Shown: positions 1 through 52,519 of the stretch, one piece after another | Position numbering within the stretch: the stretch's first letter is position 1 | Layout of the letters: the number at the start of each line of letters is the position of its first letter | DNA from: Perkinsus chesapeaki ATCC PRA-425 | Lineage: Eukaryota; Protista; Perkinsozoa | Direction: 5' to 3' | DNA: 52,519 bases | Assembly (NCBI GenBank): GCA_013115145.1 | Contig: JAAPAO010000208.1 | Location: 1-52,519, forward strand | Program-made: the position numbers and the translations under genes | The notes under the pieces: generated by a model | What the model saw: only the letters and a program-made list of their open reading frames with translations | Told to the model about the DNA's origin: nothing | Databases searched by the model: none

Positions 1-666
1 CAAAAGGCAGATATACTGAAACCTACATAACTTATCATCATAACTCGTCATGCCTAGTGGGCACACGACATCAGTATCTAATACAATCTCATTGTACATG
101 GAGAAAGACTGAAGATGCATCATGGTCTTTAGACGGTCAGGCCCCCACCAACACTTTTCCACATCGTTCACACCGGCTTTGATATCCAATACACAGGAGT
201 TGTTAGTGCCCCTGGCGATACATTCGGCATCGTTGGCATGACACCCGCAGCCGCGGTTTTCACGGTCATCGGAACCAGCGTCCTCCGAATACAAGCACAT
301 TGCCTTGTTCTTGTCCGGATTGTAAATGATACCGCCGATGTCCACAGAGAACACTATAATATTGCCGTCCTCGTAGTTCCTTCGACGGTTGTTGGATATA
401 TAAGCACAGGCTCGGTCAGCTGTGGTGTTGCACCGAGGGTAATTATAGAGCTCGCACTCCTCGCGTGAATAGGGTCGCCAGGGCTCACCGAGAAGGCCGG
501 CATGAGAGTGACTGAAGTGATGCAACAGCACGCCGGCAGAGTTCATATCGTCTGAGGGCTTCCCCATATTGAAGCGTTGGTTCAGCCCTTGAACGACACC
601 GTCCAACTCGGTCGATATAGCTGAAGATACCAGGATGGCCGATAAGACAACCCTTTGGATGTACAT
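1..666 (-). CDS. Secreted Cys-rich hypothetical protein, 3'-partial (runs off the window start, so absent from the ORF track)
   Basis: Manual translation from ATG at 666: MYIQRVVLSAILVSSAISTELDGVVQGLNQRFNMGKPSDDMNSAGVLLHHF...MCLYSEDAGSDDRENRGCGC...CWWGPDRLKTMMHLQSFSMYNEIVLDTD. Frame is open for over 200 codons, with a hydrophobic N-terminal signal and many Cys. Confidence 0.75.
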   Translation of the reverse strand, partial: MYIQRVVLSAILVSSAISTELDGVVQGLNQRFNMGKPSDDMNSAGVLLHHFSHSHAGLLGEPWRPYSREECELYNYPRCNTTADRACAYISNNRRRNYEDGNIIVFSVDIGGIIYNPDKNKAMCLYSEDAGSDDRENRGCGCHANDAECIARGTNNSCVLDIKAGVNDVEKCWWGPDRLKTMMHLQSFSMYNEIVLDTDVVCPLGMTSYDDKLCRFQYICLL

Positions 667-749
667 TACAGAAGTGGGGGAGAAATAGGCAGTGAAGGAT
701 AAACTAACAGAGCATCCTATTAAAGTCCACTTCAATAAGTTTTCAGTCA

Positions 750-784
750 ATTCCTCGGCAGTGCCCTCGGCACTGCCGAGGAAT
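750..784. repeat. Perfect 16-bp inverted repeat with 3-nt loop
   Basis: ATTCCTCGGCAGTGCC-ctc-GGCACTGCCGAGGAAT read directly from the sequence. Confidence 0.95.
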
Positions 785-992
785 GTGGAAGAGAGACTAC
801 TTTGGCATCCTGCAGTTAAGAGTATTATTGAGTACCATGATGTTTCTCAGTTGAAAGAGATACACCTAGACCGAGTGATGCGATGGTCCACTGATGTAAC
901 GCAAAGGCAGAAGAGTGCGATCATGTAGACACCCTTTAGTGACACGTCGTGTAATCATGCAACAAATTGATCGTGAACCGCTGTCGTGAGAG

Positions 993-3900
993 CTAAGCCC
1001 TCTCCGTAAGCAGTTCGGGATCGACGCTACAAGGTCTTCTATCGAGCTCATTTCGAGGAATGTTAACCTAATAAAAAGTAGCGGACGATACAGATTCTCA
1101 ACGCACAGGTTGCACATCCGCCCCGCCGAGAGCCAGGGGCATGGACTCAATGTTCTGCTCTTCGCACACCTGAATGCGCCATGACCACGAGTGAATGGTG
1201 AAGTCGTCGGGGAGTTACATCAACATCGTACGGCACGTCGGGGACTGCTAGGTCCACTATGAGCTTCAGGAAGAACAGTACATGCTCGAAAAGTAGGAAC
1301 AGAGCCAGCTGGGTTTGTAGGTCAAAGCCCTGAGGGAATCCAAGGCTGCCCTGAGGCTTGCGCTTAATAACGACGTCACCACCTTTGCAGGTTGCATCAC
1401 AAAGACAACTAGGCCGCAGTTGACGAGCACAGCAAGGCTGGAGATGGCACCGAAGAGACCGCTCCATGCCCCTATGCCTTCTGACGCTGCCGGGTAGCTA
1501 CGCCTCAGTATCTTGGTATTGGCTCAATGGAGGCACTGTAGAGTGCTGCTCACTTTGCACTGTCTGTATGCCATAAGCCTGTACTTTATAAAGTTCGAGA
1601 GTAATGCCAGCAACGCTATTGGCGGTAGAACCTGATGTCATTAGCTTTTTGCAGAGACAGCAGTCAGTTAGGCTACCACTGAGAAGCAGGTTACGAAACC
1701 AAACTGGACGGACGACTCCAGGTAGTCCTCGGAAGTGCCTTGGAAAGCCGGTGGGATGTTTACCCGACAGCTCGACCGAGGAGACACTCTCACCCCCATA
1801 GCTATTGGTCTTGGCCTGCAGTTGGAGGTAAGTGTATCGGGAACTGCTATCACCCAAACGATGGACCTGCCCATAAGGTGCAATGATACTGGAGGTTGAA
1901 ATATCCTCACGGCTCTGATCTCATCACGCACGGCCTTCTTGGTGGACAGGACAACCATCTGAAACGGTTAGATACACCGAGGTGGCAATGATAATGGATC
2001 AACCATGGTCTTAGAGAGAACAGTGGCAGTATGAACCACGAAGAAGACCGCAAGATTCTTCTGCAGCTCCGGCATACACCCAGTCCTGAGACCCAGAGGT
2101 AGCCCAACTGCCGCGGTGGCCAGTAAGCGTCTCCTACTCGTCCGCGGGGCACCCGTCCACGAACTGCTTGGCAAATGCCACGTAAAGGAAGGGGTAGAAT
2201 GAGTTAAAGAACTTGACCATGAAGGACTTGATAACCTGATAACTGCCGGCTGCTCCGCAAGGCTACCGAGACCAGCGGACCATGCTGTTCTTCCATTGCG
2301 ATTTGGTCTTATGGTTCTCCCGGTCCGTGAGCCACTTGGACGTCTTGTCCCAAAGAGCATCGAACACTTTGATCTGCATAGTTATCATAGTCGCCGCTAT
2401 CTCAGCAGCTCTCTGAAAGGGCAAGCTGTAAGCACCCTACGGTTGCTCCTACATCGGCACCAAAGAGGCGGGTGAGCAGGTAATCATCAGGTGAAGTGAG
2501 CAGGTTATAACTGAACCGTCAAAGGGGAAGAGGGCCTCGAGGTGATAGGCTCACCGAAACCACTGGATCCACGTGATGCCACCAACGATGAAGAATAAGA
2601 ACAATGCCATGGTGAGCACACTGATGAGCTAAAGCAGCAACACTGGGCTTCATGACGGTCACCAATGCTGCTGCTGCCGGCCCCAGCCACCTTTCTGATG
2701 TAGGTCGTTTTTTCAGACATTGTCTCGTCGAAGGAAGGCAAGACAGACTCGACACTGTCGTAGTTCTTCATACCCCACAGTTGCACGTTCCTGGCTTGTT
2801 TTCGACGGAAGAACTCATGGAAGAAGGCTGAGGGTGGGGCCATGGGATAGCCTGTCTATCTGAGCTCAGCTACCGACCAGCCCAGCAAGCCATGAACACA
2901 GCGTAGCCTATCTGAACCTCTCGTTGGACCGTCAACGACCATCCAGTGAACTGCTCCCGACGAAAAAACAACAAGCCACCTGATTGACATCTCCGAGCGC
3001 CTCGGCTTACACAGTACTGACCTATGAGGGCCGGGAGGCATAGGCCTCTAGTGTAGAAGGCGAGCCAGGTGAAGAGGAACGCAACCTCCTCCCCGAAGTA
3101 GTTGCGTATCTAACCGTTTCATCGAGCTCGATAGCTCACGTCCCGTGGCACTCACATCGTTGTCATACTTGTGACAGGGTATCTTCCAGAAGTTGGCCAC
3201 CTCAGCCCAATCGGAACCTACATATCATCATCCACGCCGCCACCATCGACGCTCCTGTGGTACTAAGCTCCTGAACATCCAGATGCTTATGGACGGGGAA
3301 TCCATGATGGATGATTTGTAGGCGGACGAGCTCGGTTACCTAAGATACGTTCAGAAGTGAGGAGCAGGAAGTGACGTACATCCACGAAGAGCTGCAGTCG
3401 ACGTAGAATCAACCTGATGCGATCAACTTGACGGAACTGACAACAAACAAGTGAACTCCAGCAGCCCCACAGCGCCGCCTGCGCCCACATCTTCGAATAT
3501 GGTGTCAGAGCTCCGTGTAGAGAAGTACCTGCAGAGAGGGTGTGACGAAAAAAGGGGAAGGGCTACTCGGCATAGGCCGGCACTGGCTCCTTGGATCGTG
3601 GGTTGATCGGCGGCTTGTATTTGGCACCGGCCCTCAAGGGCATTCTAACACCAGGAGTCCTAGAGCCGGCCTCCTCGAGATCAGATACCTATAGCCCTCG
3701 CTGGCTGCTAACTGTCGCACTGCCTCATCTGTTATACGGAGCTTGAGGAACACCTTAACGAGCAACACGATACAGTATGGCTACTTATCGACACACCTCA
3801 TCCTTGTCGATCGACACCAAGGTGTCGAGATGCAAACCGAACTCCGAACCTATCACAGAGGCCTTGCCACCCTCACAGCGAGACGGCATCCACCTCTGAG

Positions 3901-4399
3901 GAGGTCCAGCAGTTTCTGGCGGATTTTCTTGGATAATTCCAACAGACTCATTGAACCTTGCAACACATACTACCCTCCATCACGGCACAATCTGACCTTT
4001 GGGGAACGAACTGTCGATGTCGAAGTCCGAGACCGTGTCACCCCGGCGCTGAACATTGGCTTGATTGCAGCCACGTAGAAGAGCAAGATACCTTGAAGAT
4101 CTTCCTAGCTTCAGCATTGGCATCCTTGACAGTGCTGTTCCACTCGACTGGATCCTCCCGTCCCGACGGCACTGGCCGGAGAGCTCACCACTGGAGGCTT
4201 GTCCATACTTTCCTACCTCTGATAGGCATGACCAACACATAGTCGCAGTCGTCATCCACTTCAACGCTTTCACCTTACGAAACGCAATTCGGACGGCCAG
4301 AGAGGGGCTTATCGAGGTACCCATAATGCGGACAACAGTTTCATCCACATCTCCCATAAGCGGACGGGACTCAAACTCTCCTCTGCGACGGGCGAACAT
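993..4399 (-). CDS. Anoctamin/TMEM16 family channel or scramblase (multi-exon)
   Basis: Exon motifs IRNYFGEEVAFLFTWLAFYT (~3110-3045), FFHEFFRRKQARNVQLWG, EDYLESSVQFGFVTCF and FLLFEHVLFFLKLIVDLAVPDVP match anoctamin hallmark segments in the correct order. Ends approximate. Confidence 0.88.
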
Positions 4400-4583
4400 G
4401 TTCTGTTAAGCTGCAAGACTGACAAGATTCCCAGAGGTCGATTTGGTGAGCCTCAGATATTTATTGAAAATAACTCACGCAACACCCTCGGAGGAGTGGT
4501 ATTTTCCAGTACAGACTAAAAATTGATGCATAGTGTAGCGGTGGAATGGTACGAGTGAAGGGCGTAAGGTAAATGAATAGGCC

Positions 4584-5258
4584 TCAGAAGCCGACATTGA
4601 AACTGGCGCCACAGGAACACTTTGAATCGGCCAACTTATTCTCGCTCACCTGGGAACGAAGTACGATGAGTAGCGATGTAGATAGGTGATGACTTACCAC
4701 GAACTTCGAGCCTATCATTTCTTCAACAAAATCGACCTTGCAGTTTTCTAGGTAAGATTGCGACTAAGAGGCAATTATGAGACCACGTTCCCCTTCAATT
4801 TACTACCAGGGCATCGACCAGCATGACAACTGATCCATCGTCAGCCTCAACCTTGATATCAGTCCCTGTTGCCGTGTCCGCGGGCACAAGGTCGAAGTAG
4901 TACCTATATGGGGTTCACCACAGCGAGCGCATCTTTGGACATTACTGGAAGCCACCGCATCCTCCCGAGTCCACAGTAAGCCTTAGAGCTGTGGGGATGT
5001 TACGCTTTTTGCTAACTTCCATAATGTGCTGAAAGGGTATTATCCACATCGTACCTGTCCCTGCCCCCCGACTACCTGAACTCCAGCTGGCTTAAGTGTT
5101 AGATTGCCGTCTTCGGAGACTGCTCCTGGTAGGGATGCTGCCACGTCGGAGAACCAGCGGGGCGGCTGGTAGGTAGCTGCTAGGAATCGAGGGGATGCTC
5201 GGATGGCAAGGGGCCGAAGAATGGACCGACCAAATGTGTTGGAAAACGACGGTAACAT
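4584..5258 (-). CDS. ISCA2: Mitochondrial iron-sulfur cluster assembly protein, IscA/HesB family (Isa2-like)
   Basis: Presequence-like MLPSFSNTFGRSILRPLAIRASPRFLAA, then LRLTVDSGGCGGFQ, VDFVEEMIGSKF and C-terminal CSCGASFNVGF*. Confidence 0.92.
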
Positions 5259-5688
5259 GTCACAGAGGAGGGTGAGGAACTGAGAGGATACGTTAAGGTG
5301 GGTTAGGGACGATGCATCAGATCGAAGCGGAATTATAACTTTGCTTGCAGCTAGGCGGTACGGAGAGCCATAGTTCTAAACAATCAATGAAGCAGGTTGA
5401 GACAGTGTCCGCCTGACTGACCATGTAGAATTTCATGTAGGAATCCAATAATGGGAATGATAATATAAAAGTTCCAATAGTTCATCATAACGAATTCCGA
5501 GCCTAATTGCCGCTGTCATGTCCACAGCAGTTTAGTCTTGATGGCTGGCACCACGTGATGATTTTTCTAGCAAGCTTGATCACCACCAAATTATTTTCCG
5601 GACGGTTTTGTGGGCGTGCGCGCTCTCAACAGCGCACTTTGGTCTCGCTTTATCTGAGAGGAATCATCCGCCTTAGTTTGATAAAGGC

Positions 5689-7578
5689 ATGTCTCAGCGA
5701 GAGCCAGATGCTACATGGGACCAAAATTCCGAGACATCAAACACCTCCAGTCTGCCTAGCGCGCCGGCGCATCGCAGCTTAGCGGGGGATTTGAGCACTA
5801 AAGCGGAGAGTGCCAGCATTGTGAGTGAGCAAGGTATGGAAAAGGATGCATTGTTCGGTAGAATGGCTGCACTGCTTCTGGTAGATGCGACAGAGGAGGT
5901 GGATAGAAGGATTGCCGACCTGGACAACTGTAGGGGCTGGAGGATCGGCGATCCCCGTCCAATGTGTGAGGCGGCCATAAGGAAGGTTTGCAACGTAGGT
6001 ACATGTTTTGAGAGGCCCCATTAGGAACCATTAGGTCAGAGGACAGTATGACACGCCTCATCTCAATGACTGTCTTTACCTGCAAATGTGTGGGTTCACT
6101 GCTATTGGAGGTCTGGAAGCGTAAGAGAGGATCTGGCGACGAGTAGTTTCCGATGAAAATTCACTGGCACAGGTATTCCGGGATTTACTCGCTGTTTCTC
6201 ATGAGCAATCAACTCCACCGCATAGAGGGATTGGAATGTCTTTCTCGCCTGAAGATGCTTTATCTCAATAGCAATGGCATAACCGAAATAGAAGGGCTGC
6301 AAGGATGTAGAAGCCTGGAATATCTTAATCTGGTAAGTTGCGAAGGTTCCTTCACGACATTTTTGAACAAACATTCGGTATGACTTTCAGAGCAGCAATC
6401 GCATCAGGGTGGTCCGCAATCTCGAGGAGCTGACAAATCTCAGGACCCTCATATTGGCCAATAATCATATAAGCGATTTCACCAGCGGCCTCGCTGAAGG
6501 TCTATCCAAGGTCAGATCATGCACATTGACATCAGGATGCCAGATTTTAGGCACCGTGGTTATTGAGTCTCGACATCAGTTATAACCTGTTAGAAGTGTC
6601 AACGGGGGCGTCTGAAAATGGATGCGAGCTTATTACATTTCTTCAAAGATGTTGTCCTAAGCTGAATGACTTCTACGCCTACGGTAACTAATTGGGGCTT
6701 CATTATTGTTATGCTTCTGCCAGGTAACTCATATGTTCGACAAATGCGACACTACAGACGCCGTGTGATTGCTGCATTGCCCACACTCACCTACGTCGAC
6801 AAGAGTCGCGTCACTAAGGAAGAGAGAGCTGGGGCAGAAGCATATGTTCGTGCTGGAACAGATGCCGAGAACGATGCTAGGAGGGCGTAGGACCAGGGTT
6901 CCCGACTCAGTGCCAGGTCCGAGGGCCGTCGCAGAAAGCCTAGATCCTAGACGAACAATAGGACTGTGGTCAGTGGTCTTGTTAACCGTGTATGAAAATG
7001 GTAGTTGATCGAATAGGAAAATATCGGGTTAATGTGCATTACATGCCCCATAGTGAACGACTCTCGATGAACGTGAGCCTGGTCCACGTCGTGGACTCTA
7101 AGTTAAAGACCCCGCGGCTTGTGGAATTAGATACCTCGAGGCGAAACAGCGTGCAATGACCCAATTAGTGACCGGTCTGAGGGAGGTCCAGCGTAAACGA
7201 CGTGAAGAGCTTAACCTACCCGAGCCTGCTCCGTGCTCCACTTTTGATACGGAGGATAACATCGAAGATTGTACTGATTCTTGTGGCTGGCTGGGTACTG
7301 AAGGAGACTCCATTTTCCAGCGTTGCACCAACGAGCTACATTTCGATCCGCCCTCGCGGGTTGATTCGCAGATGACTGATGGTATAACTCTTGATAAGGA
7401 TCGGGCGTCACACGAAATGGTAACCGATGACGTCGCAGGGAGCAACGAAACCACATCTTACGACGAAGCCGAACCCGAAAACGAGACATCTCGGAAGCAT
7501 ATAGAGATGACCGGAAGCTTGAAGGAGGAAATGAGAGAGTTTCTCCGTAACTTACAGGGAAAATCGAATACGGCATGA
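5689..7578 (+). CDS. DNAAF1: Dynein axonemal assembly factor 1 (ODA7/LRRC50-like LRR protein)
   Basis: YDTPHLNDCLYL, SDS22-type LRRs (LFLMSNQLHRIEGLECLSRLKMLYLNSNGITEIEGL), LRR cap YRRRVIAALPTLTYVDKSRVTKEERAGAEAYVRAG and an acidic tail. Confidence 0.85.
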
Positions 7579-7879
7579 TGAATTCCACCAGCGTGCTTCC
7601 GGTGATTTCTCGTGTTTGTCTTGAGTTAGTTCAGAAAAATGAGTCGGCTATCCCTAGACAAAGAGTCTGTGGCATACACACTATACTATTCCTCGGCCAG
7701 GTGCTTCCCGCAAGTACTTTTACTAGTTTACTAACTCAAAGACCGCGTCTGTCAGTACTGTTATCAACCACACCATGCTAATATAATGAACTAATTCTAG
7801 GCATGCCAATACCTTAAGTGTTCACTAGAAGGCGTTCAGGAACAATAAGGAAACCACTACTGACCAAGTGAAAGTGGTC

Positions 7880-8254
7880 TTCCTACGGGTGCTGGACACC
7901 TTAGTGAGGTCTTCGGTATCGACGCCGCTCGGAGGTGCTGTGGCTTGCGGTATTATACCTAGCTCGCCGAGCACCTTCGTCCACCATCCCGAAAGCTTCG
8001 CAAAATTCTCTCTGAGAAAAAATATTTACATGAGCAATCGCGGGCGTTGAACATTGACCTTACTCTGTGCGATGCTCTTCGGGAATATCCAACCAAAAGG
8101 GAAGCTGCGAAGCCCTCTCCTGCTCCAAAAGGAGGGCATCGCTTGCCTCCAACTGCTCTTGCAACTCGTTCCAAATAGAGTCTTCACCCACGGCCGGCAG
8201 AGCCCAGAAAACCGAGTTGAGCAGAATAACGATAGTGGAAAGCATCATGGTCAC
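7880..8254 (-). CDS. Small putative secreted hypothetical protein (multi-exon, 3' end uncertain)
   Basis: MTMMLSTIVILLNSVFWALPAVGEDSIWNELQEQLEASDALLLEQ is a signal-peptide-like N-terminus followed by a helical acidic segment. Confidence 0.4.
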
Positions 8255-8455
8255 AGAGCTTTTATCGATAACTGAAATAGGATAAAGTGAAAGCTCGTCA
8301 GCCTGGTTGACTCAACCACGTCACATTTTCTCGCGGATATGATGGTGAAGCCAAGTATTTCAATAGCGTGGCTAATCTTGCGTTCCGCTGCAGGTATCCG
8401 AAACGGCTCTGACGGTTTCATTGAGTGTGAAACGGCTGGGTGGGCGAGCGCCAAC

Positions 8456-8512
8456 CGACAGAGGCTCTGTCGCAGAGCCAGTTCGCCAGCACGACGTGCT
8501 GAGCACGCTCAG
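8456..8512. repeat. Nest of overlapping short inverted repeats
   Basis: CGACAGA-ggc-TCTGTCG overlaps GGCTCTG-tcg-CAGAGCC; CGTGCT-g-AGCACG overlaps CTGAGC-ac-GCTCAG. Confidence 0.8.
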
Positions 8513-8783
8513 GGTGGTTAATTAAACCGTTATTGTTCGCTTCATGTTATTAAGCGAGATGCTTGGTTGACTCTTTGCTCGTGATTAGAATGATCCTAGT
8601 GATAAGAGTCATTCTAATCTGTGTGCCCACTTATTTCCTTGACAGGCAAGGCTTGACTCAGTCACGGTCAAAGTCGGTGTGCATAACTAACTCAACGATA
8701 ATAACTGTGTCAACGGCATATGGACATGGTAAATATGGCATATTACGGCTATCTGATGAACCCAAGACGCCAAATATGGTGCA

Positions 8784-10027
8784 CTAAATACTTATCGTGA
8801 GGGTTGTGTCAGAAGATCCTCGACGAAGAAATTGTTTGGCTTGCAATTGCTCTAGTTCAGTAACCCACGGTGGTCTGACAATAGGGAAACGGTACTTGGA
8901 CAAGGCAATATACATGTATTACCTCCAACCCACTGGTTCCAAATTGTACTTATCGAAGTCACCATCTCGCAAGTTGTATTGCCCGGGACCAGGCCCCTTC
9001 TGTCGCATATCATCCTAAGATATACTCATATGATACGACGTGAACTTTACTGTGGTCAGCGTAGACAGCACTCAGCGTAGTTTGCTAAAGCGGGATGCTA
9101 GCTATTCATAATTCCGTATTACGGCGGTCAAAGCGACACGTCGGAGTTACTAACTCGCACCCTTCGTGGAGCATTGCTCCAAGCCCCGTAGCACCTGTGC
9201 TTTCTCCCTGCCTGTGAGAGTGATCATCCTCATGCTCGCTCCTGGCTTCTGTCGTGTATCATACCTAACCGAGCTGAGTAATTACGTAGTTAATCAGTAA
9301 CCGTACTGATCTGGGCCCGGCTTGAACATCTCCTCCCTAAACAGCCTAGTGTCGAGTTTACGCGTCTGTATTGTTATCTTGGGGCTCTGATCTCCCGGCT
9401 CAATTCTGCCATACCCCACTTCATAAGGATTTTCATTTATACATCGTTACCTTGTGTCATACGCAGCAGGCCCGGGCCCTGCAGCTAACGAGTTCCGATA
9501 TCTGGAAACAGATGCCGTGTCACGATGTGTCGAAACTCCGCCACCTCTCTTCTGGATTTGGAAATCTCGGCTTAATTTTCATGTTGCTATAAATCACCGA
9601 TCGCCTCGCGAAGTGTTTGGATGGATCGTATGAATCCGGTGATGCCAAATAGTCTCCCCTGCATGAGGTATAACACAGCAAGTAACCGATGCACTTTTTT
9701 CACTTGGCTTTGCCGTAATCTGGCCTGCTTCCAATCCCTATCCCAGCAGCTCTATCCTGTTCCCACTTGCCTCTCCAGAATACGCTTGATCCATAGTAGA
9801 GGTCCCCGCTTGGAGTTGATCGACCTAACAAGAGAGCGGCTACACGGTTTTTAATCGCGACTTCCAATGATCGACAACACGCCGCCGAATCGCATACCCT
9901 CGGTTTCAATACCTGTCCGAACGATACTAGGGTCCTTAAGATAGTCCCGACTGGCTTTGCCGAAACCCCAGCCAGCCCTCCACCTAGCAAACCGTGCTTC
10001 GCTGAAGGAAGAGTTTAACTGCACCAT
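8784..10027 (-). CDS. SHIPPO/ODF3-like PGP-repeat flagellar protein
   Basis: ATG at 10027 gives MVQLNSSFSEARFARWRAGWGFGKASR; later exons carry AGPGPAAYD, KPGPDQY and KGPGPGQYN, the PGP-x-x-Y repeat signature. Confidence 0.75.
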
Positions 10028-10091
10028 TCAACTGGTTTTGTTGACTGTGGAAACTGCGCAGTAGCGTTGAGGAATCCCGAGACGATGCAAG

Positions 10092-10958
10092 ATGTGGCAT
10101 GTTATATCTCGACTTTTGAATTCGGCAATGAACTCTCTCGTAAGCCATCCCCAGCTACAGCGGATAGCCAGGGCTCTGCCGTGTGTCCCATTCCGAGGCA
10201 TTGACAAATTTTACGATATACAAGGCCTCCTGTCGAAGCCTGAGATCTTTCAGGAAGCCATATGTCTCTTGGAGGCCAAATCACGGTAAGCCTTGGGAGC
10301 CCAATTGCAGGCGATGGGGGAACAGTAGTGTAACCTTTGGATACTTCTGTGCTCGGTCTTTGTAGTAGATCCTCCGAATCTTGGGGAACCAATTTTCATT
10401 GCTCGCGCTGCCTTCGAAGAGCATTAAAGGATACTATATAATTTCAGGTCACTGGAGCCTACCGCTATAGTCGGTATTGATGCCCGAGGATTCCTTCTTG
10501 CTGCCCCAATCGCATTGAGGCTTGGAATTCCAATGGTAATGGCGAGGAAGGCCGGAAAGATGCCAGGATGCTCCCACCGCTCAACCTACGCCAAAGAGTA
10601 GTATTTGGCCGGTCGAGTAGCTGGGCAACTGTCTAGGGTTTTCTAACAGGTATGAGACGGGCGATAGTATGGAAATACAGGATGGAGCTTTGAATGAAAA
10701 TGATAGAGTAATTATAATGGACGATCTCCTGGCAACTGGCGGTACTATGCGTGCTGCTGCGTCATTGGTCAAAGGTAATAAAGGTGTACTGGCTAACCGT
10801 TGCTAAAAGTGGCTTATTCAGAGGCCGGTGCTAAGACCGTCGGATATCTGTGTATAGTAGAGCTCGACGCTCTTAAAGGCCGCGAGTCCCTCGCTAACCT
10901 TGGTGGGGAAGTCTCGTGCATTGTTGATCAAGCAGTGCTTGACTCTCTTGAAGACTGA
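10092..10958 (+). CDS. APRT: Adenine phosphoribosyltransferase
   Basis: FRGIDKFYDIQGLL, IVGIDARGFLLAAPIA, ARKAGKMPG, PRPP motif VIIMDDLLATGGT, VELDALKGRE. Confidence 0.95.
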
Positions 10959-11177
10959 TTCCTACTGTTGACATTACTGTGTATATAAACCTATATTCCA
11001 TAGGTTAGTTCTCCCTATTGTAGACTACTCAACGTTTCTTTCTTCGCACTTTCCATCTCCTGATTCGGTATGCTAAACAATCTGCAAATATTTCTAGATA
11101 AAAGCGTAATGTTGTGGAGCTGGGTGGAAGGCTTATGTCGGTCATCGGCATTTACAGGGATACTCTTGTTTTTTCAA

Positions 11178-11898
11178 ATGTCTGAGCCCTTGAGCATCCG
11201 CGGTTTTGCCCTTCCTGGAGAAGTTGATGGTACCAATCTCAAGATAGGTTAGTATGCATCACAGGCTTCCCACCGCGGAGCGAGGCTGCTCAGGAATCGT
11301 GAGGAGCTCCTGGAATGCCAAAGTCGTGGAATCCCTCGAGCAGGGGGCGTTAGACGTCCTGGTTCAGTGTGGAGTTAAAAAGGACGATATCATCACTGAG
11401 TAGTGGAGCTCACATTGCCGCACTGTCGCATTTTTATCCGCTTATATTCTGTAACTGTTGTTGAGTAACTATGGAAGTAGATACGTTGCTGGAGCGTACG
11501 AGATTCCTTATGCTGTTCAAGTGTTGCTGGAGAAAACCAAGGTGGATGCTGTCATCGCCATTGGCTGTTTGATCAAAGGCGAGACTATGCATTTCGAGTA
11601 AGGCCGCCAGCGAGATTCTGGCTCTCAGACATCCTCAAGGTACATCTCGGAAGCTGTCACCCACGGACTTACGCGTTTATGCCTGGACTATAAGAAACCT
11701 GTCATTTACGGTGTTCTCACTGTCCTCACGGAGGAGCAAGCGAAGGCTCGTTGCGGGCTGCTGGGAGAATCGGTAAGGTTAAAGCTTGCTCGGGAGATTA
11801 AGCATGCAATTCGTCAGAGTCATGGCAACGAGGCACGGGACTGGGCGAAGACCGCTATACGTCAGTGCAACATCGCTCAGAAATACCACATGACTTGA
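11178..11898 (+). CDS. RIB4: 6,7-dimethyl-8-ribityllumazine synthase (riboflavin synthase beta chain)
   Basis: [64 protein letters not shown] and HGNEARDWAKTA. Confidence 0.95.
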
Positions 11899-12096
11899 TC
11901 ACACGGAACGCTTCGGATTTTTACAATGTTATCAGACTGTTTCTCATTTACTTTCGATGTTGCGTGGTGAACTATCCGATGCCGCTGGTATAATGTTACT
12001 GGTTTTCCTCGCTCCACGGGGATGAGTCGGGGCCAGTAGTTCCCGGTTAAGGAACTAGGGTTTATTTTCATCAGGGTTGCTGCTGTTTGACGGTTC

Positions 12097-13650
12097 ATGT
12101 TCAGTACTGGGAGGCGGTTCGAATCTCCCAGATCTTATGAAGTCCCGGGCCCGGGAACCTACGGTGAGATCCGGGTAGCCGGCTCCTGTGGATAGAAGTT
12201 GCGATCAGAATCACGGAGCTGTTTCGAGCCTCCTTTGTCACCTGAGGTTTCCTACATTGGCTGCCGAGAGGATGTCGATTGGCTATATGAGTGTAACTTT
12301 GACGAGCTGGGATCTGTTTGACTACCAGTGGCAGTTTCACCCTCCCAACGTCGTTGCCGATCAAATAGCAGTCCGCTGCACAATCGGCGGTCCTCGGTGA
12401 AGAGTCGCTCCTCACAAAGCGTCATCCAGCTGGAGCAATCATTGCGGGGCTTTCGTAGCTGTCGCATTGCCAGTCATGCCTATGTTGCGTGACGTCAGGC
12501 ACACCGTCGAGCTTCTGGACGTCAAGCACAGGCGAGAGGGACTCATGGGTAGTGTACACCATGGACAGCAGCAAGGAAGTTTTAGTGCGGAGATCTGGCG
12601 AGGATCTAAAAGTGAGTTATTCGGAATGTGTCAGTCTACAGTTTCATTCCTCAGACTTCGTCCATAAGAGGGCCGGGAGTGTATTACGATCCTTTACGGG
12701 AACGCGAGCTGAATTCCAGCTGCGGACAAAGTCACAATTTTCGAGGGAAGTGCGAAGAGGCCAAAGCGCTTTGGTAGGAAAACTCTACCGTAGTCACTCT
12801 ACTTGGGATTCAGGCATCGAAGCGCTTATTCACACAAGTACCGGATTCCTCCACCTCTTACACATAGCGTCTTGTCCTTTACTGGTATGATGGGATGGCA
12901 GAACTTGGGGTTTCTCTAGTGCTACAGGGAAGCTAACATGCGCGCTTAGCCCGAGGAATGGCCGAAGGTCCATCTCTATAGGCTTATCTTTTTTCTTTAG
13001 TGGTGACGTTAAGGCTTAACACTGTGGGAAAGCCCTCGAGAGGAATATTTCAAAGACTTTGACGTCATATGGGTCTCCTCCAAGTGGCTATAATTTGCAG
13101 GTGGCTGGTCGAACCCACCTCCGCGTACAAGCTTCCACAGAGGCTCCTTCACTGACTACAGCTGGCGAAGTATTCTAGAAGACGGCGACGTTGAGGAGCC
13201 TTACTGGCCTCCAGAGTTCTCCCCAGAAGAAGTAGAAACTTTCGGACACTAATCTAATTATAAGTGAGCATTCAGGTGGAACGTGGCAGTTTAACATCCA
13301 AAGAGAGGTCGGCGAGGCTCGATGAAGGACTGGAAGGAGGAAATGATGTGCTTGTCGATGGCTTAGCCGAAGGGTACGCTGCCGTCTCTGTTTTGTCTAC
13401 TTGTACGGTTTTATCTAACCCCCTGACAGCGTCGAAACAGATCTCTGGTCTAGAGTGCATTCCTCTTAGGCATTCGCCCTTCGATGTTCTCCTATCTGGC
13501 TCTACTACAAATGTTGCAGACGCTTTGCGGGACCTTGACCATGTTACGCCTCCTGGCAGCAGTCATGGTAGCTCTATCAGCATCAAAGCCGGGCATTTGA
13601 TGAGTTTGCAGGCCGCCGCCCTTCGAAGGCTCCTAGAAGGCCAATTCTAG
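12097..13650 (+). CDS. Second SHIPPO-like PGP-repeat protein (exon model uncertain)
   Basis: MFSTGRRFESPRSYEVPGPGTY at 12097, RGPGVYYD near 12670 and SPPSGYNL near 13075, each next to GT-AG boundaries. The 3' exon may extend to 13650. Confidence 0.5.
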
Positions 13651-13850
13651 CTGTTACTGAACAGAAGCGTGAAGCCAGTTGTTCCCGATCTCCACGTAAT
13701 CGCAGTAACAAACAGACTTTCAGTTCACCGGCTGAGCTCTCTTACCACACAGTATATTATTGAGTCATGATCATAGTTGTTCCTTACGAGACTAAACAGT
13801 ACGGATTGTGTTGCCTGTCAACTAGTTAGCCCACCAAACGATAACATTGC

Positions 13851-15060
13851 ATGGCAAGTTTAGTAGAGACCATGTCTGATTGCGCTGAGGTTGCGCGTAA
13901 CTATGATCTGTCCTACGGGCAAGTCGCCAGCACCATAAGACGTGTCGTGCCGCCTAAGAGGTGGGCAAATCCTCCCAATGAGATAGGACATATTTCACCG
14001 TCAAGATACCGACCGTTACAACCTGGAGAAGCTCTGTCCTTCTCGGGTGCCGGAATATTACCGGTTGCCATCCGGCCTACCGATGGTGATGTTGTGGTGA
14101 GAAAGAGGCTTCTCCTTGAGACCCTGCTAATAGCAACATTCAGGTGTTGCTCCACAGAGCTAAGATTGCAGGCTCTGGCGCGGAACTCCTTTACGATTTC
14201 GGCGGTTTCAAACTGACTCCAGAAGAGCGTCCATCTGCAACCGCCAGTCGGCATTTTGGTGATTTAACCTACGGTCTTTTCAGCGTAAGTTTCCATGAGC
14301 TCCGCATTGCAGCTACATCGCGAACGATGACAACTGTCCCAGGAGAGAACTCTACACCTTTTTTCCTTACCCTCAGTTTCAACCGGACCACTCTTCTGGC
14401 TTGGGCGCTGGAGTCGCCTACGATGATGCTCTTCTCGACACACTGTACAACGCGATGTTGCTTCTTTGTATTAAACTGCTCTCATACATAGGTTCGCGCC
14501 CCCCGGAGACCCTACAGCTCGCCGAGCACTACCAAGCGCTGTTGCTCAATCATGGGCACAGGAAAGGCTCCTCAAGCTGTCCGGCACCCCGGCTCCTGAC
14601 GAGGTGGAAAAAGGCCCAAGATCTTACCCAACTTCGATGCTCGTTGGGCTGGCAATTACTCAGATACTAAGATGCACTCACGTTAATAATCGTGCTCTAG
14701 ATGATGTTAGTGATGGATCGTATATCTGTTACTTGCTGCCCGTGCAGTATATCGACGATGGAACTCTTAAGTAGGGACGTTCCTCCTAGTTAGTTAACCT
14801 TTTTCACACAGTTACGCGTCTGAGTTGTGCGATGGTGGCTCCCGACAATTTCAATGGGTGCCGGCTCAGAGCATTTCATGTTTCCCGATAGCACCTCGTA
14901 TTTCGATGCACAGCCTTCGAATGGTGAGATGGGACCAGGAGGACTTGAGCGACTTCCTATCATTTGCTCCGGGTCGCCGATTGACAGCTTAATCTACTCA
15001 GCATTTGGAGGCTCTGACTCCGACCGACCTCGAGAAGGCGCTTACGCTGCAGGAGATTGA
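13851..15060 (+). CDS. Nudix-fold protein with degenerate Nudix box
   Basis: Spliced: FSGAGILPVAIRPTDGDVVVLLHRAKIAGSGAELLYDFGGFKLTPEERPSATASRHFGDLTYG, later YICYLLPVQY and QFQWVP. The layout is Nudix-like but the REUxEE motif is altered. Confidence 0.65.
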
Positions 15061-15962
15061 TCCTCAGAATGTATTCCCATGTGAGCCACTGACAGCCGGC
15101 TTTCTCAGTACTGGTTAATACTAATTCAGGTCACTTCAACGTGTCAGGCGACCGGCTAAACTAACTCATAACTCTTGATATCGATTACGTTGATGTGTGA
15201 TGTAACAAGGAATCGTACTTGAGTTGAAGTTACACAGTTGGCATACAGCCAGGCAAGACAAGGCTCGATAAGCAAGGCCATAAGTACCCTTTCGTGTGAC
15301 CAATGTCATTTGGCCAATGAATGTGACATTCTGAGGGAACCCTCCAGTGGGCCCCGGAAATGCTATTCAACATCCTCAAGTAGCAACGTGTACGGGGAAG
15401 GATACAGACTTTGTAGCAAGCATACGACAGTAGACTGGGACGAAAAGCATACGACTACTTGTGGCCACTATAGTAGTTTTTCGACCACTAAAGACTAGCG
15501 ATGCTATGCACAACAAATTGATGACGTCGAAGACTCCACTGAAAACATTAACAACATTGAATAACCTGTCGACGCAAGAAGCGATACAGATAGGGGATGA
15601 TGAAGGTATACAACAGCTCAGCAGCCTTATGAGCCTTGCCGAGCCAGCAGAGCCCGAAAGGGCACTCCGGGTCAATGGCTTCATCGTGAGATATAGAAAC
15701 AATAAATCAAGGTAAACAACTAGAGTGAGCACCTTGCCACCCATAGGGATAACCGTACGGGGATGATATATTCGAGATGATGGGCATCTCGAGAGTCCAA
15801 CGCACCGGCTTAGTAAGATTGAGTCCATAACCTTGATCGGAGTCTAGCAAAAAGCTGCTCCGGCTGAGATACCGCTACTAGCATATATTGTGGCTCTCAC
15901 TAAGTGATGAAGGAAAATGTGCCTTCTGCCTTCCTTAGCACTAAACGCATCGCGCAGCCTGA

Positions 15963-16181
15963 CACGGTCACCGTGCCAACCTGGCACGGTTACTGCAATG
16001 TAATTGCACGTTAATCACGTCAGATTTTTCAGAGGTTCTTAAACAAATCAAATTTCCTCGGCCCGTGTGTGTCACAGGGATGCGGATTCGCCCTGATTTT
16101 ACCATGGTCACCGCGACCCTCTCGGCTCGTGTGTGCCACAGAGATGTATGCTCCCCCCGATTCTAGCATGGTCACCGCGAC
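15963..16181. repeat. GGTCACCG motif x3, overlapping hairpins and a 15-bp direct repeat
   Basis: CACGGT-c-ACCGTG and ACCGTGCCA-acc-TGGCACGGT at 15963-15990; CATGGTCACCGCGAC at 16103-16117 and 16167-16181. Confidence 0.85.
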
Positions 16182-16508
16182 TCTTGGTATGCTCGTCGTG
16201 ATGTGGCTAAACAGTAATCACTTTACGCTGCGAGACTCATGTCATTTAGTGAAGAAAGGATGAGCTTTCCAATGGGACTAGGTCTGAATTATCTGCTTTA
16301 ATATACTTTCTTAACAAAAACATGAATTTTGCGTGCATTTTCAAGCTGTGGTTTCTAAGAATGTGTTGCACCGATTTTGCACAATTCTTTTAATTACTCA
16401 CTACTGACAAGGAGTTCGGCTCTGAAACTTGGAGGATATACTTATTATGACTAGGGAACATATCCTTGAGGTAATCGTTGAGTACACTTTAGTTGATCTT
16501 AAACCCTT

Positions 16509-16561
16509 AAAAAACACGACTCGTGTTTTTTTTTATCAACTCGTGTTACACGAGTTGATAA
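16509..16561. repeat. Two adjacent near-perfect palindromes in an AT-rich tract
   Basis: AAAAAACACGA-c-TCGTGTTTTTT (16509-16531) and TTATCAACTCGTGT-t-ACACGAGTTGATAA (16533-16561). Confidence 0.95.
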
Positions 16562-16656
16562 GAATTTAACGCCCGGTGTATGCACACCACGACAATCGCC
16601 AGAAGGGATATCTTCCCTGGTACATTAGTAATCACACTGATGAGCAAAGCAATGAA

Positions 16657-17449
16657 AATGGACGAGGAAGGCGGCACTACTCATATGCATGTTGGCAATG
16701 ATCATTGTTATCATGGCCAGGAAGTTCTTCAAGTTGAAGTCGTCGACCTAATAGCTTAGAGAAATCCATGTTCGCGTGCTGGGTCAAAATATTTGTAAGG
16801 GTGAAGTTCACAACACAGAGTCGCAATGCATGAAACCATGCAGCCGTACCTCTACGAGTGAACCACTTCAGGCCGCCGGCCTGAGGCCGGAGCGTTGGAT
16901 TACCGCGAGTAGTGCTGGTATCAATAAGGATCGTGCACGAGAGCATCTAGTGAGCTGTGTCATATCTGTCCATCATAGTACTTTCGTTGTATGTCAGTCT
17001 ATCCTATATTAGTCTGTATCTGAGCCCATGATTGTAGCACTCGCCACCATGTGGGCGATCGCGACCGATTAGCAGCTAATCCATAAGCTGCTACTGTGTT
17101 ATATTCATGTGTCCACCAGACGCATGGGTTTCGGGTTTCGCTCCTACCCGAATCATGATTAGCTTGCCAAACCAGCTTATCATTAGCTGTGCTATTCCCG
17201 CGGGAACCCTGTGCGATTCGGGCCCACTCCAGAATAAGAGTCTTTTGTTGATCTCTCATGCCTCCCGCGAGTCGCGTTACTAAAAAGTCTGCTAATACTT
17301 CATCTGCCCAAGGGTCTGATGAACACAGTGGTCGTGACAGCTTACTAGCATTTGGTGGAGGCCCTCGACGGTGCCCCGGCCAGGATATGGCACTGGAAGA
17401 AGCGACTGTGTTCTTGGCCATGATACTCGATGATTACATTACTCGATGA
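16657..17449 (+). pseudogene. Cytochrome P450 remnant
   Basis: Haem motif FGGGPRRCPGQDMALEEATVFLAMIL*, an interrupted FRP/ERW motif at 16867-16898 and a possible N-terminal anchor fragment (AALLICMLAMIIVIMARKFFK). About 0.8 kb is far too short for a full P450. Confidence 0.7.
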
Positions 17450-17949
17450 CATTTCGATGATATTAAACATAGTTATGATCTATCGGCTGTTCGTGGAGTA
17501 GATATGTTCACTTATCACCCTGACAATTTCGAATCAAAATGACTTCTCGCCGAGGAGTCCTCGGTCTGCTTCGTGACTCCGGGTGACTCAGGGTTTCTTT
17601 GTCGAGGTGGACTCCATCCTTTCCGCTTCGTGCTGGAGATCCGAGTTACTGGCCAGTTGTACATGAGAGAGAGTTTCTCTACTGAGGTAGCCCAGTGGCC
17701 TCAGCTCAGGGCGCATATATCAGCTAGCAACCTTAATATAGGTCCCCTGATATCAGATTCTTGTAGGATATACTAGAGATAAAGCCTCGTCTGCTTCGGT
17801 AACGTGTAATTAGCAACCTTTTGCATGCATTCTCGAGCCACGAAGCGTAGCTGTTTACCGCCGTTTACACCTGATCTACTGCAATATGACATTGGCGATA
17901 AGAAATCGGTGTTATTGCTGGCAGCTTCAAGACTCTCCTGTAACGCTTA

Positions 17950-19385
17950 ATGGCTAATCCCACGAATTTCCGGGGAAACTTTTATGTTACTGGGTGAGCA
18001 AGGCCAGTGAAATTGCTGATGTTCTGCGTGTCATTTAGGTGCGATTCTGGATTTGGCCGAGGACTGGTTGAGCTCCTCTACGCCGAGGGGTATCGAGTAT
18101 TCGCTGGATGTTTACAAGAAGGCAGTGTTCGTGAACTAGACTTATCATTCAAATGTGGCGATTCTATGAAACGTACAGGCAGTGGAACTGGTTGATACTA
18201 GAGGTTTCATGAGTGTCAGGATCTGAGAGAAACAACGGCGTTGTTGTGCCGTTTCTGCTGGATGTTACGAAACCAGATGCGGTAGAAGCAGCTGCAGAGA
18301 AGATAGCTACGATGACTTCGAGTCTCGATGGTCTAGTTAATAATGCAGGACTTCTTCGAATCACAATTCCCGAACTGGTAAAAATATCATTCAAGCCAGA
18401 TGTTGAAGCCTGATCATTTCTGTACTAGTCCGTTCCATCTGCCTTTCGAGAAGTTATTGAAACGAATGTTATCGGCACCCATATGGTCACTGAGTCGGTA
18501 ATGAAGCTATTAAGAGCCGGCAATGGCAGGATTGTCAATGTTACAAGCGTAACAGGCTTCCTTGCGCCACCCGGAGGTACGTCATACGGAGCTCCCTTTA
18601 AGCCTTCGAGCTCAGTTACAGCGTATGCAGCTAGCAAGCATGCTCTTGAGGGATACAGTGATGGCATTAGGCAGATCCTTTCGCCGTTAGGGATAAGTGT
18701 GCACATCGTTGAGCCAGGGTGAGTTCGCAGAGCCTGAGATCCAGTGAACTTTGTTGGCCGTTTTCTTCAGGATATTCCCCAGTACTGGCTTATTCACGAA
18801 AATGGATTTGCAAGCCGTCGACCAGCTAAGCGAAGAAGTTCGGTTGGCTTATGGTGCGTTTATGAATGGTTCCAATGGTATGTCTAATGTAGGTGAAGAT
18901 TATATTAATTATATTCGAGCAGCCATTCGACTTATACTTCAAAATCCAAGAACCGGCAACTCCAGGATAACTGGAGTCCTAGAAGCTCTTATGGACGCGC
19001 TGACGGGAACGAATCCTAGGTGGGTATCTACGCTCTTGATGGTCCTCAAGTTAGGATTACACTCAGACTGATATCGTTCAAGGTACCGGTATCGCGTAGG
19101 CTTGGATTGCAAGGTGGCCTTTTTTCTACACATGCTCCCCGAGGTAGATTTCAGTTAGTAGCAGCTGGCGAAGTTGTGTTATTTCAGTTTGTCTCGGATG
19201 CGGTGCTAAAGTATATGATTTATTGGAGCAGTGGTATAAAGCCAGTGCAACCTAGCTGTGTATCCAGACAGCCTGGAAGCGATGCGACCCATCGATATAG
19301 AAGGCTCACGTGGTCATCAGGTATTTGCTGTCTGTTCATTGTTACATTTATGGTCACATTATTCAAGCATTTCTCAGCCTCTTGA
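17950..19385 (+). CDS. Classical short-chain dehydrogenase (retinol DH / BDH1-like)
   Basis: VTGCDSGFG (TGxxxGxG), DGLVNNAG, GRIVNVTS, catalytic YAASK and VHIVEPG. 3' end approximate. Confidence 0.9.
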
Positions 19386-20200
19386 GACTTCTTGTCGAAG
19401 TAGTGCCACTCGCGTAGTTCGCTGCTGATGATTCGAGACTTTTTATTGCGGCAGTATCGTGCGGTTTTCTTCCCGAGATGTTCCGACTGCTTCAGTCTAT
19501 TGTCGGTGCCATCTAACCGCAAACTTTCTGAGAACAGTGATTAGTTGGAACTTGGGTATATGTCACTCGTTTCACTTCGTTGAGACCTGTAGGGTACTGT
19601 GTTCTCTCGAAGATACTCATACACGTGATAATTCAGAGACATCGGTGGGAGAAGATGTTCGCAAAGCACAGTTGGAGCAATCCGTTGAAGAGTTAGCTCG
19701 GCAGCTGACCTTATACCCTGCTAGTAAACACTTGAAACTTGTTTAAACACTTGGAGCAAGCTATATAAGGCGAGAGTGAAGAGTTGTGTACATAAAGATT
19801 CTCACAAGGAAGTGGATGTAAACGAACAATTCCGGCCGCTTTGGTACTCGAGGTAATTGCGTTAGGCCGAAAAGGTGATCAGATACCAAATTCGACTGGC
19901 TCGAAGCGATTTGATACTAAAAAACGACCCAAAAGGAGCGCATCACAACGAAGGTGTCCATTCAACATAACGAGCGTATTCTTTGACAGAGAATCTCGGT
20001 GCGAAGCTGAGCATTTGCGCTGTATTCTCACAGGAATGTACAGACATTCACGCGGTAGGACCGAACAAGGATAACTCCTGCCAGGTACTCCTCAGGCTCG
20101 CGCGGGCTACGCCTACCGCTGTTTTGAGGATCCTACGGATTTAGCTCAGAAACAATAGATCCTTGCAACTCTTATTTGCCTTCTTACTGGAATATGCCAT
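19220..20200 (-). CDS. Hypothetical multi-exon protein
   Basis: A tentative splice model gives MAYSSKK/DPQNSGRRSPREPEEYLAGVILVRSYR/NTAQMLSFAPRFSVKEYARYVEWTPS/IKSLR. No recognisable domain; downstream exons uncertain. Confidence 0.3.
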
Positions 20201-20590
20201 ATTGAGTACGATACTGTATTCGGGTCGAAGCAAAGCAGATCCTATTGCCCTTGTCAACATTCTGAGCACCTCAGTTGACAACATAACTAAGTAGGCTGTT
20301 CCGTACTTTGCATAGGTAAATGTACGCGTACACATGGTAACAGTCATTACAGATGTCACCGTGCCTGGAGCATGATACTTGGTCGTATACAAAATAAATT
20401 ATGTGTTCGATGAATCCTCAGCGGGTTCTCGTATGACCCGACCTACCATTCGCTACCAATTCCTACCAACTATTTAACAACCGTAACGTGACGCGGGTGT
20501 CTGTGACGCCAGTGCGCTACAGTAGTGCTGTCTGAACCGGGGGAACTATATCCGTATAGCATCTACGCCATAATAATGGATTCCATGGTA

Positions 20591-20709
20591 GCCCCCTAGC
20601 TGGTGGTTTATGTTCCCAGTCAGCTTGACCGTTGCTATAAACATTGCAGTCTTTTGTAATTTACAGTCTTTACTGGCATCCACGGTCGATCCCCGGCGGG
20701 GGCATTTTT
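20591..20709 (+). pseudogene. Degenerate tRNA-like element (possibly Thr-UGU derived)
   Basis: 5' GCCCCC pairs with 3' GGGGGC, followed by discriminator A and TTTTT. A-box-like TAGCTGGTGG, degenerate T-loop GGTCGATCC and internal TTGTAA. Too long (114 nt) and the boxes are imperfect. Confidence 0.35.
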
Positions 20710-20795
20710 AAAGTAATTTTCGCTGATACCCCGTGAGTATTGGGAGAGCCTGTTAGTTCCATTCACGAATAACATAGTTGTGTTGCATTCTTGCA

Positions 20796-23700
20796 ATGCC
20801 TGTTAATCCAACATCTGGAGCCCTAATAACTGGCGAGATAGCCGCACCGGAGAACCAGAAGGTACTTTAACGTATAATTATCTTCCTGCACCTGTCGGCA
20901 AGGCCCTAGAAGTTGGTACAGTTAACCAGCAGCCGTCGAAAGGGGCAGTAGAATCTCCGATCGTTTGTCTTGAAGTGCTCGAAAATGAGGTATCAAAACT
21001 GTTATTGCGAGGAGTAATGAGACTTGGGGTTAGCTTACGAGAGTTCTGCACAATCGAGGAGATCCCTGCCGTCTCGACAAAGCGAAGAAAGTATTGGAGA
21101 GATATAAGGGAAATGACTGGGTAATCGGCAGTAGTACTTGGGGGAAACAGCAGCTTCAGTGTGCGGCAGATCATACATCAGTCATGTCCCAGTCAACAAG
21201 GTTTCCATGTCTGTGGGTATTCTAGGGTTAAAGTCAGACACAGGACGGACCTATTTCAGTTACTGGTACTGGTTACGAATAAGTACTACAACCGTGATAG
21301 CTCCTATTCAGGTGCTTACTTGGTCGCCTAGATCAAGGAGCCCGATTCATAATCATCCATGTGAAAGATGCTTTTTAATGCCGTTACAGGTAGATGCATA
21401 TCTAGCAGCAGTACAGTAGCAGCAGGGGTGCTTCCAGGGTGATTTGCACGAAGAGCGGTATGAAGTACAAGAGGAGCAGAAGCCAGGAATGAACCATAAG
21501 CTTGTCTCAAGGACTGCGATACCTATAAGGTAGTAGCCTTCGTTCACTTGTAATCAGTTATTAGCGTACGGTGTAGAACCGCCGCGTGGATCGACAACAG
21601 CATGGGCTGGCACGCCATTGAAAACTCTGGTGATGGCCTGGGCGTGTCCCTGCATTGTTATGTAATAGCATTACCGTCGGTCGATGTTAGCGAATATCAG
21701 ATCCCTGCGTACAGTCAATGTAAGATTATTGACACTGTGTCGAAGGAGATACGCAGTGTGGCGTGTCTGCCGAAGGATGTCTGTGCTCAGCCACTGCATG
21801 AAGCCATTATGGAGAGGACTAGGAAGTAATGTCTTTATGACGGTGAGTAGAGTTGGATATAGGATAGCGGTATAGGTATATTGCAGCACAGGAGGACTGC
21901 TGCTCTGACGATAATCCACCCATCCCTGTCGTCTCGGTAGGTGTGTGACTCTACATTCCTGAGGGTAATGTCAGGCTCGAGCCAGACAGGACATTGAGTC
22001 CGCCTTTGCCTCGGCATCGTGCCCATTAGCTTTTGATAAGGAAAGCTTGCCTTTGGATGACGACTGTCTTAAAAGAGCAGTCGACTTCACATGCGACCTC
22101 TCCGTATGGACCCTTCCCGTCCAAGCTGCTGTCTATCAGTTCGCAGGTGAACACAGGGCACCTATTCTTCTTTAACCAGCTCTTTGCCCGAGCTGATCCT
22201 CTAGCTGTTGCAGCTGAAGGGCTCACAGCTGCGCTAAACGTTAATATGTAGGAGATTGCATAATATTGTTAAGAAGATTGCCTCTAGGTACACCTTCGAG
22301 ATGGCGCCAGTGATGTTGCTCATGGAACGTAAGCTACTTCAGCACATGGCCTCCTTCCTAGGGTGGTACGAGCATAAATCTGGACTCAGTCGTATGCCAA
22401 GTCCGACACTCGAAGGTATAGATCTTGGCATGGTGGCGTGGTGGTGGGATGTGTTCTTAGGCAGCGAAGGCTTTGAACTGACGAGGCTCACGTCTGGCCT
22501 GAGCGACAAAGCTAAAGAGCTGGTAGTGCTGGCGGACATCTGGGGAAAGGGGGTTGGACTGGTCCTTGCCAGTTTGACGGTATGCTCCTACCTGGTGCCT
22601 CGCACTGCAACATAACAGCCCTGCATGTCGCTAGGCAAGAGCTGTTCCCGGATAGTGTGGAGGAGGGGGTCCTCGGGGTTGAAGGTGAGGGATGTGGGGA
22701 TAATAGGTTAATATAGACTTTAGGTTCTTTACATGGCCGACTGATGGTATTTACTTCAGCAGATTCGCACTGTTCAATGGAGAGGGGATGCATGATGCTT
22801 GGTAGTGCCTCATGGGGCAAGCTCGGCCGGGTGTACACTGGGGCACGTTTTTGAATGAATTGAAAATATTTCAAAGGCAATTCCGTCTGTCAGGGAAATG
22901 CTAGAGCCGGGGTATTCGATGGCGTTCCTTTCCTCTTATTAACTCTTTGAAGATGATAATGACAATCGACAGATACTGAGCGGCCGTGTTGAGCGCTGGA
23001 AACGGGTGTTTTTAGCTTATGCCACATCGATGAATTGTTCGGTGCTGCTCAGGATTGGGTAGAAAAAGCTTGGTGTATGTGAAGACGGATCCAGAGACCT
23101 GTCAAATGATACCAGAGGAGCTTGATAAGGCTATTAACTTCGAGGTAGTCATGTGCCTCTGTGATGGAGCTTCGCTCCGCTGTGAATGTTCTTAGATTCA
23201 AAAAGGGAATACACCCTTCTTTATCAACGCCACCGCGGGCACAACAGTCGCTGGTGCCTTTGACGATTGTGATGCAATAGCAGCCGTGGCCGAAAAGTAC
23301 GGTTCGATTTGAGCGCCGGAGATAGTTGCTCAGGTATAACTGCTGGTTACATGTAGATGGGGCTTTGGGGGCATCATTCCTACTGGCCAAAGGTGAAGAG
23401 CCATATGATAGTCTCACACGTAGGGGTTGGATGGGAAGGGTGTTGGGCTATTCATAGGATTTAGGTGGAATGGAGAAAGCTGATTCTATCTCGTGGAATC
23501 TACATAAGTTGCTGGGAGTGCCGCTCCAGTGTAGCGCACTGCTGTGTAGACATCCTGGCGCTTTAAGACAGGCTCATGAGGAACGTCATGGAACTGAGGT
23601 TAGGAGGCGGAGCGAAGCGATTATTTAATACCGTTTTTGTTTTCAATTTCTTCAGGCGTTCCCTTGCTTGAGCCCATTGGACACCGTGTATGACTCGTCA

Positions 23701-24673
23701 ATGTCGGGCCGCAAGGCAGATGCTTTTAAGGCTTGGATATTGTGGAAGAAGATGGGTGACTGCGGCATGGCTAACAGAGTTAGATTGGTGTAGGCGCTTT
23801 AGTGATCTCCAGCTTCATACCGCTCTTTCCTATAATCATTAGATATACACACACTCAAGAGTTCGCTGAAATGCTCAAGAGCTTCCCGGTTCGTAAGCAG
23901 TTCGATGAAGCTCAACAGCTGTACGAGGAGCCGCTGGTTGAGAAGGTGGTATAAAAGAATACACCACACTGGGAGTACTGCTGTCACGCCTCAGGGTCCC
24001 TGTGATGTTGAGGGAGCCAATGACAATGCCTTCCATCTGGCCTTCGAGCCTACTTCAGCATGTAAGTTGTGCAAAAGTTGGTATGGATTCATAGCTATCG
24101 GCAGGCACATGTTTCTGGTGGGTGCCTTATGACCTTCGTGAGAGGTTCTCCAAAGAGGGCCCCAGTGCTCTTTCTAAGGAGCTTTTTGTTGTTGCCTCTC
24201 GTATGCGTTGCGCCCTACTATCGGAAGGTAACATGGTTCTATACTATGTATTACTCTGTATTAGGATCTTTGATGATATCGTTCTACTCTACCGCGGAGA
24301 AGCCGGCATTTTGGCGCATTCCCAACATTAACCCAGAAATTTCTCATGAGCACATGTGGGCCATTTTGAAGATCGTCAACAGGTTAGACTTGCCCCCTCC
24401 CCCAGCGTAGCAGTTTCGTAACTCAGAGTTGGCAACTTCTGCTTCCCACCGGGCACTAGGGAGTGGGAGAAGGGCATGCGCAAACGTGGAGACTGCTCAA
24501 TGGTATCGTAGTGCTTCGCTCCGCTGTAGATTATTTTTTAGCCGTCCCGTTTGTCATCTCCGGCATTCGTGCCCGGGAACTGGTCGATTCCTCCTGAGTT
24601 TGATGAGCTTAAAAAGAGTCGATCGGCAGTTCAACTGTTGGGAGGAATTGAGGGCACCGGCGAGTTCATCTAA
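20796..24673 (+). CDS. Bifunctional cysteine dioxygenase - cysteine sulfinate/glutamate decarboxylase (CDO-CSAD/GAD) fusion
   Basis: CDO motifs [29 protein letters not shown] and VSLHCY, spliced in phase to group II PLP decarboxylase motifs [48 protein letters not shown] and SWNLHK (PLP Lys codon 23506-23508). Confidence 0.88.
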
Positions 24674-24938
24674 GGCGCCCTGCAGCAGCAGCCGCCGCCG
24701 TAATAATTATCATTTACTTTGGATCTTTTAATATTCGAAGCTACTTCGTCTTCTTATACTACATGTTCATTGCTAACCAATGGTGATACTGCTGCTGCTG
24801 CTGTGAAAGCAGTGATAGCGATGCCCCAGGCATCAGCAGATATATAATCTCATTGATCTTACCTCCACTTTGGCTTTGTGTTTCCCTGTCCATTACCTTG
24901 ATTCTGTAACAGTTGTATTTTTATTTTCCTATTTCACT

Positions 24939-27900
24939 ATGAGCGTGATTGATATTACTATAAAGAAGGTAGATGGCACTACTGTGGAAGTGTCGATCGA
25001 TAACACAGCTACAGTCACTGATCTTAAAAAGGTACTAGATGCCAGTTGGATCTTCGGATTTGACCCCAATCACCGGCGCTACATTCGCTTACAGTAATTC
25101 CCAGCTTCTGTAAGTGCAATTGAAACGTTCCTTCGTTTTCGTAGCTCGTGCGCCAAACACGCTCATTGGGGCTCGATTTGGCGTCACATCCGGGATCGGG
25201 TTACGGTGTAGGCTGATGAGAGATGTGGTAGAATATTAATGCACAGTGGAATAGGTCGCTGAATGTTGGTATATCAATATACTGCACACTTGGATGATCA
25301 TAGCCCTTATCATACCATGCTAGTAAAAAAACAACCGTAAGCTCTTTTGTAGAGCACAGAAGCAACAACAACAATCACTGAAGCTTTTTGTTAAGAGTAA
25401 CTATCCCACTGTCGAGATGGTGGCAACAACGTATGTTATTGATCATAGTGTGGCTAGGAAGGAAGACGTTAACATTAGAATTTCCTGTGATTACTCGACG
25501 TGCTGGAGTGTTATGGCATTTTAGTTGGTCCAGGAGAGGACTGAAATACCCAAAGAATCACAGCGGCTCATATTCCGGGGTCAAATACTATCTGATGAGA
25601 CGACCCTCAAGGATTCAGGTTGGCCCAGGTCAGCAGGGTGGCGCTGGTATAGGACAGGTGATTAGGTCTGAATGAAGATGGTCTAACTGTTCACCTAGTT
25701 CGACATCTAGTGCCTCCTCCGCACCCCAAGGCACCAGCGGCGACAGGCCAACAGCAAACACCGACTTTAAGACTTGGTAGGTATCTCTGGCAGTAAAGTT
25801 GGAATTCATTTTGGGAAAATAATGTGTCTTACTCAAGCAGCAAAATCTATCTCAAGGGTCTTCCTACGCCCTCCTAGTAGTAAAAGTTGACGCTGTTACT
25901 TCTGGTCGGGAACGCCTTGGGCTAGCTGGTTCGAAAAATGGTTGGAGTTTTGGTATGCTTTCTGAGTGACTTGTACACACAGACAATAAATATCACAAGA
26001 CTGGATGAAACGGTTAATCGATATGTCCTGATTCATTTATTTATAAGGTCTTGGCGTGCAGTATTGGCTCTATCGAGGAAGTATCCCGCTCGGAATAGGA
26101 TAACCTTGCAGGTGCAACGCCTGGATCAGCTCCTACCGCAGCAGCGGGCCAGAATCCTTACATGGCGCCTTCGGGCCTCGGCATGGGCCCCATGGGGGGC
26201 ATGAGCCCGGAAGCGATATCGGAGATGATGAATAACCCTGTAGTGGATAGTATGCTGTCCAATCCTCAGATCATGAGATGTAAGCGGGAGGGTATCGTGG
26301 GAATCTCCTTCTTGCTGACTTATTCGTTTTTGTCAGCTCTGATCGAGATGAACCCGCAGATGCAGCAGTTAATGCAGCAGAATCCCGAGCTGAGGACTCT
26401 TATAGAAGACCCAGAAGTAAAGATATTCTCTAGGTTGATTGAGTGTCATCAGTATTTTCATTAGTTTTTACGACAAACGATGCAAGCTGCCCGCAACCCT
26501 AGTATGATGCAAGAGATGATGCGGACCAATGACAGGCAGATGGCGAATCTGGACAGCATCCCCGGTATTACAGGGAGACCACCTTCAGAGAGGAGCAGCC
26601 TAATTTTTCATTTGTTCACCGGAAATATGGTTCCTATTTTATCCACACTTGTCCACTTTTGAATAGCTCCGTAAGATTAGTCACCGTAGTAGCTGTGCCT
26701 AGTAGGTCCAGTAGTCTGTCTTGGGTTAAGCGTCCTCACTTCTCGGGTCAGGTGGATACCAAGCTCTTCAAAGGATGTACCGAGATATCCAGGAGCCAAT
26801 GTGGAATGCAGCATCAGGGGGTAGTAGTGGATGATGATGGTATTATCCTATATAGGAGTATCGCTCTTCAGCGCATGCCCACAGTGGTAGCTCCTCAGCA
26901 TCACAATTGATGGAGGCTATGCAGCAAGACAGGGAAGCAGGGCCTAACAATAGGCCATTGGGCAATCCTTGGGGATCATCATCTGCGGCCCCTGCGGCTA
27001 GTGGCTCTGGTAATAGAGGAGTTGTATGCATTTTACGGTCCGGAGTTTGGCAGGATAGCAGCGATTCCGTGCAGTATGGGATTAGTGTTGCATCATCCAT
27101 CTTTTCATTTAGTGGATCAGGCTAGGGAGTCACTGTGGTGTTCTTTTATCCCCGAGAAACAGACTCGTGGATAGTATTTATTTAATGACCAGTGTGCTCG
27201 TCCATTCCCTTTCATTTGATGGCCAGTGTGGTCATGTACTCGTTCATTTTCCTTGGTTTCTAGGTACCCAACAGCAGTCCTCAACAGCACCCCGTACCAC
27301 CACTCAGCCTACAGCACCTATGGTTAACCCCTTCGCCTCGATGTTTGGTATGCCTCCTCCTCCAGCACCACCGGCCACTAGCAGCAGCGGTGGAGCATCT
27401 GGCCAACAGCAGCAGCAAGGCAGCACTGCACCCAATCCAGCAGTTAATACCTTCCCGTTCATGGCCTTCCCCACCCCTCCTCAGCCATCACAGCCGGCTT
27501 CTTCTGGTAGGTCTTTAGGCTTGCTTGCTCTTCAGCAGCATTGATTGCAGTGTGATAGTCCATCGGTCTGCATGAGAGTTGTTGTATGTAAACCTTTGGA
27601 TCAGCGGCGCTAAGCTGAGCCGCTCAAGGCAGTTCACTTATATGACATTTTTAGTCTATGTTAAAATAGAGAATAAGACAGCGCATAGTACAGCGTTAGC
27701 TACTAACTTCAACGAGCAATTGTATTCCGAGGAGCCGGCACTACTACCTTGATGACGTAAATGCTGTTGTCCGCATTATTCCCAGGTGCATCCTCCACCA
27801 CCACCACGACAGCAGCTGGCAGCAGTGCTGGGGCGTCTCAAGAAAATCACCACAGGAATCCCTTCGCCGAATGGTTATCGAACCCAGCAGTGCAGAATAT

Positions 27901-28398
27901 GATGGGGGACATGATGAGCCAGATGCTGAACCAGCAACAGCAGCAGCAGCCGGGAGCTGCTAGTGCAAATGTAACCTTTCGGGTATCTTGTTAAGCATCA
28001 CTTAGCAGCATCATCATCAGGCCTCGACCGCTGCGCCCCAGGCCATGCCGTTTTTCTTTCCCATGGGAGTGAGCCCTAGCGGCACCACACCGTCCAACCC
28101 TCAGCAATTCAATCGGTCGGCCTTCGGTACCGCTCGACCATCAGCAGCGGCTCCGGCAGCAGCTGTTGACCCGGCTCAGCAGTTCCGACCGCAGTTGTCG
28201 GCTTTGGAGAGTATGGGGTTCACTAACCAACAGCAGAACCTGAACGCTCTCAGGCGAGGTGAGCCGGTGATAGTAGACGTATTAAATTGACTTTGTCATT
28301 ATGCAGCCAACGGCAATGTTAACCGAGCTCTGGACCTCCTATTAAGCGAGCCACAGGAGGGAGGTGACCAGGCTGACACATCTTCACAACATCAATGA
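24939..28398 (+). CDS. DSK2: Ubiquilin/Dsk2 (UBL-STI1-UBA)
   Basis: UBL: [13 protein letters not shown]...[22 protein letters not shown]1 segments MMNNP...MLSNPQIM and [35 protein letters not shown]: [34 protein letters not shown]. Confidence 0.93.
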
Positions 28399-28521
28399 GC
28401 GCTAAAAAGGCCACAGCGGTTTTCGCAATATATTTTCTGTATACACCTTGTCCATCCCAACTGAGTGTTTGTCTTATTATCGCCTAAGGGGCCTCGGGAC
28501 AGTTTTTCTTTTTCTGCCATT

Positions 28522-29560
28522 ATGGCGACGCAAGTGTTGGTGACCGCTGCAGATGGCAGCGAGATCGATGTTTCCCGATGGAACGTAACCAAGCCACGGT
28601 CCTTTCCTGATGCAGGCTATTGCCCATTTCAGATCGTCTATCCGAACTACCTGAACTCCGCCAAGACTGTTCCCGAAGGCCGCAGGATCGCCAAAACCAA
28701 GTAGGCCAGGGTCAGGGACGCCCTCAATTGAGGTCACTGTGCAGGTGTGTAGAGAACCCTACGATCGCGGAGATGGGCGAAGCTTGTCGGGAGCTAGGTG
28801 TACCGTGTGTGTTGGAGGTAAGACTCGGGTTCGATCCCTAGTGGCGGTATTTCTTACTAGGATAAATGCTACCCTCGAGACTGGCTGATCCGTGGTAGAC
28901 TTAGAGTTAGGATTATTGATGATAGCGGCAAGCCACTGAGGGCGGATATAGATGGAAGTAAGGCCGGTACTAGCTTCATAGCGGTATGTGATCATTGTGC
29001 AAGCATTGCATAGCCGTTTACCAGCTACTAATGCGCAATGCGTGTTTACAGTATACACAGGGGCAGTCATATAGTAGAACCCCACTGCCGATATACGCCC
29101 ACCGTATTTGATGAGTGCGAACTCCGACTCCGGAAAGTCTGTTCCCCGTCGAGGGGTGTACTGGATTTGGACCGAGTATTTTAGGTGAAGCAATTGTGAA
29201 TCTCTTTCCACAGTAACGGTACTATCTATATAAGTGGCTCTTCGTGGCCCCACAGCGCGGTCTCGCTCCTGTTGCCTGTTGCCGTGTGTATGCGTTCGAG
29301 AATCAATGATCGCCCATGAAGCCTTACATGGTTGTTGTTGTTTGCCTTCAGAGCGGCAGCTACTTGAGAAGATAAGTGAGGTGATACCGACTTTAAAGTC
29401 ACGGACACACCCCCAAAAGGAAGAGAATCATGGTGCTGGCGGTGGGGGTGCGAAGGAGACTACCGCAGCAGCTACTGCAGCTTCCTCGTCGAAGGGCGGC
29501 CAGCATCAGCAGCAGCAGCAGCACAGGAGCAACAAGAAGAAGAATAAGCGCAACAAGTGA
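28522..29560 (+). CDS. SRP19: Signal recognition particle 19 kDa protein
   Basis: IVYPNYLNSAKTVPEGRRIAK, CVENPT, KCYPRDWLIRGRLRV, KRQLLEKISEVIP and a basic C-tail. Confidence 0.93.
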
Positions 29561-30406
29561 TCGGTGTACACAAATGGGGACATTCACCAAATAGACAACA
29601 TGCTTTGGTTGATCTGTGGGGCGGGTGAGGGCTTTGTTGTCGTTAGTATTATTCATACTGTAAATGGTCGGTGTGCCGAAATCGGAGCATCGTAATCCAG
29701 AGGGGAGCACCGGTGGTGCTCGACGACCCCACAGGATGGTACGGAGTCATTCTATTGACTGTGGCGAGATGATGCCTGTTGAGGTAGTTGAGCTTTGATC
29801 AGGCCATCTCCACTATTTTCGCTGCTTCTGTTTTTACTTGTCACCAAAGTTTCACCGTTTGTCAGGCATCGCCGTCTTCTTCATCATCATCATCGGCCGT
29901 GATTGGCTTGTTGCCTGCACCGCGGTATGCCAGGAGTAGTTTGAGCTTTGAAGATCTCTCTTGGTTGGAGACAGAGGACCAGAACTTCCTCATAGTAAGC
30001 GTCCTGAATCATCCTCCGAAGGATCGGAAATTGAAGGATAAGTAATACACCTTGAGGGGTTCTACAAGCAGTGTGGACAGGAATGGCGAACTGTACGCTT
30101 TAGAGTATCTCCCGCTTCATTGAACGGACCTTGTGATGACATCTTGAGGGCAATGGGGTTCTACTGTCATAGCACTGTTCCCTAAGGTTGAGTGCAGAAA
30201 TGGGATTTTGGGAAGTTGAAAAATGCCCCAACTTCACCTGCCTTCCATGTCGGACTGGCTATTTGCTTCGGCCGAAGTTTGTCCGCTAATTTCAGATACG
30301 CTAATCGCGACACCATCCCCTATTTCCTGCGGCGGCGCTCTCTTCTGCGTCGTTACGTTCTGGGGAACTCTCGGCGACTAGCCAGTGATGACGCATTCGG
30401 TAGCAA

Positions 30407-32904
30407 ATGCCATCGCGTCGAACGGTTATTCATTTCGGACGTTCAGGAGCACTTTTTCGAACTGTGAAGGACTTGAAGTCCGGTGACAGTCGACAAGGTC
30501 ACACCTCTGAGGGCTATCGCGGAGGCAGCAACTCCACTTACGGTTCGGGACGGAAACAGATATGGCTTGTTGAGCGTACGGGAAGTAGGTTGAGCTCCGG
30601 GGTTGGGGGCCTGGGGCAGTATCATTGGACCGCAGATGATCGATCTTCGGTGCCTACGGTGAAGCCCGGCACTTTGCTGGTTTGCAAATGCATCGATATA
30701 GAGTCGTTATTCCACGACTCATCGGGCCCAGAGGAGGCTGATGATGGTGATGAAGTGTGCAGAGGTCGAGGGTCGACTGCCGGGAGTAGCCTGAGTCGAT
30801 ATCACCAAGGTCTAAGACATTGCATTAAAGAAGACACCCTGGTGGAGATGTTCTTGTCCAAGCTCTTTACCAGGTCAGCCACCCTTCGATTGCGCCACAT
30901 TTCCAACAGCATCGCTTGCCAGTTGATCCGAGTGCTGCGACGTTGTTATTCTTTAGTCTCGTTGTTCTTCAGGTTTTTTGCTTGTCCGAACTTTGATCGT
31001 TTAATCGACGTGTTGCACGACAGCAGTCGAGTCTACTTTTTGTTTGAGTTCTTCGAGGGGGGTGATCTCCTTGATTATATGATGGCCCGAGCGATGCAGA
31101 TGCAGAGCCGTCGGAAGTAGTAGCAACTCGTCGTCATCATCGCCTCCTTCCTGCTGCCCGATGCATGCTTGCCTCAGGGCGTCTGTGGCGGAGTCGGCCC
31201 CGGCTGAGGACCCTTGTACGGGAGCTCAGGAGGCCTCGGTCGAGGCAGTCTCGCCGATGTCATGTCCGGGAGATGCTTCGGCATCGGATCTCACTGTGGA
31301 CCGGAATGGATTGAAAAAGTTTTTTGATGAGGTGACGGCGACGCGAGGGGAAGGTCAGCACCCGCAGGCCTCGCCGGGCCAGGTGACATCTAAAGGCTCA
31401 CTACCTACCCAGAGTTGATGGGTCAGGTCACGAAAGGTCAGGCTCAAGCTCAAGCTGGCACTCCTTCTTCACCGATCAAGTCGGCAAAGACTAATGAGCA
31501 ACTGCGAAATGATGTCGTCGAGGAGCAGCCTGAACAACAATCAGTCCCGAGTGTTGTACGGCTCAACGTCAAGGTAGGGAGTAAAAAATCAAAAATGTTT
31601 AGCGGAGCGAAGCTTGTGATATTCAGGAGGTCTGCATTATTATGTCTGGCCTCACTAAGGCGTTGGAACTTCTTCATTCCCTTAATCTGGCTCATTTGGA
31701 TGTGTCACCAGAGCAAGTGTTGGTGCACATTTCGCCCGAGAACGGCAGAGTGGTGTCGGCTGCCCTCACTGACTTAGCTCAGGTGAATAGGAACTGTTAT
31801 TATCTTTTATATTTATTCCATTTCAGTGCAGTACAGTAGCACAGCTCCGTACCTCATCATTGCGGAAGTCTGGCAAGGCCCTGTATCGGGCACCAGAGAT
31901 GTATCATCAACTTCCGTCAGTGCTAGCAGCTAGCAGGCCCCCGAGGTAAGCTTCGTCCTTAGTAGGGATTAACGGTAGCTGTCGAACTTAGTGATTTTGT
32001 AAAAGTTTAAAGATTGTTTTATCACTGAATTCTCGTCTTTCCCTCAGTCTCTGGTTGGCTGGTGATATGTGGTCCCTCGGTGTAGTGGGCTTGGTCATGT
32101 GCCTGGGCGGCCCCCTGTGGGAGAGTGCTACAGCTGATGATGAGAAGTAAGCAGCATCTTCACCTCTTCCTCCTCTTCATTATTGATCCTTTAGGTATCG
32201 TTATTTTCTTGAGCATGCTGGGCCAGATGTGTTCTATTACCTTAATCAAGCCCAGCATCTGCCAGCTGAGCTGGCTGCGCTCCTAGCCGGCTTGCTGCAG
32301 CCTCAGCCTCAAGTAGCAGCTCTCATAGACTGCCACTGTTGATTGCACTATTTCAGGAACGACTGACGATTTCACTCTGTCGAATGTCGGAAGCATTGTC
32401 ACCGGAGTTCATGGAGTCGCATGATGTCATGGCCGACTCGGAGCCTCATCAGCTTCTTCAACGCCCTTTTGAAACAAGTAGGATGATAACCTTACGTTGA
32501 GCTGAGGTGGTGGTATCCAGATGGGAGATCTCAGCCACACGTTGGCAAGAGAAGGATGCTATTCAATGCAGTTATCAGGAGCATGGTCGAGGTGTGGAAC
32601 AAGGTGGGCGTCTTGGCAGGTCGGTGCTGCTGCTGGTAGTGTCACTCTCAGGTCTCCATGGCCATTCCATTATCACCGAAGACGGCTCAAAGAACCGATA
32701 CGAACAATACCTCGACAACCGTGGATAGTACTCGGATGGAGTCGCCCAGTCAGCTGCTGCCTCCAGCAGCCCATTCCTCGTCCCCGTCTGATGTTGCATC
32801 ACCTCTCAATGAGCATGTGGCAACAACCGGCACTGCAGCAGCAGCCGGGGTGGAGAACGGACAAGGGGAACGGAAGGGTTATTAGGATAACCGTTAATAG
32901 TTAA
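30407..32904 (+). CDS. Ser/Thr protein kinase, divergent CAMK-like, with large insert (5' exons may start near 29770)
   Basis: LLVCK, RVYFLFEFFEGGDLLDY, HLDVSPEQ, TDLAQ, GKALYRAPE and DMWSLGVV in canonical subdomain order. Confidence 0.78.
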
Positions 32905-33311
32905 TAGCATTGGTTAATTAATAACACGGTTCACATCTCATCATCATTCATCATTATGCCCACCACCGAGCACCTTGATGCTCCTCATCGTCTTCAGTAT
33001 AGCTATCGGCTCAGTGCTGAATGACAACATCATCACTTTAACACAGTGATAAGTTGATAATATTATTATTGGCATTATGTATCTCAAATGCTGATGTACT
33101 TTTGCGGCCGTAATCTCTACTAGTAGTGGCCCGAGTAGTTAAGGCCCCCCACCGCCGCCGCCAGCACTCCGAACGTAATCAGAACGTCGCCTAATAGAGG
33201 CATTCTGTAGCCTTACTGTTGATGAATCATTGATTTCCTGCCCACTTCGGTCCCTGTTGGGTTATCTTAAACTCTTAGGGATTTGTGGAAGGTTATTTAT
33301 TGAAGAAGGGG

Positions 33312-34202
33312 ATGCAGGTGAACACCGAAGCGAGCAATACCTCTGTGATGAGGCAGCACAATCTCAAAAAGCAGAAAGTTGGTCGACGTGTCGCTGCCGC
33401 TACTTTCGAAGTGTCCGCTTTAGGTCTGCGAGTCTGCATTGGAGCACAAGGAGGTGGATCTGGCAAGCGATGGCCAAGGGTTGCTCGACACTAAGGTTTC
33501 GACGGTTCTTAACGCCAATCCTGACTTCGGTATGGCAGAAAGCGCAGCTTTTGTCGAGGGGCCCGGCTCATCAGGTTCCCTGGCGGACATTTTGGCGCCC
33601 AACACGGACAAGGCCGTTGTTAGTGATGCAGATCAGCAGCTCCTCATTAAAGTGATGACCTTTGCCTATTTAGCGCTGCAGCTGCATTCAGTTAACATTT
33701 CGGGAATTGGTACATGTCAAGTCGATAACCATTGGAGCCGACCATCCACCACAGAGCGGGGAGGAGGATGGTGACGATTCTTATTCCGCTCCAATGGCCG
33801 TCAAGGTGAGTCTGGGGTCGCTAGTGAGAAGCGTTGACTGTTAACATTAGGTATATGCCAACCAGCCAGCCATGGACTTCAACGATATAGAATCGGGCAG
33901 TGTGAGTCCAGGTGAGATATCTGTGCCGTTCACCTCCAGCCATCTCATCCATGCAGGCGGCGAGTTCACACTCAGCTTCACAGGAGAAGGAGATGAACAA
34001 CTCCCTCTTATGCAGCACAAGTTCTCGGTAGCGCGCGCGCTGATGATCGATAATGGTGTGAAGTACCTTTGGATTTCAGCGTGTAAAGGACATGTCCATC
34101 TTCGTTGAGGACAATACGTGCCAGACGGAGTTTTCGTACATTAATAGGTTGCGGGTGATGGGCTGCAAAGCTCCGAGCTATCACTCAGAATACAAAAAAT
34201 GA
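33312..34202 (+). CDS. PITH-domain protein (proteasome-interacting thioredoxin domain)
   Basis: VSDADQQLLIK, APMAVK/VYANQPAMDFNDIE and IFVEDN...INRLRVMG match the PITH pattern. Confidence 0.82.
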
Positions 34203-34294
34203 AAAAGTGGTGCAATAGTGGTCGGTTTCGTTTTACACGCAGTTGCGTTGCTGCGAAGGTAGATTCTGTCTGAGGGATAATCTCAATAGTTGTC

Positions 34295-35122
34295 ATGTTT
34301 CTGAGTCGAGTAGCTCCTCGTCTTAGCGGTCTTGTTGCCCCCGCTGCTGCGGCTGCTGTCACGCGTTCAACCACCATCCTTACTGTTAGGAAGGGTAGTC
34401 GTTTAAAGGCAGTCAACGGTGAGGAAGTGCGGTCATTTCAGGCCCAGATGTGGTAATCATGGGCGATGGACAAGTGACGTTGGGCGACATGATTATCAAG
34501 GATAATGTCAGAAAGCTGAGGAGAATCAACGACAACATCATTGCTGGTTTTGCTGGTGGGACCACGGTTCGAGCCGCGGGGTAGTCAGTTTGCAGGCTCC
34601 ACTGCCGATTGTCTTGCTCTTATGGACAAGTTAGAAGGGAAGCTGGAGGAGCATCCCCAGCAGCTATTGCGGAGCTGCGTTGAGCTCGCCAAGATGTGGA
34701 GAACTGATAAGATACTGCGGCACTTGCAGGTTAGCAAAGCCTCCGCTTCTGAAGTTTGCGGACACGTGTTGTATGTAGGCTGTTATTTTGGTGGCGGATG
34801 AGAATATAACGTTAGAAGTTACGGGCAATGGTGACGTCCTCGAGGCGAAGGATGGGATATTTGCCATAGGGTCTGGTGGCCCCTATGCTTTGGGTGAGTC
34901 GTAGCAGCTGACTGTACACATTGTATTTGCTTGCCCAGCTGCTGCTAGAGCATTGATCGATACCGACTTAACGGCTCATGAAATATGCGAGAAAGCTATG
35001 AAGATTGCCGCTGGTAAGTAGTTGTACTGTTTGGGTTTGAACCGATGGTGTTGGTAGATATCTGCGTGCATACGAACCACAACTTCACGGTAGAGTCATT
35101 GAAGACGGCGGTTAAAGATTGA
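34295..35122 (+). CDS. hslV: Mitochondrial HslV/ClpQ threonine protease
   Basis: Presequence [25 protein letters not shown] then mature [46 protein letters not shown] and DICVHTNHN. Confidence 0.96.
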
Positions 35123-35891
35123 TATGCATCATGGTTCATTGCTATTGTTTTTCCCATGAGACAGTGTTGAGTACTCTCAGTAGTACTGCCGTTTTTTGCT
35201 GTCATATGTGTTGCACCACTTTTCCGGTGGCCCACCCGGTGGCCCACCCTGGGCGGGAAGAGGGCAAAGGTGTTCATCGACAGTCGGATTGCGCTGTATC
35301 TTGCCGGGCAACATACGGGTTGTTCAATAAACCTCAGCTGACTCCCAGGAGAGGGATTGGCAAAATCGTATTCAATAGAACCCTCTCGGGGGCGCTTCTG
35401 GGATCGTTCTCAAGAGCGCTCTTGAACGCGTTCAAAAGATATTCAGTGCTCGCCTAGGAGCGCTACTGAAGTTCGGAAGTATCTCCCTATAGGCTGCCAG
35501 TGACAACACCGAAGCCGAGCTCAGTCAGCGGCAAGTTGATACAATCCAAGTTGGCCCAGCCAACTATGAGTAACAAACCAGGATCCTCCCGAATCTGGAG
35601 TTCTCTCCGGTTAGGGCACACCTTCACAACTTCACATCAGGGACACGTTCACAAAGAATGAACAATTGGGCACTTAAAGACTCTCGCTGCACGTCGATCA
35701 TTTACTCTACGCACAACAAGTAGAGGTCGAATAAATAGACTTCTATTCGGTTTTTGCTTCGTAGATTACAACTATAGCTGTAGAACTCAAGACTGTATAT
35801 TATTTGAAATGAACTGCTGCAGTGCAGAGTTCCAATAATTGAGCGACTTCTCGTTAAAGCTGTAGTAGCGATGGGAATGTCAGTAGTCAAC

Positions 35892-38874
35892 TCATCCTCT
35901 ATTCATCTGTTGTTGTTGTTGTTGCTGCTGTTGAAGTCTCATTTGCTGAAGCTGATGTTGCTTCTGCGTAACCATCTGTATCATCTGTGTAACCCAGTCT
36001 GATGGAGCCACCATCATGTCCAAGAAGGGTGTGCTCGCTCTTGGATTGGGGGACTCAGTTGGTGAAGGGAAGAGTTCGCTCAAAGGATGGAAAGCAAAGC
36101 TCGGACTCTTGCCGATGCGCAGAGGCAAGTCGGGCTTCAAGTAACCCTCTGAAAAGGAGGACAATTTACCAAATACAGACAAGGAGCCTTCGTCCTTACG
36201 TTCGAACCATCGCCGCATAGCCTCTCTTGAAAAAGGTCCCTGAATATTCCCTGATAGATCTTTATAATACCAACCTTTCTCCGGGGCCGGTGCGAGTTTG
36301 GGTCGTGTCGACGGTGGGGGTGGTGGCGGAGGAGGAGGAGGAAGAGGGGTCGACGGTGGAGTAACAACCATTGGTGCTGGGGGCGGCACTGGTGGTGCAG
36401 CGGCGGCCACCGGCTGGTGCTGCTGTTGTGACGATGCTGGCGAGGATCGTCTCGTGTCACGATCTGACGAGGCCTCGCTGCTCTTCGCCTCCGGAGAGGA
36501 ATCACGGCGGCCTGCATCCCCCTTTCCGCTATGCGGTTTGTCTGAGATAAGCTATCCAAAAGAGTATGCAGAAAATGGCATACTTTTCTTCACGGGTCTA
36601 TCACCATAGGCAGCACGCTGCTCTGGTGGAAGATCTTCCAAATCAACTTCACCCCTCAAAAGTGCGCTGAACAGTCCTCGACGTCGCTCTTCCTCAGAGG
36701 TAGTCTAAACACCCGCACGATCGCCGCAAGCAGCATCAAACCAAATATTCTTACCCCATTCGCGCCGCCTTCATGAACGCCGCTGGTCTCGCTAGTCTCA
36801 CCAGAATCTGGCTGTGGTGACCTATTGCAGGAATTATCACTTGCTACCGTATAACAGAGATTCGCCCTACTTTCCCGGTGCGCGATATGCCTTAGCGGCA
36901 ACGGGGGCAGGAGGACCATCCAAAGCTGATGCAAGTGCTCGAGGTGAGCTGGGTACGTCCTAAAGGAACAGTTGTACAGCAGCAGCAGCAGTAAGGGTAG
37001 AGGGTTGTTACATGATAAGCATTGGAGGGCTTCCAAGATGCAGAATAGAGCTCGTTGAACTCATGGCGACAGATCAATCGCCCTAAGGAAGGCTAGCAGT
37101 GAGGCTAACTCTCAACTGATGATGACTGATTACCATTATAGGAGTATATATCGATTTTATTGTCAACACGCATACGTGGCCAAGTAGTTGCGGTAGAGAA
37201 GTGTCGACCATCTGGAGCCCAAACGCTTATGACAGGGCACTGCAGAAGGGTAGACATGTGAGGTGGTCCAGCAGCACCACCATTAGGTTACCTCCGCTCG
37301 AAGGCTTCCCACAACCTTATACTCAGCCATATCCCAGAAGTCCATCTCGCCAGCCATGTTACCAAACCCACCAACAACAGCATAACGACCAAACCGATTC
37401 CAACAAACCTATATGAGTGTTCGCTCTCACCCTTATCATTCGGCAGCAGCTCCACGTTACCGTATTCCTTTTAGCCTTGCCCATATTGTGGACAGTTTTG
37501 AGCGTGCGCAAGCCTGCTGGGGTCTCCTCAGGCTCGGACAGATCGCTCTCGCTCTGCTTCAGGCTCTTGGTGCTGAGTAAGGCAGTTCCCGGCGGAATAG
37601 GGCCAGATATGAGAATGAACTGCTCCTCTGGATCCTCTGGTTCTGAAGTGCAACCATCAATCTTCAATCCAGCCGCGTATCCTCCTACCGGTTTTGTCCC
37701 TCCTGGCATTGCCGGGGCACCAGTCCAGATCGTGCACAGGAGAATTACAGGCGACCCTCGAAACCACATTGGAAACCAAATCGAAAAGGTAAAGCATATT
37801 GGTGCCATAATAACTAGCAATCATTCGCTAACTCTAAACAGTTAAGTGATCCTTATTACGTGCTCTTGCCGGACTCATCCACATCAAGACTAAGAAGTCC
37901 CAACAGTTTGGTGCCAGATGCGTTCCAATATAAAGTCATGTCGTCGCCCTCTGGGAAGCTGTAGGACAAAACAAAGTTTTTAGGGTCGCTCAATTTAGAA
38001 ATGTGCACCTGAGCGAAAGGCAGTGTCCCATACGCTCAAGCTCCTCAACAGCAGCTTACAGCAGGGTTCCTCTCCGAGCCTCGTGAGACAACACAGGCTA
38101 CTTTCGGCTCACTCTCCACCTCTGAGAAGATGGAAAGCTTGATACGAAAGTTCACACGAGCATCAGCGGCGCACCTGGCCCTGAGGGGGAGAGCTCTATC
38201 TGCTGAATCCCCGGAATAGTCTGTTCGTTCGTTGATGCCTTCCTTGAATTCAGGACTTGTACCTTCCCATAACACTGCCCTGCCGAAGTGAGACGGGTAC
38301 GATTCCCTACAACATCCGCATCAGGCAGTATTCTGACACAGTAGGCTTCATCATCGGTCCACTTCATCGCCGGCCATAGGTGTTTGCTCATCCTCTTCAT
38401 TCGGCTCTCGACAGCCTTGCATCTCCCTGGAACGCTCCACAGGCCTAGATTTGGTAAATCGCGTTTGGCATCGTAACGTTCGAAGGTAACCTAAAGTAGA
38501 TCGTCGAGTCTGGCCTGCTGATATCCCTCGCCCGCATCACCATGTAGTTCGACAGAGGAGAGAAGTAAAAATTCTTGAAGCCCTTTGAGTTTGGCTGCGC
38601 CTCCATGACAATCTCCTTGTAGTCTTTGGTTACGTCATATACGGTGATACCGTTATTGTTATTCATACAAGCACAAAGCGTGCCTAAAAACACCGCTCAT
38701 GGGAATCGAACCCGGCTCGACAACAACCGCCGCTTTACCGTCTGCGTTCCAGTGAAATCCTTCAGCGTTGGTGACATGCGAGCCCTCCAATGTTATAAGC
38801 TTCTTCAACGACTTGCTGGCATAGTCGAACCGGTATATCTCAACACCGCTCTTGCAGACCGCGGCAATATCCAT
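35892..38874 (-). CDS. EIF2A: Translation initiation factor eIF2A fused to polyPro-GYF-polyQ C-terminus
   Basis: WPAMKWTDDE, YWNASGTKLL..DVDESGKSYYG, RNTVTWS, GGFGNMAGEMDFWD and WAPDGRHFSTATTWPRMRVDN (eIF2A), then in frame WYYKDLSGNIQGPFSREAMRRWFEQGYLKPDL (GYF). Confidence 0.88.
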
Positions 38875-39089
38875 TTGGTATATAAAAGAGAGAAAATTTA
38901 CAGGGACTGTTGAAATAGAAGACCAACGAAGACAGCAGCTTTAACACAACAACACTGGCGGCAACAAGGCAACGAGGCAAGGAGGCATCATCATTGAGGC
39001 ATGCTGCGAGACAATGCAATGGCCAGTTGAATAGTTCAAACGCATCCGAGACAGGATACACGACATGCTCCTCCACCACGGAATACCCT

Positions 39090-41580
39090 TCACTCCTCAT
39101 CTTCCCTGTTAGTGTGCATGCTGATGGGCAACTCTGTGTCGTCTGCCGCCACGTTGGCTGTATTCTCCTACCGTAGGCACTCTTGCCTCTGTAGTGGGCA
39201 GGTGGAGGAGGAGCAGGAGGCCTTACCTGTATAGAGGCAGGCCCTGCCCAGCTCTGCCTTCTATCCCGTCTATGTCCACCAATCCTATCCATGGTCTAAA
39301 TAAACCTCCTAAGCCCTAACAAGAGCCCCTACTGCATACCTGTCGGATCGCCGTGGCCTCAGTTGTCCAGCGTCGAGTACCACTTCGAGGACATGGAGCT
39401 CCTGGGCGATGGACCCCACAGAAGTCGCTGTCTGCCTCCTGAACAGAGAGATTAAAAGCTGCCATTGAGGAGCTTTGGTGCACCTTTGGGAAGGGGCAGT
39501 AGCCTTGCTTTCTGAGCACCCAGCATGCGCAACCGTCTGGATCTTTCTTGCCTGCCCCACTGAGATAGAATATCTTCCAATCAGACATTTGGCGCATTCT
39601 CCGGCTTACCGATGTATCGAGCAGTAGCGCGATCTCTCCTTCCTAGGGAAGCTACATCGGATACCATGAAGCTGATTAATAAAGTGGCAGGGCCTTCCCA
39701 CTACGGAAGAAGGAGAAGGAGGACGAGGAGGGCTGCTGCTGCTGCCTAACACAAACGACCTGTCCCTCTACCCCAGCTCCGACCCAATGACCTCGGGCAG
39801 CCTCTGCCGGCTGCCTGGGGTCCTCAGCAGATGGTGTCTCGTGAGCCTGAGATGATACGGTAGGGAGCCCCACGGGAGGCTCTACTTGCTCAGCTGCCTT
39901 GCGAGCATCTTCTTCCTCCATCTCCCGTATTTTCCTCACAAACTCCGACTCTGGTCGCCGGCGGAATATATCCTCTCGAAGCTCCCTACTGCCGCAGTGC
40001 TGCGACCCAAAAACAACGTCACCATTTAGCGGAGCGAAGCAGATACCCTCAACGACGGCCTTGCTGGCCTTTGGTCAGCAGCCTGGCTGGTAGAAACTGG
40101 TTGCATCCTAACTGAGACATCGTCGAGTATCTGCCGGGCAGCCCTTTGCCGTAGAACAGGCCCAACTCAGCACTTTCGAAAGGCGCTGGTCGCCCCAGGC
40201 CTCCAGGGCATCACGATCCTCAGCACGGTCCATTCTAGGAAACCTCCCCTCACCCGCCGCATCCTCGGACATGAAAAACCTATCAACAGCTCTCTACGAG
40301 CCCATCAGGCCAGTAGCTCACTTGGCCAATGCACAAACAGCATACGTAGGGAGGTTGATGAAAGCCGCGGCGCCAACACCATCAGCAAGACCTCGCTCTA
40401 GAGCATTGTCTGGCGGCATAACTTCACCCTCCTCAAATGTGTGCCACTCATCCAGGTCCTCGCATATCCCGACCTAACAACCAAGCTCGAGGCGGGTGAC
40501 TACTGGCGACGACCTGCTCCATGGCCGACAGAATCTCTCGGGCCGCATGGCTGGCCGTGCCACTGACGCCGAGGACCGCTCTTAGAGTAGCTACCGTGAG
40601 TGATGGCATTGACAGTTTAGAGCGCTACTGTAGTGGTGAGTTTGCCATATGAGGACGGCCAGATTGCGGCGCTTCTTCAGGGTCCCCATTACACCGCTGT
40701 GAGCGAGCTCGCCTTCTATTACAGGATCAACGAAGATGTGCTGTGGACCTGACAGCTAGATCATACCGCTCCCTTCACTATCTTACCCAAAAGCTTTAAC
40801 TCCCTGCTTGCCAGGTGGAAAAATACCTCACAGAGGAACGCCAAGTAGCTGACCAAAATCAAGGAGACTACCTCGCACGCCGATCCCCACGCCACAACAC
40901 TCAACGACTTCGGCTTGATTTTGCACTCAGCGAGCACCTTAAGGAAGACCTCCGCCTGCTGCCCATAGCTTAGCTCTGACATACATTATCAACAACAAGA
41001 GCCCATAAGGACTGCTACCATCGAGAGGATCCCCTTCTCTCGTGGAGGCCCAGTCTATCTCAATACCGAGGGCATCGAGGCCAGCTAGGTCATGCAGGGC
41101 GGATGCTACCTTCCACCATGCAACCTACACTAACACTTTAAGCCACTCCCTCATTACCATCTGACCCAGCTCCGCTGAGGGTCCTTCCCTTGCTCAGTTG
41201 GCCCAGCCACGAGGAGCACCTAGCCAAGCTTGTTGTTTGGTAGGGCCTAGTACGGTACTGTGGGCCTAGGCTTTCCATCCCCCCTATCCAGAAGCCTGAC
41301 CATGGCATTAGCTCTCACACCATCTGAAATCTCAACTTCTACTGTACTACTCCAGCAACGGTTAAAATGCCTAAGTAGGGGAGAGCATAATGACCGTCGT
41401 CGTACCAGTGCCAGACACTTACCTGATCTCTCGAGTGGTGAGCCTCATCTTACCAAATGTCCTCACCAATCCACCCGCAACATCGCGGCATTCCCTTCGC
41501 TCGTTGACCAGCATGCCGCTACTTGTCTCTACTTCATACTGAGTAGAGGGGCGTCGAATGCGGAGGGATCTACTTGCCAT
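39090..41580 (-). CDS. Uncharacterised protein with C-terminal TRM13-type CCCH zinc finger-like motif
   Basis: Spliced CACWVLRKQGYCPFPK/EADSDFCGVH near 39520-39410; upstream exons have alpha/beta character (LSVVAWGSACEVV). It could be more than one gene. Confidence 0.5.
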
Positions 41581-41681
41581 ATCATCAACTGAGGAGGGGG
41601 GCGATGACCATTGATAAGACTTCAACCACAAGGCTTAAAAGTGGTAATGTAACAATCTGCTGCTTCAAAGCTGGTATGTAA

Positions 41682-42477
41682 CTACTTGGCAGCCTTCTGC
41701 TTAGCTGCAGCTGCCTCCTTCCTCTTTTTCTCCAGTATAGCTGCCTTCTCAGCGGCCTTTTGCTTCTCTATCTCCTCTATCTCAATCCAGTCTTGTTTAT
41801 CCTGTTCAAGCCACTAGCTTATCGGCAATGACATACTTTCACCTACCTCAGCTTCGATGTCCCGACCGTCCTTAAGATACTCCTCAACATACCCTACAAC
41901 AGGGTACCTGTATGAGTGCACTGCGGGGAGGAGGGACCCTCCCGAAGCTCACTTATCGTGGAAATGCTTAACCCATGTTAGCAGGGCCTTTCTGTACAAT
42001 GGGTTCTCCTTCTGGACTTGATCCCAATCTTTACGGTTGGCATCCTCCGCCTTCAGAGATAGCAGGCACATTGAGACCGTGCAATCCTGATAGAAAAACC
42101 GTAAAATCGCCGTCGCTCCTCTATAAGGGGTACCTTGCCAGCCCATATCTTAGCATAGTGTTCTCCAGGAACACCAAGCATAGGGCTTTCGGTAACATCA
42201 TACACCTTACCCTTTAAACCCATATACATCTTTTTATCGGCATTGTTACGGCCATCAAACCGCTGTAAGGATGCTATCGAATAAATCATACGACCCTGGT
42301 CATCCTTATATGGCTCAGGAATAGGTGCTGGACTACGATCTCGAGTAAGATACCTACGAGCTCAGATTGACGACCTCCCTGGAAGATCCCTATCTGTGTT
42401 TACCACATAAGTGCTGCACCAAAGATGCATATTGCAGCTATCCAAATAGAAAGATAAGGGCTATCGTAGTAAACCAT
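41682..42477 (-). CDS. Cytochrome b5-like haem/steroid-binding protein (MAPR/PGRMC family) with N-terminal membrane anchor
   Basis: MVYYDSPYLSIWIAAICIFGAALMW, LQRFDG, GLKGKVYDVT, HYAKIWAGKDCT and WVKHFHDKYPVVG. Confidence 0.88.
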
Positions 42478-42822
42478 TGAAGGAACTCAAAGGAGTAGGA
42501 ACACACTAGAAAGATGGAAGGGACACCAACAATCTTGCAAAGCTTGCAAATCTTGAGTTTCCTCAACGCTTTATCCCTCTTCAAACAGGCTGTCGCTTCG
42601 GCTCATAGGGAACCGTTGCGTTAATTGTTATACTGATACAAGTTAGGCCCTATCTGGTACTATCGCATACCTAACAAAGAGACTTATTTATTCAAACTGA
42701 GCTTTAAGAGGTATTCAAGTTGTATCGAGAGGAGCTAGCGTCCTCGAATCAACCTCCTACGTATCTTACGCCACGCTCTTTATTGTCAGCTGCTGCCGTT
42801 TGGGCGCCTCCTTATCCTAGTC

Positions 42823-45800
42823 ATGTCCGGAAGCCATCTATCTAAAGATTTTTTCGAGCTCATAAAAGCTATAGGCGAGAGCAAGTAGTATCTTTCGGGG
42901 GTAGCTTGATGCGAACTTGATGCTGATTAGGTCGAAACAGGAGGAGGATAAGATCATCCAAGGGGAAGTGCAGGTCCTGAAACAAAAGTTAATGGAGCCT
43001 AATATCCCGTCTAAGAAAATGAAAGAGTAATAATACTGTGTACCGCAATACTAATCGATCGCGGTCCCTGGCATGCAGTGCTCTCGATGCCCTCCTGTAG
43101 GACAGCCTCCTGTAGTTGGGTCTCGGTTGATGATACTATTCTGAGTAGCTTTGGTCTGTAGAGTTTTCGATACCAATCTTAGCTGCTTACATTTCCTCTT
43201 CGGCAAGTATCTTAAGTAACTTAAGCACGTCAGTGTCATCATACCGCTCTCTCTGCAAAAGAAGGTATACTATTATACGAGCAGGTACATGATAAGAGCT
43301 GTGTACTGTGAGATGCTTGGTCATGATGCCTCCTTTGCCTATATACATGCTGTTAAGTTAGCACAGGATAAGGTACTTATACCCTCTAGTAGTCCCATAC
43401 CTGTTGTCTACGTAGAACGTCTACTGCAAGAAGGTTGGGTATATGGCATGCTCTCTGTTCCTTAATGGTGATGATGAGCTTATGTTACTATTGATAAATA
43501 CAATGCAAAGGGATCTTCAGAGTAGGACTCTCTTTGTCTCTTTCGGTGGTCACCGTTCCCTCTCCTCGTAGGTTCTAATTTCCTTGAGACCTGTGCAGCG
43601 TTGTCGGCTATCAGCCAACTGGTTAATGCGGAGATGATCCCAGCGATATTGCCGCTGGTAACCAAGCTGCTTACCCACCCACAAGATGCTGTCCGGAAGA
43701 AGGCTATAATATGTACGCTCATACCGCTCCCTTGTAGAATCTTACCCCTTTTTGTTCAAGCAAGTCCTAATCCTTTGTCACTTTCGATCCTATCAGGTAT
43801 CCAACACTTCTATCGATTATCTCCGGACTCGGTAGCTGATGACGTTCAACAATATGTCCGTAGGGGCCTATGCGATCCCGATCCGGCTGTGATGGGCGCA
43901 AGTCTGAACCTGCTCCGTGATATGATAAGAGATGACCCGGAAGCATGCAAGGACCTGGTACTGTCCACGTTGTTATTGTCCTCCCTCTATTGCCTTGGCC
44001 TAGGTGCCTTCATTGGTTAACATTCTCAAGCAGATCATAGAGCACAGATTGCCTCGAGACTTTGACTATCATCGCATGCCGGCCCCATGGCTGCAAGTCA
44101 ACCTAGTTAACTTACTAGGAATGTTAGGAGAGGGAGATCAAGGTGTGGCACAGGTTCAAATCCTGGCACTGTCATTTTTGGTTAGATGTCAGCGCCCAAG
44201 TGTACGACATCGTACAGGAGACCATGAGGAGGGCCGATACTGGTGTCAATGCTGGCTATAGTGTGGTCTACGAATGCGTGAAATGTGCTGCTAAATTGTA
44301 CCCAAGCCACACCCTGCTCGAACAGAGCGCGGCGTCTATCTCGAAGTTTTTGCAGAGCGACAGTCACAATCTCAAGTATTTGGGAGTCACTGGACTGGCC
44401 ATGATTGTAGGGGCGATTGGTGATTCGTTTTGATGAATGTTGTAACTGTTAGATTACAGTAAACCCAGACTACGCTAGGGAGCATCAGTTGAAGGTTGTT
44501 GAATGCCTGGAGGACCCCGATGAAACTCTTAAAAGACGTAGTGGCAGCTTTACTGCGAATCCACCTAGGTGATCTGGTGTTTTTAGGTACGTTGGATCTG
44601 CTATATCGAATGACTAATCCAGCCAATGTTATTGTGGTATGCGCTAAGATGCTGCAGAATCTTAGGTCTTCTCATGACGTTCATCTGCGCAGAGATTTGG
44701 TATGTATTTTACGGTTTTTCAATCAGATTGTCTGCCTAGGTACGCAAAGTGGGTTCCCTAGCCGACAGGTATTCGCCCTCGAATCAATGGTATGCCGAAA
44801 CCATGAACCAAGTCTTCACTCTGGCACCGTCGCTCGTGCCGCCCTCAATGCCCAACTCCCTCATGAGATTGGTTGCTGAAAGTGGAGAGGATGACCCCGA
44901 GTTTCGGGTGTAGGATTCTACACTTTGCTGCTGCCGACTAGTCTATTCTGTGTCAGATGGGCCGTTAATACCTATGTCAAAATGCTGGCCAGCAGCGGTG
45001 ACAGCCTCCCCGATGTCCTAGTCCGCGTTGCTGCCTGGGTAGTGCCGCCGTTGCTATCAGTATTTCCTATTGTCTCTGATAGGTGGTCGGCGAATACGGC
45101 TGCATGTGCACTTTACCGGGTTACACCACAGATGACATAGTTGATCTGCTAGCCCAGGCAGTGGAACGTCCGGCGTTTACCGAGGTTAGTGACAGCAATT
45201 GTCTGCGTCATCAGGGGGCTTTATCGCTTCATTCTGGCAGGCTCGAGTGACACGTGGCTATATCTTTTCGTCGATGATGAAACTGTTAAGTCAGGAGCAA
45301 CAGCAGATCGGAGGCATGCCGTCGGTTGGAACTGTGAGCTGGTTTGGGCTGTGGTGTAGGGTTGACAACTTCCCTCAATAGGTTAGACGTATATTGAAGA
45401 AGTACAGCACAGATCCTGATCTCTACCAGAGGAGTTTGGAGTAACGTCATCAATACATTCATACCAAACTTCGCTCTAATCACGGCTGCTGATAGGTACC
45501 TGAAAATCCTTGATGGTCCTTCACCTGACCTGCTGCCTGCCGCCTTCCCCTACGACGAGACCAACTATGATAGCTCCGACTCCCTCATTGATGCATCCCT
45601 CTCGTTTTTAGACCACATGGTGGACAGGGCTATCGCCGAGGGCAAGAAAGAGTGAGCTTTGCTCGCCCCGTAGAGTGATGCTAATAATTGCTCTTCTAGA
45701 TACGGTCGTCCAGCAGTCGATCATGCAACGGCGGCATCAGTGTCATATGAGGAACGGCACCGCGCTTTATCCGGTCTTAACTTCACCCCCTACAGTGCTC

Positions 45801-47453
45801 CTACAAAGCCATCATACTCGGCAGCAGCCACTCAGCAGCAGCAGCAACCCAGCTCAAGCTCCACCGCCGCCGCGCCGCCGTATGCCCCCCAACAGCAACC
45901 TTCGGCTGAGTCTTGGCGAACTAATAATGTGCGAGTCCTCATCGTTACGCTGTCTTTACATCCCGGACTCCTTAGGCCACTTCTAGTAGCAGTCAACCGC
46001 AGACCACTGCAGCTGTGGGTCAGCCTTCACCTCCAGCGGGGGGACTTAGAGTTAACGCCCCTAAGAAATGGGGACCAAGTGGCTTCAACGCCCGAAAACC
46101 TTCGGTGACAGCGTCGCCGTCGTCGGAGGTCTCGGCGCCAGCAGCAGCTCCTTCGCCTAGGCCAACCGCTGCTCCAGCTAGCTGTAACTACCTAGCCCTC
46201 GCTCCATATCTTTCCTCACGATCGTTTTATCAGCCCCCGAGCCCTGTCACCCGAGGTCGTCGGCGCCACCCCCTGCGTATGTGAATACGGAGGATCAGCG
46301 TCGTAGAGCTGCACAGGAGAAGATGGCAGGAGCACTGTTCGCTGGAATTGGGAGTAGCAGCGGTGCGGGACCTGCTGCATCTAGGCCGGGGACAGGCTCA
46401 TCCATTGGATCGAAGTCAATGTAGAAGAGGGTTGTTCATTTCCTCGTCGCACGACACAACTGTTTCCAGGGTCAGTCAGTCTGGCTACTCGCGGCCGAAG
46501 GCAACCGGCGGCGGCACAGCTCATGCCACCCGAAGCTCCCAGCCACCTGCGCCTAAACCAACCGAGGCGGTAGATCTGTTGGATCTATTCGGCTCACCTA
46601 CATCCGACGCTCCGATAGTAGGGACATCTCACCCACCACCACCTCCAGCTGTTGCTGCTGCTGAAGGTAATGATGACGCCACTTTGCTTAATGGGTATCA
46701 TACAACAAGGGGGTAACTGTCGGATGATGAGTATGATGGCCGCGTTTATTTCAGCTACTGCGGTGCCAACATCATCATCGCTGGATATTCTGTCATCCAG
46801 TGAAGATGATATGTTGGGCGGTATGGCCAGTCCTACTATCCCACAACCACCCTCGACCGCACCAGCTGCACCTGCTGTTGCTGGTGGCCCCACCGTAGGC
46901 GAGGTAACAGCCGTAACAATTATTACCTGATTAAGGTGTGCTATTCAGCTCGATCTCTTCGCACCTTCTCCGGTGTCTGACGCTGCCGCCGCCGCCGGGG
47001 CAGCACCACTCCCCCAGCAACAAGAAAGTGCTGCGGAGATTAGGCTAACGCCTTTGACCATCACCACTGAGCAGCTTGGTGGGGAGTGGCAAAGGCTTCA
47101 GGACTCCTGCGAGATACAGCTCTCTTTTGCTCACGTGAGTCAGCCGTCTGTTCCATCCTTGGGAATGTGTAAATCGCTGAAGGTTCCTGACGTCTCAAGC
47201 AAGCTCACCAACGTAGTCGGATTCCATCTGGTAGATGTCATCGGTGACGAGCGTATCTTTGCCGCCACTACTCCTACGGGGGAGATGGTCTTCGTTCACT
47301 GTAATAACACAATAACTGTCCCCCTTCCATGTGCCTTTAGGCCGCGAAACCGCTCTTCAAGCAGACGTCATCATAGTAGCATCTTCCTCTGCTGCCGGCT
47401 CCCTCACCCAAGAGCTCATCGAGCGTGCCATAGCCAGCGCCGCCGCTGCATAG
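42823..47453 (+). CDS. AP4E1: AP-4 complex subunit epsilon
   Basis: MSGSHLSKDFFELIKAIGESKSKQEEDKII, EMLGHDASFAYIHA, HRLPRDFDYHRMPAPWLQ and C-terminal appendage platform ITTEQLGGEW...FHLVDVIGDE. Confidence 0.93.
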
Positions 47454-47598
47454 TTGCAGATACTGTTCCGTTGTTCCTGTGATTTCTATACCACTTGTCG
47501 TAAAGGTTTCCTAGCAATACAGTGTTGGATTGTGTGACGGCAATATCAAACGAGTTCCTTGTAGGCTTGTTATTTGTTTCGACCCCATCCCTTCTGCG

Positions 47599-48705
47599 AT
47601 GTTGGGATCTCCTGATGGTCGTGGCTTCTCTTCTTTTTCATCATCCCCTTTGTCTGTCCGACGTCCGTCCACCGCTCCCTATGATACTCTTTCCACAAAG
47701 TCATCTGAGTCCATTTTCACTACCACTGCCAGCAGCACCACTACTGCATTCCCGACTCTACGCGAAGAGGGTAATGCTGGTGCCACTGCAGTGCTCGGTC
47801 CGGACATCAGAAGTGACCCGGATATACGGAGGCTCGCCTCGTCGCTGACCAAGCTGCCACTTGGAGAGAACGGCAGGATGCGCGTGCGCCGAATGATTGG
47901 CCAGGTAGGACTTGAATGGTGGTCGTAGTAGGTCGGCAGAGGTAGCGGTGGTCGCCTGTTTCAGGAGATTCGAAGACACCCGGATCTGCGACCGGTGGTA
48001 CGATCGATTGGGAAGCTTAAAAGTGCGAGCAACGCGGCACTTATAGAGATGTGTATCGTTACTAGTACCTTGGATGAAGCTCAGCGAATATCTCGAGAAT
48101 ATCTGGCAAGCAAAGCCGGCAAACCAAACAGACGATCGGTCGGGGCCGGCTCCTCCTCTTCATCGGCTGTTGCATTCACCTCACCCTATACAAGGACGTC
48201 TGAAGCTGAAACGTGTGGGCTGAGTCTGATTGAACGCTTGTTTGCTGATACACTATCGAATGGGGTCTGCAGCAAGGCGGAGGATGAGGAGGCTGTTGGC
48301 GGCTCCTCCTCGTATGGCAATTTGTCTACTGTGGACAAGGACATTACAGATTCTGGTTCATGGTCCAGTAGTGCTGCTGTTGCTGCAGGCTTAGCTGCAA
48401 GTGACTTGACTGATACGATAGTGCTGCCTGAAGACTTTCTTTATGATGACGAGCAACAAGAGCTAGGCTCATCGAATCCACCCTCGTACATCCCACTCGT
48501 TACTGTTGGCTCCTCTGTAACCGATTTCCCGCTAGATGATGTAGTGCCGCCAAGAGGGCAACGTGAAGAAGGCAATGATGATCTGATCTTCAATAAGACA
48601 ATATCGAACAAAGATACCCCTAATAACTGCTTCTCAGAGGCGGATCAAACCCGATCCTCTACAGCAGCAGCAGCGGCGGGGTCTTTGCCATTCTTCCGTT
48701 GTTAA
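47599..48705 (+). CDS. Hypothetical Ser-rich protein with a small basic helical domain
   Basis: One-intron model joins KLPLGENGRMRVRRMIGQ to VGRGSGGRLFQEIRRHPDLRPVVRSIGKLKSASNAALIEMC, continuing into the 236-aa ORF that ends at 48705. Confidence 0.65.
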
Positions 48706-49303
48706 ACATGGTGTGTATAGATTGGCTGAAATCAGCTTGTTTGCGCTCATTATTTGGAGCTCATTTTCGATGTTATCTTTTGTCGACGTCATCATCGCGC
48801 TTGAATCGAGAGTCACTGTCGGCGGCGGCGATGCTTTTCTACTAAATACTTATTGCTCGTCTTGCCGCCGCTGCCTGGCTTCTCTCGGACATTAGTTTCC
48901 GCCGCTGCTTCGGGCGATGCCGTGAGCCTGTTGATACTATTCCTATTCATTGCATTTATAGCAAGCCAGTTGTTATTATTGCTTTACTGCCTCACAGAAG
49001 CTGAGCTAAACAATTGTACTACTGACGTCTTCTGTCGAGAAGAAGCAGCCGCAATAATAACAGTGTTGATGAAAGTATAAAGTTATATGAAAATTGCAGT
49101 ATAAAGTTGTTGTTGTTGTTTATGTAGCTAATAGTGTGTGACGATAGCCAAGTGGCTACTTCCTTGAGTGCATTCTGGCAACCACAATATTTCTGTATTT
49201 CTGTTGTTACCATCCTTTGTGTTGTTGTTCCCCCCTTCTACCCCCAAGGCGGTCGCCTGCTGTCCTAATTGATTGTACAAAGGACCCATGAGCGATAACC
49301 GCT

Positions 49304-51479
49304 TTAATTTATTGAACTATGGTTGTTGTTGCCTGCACTGTTGTTGATCACCATTAGTCTATCGTCTACCTTAAGCAAGATATACAGGAGGAGGATCCAG
49401 TCGTTGTTCCTACGATTCACTAGTATTACTGTTTCTTGCGACCGGTGTTGCCGTCTTGTGTGGTTATAAGTGCTCAGCAACAAACGACTACAACAAGGAA
49501 CAAAAGTGTAGCAATTAGCCGACAGCCAACAAGCATAGCAACTTCGCCTTCCGAAATAAAGTTGTCGATCTGTCGGTCCATCCGAAACCTTCAAGCTTTG
49601 AGGCTTGGGTCGGGTAGGCTTAACTCCATCTCTGGAGCTTATTTTCTTATAGGCCCCTTGCAAGGTGACCACCATGTCAACAGCCCTTCAATATCTATTA
49701 TCAATGCCGAGCGTAGTTGAAAACCCTACGTCCACTGATCTCAAGTAGGTCTGTAACGCCCCCGCGTGTGGATAAGTATCGCATCGGCGTTCTACGTCGT
49801 TTCGCGTACACTCAGCAAGTTACTCAGATTACGTTAAATGAATACGACTGTAAACCAAAGTGCATGGAGTAAGAAACACTATCTATTCTTAAAGGCTGCA
49901 ATAGCATCATCTTCCTCTTTGCTCTCCCTCTTGTGCTTTTTGCTCTTCTTGTGGTGATGCTTCTTACTTTTCTTAGTTGTTCGGCTCCTGAACCCAACAG
50001 TGTCTTAAACCTACTCAGCTCCTTCCCGTACGTTTTGCTTGCTCCATCAAATCCAGTGTAACTACTACTTGCACCATCACCCATAGCGAATGACGATAAG
50101 CTGGCCGGGGACAGCCCCGGTGGCAAGGACGGCATCAGCCCAGTCGCCTGCATCCACAACAATGCGGAAGACGCCAAGACGCGCAGATACATTGAGGCTG
50201 TTAATTATCTCATCAGTCGGCCGCCATATGCTACTAGGCTCGTTCTCTTCCCTTTGCCGCATTTCCGATATGGCGACATCACTCTCCTCTGTCCACTCCA
50301 AATGCCCTCCTTTGTTAACGTTCATAATCTGTTCTTCAGCTCTTGCATTTCTACCACCATTCCCTCAATCACAGCTGTTGCTGCGCATCTTACCGAACGG
50401 CTTGGTCGGGATTCGGCGGCTGTCTCCACTTGCGTTGGCGTATCCGTGATGTCGGAGGCGTCAGACCGTCTCGTAGAGTCAATGGGAATTCAGGATCCAA
50501 CTAGTACAGTAGATCTCACTGCTCAGTATATTGGAGTTCTACCTCGATGCCTTGCTCTTGCAGTCGTTGCCGGTATTCAGACCAAGTCCCGCGAAACCCG
50601 ACGAGCATTTGACTTACGTCCCCAGTCTTGGTGAATACATGGTTGTTCGGTGACTTAAAAGATTCCACGAAGGTCGGAATGTCCAGTAATATCCCCGACA
50701 AAGTCTCATCGAATATCTAATAGATTCGTCAAGTCCGCTGGGCCCTTGGCATCATGAACTAGTCACCTTTATCGCATACGCTCTGTTCTTTTCCCCCTCT
50801 ACTGGCCGATCCACCGGGGTTATGTCGATAACACCATCAAGCTTTTTGGAGTACTCCTGACCGCAAGATCTGCTGCTCAAAGAACAAACGTGAGTTGCCC
50901 CACTTCATCTAGAACTGGTCGGAGCCGGTCGGCAAGGTCTTGCGGAAGTCTCAAGACGCACTGAAGGTCATAAGGCCATGGCACCTACAAGTGATGGTTT
51001 TGATTGAACTTAGTAATCCTGGGTACTTGATGGACTGTAGGAGGCTTTACAACTAGTCCGTTTGGTGGTAAGGCCTGACCACTGGTAAGATGTTCGGGAG
51101 GGGTGGCGCCACCGACACTGAACAAGAAATGTACTACACTGCGATTACGGACGGCTTGGGAGCAAGTGTGATGCCCGAGGGCCGGCTGAGGCATTACTGT
51201 ATTGAAAAATGTGATGACAGAGATGTTGTCCCACTTCTAGGAGCACCGAAGTCCATACCAGCCGACTGAGATGCCGACTGAGCTCCGCGGATCCGTAGTG
51301 TCATTGGAGCGTAATATGAGGTGCATTCCTTGCCATATACTACTCAGACAAACACAATACAGTGTGGAGGGTGAGAAAGACACTAACAACATACAAGTAG
51401 CAATATCCAATAGTTTTTCATTGACATCATCATCCTTCTCTTCATCATCATCAGCAGCAGTAGCTACCATAGGGTCCAT
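49304..51479 (-). CDS. TAF7: TFIID subunit TAF7-like (TAFII55_N domain); ends uncertain
   Basis: QCVLRLPQDLADRLR, SGILLDIPTFVESFK...KTGDVSQMLV and DGLTPPTSRIRQRKW (about 50960-50390), followed by a KH-rich tail. Confidence 0.78.
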
Positions 51480-52244
51480 GACCCGATTGTAACCTTTTTA
51501 TGTGGAATGTCCAATCTGTTGGATAACCATCTCTGCGGAGGTATTTAAACATTGGCATATCTTTACATCCTTAATCGAACCGTTTTATTACCCCACCACT
51601 GCCCGATCAGATTAAAGTTTGTTTAATCTATTCAAGCTGATTTTGTCCCAAGTTAAAGACTAACTTTAGGCATTCCCCAGGCAATGGTGTACGTGAGAAG
51701 TATGAGTTAAAGTGACGAAAGATCCAAGCGCCGACAACCACAACTCACCGCGTTGATTGAGAGATACTACCTTAGATATAGCTTACTATGAGCGAAGGAG
51801 CCACGGCGTGAGAAGTCCAATAATTAGCATACAATTAAAGAAGCCGGGCCAGTCGGGGCCGCCGAGAGGGCCTCGCACGGATCGTCTAATTGCATGAAAT
51901 GCACGAAGGGAGAATTCTACAATCGTCGCAACCGTTGCGTGTTGACCAATGTCCGATAATGGTGTCCCCCATAGATCTCCACGCGTCAGATCCGTCGCGT
52001 GGCCGGGCTGCTCTCCGGTCTCTCCAAGTAGAGATCGGCCATATCACTCTAGCACGTCCCCCTATGCGGTTGCACCAAGCAGTTGTAGCCCGGCTCAAGC
52101 CACTCATTTTCTGGTACCCAAAGGGTGTTAAACGAAGGAGATGTCACTACTGTGAAGCGTATCATGCGACATTTTACTAGACTACACAGGCAAAGCATCG
52201 GAACGTAGTGAAAGATCGGCCTGTAGGAATCCGCTTGATCCAAG

Positions 52245-52294
52245 GTATCTAGTGCTCTAGTGCTAGTGGTATCTAGTGTATCTCTATCTAGTGC
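52245..52294. repeat. Cluster of five CTAGTG motifs
   Basis: GTATCTAGTGCTCTAGTGCTAGTGGTATCTAGTGTATCTCTATCTAGTGC. Confidence 0.8.
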
Positions 52295-52371
52295 TCAATC
52301 CATTCGCGCCAGATATTCCACTATATAACGTTGAAGCTTATGGTTGAGCTCTGATTCAGTAGCTCTCTCTT

Positions 52372-52519
52372 ATGAAGCTGTTATTGCACTTAATGCCATC
52401 TGTCGCATTCTGTCTCTCGGCCATTGCTATCGCTGCTGGATTTGATGAGAATGAGCCGAGGAACGCTTTTAGGAAGTTTGAGAGAGGTACAGCAAAAGAC
52501 GTGGTGAAAGTGCACTCTG
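52372..52519 (+). CDS. 5'-partial putative secreted protein (runs off window end)
   Basis: MKLLLHLMPSVAFCLSAIAIAAGFDENEPRNAFRKFERGTAKDVVKVHS is open to the window edge with a signal-peptide-like start. Confidence 0.55.
   Translation, partial: MKLLLHLMPSVAFCLSAIAIAAGFDENEPRNAFRKFERGTAKDVVKVHS

What the first reader, a model, noticed from the sequence alone, without database searches (positions are those of the whole stretch)
20796..24673. Natural cysteine dioxygenase-decarboxylase fusion: a one-gene hypotaurine/taurine pathway
Seen: exons 21312-21389, 21438-21529, 21577-21661, 21701-21825, 21876-21936, 21975-22103 and 22147-22247 join in phase through GT-AG introns of 38-50 nt. They give ...[10 protein letters not shown]...GWHAIEN...[14 protein letters not shown]...ERTRKYIAAQ...[14 protein letters not shown]... 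with no stop. Established: mammalian CDO uses R60, H86/H88/H140 (iron), C93-Y157 (crosslink) and S153/H155. Equivalents of all are present (YSR, HNH, RCF, GWH, SLHCY). CDO makes cysteine sulfinate and CSAD decarboxylates it to hypotaurine; in animals these are separate genes. Inference: one polypeptide performs both steps, possibly channelling the intermediate, to supply an osmolyte/antioxidant. That could matter for a marine parasite facing salinity swings and host oxidative burst. The ORF track hides the CDO half entirely. Whether this fusion is already described needs a database check.
Basis: partly seen in the sequence, partly recalled or inferred. Interest (0 to 1): 0.93.

Follow-up and report, generated by a model that had tools for sequence, protein, structure and literature searches.

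The report
Natural cysteine dioxygenase–decarboxylase fusion gene
This Perkinsus chesapeaki gene really does join a cysteine dioxygenase to a CSAD/GAD-type decarboxylase in one protein, a fusion shared with Vitrella and Colpodella, present in databases but apparently unstudied, and its decarboxylase half lacks a normally essential catalytic tyrosine.

Summary
Window 20796-24673 (+) is one 26-exon gene of Perkinsus chesapeaki encoding about 850 aa. They are supported by spliced RNA contigs, by a three-species exon/intron conservation pattern, and by orthologues.

The N-terminal domain matches Pfam CDO_I and mammalian CDO1. It keeps Y58, R60, H86, H88, C93, H140, S153, H155 and Y157. The C-terminal domain is a group II PLP decarboxylase whose model is closest in fold to CSAD.

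The fusion is not new to databases. GenBank KAF4667591.1 / UniProt A0A7J6M958 already carries both domains, though that model is mis-spliced at two places. The same fusion occurs in P. olseni, P. marinus, Vitrella, Colpodella and about a dozen environmental eukaryotes, once as an uninterrupted genomic ORF. I found no paper describing it.

The whole fusion clade lacks the catalytic-loop tyrosine motif (YLFQ, Tyr335 of CSAD) that protonates the decarboxylated intermediate. Cysteine to cysteine sulfinate is therefore well supported, but hypotaurine as the end product is only the most likely guess. Channelling is untested. The fusion is also not parasite-specific.

The parts
20796..24673 (+). Whole gene (CDS span): 26 exons, 25 GT-AG introns, 850 aa, CDO-decarboxylase fusion
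   Evidence: model; RNA; agrees with public protein P0001 except at two places; three-species exon/intron contrast
20796..20861 (+). Exon 1 (start codon ATG at 20796)
   Evidence: Same N-terminus MPVN...APENQK as P0001 and the P. olseni/P. marinus orthologues. Intron 1 (20862-20902) is the least supported intron: it rests on frame and annotation only, with no RNA
20903..20989 (+). Exon 2
   Evidence: Donor side confirmed by an X1 RNA joint at 20989|21034
21034..21120 (+). Exon 3 (CDO N-terminal helices)
   Evidence: X1 RNA joints on both sides; 75% identity, no gaps against both sister species
21170..21265 (+). Exon 4 (GYSR: Tyr58/Arg60 equivalents, codons 21218-21226)
   Evidence: RNA joints in X1, X5 and X8; 87% identity, no gaps; residue mapping
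21312..21389 (+). Exon 5 ([10 protein letters not shown]: His86, His88, Cys93 equivalents, codons 21348-21371)
   Evidence: 90% identity to P. olseni
21438..21529 (+). Exon 6
   Evidence: X1 joint 21389|21438. The relatives' contig has 185 letters where exons 6-7 plus the start of exon 8 predict 185
21577..21661 (+). Exon 7 (GWHAIEN His140; VSLHCY Ser153/His155/Tyr157 equivalents, codons 21611-21661)
21662..21700 (+). Intron 7 (39 nt, in frame, no stop). The public model KAF4667591.1 wrongly keeps it as 13 coding residues directly after the Tyr157 equivalent
   Evidence: Absent from the P. olseni, Vitrella and all other orthologues; segment length in the relatives' RNA contig; 34-36% identity with 11-14 gap columns
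21701..21825 (+). Exon 8 (Pro159 and Cys164 equivalents; end of CDO domain)
21826..21875 (+). Intron 8 (50 nt, holds TAA at 21827-21829), between the CDO and decarboxylase halves
   Evidence: Spliced out exactly at 21825|21876 in the relatives' RNA contigs X5 and X8
21876..21936 (+). Exon 9 (linker / start of decarboxylase N-terminal arm)
   Evidence: 82% identity, no gaps
21975..22103 (+). Exon 10
   Evidence: The relatives' contig has 131 letters where this exon predicts them. No gaps
22147..22247 (+). Exon 11 (FFFNQLF: equivalent of CSAD Phe94, codon 22183-22185)
22288..22415 (+). Exon 12
   Evidence: Joint 22247|22288 in X5 and X8
22461..22522 (+). Exon 13
   Evidence: Frame and orthologue alignment; no gaps
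22573..22684 (+). Exon 14 ([10 protein letters not shown]...)
22724..22801 (+). Exon 15 (FTSADSHCS: His191 equivalent, codon 22768-22770). The public model KAF4667591.1 skips it
   Evidence: Present in all orthologues; the relatives' RNA is laid on 22741-22803; 76% / 68% identity, no gaps
22802..23052 (+). Intron 15 (251 nt; all other introns are 37-57 nt)
   Evidence: The loose end of the relative's RNA at 22803 continues with the next exon's sequence. No Rfam match
23053..23144 (+). Exon 16
23196..23296 (+). Exon 17 ([14 protein letters not shown])
   Evidence: Pfam Pyridoxal_deC hit on the exon alone, 1.3e-7
23334..23419 (+). Exon 18 ([11 protein letters not shown])
   Evidence: The relatives' RNA joins ...CTCACAC to 23465
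23465..23598 (+). Exon 19 (SWNLHK: PLP-binding Lys305 equivalent, codon 23506-23508; start of the atypical catalytic loop)
   Evidence: Pfam hit 9.4e-7
23656..23789 (+). Exon 20 (rest of the catalytic loop, no YLFQ motif; [11 protein letters not shown])
23843..23945 (+). Exon 21
   Evidence: 178 letters in the relatives' contig match exon ends 23789, 23945 and 24061
23995..24061 (+). Exon 22
24105..24227 (+). Exon 23 ([10 protein letters not shown])
24265..24382 (+). Exon 24 (AFWRIPN: Arg466 equivalent, codon 24315-24317)
24427..24502 (+). Exon 25 (clade-specific CFPPGT motif)
   Evidence: The relatives' loose end at 24382 continues with this exon's sequence
24542..24673 (+). Exon 26 (C-terminal tail and TAA stop)
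   Evidence: identical to P0001; similar to P. olseni
20969..21754 (+). Genomic span of the cysteine dioxygenase (CDO_I, cupin) domain, about aa 45-215
   Evidence: Pfam CDO_I on P0001 at 2e-10, 40.9 bits against a cutoff of 23. PDB CDO1 at E 1e-15 on the P. olseni orthologue. Coordinates
21925..24382 (+). Genomic span of the group II PLP decarboxylase domain, about aa 256-782
   Evidence: Pfam Pyridoxal_deC 8e-45. PDB GAD65/GADL1/CSAD at E 1e-68 to 1e-70. Foldseek top hits are CSAD, TM 0.93

Best explanation
One gene encodes one polypeptide of about 850 aa with two enzymes in series. The N-terminal cupin domain is an Fe(II) cysteine dioxygenase. It should oxidise L-cysteine to cysteine sulfinate (inferred from a complete, invariant catalytic residue set). 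The C-terminal domain is a PLP-dependent decarboxylase of the acidic-amino-acid group (CSAD/GADL1/GAD). It most plausibly takes that cysteine sulfinate and removes its alpha-carboxyl to give hypotaurine. This step is inferred from the fusion logic, the hydrophobic Phe/Leu at the Phe94 position, and the retained Lys305, His191 and Arg466 equivalents. The fusion arose once and is inherited across myzozoan alveolates (Perkinsus, Vitrella, Colpodella and uncultured relatives), so it is a lineage trait and not a parasite adaptation. Shown here: the single spliced ORF, both domain memberships, residue conservation and phylogenetic spread. Inferred: both activities, the substrate of the second domain and the end product. 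The end product is uncertain because the usual proton-donating loop tyrosine is absent.
For: Gene structure. Public protein P0001 from this very contig carries Pfam CDO_I (40.9 bits, cutoff 23) and Pyridoxal_deC (153.6 bits). About 17 further protein clusters carry both domains, including Vitrella CEM18328.1 and Colpodella angusta EP00388_P005069. P0012 is a single uninterrupted 2244-nt ORF on a 20.5 kb genomic contig with eukaryotic neighbours. The CDO residues Y58, R60, H86, H88, C93, H140, S153, H155, Y157, P159 and C164 align to rat CDO. All but the C164 equivalent are kept in every full-length member; the C164 alignment shifts by one residue in the environmental clade. The decarboxylase domain hits GAD65/GADL1/CSAD at E about 1e-68 to 1e-70. 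AlphaFold model of the P. olseni orthologue: pLDDT 80, pTM 0.73. Best structural matches are human and mouse CSAD, TM 0.93, rmsd 2.4 A. The Phe94 position is F or L and never the Ser of true GADs. Phe94 blocks glutamate and favours cysteine sulfinate in CSAD (bioRxiv 10.1101/2020.09.25.308866). The fusion decarboxylase domains form one clade with full support inside the CSAD/GAD group. The CDO-core exons are the most conserved in the gene (87-90% nt identity to P. olseni), so the CDO half is under constraint.
Against: No enzyme assay or metabolite data exist. Own-species RNA covers only 20951-21461; the cross-domain RNA evidence comes from relatives about 83% identical. All clade members lack the catalytic-loop motif A-x-YLFQ-x-DK-x-YD/DTGD that every reference CSAD/GADL1/GAD keeps. 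That tyrosine is proposed to protonate the quinonoid intermediate in CSAD and is described as essential in the family (bioRxiv 10.1101/404970). Other active-site-lining motifs are also changed (SHYS to SHCS/SHNS/GHES, NPHK to NLHK, PGGS to PGAS), and the clade sits on a long stem (1.08 substitutions per site). These changes fit a modified reaction.
Confidence: 0.6

Rival explanations
1. The fusion is real and the CDO half makes cysteine sulfinate, but the PLP half is not a plain CSAD. Having lost the loop tyrosine, it carries out an altered reaction after decarboxylation. One option is oxygen-dependent oxidative deamination to an aldehyde (sulfinoacetaldehyde, possibly feeding sulfoacetaldehyde/isethionate-type metabolism or releasing sulfite). 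Another is decarboxylation-dependent transamination. A third is use of a new proton donor from elsewhere in the fused protein.
For: The YLFQ tyrosine motif is absent in all roughly 18 clade members, including sequences from intronless ORFs and transcriptomes, so this is not a splicing artefact. [quoted passage not shown] Perkinsus has ...EAF... and Vitrella ...NLF... where the references have YLF. The clade has a long stem branch and several other substitutions lining the active site.
Against: The loop is flexible and hard to align, and an unrecognised donor (water, Lys, or another Tyr such as the Perkinsus DTVY) could complete normal decarboxylation. As far as I know, no sulfinoacetaldehyde pathway has been described. 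His191, Lys305 and Arg466 are kept as in normal decarboxylases.
Confidence: 0.25
2. The decarboxylase half acts on a different acidic amino acid (aspartate to beta-alanine, or glutamate to GABA), and the CDO domain works independently or as a regulator. On this reading the fusion does not form a taurine pathway.
For: Sequence scores to GAD65, GADL1 and CSAD are nearly equal. NCBI names the protein 'Glutamate decarboxylase 2'. CSAD and GADL1 also accept aspartate.
Against: No clade member has the Ser that GAD has at the Phe94 position (the role of Phe94 is). A fusion of two enzymes that is kept across a wide lineage usually links consecutive steps, and the CDO product is exactly the preferred CSAD substrate. 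The best structural matches are CSAD.
Confidence: 0.08
3. One of the two domains is catalytically dead and survives only as a structural or regulatory module.
For: The missing catalytic tyrosine could mean a disabled decarboxylase.
Against: The PLP-binding Lys, His191, the HVD Asp and Arg466 are kept across the clade, as is the whole CDO residue set. Both halves show exon-level conservation.
Confidence: 0.05
4. These are two neighbouring genes joined by a wrong gene model; there is no fusion protein.
For: Own-species RNA does not span the junction. Intron 8 holds a stop codon if it is retained.
Against: Single RNA contigs from relatives cross the junction with the introns removed. An uninterrupted ORF encodes both domains in L001. 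About 18 orthologues share the same architecture. The linker exons are gap-free and 72-82% identical between species, while the flanking introns are not.
Confidence: 0.02

Closest known systems
Mammalian cysteine dioxygenase type 1 (CDO1; e.g. rat, PDB 2b5h)
   Same: Pfam CDO_I cupin. The 3-His iron site (H86, H88, H140), the Cys93-Tyr157 crosslink pair, Arg60 and Tyr58 for substrate binding, Ser153-His155-Tyr157, Pro159 and Cys164 all align.
   Different: It is not a free-standing 200-aa enzyme; it is the N-terminal domain of an 850-aa protein. The match is remote (E about 1e-15). A disordered N-terminal extension of about 45 aa precedes it.
Cysteine sulfinic acid decarboxylase (CSAD; PDB 2jis, 6zek) and its paralogues GADL1, GAD65 and GAD67
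   Same: Same fold (TM 0.93 to CSAD). About 28-30% identity. PLP lysine, His191 and Arg466 are kept. Phe is at the CSAD Phe94 position in Perkinsus.
   Different: The catalytic-loop Tyr335 motif (YLFQ..DK.YD..DTGD) is missing. SHYS becomes SHCS, NPHK becomes NLHK and PGGS becomes PGAS. There is an N-terminal CDO fusion and a C-terminal tail of about 70 aa with a clade-specific CFP(P) motif. The clade is separate and sits on a long stem.
Separate CDO and CSAD genes of animals, and neighbouring CDO/CSAD genes reported in some bacteria (the bacterial case is recalled from memory, Agnello et al. 2013, and was not checked here)
   Same: The same two consecutive steps of the cysteine sulfinate route to hypotaurine/taurine.
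   Different: Here both activities are encoded in one polypeptide. No paper describing such a natural fusion was found in the searchable library.
Plant and insect aromatic acetaldehyde synthases (e.g. PDB 6eei, 6eeq, 6jrl)
   Same: Group II PLP decarboxylase fold in which loss of the loop tyrosine (Tyr to Phe) changes the outcome from amine to aldehyde. They appear among the structural and sequence matches.
   Different: They act on aromatic substrates and share only 16-18% identity. In the Perkinsus clade the whole loop motif is replaced rather than changed by one substitution.

Membership tests
Cysteine dioxygenase type I (Pfam PF05995, EC 1.13.11.20) | Profile match above the curated threshold | tested here: met
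   P0001 (this gene's public protein) scores 40.9 bits against a cutoff of 23, E 2e-10. Vitrella-type P0007 scores 62 bits. PDB CDO1 at E 1e-15.
Cysteine dioxygenase type I (Pfam PF05995, EC 1.13.11.20) | Three-histidine iron site (His86, His88, His140) | tested here: met
   Aligned to rat CDO. Window codons 21348-21356 and 21611-21613. Invariant in all full-length members.
Cysteine dioxygenase type I (Pfam PF05995, EC 1.13.11.20) | Residues of the Cys93-Tyr157 thioether crosslink (eukaryotic type) and the Ser153-His155-Tyr157 network | tested here: met
   RCF and SLHCY align to C93 and to S153/H155/Y157 and are invariant. Formation of the crosslink itself cannot be tested with these tools.
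Cysteine dioxygenase type I (Pfam PF05995, EC 1.13.11.20) | Arg60 (with Tyr58) binding the substrate carboxylate, which separates cysteine dioxygenases from 3-mercaptopropionate dioxygenases | tested here: met
   GY(S/Q/T)R aligns to Y58-x-R60 and is invariant. The Gln-for-Arg rule in 3-mercaptopropionate dioxygenases is from my own knowledge.
Cysteine dioxygenase type I (Pfam PF05995, EC 1.13.11.20) | Cysteine-dependent O2 consumption and cysteine sulfinate formation | not testable with these tools
   Needs an enzyme assay.
Group II PLP-dependent decarboxylase (Pfam PF00282), acidic amino acid subgroup CSAD/GADL1/GAD | Profile and fold match | tested here: met
   Pyridoxal_deC 153.6 bits. PDB GAD65/GADL1/CSAD at E 1e-68 to 1e-70. 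Foldseek CSAD TM 0.93. Nested in the CSAD/GAD group in the tree.
Group II PLP-dependent decarboxylase (Pfam PF00282), acidic amino acid subgroup CSAD/GADL1/GAD | PLP-binding lysine (Lys305), stacking His191 and Arg466 | tested here: met
   NLHK, SH and WR align with the reference motifs NPHK, SH and FR. Lys is near-invariant, His invariant.
Group II PLP-dependent decarboxylase (Pfam PF00282), acidic amino acid subgroup CSAD/GADL1/GAD | Catalytic-loop tyrosine (Tyr335 of CSAD, in the YLFQ motif) that protonates the quinonoid intermediate | tested here: not met
   All 14 reference sequences keep A-x-YLF. None of the fusion members has the motif, and the loop is variable in length and sequence. 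HMMER places a gap or Glu at the Tyr position.
Cysteine sulfinic acid decarboxylase specifically (EC 4.1.1.29) | Phe94 closing the pocket against glutamate (Ser in GAD, Tyr in GADL1) | tested here: met
   Phe in Perkinsus, Vitrella, P0010 and P0011; Leu in Colpodella and the environmental clade; never Ser or Tyr.
Cysteine sulfinic acid decarboxylase specifically (EC 4.1.1.29) | Orthology with animal CSAD, and cysteine sulfinate to hypotaurine activity | tested here: inconclusive
   The clade is separate from animal CSAD, GADL1 and GAD and does not group specifically with CSAD. Activity cannot be tested here.
Bifunctional fusion enzyme (single polypeptide) | Both domains in one continuous reading frame or transcript | tested here: met
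   Uninterrupted ORF L001:3001-5244. Spliced RNA contigs of relatives cross the junction. Transcriptome-derived Vitrella and Colpodella proteins.

The most novel reading that the evidence does not exclude
The PLP half of this old myzozoan fusion is not a classical CSAD. It has replaced the whole tyrosine-bearing catalytic loop. It may therefore run a changed reaction on cysteine sulfinate, such as oxygen-dependent decarboxylation-deamination to a C2 sulfinate/sulfonate aldehyde. Alternatively it may receive its proton donor from the fused CDO domain or the clade-specific C-terminal tail. Either case would define a new route of organosulfur metabolism in alveolates.
Probability: 0.25. Interest if true: 0.8.

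Novelty: new variant of a known kind. Interest (0 to 1): 0.55.

Why it matters
Taurine and hypotaurine are major osmolytes and antioxidants of marine life, but their synthesis in protists is barely charted. A natural fusion of the first two pathway enzymes, conserved from Perkinsus to chromerids and colpodellids, does three things. It gives a ready marker for this capacity in alveolates. It offers a compact two-step enzyme for biochemical and biotechnological study, including a direct test of substrate channelling. It is also a natural experiment in how a group II decarboxylase works without its canonical catalytic tyrosine. For Perkinsus, a parasite that (from my own knowledge) lives in taurine-rich bivalve tissue, it raises the question of whether the parasite makes its own sulfur osmolyte. 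Finally, the public gene model for P. chesapeaki needs correction at two sites that touch catalytic motifs.

Tried and rejected
1. A shortest-path exon finder that minimised intron number or intron length gave wrong models. I replaced it with manual curation checked against RNA, orthologues and three-species conservation.

2. Pfam scans of single exons found the decarboxylase but not the CDO domain; the pieces were too short.

3. Own-species RNA runs are tiny and cover only 20951-21461. Run X2 laid nothing, so direct P. chesapeaki evidence for the junction could not be obtained.

4. The five middle hits of the representative search (P0002-P0006) were low-complexity or repeat artefacts unrelated to CDO.

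5. The alignment-based word search added only one partial fusion. The decarboxylase-domain query was more productive.

6. An Rfam scan of 20500-25000, including the 251-nt intron, found nothing.

7. Eight literature searches for a described CDO-CSAD fusion, or for cysteine dioxygenase in Perkinsus, chromerids or dinoflagellates, found no relevant paper (and for the TSA accession).

8. The protein-language-model look-up only repeated 'cysteine dioxygenase' at lead-level scores.

9. I could not measure the distance or contacts between the two active sites, because model coordinates are not exposed and the decarboxylase is a dimer. Channelling was therefore not assessed.

10. Earlier notes of this scan held nothing on this gene.


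Full report
**Observation.** They join in a single open frame that yields the quoted peptides. Extending the model in both directions gives a 26-exon gene from the ATG at 20796 to the TAA at 24671-24673, encoding 850 aa. Of its 25 GT-AG introns, 24 are 37-57 nt and one is 251 nt (22802-23052).

**RNA evidence.** RNA contigs from a run labelled with the same species (X1) splice introns 20990-21033, 21121-21169, 21266-21311 and 21390-21437 exactly as modelled. They reach only from 20951 to 21461. Two runs that hold a relative's RNA (about 83% nucleotide identity) each contain a single contig that spans both halves:
- X5 has a 1466-nt contig and X8 a 905-nt contig.
- These run collinearly from the CDO exons, across 21825|21876 and 22247|22288, into the decarboxylase exons.

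**Comparative evidence.** I fetched the P. olseni and P. marinus loci and aligned the three genes.
- Nearly every exon aligns without gaps. Overall exon identity is 74.5% to P. olseni and 66.5% to P. marinus.
- Every intron is about 30% identical and full of indels.
- The CDO-core exons 4 and 5 are the best conserved in the gene (87-90% to P. olseni).

**Identity of the locus.** A search of 1.8 billion representative proteins with the 75-aa ORF at 21602-21826 returned an 837-aa protein that is 100% identical. This is GenBank KAF4667591.1, 'Glutamate decarboxylase 2 [Perkinsus chesapeaki]'. Its UniProt entry is A0A7J6M958, 'cysteine dioxygenase'. It lies on a 52,519-nt contig, which is this window. 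Pfam finds CDO_I (40.9 bits, cutoff 23) and Pyridoxal_deC (153.6 bits) in it. The fused architecture is therefore already in public databases.

The public model differs from mine at two places:
- It keeps the in-frame 39-nt intron 21662-21700 as 13 residues directly after the Tyr157 equivalent.
- It skips exon 22724-22801, which encodes the FTSADSHCS motif holding the His191 equivalent.

**Spread of the fusion.** Searches with the CDO region, with a family alignment and with the decarboxylase region found about 18 protein clusters that carry both domains:
- P. olseni (857 aa).
- P. marinus (766 aa, cut off by the contig end).
- Vitrella brassicaformis (CEM18328.1).
- Colpodella angusta (EukProt EP00388).
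- About a dozen environmental sequences.

One of these, P0012, is a single uninterrupted 2244-nt ORF on a 20.5 kb genomic contig. Its neighbours are eukaryotic genes (cytochrome b5-desaturase, RabGAP-TBC), so the fusion does not depend on any splicing model. Two entries that appeared to lack CDO (P0031, P0033) are merely called from an internal methionine inside the CDO domain.

In a maximum-likelihood tree the fusion decarboxylase domains form one fully supported clade. It sits on a long stem (1.08 substitutions per site) inside the CSAD/GADL1/GAD group. The chromerid and colpodellid sequences branch first, and Perkinsus is sister to the environmental clade. The next best non-fusion proteins fall to 30-34% identity. 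This points to a single origin and vertical inheritance in Myzozoa. It argues against a parasite-specific adaptation.

**The CDO half.** HMMER alignment of the P. olseni orthologue to rat, mouse and human CDO1 (E about 1e-15) places the motifs as follows:
- GYSR on Tyr58/Arg60.
- IHNH on His86/His88.
- RCF on Cys93.
- GWH on His140.
- SLHCY on Ser153/His155/Tyr157.
- Pro159 and Cys164 are also matched.

The same strings occur in the window's protein (window codons). All but the Cys164 equivalent are kept in every full-length member; the Cys164 alignment shifts by one residue in the environmental clade. A cysteine-specific, eukaryote-type CDO is well supported by sequence. Activity remains inferred.

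**The decarboxylase half.** It matches GAD65, GADL1, CSAD and GAD67 almost equally by sequence (E 1e-64 to 1e-70). An AlphaFold model of the P. olseni protein (pLDDT 80, pTM 0.73) is closest to human and mouse CSAD (TM 0.93, rmsd 2.4 A). The PLP lysine (NLHK), His191 (SH) and Arg466 (WR) are kept. [quoted passage not shown] In CSAD, Phe94 blocks glutamate and specifically favours cysteine sulfinate (bioRxiv 10.1101/2020.09.25.308866). With the fusion logic, this makes cysteine sulfinate the most plausible substrate.

All 14 reference CSAD/GADL1/GAD sequences keep the catalytic-loop motif A-x-YLFQ-x-DK-x-YD...DTGD-x-x-x-QCGR. None of the fusion members has it. The loop varies in length and sequence, and no tyrosine is conserved in it. 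This holds for sequences from intronless ORFs and from transcriptomes, so it is not a gene-model artefact.

That tyrosine (Tyr335 in CSAD) is proposed to protonate the quinonoid intermediate. It is described as essential in the family, and a single Tyr-to-Phe change turns plant decarboxylases into acetaldehyde synthases (bioRxiv 10.1101/404970). Other residues lining the active site are also systematically changed: SHYS to SHCS/SHNS/GHES, NPHK to NLHK, PGGS to PGAS. A defining catalytic feature of amine-forming group II decarboxylases is thus tested here and not met. I therefore do not file the domain as a CSAD. I describe it as a CSAD-like decarboxylase whose product is most likely, but not securely, hypotaurine.

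**Mechanism and odds.**
- Most likely (about 0.6): cysteine is oxidised to cysteine sulfinate by the N-terminal domain and decarboxylated to hypotaurine by the C-terminal domain of the same, probably dimeric, polypeptide.
- Main rival (about 0.25): the PLP domain gives a different product, or uses a new proton donor.
- Minor rivals: a different acidic substrate (0.08), a dead domain (0.05), two separate genes (0.02).

Channelling could not be assessed, because model coordinates are not exposed and the active site of these enzymes lies at a dimer interface.

**Novelty.** Eight full-text searches found no paper on a natural CDO-decarboxylase fusion or on cysteine dioxygenase in Perkinsus, chromerids, colpodellids or dinoflagellates. 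The library does not cover most subscription journals. The architecture is visible in automatic annotation, so the bare fact of the fusion is not a discovery. Three things appear to be new:
- Its correct gene structure in this species.
- Its single origin and its spread across Myzozoa.
- The clade-wide loss of the catalytic tyrosine loop.

I rate it a new variant of a known kind, with moderate interest (0.55).

Noticed in passing
window 21662-21700 and 22724-22801: The public gene model for this locus (KAF4667591.1, 837 aa) keeps a 39-nt intron as coding sequence directly after the Tyr157 equivalent. It also skips the 78-nt exon that encodes the His191 motif. Both errors touch catalytic regions.
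   Followed up: yes
window 22802-23052: One intron is 251 nt, while the other 24 are 37-57 nt. Its length is not conserved in P. olseni or P. marinus (77-146 gap columns), and it has no Rfam match.
   Followed up: partly
window 24427-24670 (aa 783-850): After the decarboxylase domain, most fusion proteins share a (C)FP(P) motif directly behind the last helix, CFPPG(T/S) in Perkinsus and Vitrella. A variable tail follows. Free-standing CSAD/GAD proteins end before it. Its function is unknown.
   Followed up: partly
window about 24870-25100 and onward; L005:6789-8445: The downstream neighbour starts with a ubiquitin-like domain. In P. olseni the gene after the fusion is a ubiquilin-type protein (ubiquitin, UBQLN1 and UBA Pfam hits), so gene order is conserved between the two species.
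   Followed up: partly
L001:1-8244 and L002 (environmental contigs): The environmental sister clade of Perkinsus encodes the fusion without introns, on compact contigs up to 68 kb with eukaryotic neighbours (cytochrome b5-fatty acid desaturase, RabGAP-TBC). These are probably uncultured relatives of Perkinsus with intron-poor genomes.
   Followed up: no
I did not examine it.
   Followed up: no

What the first reader, a model, noticed from the sequence alone, without database searches (positions are those of the whole stretch)
35892..38874. eIF2A fused to a GYF domain
Seen: after the eIF2A beta-propeller (...PRMRVDN...ELYSASWKP...KAYRAPG), four introns (36960-37011, 36822-36870, 36705-36754 and 36542-36583) keep the frame into a Ser-rich linker. 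This leads to WYYKDLSGNIQGPFSREAMRRWFEQGYL (from 36272) and a polyQ end. Established: canonical eIF2A ends in a basic coiled region without GYF. GYF proteins (GIGYF2, Smy2) bind PPG motifs and act in translational repression and ribosome quality control. Inference: a lineage-specific coupling of alternative initiation to mRNA repression or decay machinery.
Basis: partly seen in the sequence, partly recalled or inferred. Interest (0 to 1): 0.75.

Follow-up and report, generated by a model that had tools for sequence, protein, structure and literature searches.

The report
eIF2A fused to a GYF domain
This Perkinsus gene really does encode one protein joining the poorly understood translation factor eIF2A to a GIGYF/Smy2-type GYF domain, and dinoflagellates and uncultured relatives share the fusion, so it is an old natural link between eIF2A and translational repression or quality-control adaptors that nobody seems to have studied.

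Summary
On the minus strand, 38874 to 35892, 16 exons and 15 GT..AG introns of 42-55 nt give one 744-aa reading frame. It holds the eIF2A beta-propeller, a Ser/Pro-rich linker, a Smy2/GIGYF-type GYF domain and a polyQ end.

RNA contigs show a trans-spliced leader at the 5' end and confirm the first two introns. They do not cover the junction. The fusion therefore rests on other evidence:
- The exon-intron pattern is conserved across three Perkinsus species, with saturated synonymous change and low non-synonymous change in propeller, linker and GYF alike.
- Uncultured relatives carry propeller-to-GYF in a single ORF.
- A dinoflagellate mRNA with a spliced-leader remnant encodes both domains.

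The fusion is not confined to Perkinsus. At least 48 eIF2A relatives carry GYF, and none of them keeps the canonical coiled-coil tail. Core dinoflagellates have both a canonical and a GYF form. A coccidian eIF2A has no GYF.

Function is inferred, not shown. I read it as a translation-machinery adaptor that brings PPG-motif partners to ribosomes for repression or quality control. The sequences are in databases under automatic names, but I found no paper on the architecture.

The parts
38907..38908 (-). Trans-splice acceptor AG. RNA contigs join the spliced leader ...CCGTAGCCATTTTGGCTCA(AG) here. The 5' UTR then runs 38906-38875.
   Evidence: Loose ends of contigs X1 and X2 at 38908; pyrimidine tract and AG read.
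38739..38874 (-). Exon 1, with the ATG at 38874.
   Evidence: RNA contigs skip 38738..38684; model.
38541..38683 (-). Exon 2.
   Evidence: RNA contigs skip 38540..38491.
38311..38490 (-). Exon 3. Intron 3 is 38310..38263.
   Evidence: Alignment with the P. olseni and P. marinus proteins and DNA; an RNA? contig covers 38319-38476.
38175..38262 (-). Exon 4 (VQVLNSRKASTNEQ...).
   Evidence: This segment is conserved as coding in homologues.
38060..38121 (-). Exon 5.
37860..38008 (-). Exon 6, where the Pfam eIF2A match begins.
37689..37813 (-). Exon 7.
37461..37642 (-). Exon 8, an acidic and Ser-rich insert within the propeller.
37292..37408 (-). Exon 9 (GGFGNMAGEMDFWD blade).
   Evidence: Pfam eIF2A 1.8e-9.
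37134..37239 (-). Exon 10 (PRMRVDN motif).
   Evidence: Pfam eIF2A 7e-12.
37012..37082 (-). Exon 11, the end of the propeller.
36871..36959 (-). Exon 12, with the AYRAPG motif at 36890-36873. This is the family's AYRPPG motif. Similarity to solved eIF2A structures ends here.
36755..36821 (-). Exon 13, start of the linker.
   Evidence: 81% identical to P. olseni, one 3-nt indel, flanking GT..AG conserved.
36584..36704 (-). Exon 14 (GLFSALLRGE motif, shared with canonical eIF2A tails).
36200..36541 (-). Exon 15: Ser/Pro-rich linker, a run of ten prolines at 36341-36312, and the first half of GYF from 36272.
   Evidence: Pfam GYF 1.1e-10; indels against the other Perkinsus species all multiples of 3.
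35892..36148 (-). Exon 16: second half of GYF (36146-36066), a conserved extension ...PFLDMMVAPSDW (36065-35994), the polyQ tail, and the stop at 35894-35892.

Best explanation
One trans-spliced gene of a Perkinsus species encodes a 744-aa protein. From the N terminus it has the nine-bladed eIF2A beta-propeller, the family's AYR(P/A)PG and G-x-x-A-x-x-R-G-E motifs, and a roughly 130-residue disordered Ser/Pro-rich linker. It then has a Smy2/GIGYF-type GYF domain with a family-specific extension, and ends in polyQ. The GYF module takes the place of the coiled-coil tail of canonical eIF2A.

Shown:
- the architecture;
- its conservation under purifying selection;
- its presence in three Perkinsus species, in core dinoflagellates (as a paralogue beside canonical eIF2A) and in uncultured relatives.

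Inferred: the propeller places the protein in the translation machinery at or near the 40S subunit. The GYF domain binds proline-rich PPG-hydrophobic motifs of partner proteins. The protein would thus be an adaptor bringing repression, decay or 40S quality-control factors to ribosomes or mRNPs. In animals and yeast that job is done by separate GYF proteins (GIGYF1/2, Smy2/Syh1).

My confidence is about 0.95 for the architecture and about 0.4 for the adaptor mechanism. The single figure given for this explanation blends the two.
For: Gene model: 15 GT..AG introns of 42-55 nt and one open frame.

RNA: spliced leader joined at 38908, and introns 1 and 2 confirmed.

Conservation: exons are far more alike than introns between three Perkinsus species. 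Splice sites are conserved, C-terminal exon indels are in threes, and pN is 0.05-0.12 against pS 0.6-0.87 in propeller, linker and GYF. The model is 88% identical end to end to P. olseni KAF4687185.

Fusion independent of the junction introns: P0003 (L005) and P0007 (L009) are single ORFs running from the propeller to GYF. The P0003 group has only a small 5' intron upstream of the called ORF.

Transcript-level fusion: dinoflagellate mRNA L003 begins with ...TTTGGCTCAAG, the 3' end of the dinoflagellate spliced leader, and encodes a 770-aa eIF2A+GYF protein.

Family assignment: the propeller matches human eIF2A 8DYS at 5e-34 and S. pombe 3WJ9 at 4e-29, against eIF3b at 7e-15. The GYF profile matches GIGYF1 at 6.5e-17, GIGYF2 at 2.3e-16 and Smy2 at 2.3e-13, against CD2BP2 at 1.8e-4. 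The AlphaFold model (pLDDT 82) best matches the GIGYF1/2-TNRC6 and Smy2-peptide structures.

Tail replacement: GYF and the coiled-coil tail never occur together, 48 against 59 with 0 both.

Context from papers:
- Human eIF2A binds 40S near the mRNA entry channel and affects 40S quality control (bioRxiv 10.1101/2025.05.22.655611).
- eIF2A, Smy2 and Syh1 are all labelled at the yeast 40S head (PMC8583833).
- GIGYF2-4EHP represses initiation at collided ribosomes (PMC7381030).
Against: - No RNA covers 38318-35500 in this species, so the junction is not shown by cDNA here.
- The only cDNAs found are short and end in poly(A) at 38400-38405.
- In human eIF2A the propeller alone does not sequester 40S. 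A C-terminal helix (residues 529-556) is also needed (PMC10570035). By my reading, that helix is the coiled-coil element the GYF forms lack. Ribosome binding by the propeller of this protein is therefore an assumption.
- No ligand of the GYF domain is known in Perkinsus.
- The last aromatic residue of the GYF signature is Leu here (GYL).
- The 4EHP-binding motif of GIGYF is absent.
Confidence: 0.6

Rival explanations
1. Two neighbouring genes, an eIF2A that ends near 36.87 kb and a small GYF protein, are merged only by gene modelling.
For: If intron 12 is not spliced, a TAG stop follows KAYRAPGK at once. Perkinsus and dinoflagellate genes can be resolved by trans-splicing. No RNA covers the junction.
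Against: Purifying selection runs unbroken through the linker in the fused frame, and there is no in-frame stop. The only Met between the AYRAPG motif and GYF lies in the PAPMVV stretch. All five junction introns are conserved in three species. Relatives have propeller-to-GYF single ORFs. A dinoflagellate mRNA with a spliced-leader remnant spans both domains. At least 48 homologues have both domains.
Confidence: 0.03
2. The protein is still an alternative initiator-tRNA or initiation factor. The GYF domain directs it to particular mRNPs to switch on their translation, for example under stress, rather than to repress them.
For: This is the classical view of eIF2A (PMC6208778, PMC7139343). The propeller and the conserved tail motifs AYR(P/A)PG and GLFSALLRGE are kept.
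Against: Yeast and human studies find little role for eIF2A in initiation (PMC10945734; bioRxiv 10.1101/2025.05.22.655611). The C-terminal helices are replaced; in the human protein that region was mapped as mRNA-binding (Kim et al., as cited in PMC10570035). Known Smy2/GIGYF-type GYF proteins act in repression and surveillance (PMC7381030, PMC8583833).
Confidence: 0.2
3. The GYF form has left translation. It would be a beta-propeller scaffold used in another GYF-linked process such as splicing, vesicle traffic or RNA-granule assembly.
For: Dinoflagellates keep a canonical eIF2A beside it, so the paralogue is free to take a new role. The Smy2 GYF domain also binds the splicing factor BBP (PDB 3FMA). 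A translation-independent role for eIF2A has been reported (PMC12315956). The polyQ tail and low-complexity linker are what one might expect of a granule protein.
Against: No canonical eIF2A of Perkinsus surfaced in three searches. The GYF form may therefore be the only eIF2A there, although this is not proof. The propeller is under strong constraint, pN 0.05-0.09.
Confidence: 0.15

Closest known systems
Canonical eIF2A (human EIF2A, PDB 8DYS; S. pombe, PDB 3WJ9; yeast YGR054W)
   Same: The N-terminal beta-propeller matches at 5e-34 and 4e-29, better than eIF3b. The PRMRVDN, GGFGN and AYR(P/A)PG motifs and the G-x-x-A-x-x-R-x-E motif just after the propeller are kept.
   Different: The lysine-rich coiled-coil tail (KK-I/V-R-x-L-x-KK-L...) is missing. 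A long disordered linker plus a GYF domain stand in its place. None of the 132 relatives has both.
GIGYF1/GIGYF2 (animals) and Smy2/Syh1 (yeast), the Smy2-type GYF adaptor proteins
   Same: The GYF domain is of the same subtype. It has Asp after W-x-Y, the GPF...M..W...GY(F/L) signature, sequence matches at 6.5e-17 to 2.3e-13, and a predicted fold at 1.8 A rmsd from the GIGYF1/2-TNRC6 complexes.
   Different: No other GIGYF feature is present. The 4EHP-binding Y-x-Y-x4-L-hydrophobic motif is absent, and the GYF is C-terminal, following a propeller. The GYF carries a conserved family-specific frame: (P/A)-C/A-P-E before it and LFP...F..M..P..W after it.
eIF2A-GYF paralogue of core dinoflagellates (Breviolum minutum symbB.v1.2.008257, Biecheleria cincta, P0040 from MMETSP)
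   Same: Same architecture and same GYF frame motifs. A single origin of all GYF forms is not rejected (AU p = 0.09).
   Different: It is only about 26-28% identical in the propeller. Linkers are longer (about 200-350 aa). It coexists with a canonical eIF2A in the same group.

Membership tests
eIF2A (Pfam PF08662 family) | N-terminal nine-bladed beta-propeller of the eIF2A/eIF3b type, closer to eIF2A than to eIF3b. | tested here: met
   Pfam hits in four exon pieces. The orthologue P0013 matches 8DYS at 5e-34 and 3WJ9 at 4e-29, against eIF3b at 7e-15. The ESM Atlas nearest clusters are all eIF2A.
eIF2A (Pfam PF08662 family) | Conserved post-propeller motif AYRPPG followed by G-x-x-A-x-x-R-x-E. 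| tested here: met
   The window has AYRAPG (36890-36873) and GLFSALLRGE. Both align with canonical and GYF-type homologues.
eIF2A (Pfam PF08662 family) | C-terminal lysine-rich region and coiled-coil helices. In the human protein this region is needed, together with the propeller, for 40S sequestration. | tested here: not met
   The coiled-coil motif is absent from the window protein and from all 48 GYF-type relatives. The role of the human element is from PMC10570035.
eIF2A (Pfam PF08662 family) | Binding to the 40S subunit and to Met-tRNAi. | not testable with these tools
   Needs biochemistry.
GYF domain, Smy2 subtype (Pfam PF02213) | Signature W-x-Y-x(6-11)-G-P-F-x4-M-x2-W-x3-G-Y-F, with Asp rather than Trp two residues after the Tyr. 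| tested here: met
   The window has WYYKD...GPFSREAMRRWFEQGYL. The last Phe is Leu, as in P0025 and P0037. The invariant columns are W, Y, D, G, P, M, W, G, Y. Pfam gives 41.4 bits against a 25.7 cut-off on the first half alone.
GYF domain, Smy2 subtype (Pfam PF02213) | GYF fold (beta-beta-alpha-beta-beta). | tested here: met
   AlphaFold model of the P. olseni orthologue with 29 homologues, pLDDT 82. The top Foldseek hits are 7RUQ, 7RUP and 3FMA, probability 1.00, TM by target 0.57-0.72.
GYF domain, Smy2 subtype (Pfam PF02213) | Binding of PPG-hydrophobic peptides. | not testable with these tools
   Needs peptide binding or AP-MS.
GIGYF / Smy2 protein family (full-length orthology) | N-terminal 4EHP-binding motif Y-x-Y-x4-L-hydrophobic and the GIGYF-type overall architecture. 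| tested here: not met
   No such motif in the 744-aa model. The architecture is propeller, linker, then C-terminal GYF.

The most novel reading that the evidence does not exclude
The fusion works as a Rosetta stone. On this reading eIF2A and Smy2/GIGYF-type GYF adaptors act in one pathway in eukaryotes generally: surveillance of stalled or idle 40S subunits and repression of their mRNAs. In Perkinsus, dinoflagellates and their relatives the two have been welded into a single polypeptide, which in Perkinsus may be the only eIF2A. A further possibility is that the near-universal YRPPG motif of canonical eIF2A is itself a GYF-binding site. It contains PPG in 56 of 66 canonical forms but in only 12 of 58 GYF forms. 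Those counts are not phylogenetically independent, and PPG followed by Ala or Gly is not the preferred ligand.
Probability: 0.2. Interest if true: 0.8.

Novelty: new variant of a known kind. Interest (0 to 1): 0.55.

Why it matters
The role of eIF2A has been argued over for fifty years. Recent work finds almost no role in initiation (PMC10945734) and points instead to 40S binding and ribosome quality control (PMC10570035; bioRxiv 10.1101/2025.05.22.655611).

A conserved natural fusion of the eIF2A propeller to the kind of GYF domain used by GIGYF2 and Smy2/Syh1 is independent, evolutionary evidence for that direction. Those adaptors act in translational repression and collision or mRNA surveillance (PMC7381030, PMC8583833).

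The fusion makes the idea testable in two ways:
- ask what the GYF module binds in Perkinsus, which can be cultured and transfected;
- ask whether eIF2A and GIGYF/Smy2 cooperate in yeast or human cells.

It also matters for dinoflagellate biology, where gene expression is thought to be controlled largely after transcription and translation factors have diversified.

The finding should not be oversold. It is a domain-architecture variant already present, unremarked, in public protein databases.

Tried and rejected
1. The full-length spliced protein has no reference, so I did not hand it to any search tool. I used exon pieces and the orthologues P0013 and P0020 instead.

2. RNA evidence for the junction. 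The only public runs holding this locus are tiny 454 spliced-leader RT-PCR libraries and contigs of 'organism A'. They cover 38319-38908 only. Nothing covers 36.9-36.2 kb.

3. My first model treated 38262..38221 (42 nt) as an intron. I rejected it because the segment is 76% identical between species, lacks GT in the others, and aligns as coding (LQVLNSK) in distant homologues. A donor at 38313 was likewise replaced by GTAGGG at 38310.

4. Merged-gene artefact: rejected (see the first rival explanation).

5. CD2BP2-type GYF: rejected, since its PDB matches are about twelve orders of magnitude weaker than those to GIGYF.

6. Two independent fusions. The tree splits the GYF forms into two clades, but the AU test does not reject a single clade (p = 0.091). 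The GYF frame motifs are also shared. The question stays open.

7. Self-binding of the GYF domain to the proline run just upstream. Proline-rich stretches recur upstream in many homologues but not all, and none is PPG-hydrophobic. This remains a speculation.

8. Taxonomic identity of the two uncultured GYF clades (P0003 and P0007 groups). No spliced leader was found on their contigs, which are genomic. Unresolved.

9. Whether Perkinsus also has a canonical eIF2A. None surfaced, but each search scored only 8000 word-sharing candidates, so absence is not shown.

10. ESM Atlas: only canonical eIF2A and eIF3b clusters came back, with no eIF2A+GYF cluster of 50 or more members.

11. Earlier findings of this scan: no note mentions eIF2A or GYF.
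Full report
**What is there**

The minus strand between 38874 and 35892 carries an intron-rich eukaryotic gene. Pfam finds the eIF2A domain (PF08662) in four separate exon pieces. The best are 37108-37287 at 7e-12 and 37286-37408 at 1.8e-9. Pfam finds the GYF domain (PF02213) at 1.1e-10 in 35895-36551, covering profile positions 1-24 of 45. The second half of GYF follows a 51-nt intron (36199..36149).

Splicing 15 GT..AG introns of 42-55 nt gives one open frame of 744 aa with a single terminal stop.

**RNA evidence**

Public RNA contigs hold only the 5' fifth of the gene. They confirm introns 1 and 2 (38738..38684 and 38540..38491). They also join ...CCGTAGCCATTTTGGCTCA to the genome at 38908. 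This is the dinoflagellate/perkinsid spliced leader, added at the AG at 38908-38907. The mRNA therefore has a 32-nt 5' UTR.

Earlier notes of this scan name the genome Perkinsus chesapeaki. I can only say that the closest proteins are from P. olseni (88% identity) and P. marinus (84% and 81%). The RNA does not cover the propeller-GYF junction, so the fusion had to be tested in other ways.

**Is it one gene?**

Four independent lines say yes.

1. *Comparison among Perkinsus species.* I aligned the window with the P. olseni (L010) and P. marinus (L011) loci.
   - Exons are 58-87% identical and introns mostly 31-62%.
   - GT..AG is kept at orthologous positions for nearly all introns, including the five between the propeller and the end of GYF.
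   - All indels in the C-terminal exons E13, E15 and E16 are multiples of three.
   - Synonymous sites are saturated (pS 0.60-0.87) while pN is 0.05-0.12. This holds equally in the propeller, the linker and GYF. Coding constraint thus runs unbroken through the junction, with no in-frame stop and only one internal Met.
2. *Annotated orthologues.* P. olseni KAF4687185 (719 aa) and two P. marinus proteins (723 and 705 aa) have the same architecture. A second P. olseni model, KAF4667583, reads into the last intron and truncates the GYF domain. That is an annotation slip.
3. *Uncultured relatives.* Two distant relatives encode propeller-to-GYF as a single uninterrupted ORF on very compact contigs: P0003 on L005 and P0007 on L009. 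The P0003 group has only a small 5' intron upstream of the called ORF.
4. *A dinoflagellate mRNA.* L003 starts with the 3' end of the spliced leader (TTTGGCTCAAG) and encodes a 770-aa eIF2A+GYF protein.

The merged-gene artefact is therefore very unlikely.

**What the two halves are**

The propeller of the orthologue matches human eIF2A (8DYS, 5e-34) and S. pombe eIF2A (3WJ9, 4e-29) better than eIF3b (7e-15). Similarity to the solved structures ends at the AYRPP motif.

A profile of 29 GYF modules from this family matches GIGYF1 (6.5e-17), GIGYF2 (2.3e-16) and Smy2 (2.3e-13). CD2BP2 matches only at 1.8e-4. The Asp after W-x-Y marks the Smy2 subtype.

An AlphaFold model (pLDDT 82) finds the GIGYF1/2-TNRC6 complexes and the Smy2-peptide complex as best folds.

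The module has a conserved frame not seen in GIGYF. This frame is a P-C/A-P-E stretch before the domain and LFP...F..M..P..W after it, and the model predicts that these add strands. The GIGYF 4EHP-binding motif is absent.

**Distribution**

Searches with orthologues and profiles plus name look-ups show eIF2A+GYF in:
- Perkinsus marinus and P. olseni, as well as this window;
- core dinoflagellates, with full-length GYF forms in Breviolum minutum, Biecheleria cincta and an unnamed MMETSP dinoflagellate;
- the same dinoflagellate clade in Pyrodinium bahamense, Scrippsiella and Polarella, where the assemblies break in polyQ or are partial;
- two uncultured clades.

Core dinoflagellates also have a canonical eIF2A with the lysine-rich coiled-coil tail. 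These include Symbiodinium, Durusdinium, Cladocopium, Effrenium, Alexandrium, Dinophysis, Crypthecodinium and Gymnodinium. In them the GYF form is a paralogue.

A coccidian (Hammondia), green algae, fungi and animals in the sample have no GYF.

Among 132 family members of at least 450 aa, 59 have the coiled-coil motif only, 48 have GYF only, and none has both. GYF replaces the tail rather than adding to it.

In a tree of the propeller, the GYF forms fall into two clades with canonical forms between them. An AU test does not reject a single GYF clade (p = 0.091), and the shared GYF frame motifs favour one origin. No canonical eIF2A of Perkinsus surfaced, but the searches were capped, so this stays open.

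**How it probably works**

The following is shown: a propeller of the eIF2A type and a Smy2/GIGYF-type proline-motif reader are held on one chain by a flexible linker, under purifying selection, across a deep clade.

The following comes from published work:
- Human eIF2A binds and sequesters 40S subunits (PMC10570035).
- It sits near the mRNA entry channel and modulates RPS2/RPS3 ubiquitination and 40S turnover (bioRxiv 10.1101/2025.05.22.655611).
- It has little role in initiation in yeast (PMC10945734).
- Yeast eIF2A and the GYF proteins Smy2 and Syh1 are all labelled at the 40S head (PMC8583833).
- GIGYF2-4EHP is recruited to collided ribosomes to shut off initiation (PMC7381030).

The following is inferred: the protein is an adaptor that brings PPG-motif partners to ribosomes or ribosome-bound mRNPs for repression, decay or 40S quality control. 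I put this at about 0.4.

The main caveat is this. In the human protein the propeller alone does not inhibit translation, and a C-terminal helix (529-556) is also needed. By my reading, that helix corresponds to the coiled-coil element the GYF forms lack. Ribosome binding may therefore depend on the GYF partner, or may work differently.

The rivals are:
- a targeted activator of initiation (0.2);
- a paralogue that has left translation (0.15);
- a modelling artefact (0.03).

**Novelty**

The sequences are public. Some carry automatic names such as 'Eukaryotic translation initiation factor 2A' or 'GYF domain-containing protein'.

Full-text searches found no paper that notes or studies the architecture:
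- eIF2A with GYF domain gave five papers, none about a fusion.
- GYF with Perkinsus gave none.
- GYF with dinoflagellate gave only work on CD2BP2.
- 'translation initiation factor 2A' with Perkinsus gave none.

I class it as a new variant of a known kind. Its interest is moderate to good, because it bears on the open question of what eIF2A does.

**Limits**

- The spliced full-length protein could not be handed to the search tools, as it has no reference.
- Junction cDNA for this species is lacking.
- The uncultured clades are not placed taxonomically.
- All functional statements are inference.

Noticed in passing
window 38400-38908 (minus strand): In three 454 spliced-leader RT-PCR runs of one sample, the only cDNA contigs are short. 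They run from the spliced leader through exons 1-2 and 86-91 nt of exon 3, then end in a poly(A) run after 38400/38405, inside the coding region. The genome there (AATGAAGAGGATGAGCAAACA) is only moderately A-rich. This could be internal oligo-dT priming or a real premature polyadenylation product.
   Followed up: partly
window 38319-38778: Contigs of 'organism A' (run X4) come in two forms over the same exons. One is identical to the window and the other about 91-92% identical (14 differences in 158 nt, 13 in 178 nt). This suggests a second allele or paralogue. P. marinus also has two copies (P0020 and P0021).
   Followed up: partly
window 36149-36199; L010 (P. olseni): The 51-nt intron inside the GYF domain is in frame and free of stops in the window, so retention would insert 17 residues into the domain. 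In P. olseni the same intron contains a stop, and the database model KAF4667583 reads into it, giving a truncated GYF. That looks like an annotation error rather than an isoform.
   Followed up: partly
window 36312-36341: A run of ten prolines lies about 13 residues upstream of the GYF module. It is a 30-nt insertion relative to P. olseni and P. marinus. Proline runs of 7-11 also lie just upstream of GYF in several uncultured homologues (P0022, P0023, P0035, P0036). They could act as a built-in pseudo-ligand, but none has the PPG-hydrophobic form.
   Followed up: partly
window 36873-36890 and homologues: The family's conserved motif after the propeller contains PPG (YRPPGA or YRPPGG) in 56 of 66 coiled-coil-type eIF2As but in only 12 of 58 GYF-type ones. 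Perkinsus has YRAPGK and the dinoflagellate paralogue has YRPPKA. The counts are not phylogenetically independent. It may hint that canonical eIF2A carries a GYF-binding site.
   Followed up: partly
L005 and L009 (uncultured eukaryote contigs): The contigs carrying the single-ORF eIF2A-GYF genes are extremely compact. Genes lie tens of bases apart or overlap, and almost no introns are called. They belong to unidentified marine eukaryotes whose eIF2A is closest to that of Perkinsus.
   Followed up: no
L010 and L011 versus the window: In P. olseni and P. marinus the gene is followed by proteasome-subunit and PITH-domain genes on the opposite strand. I did not check whether the window keeps this order.
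   Followed up: no
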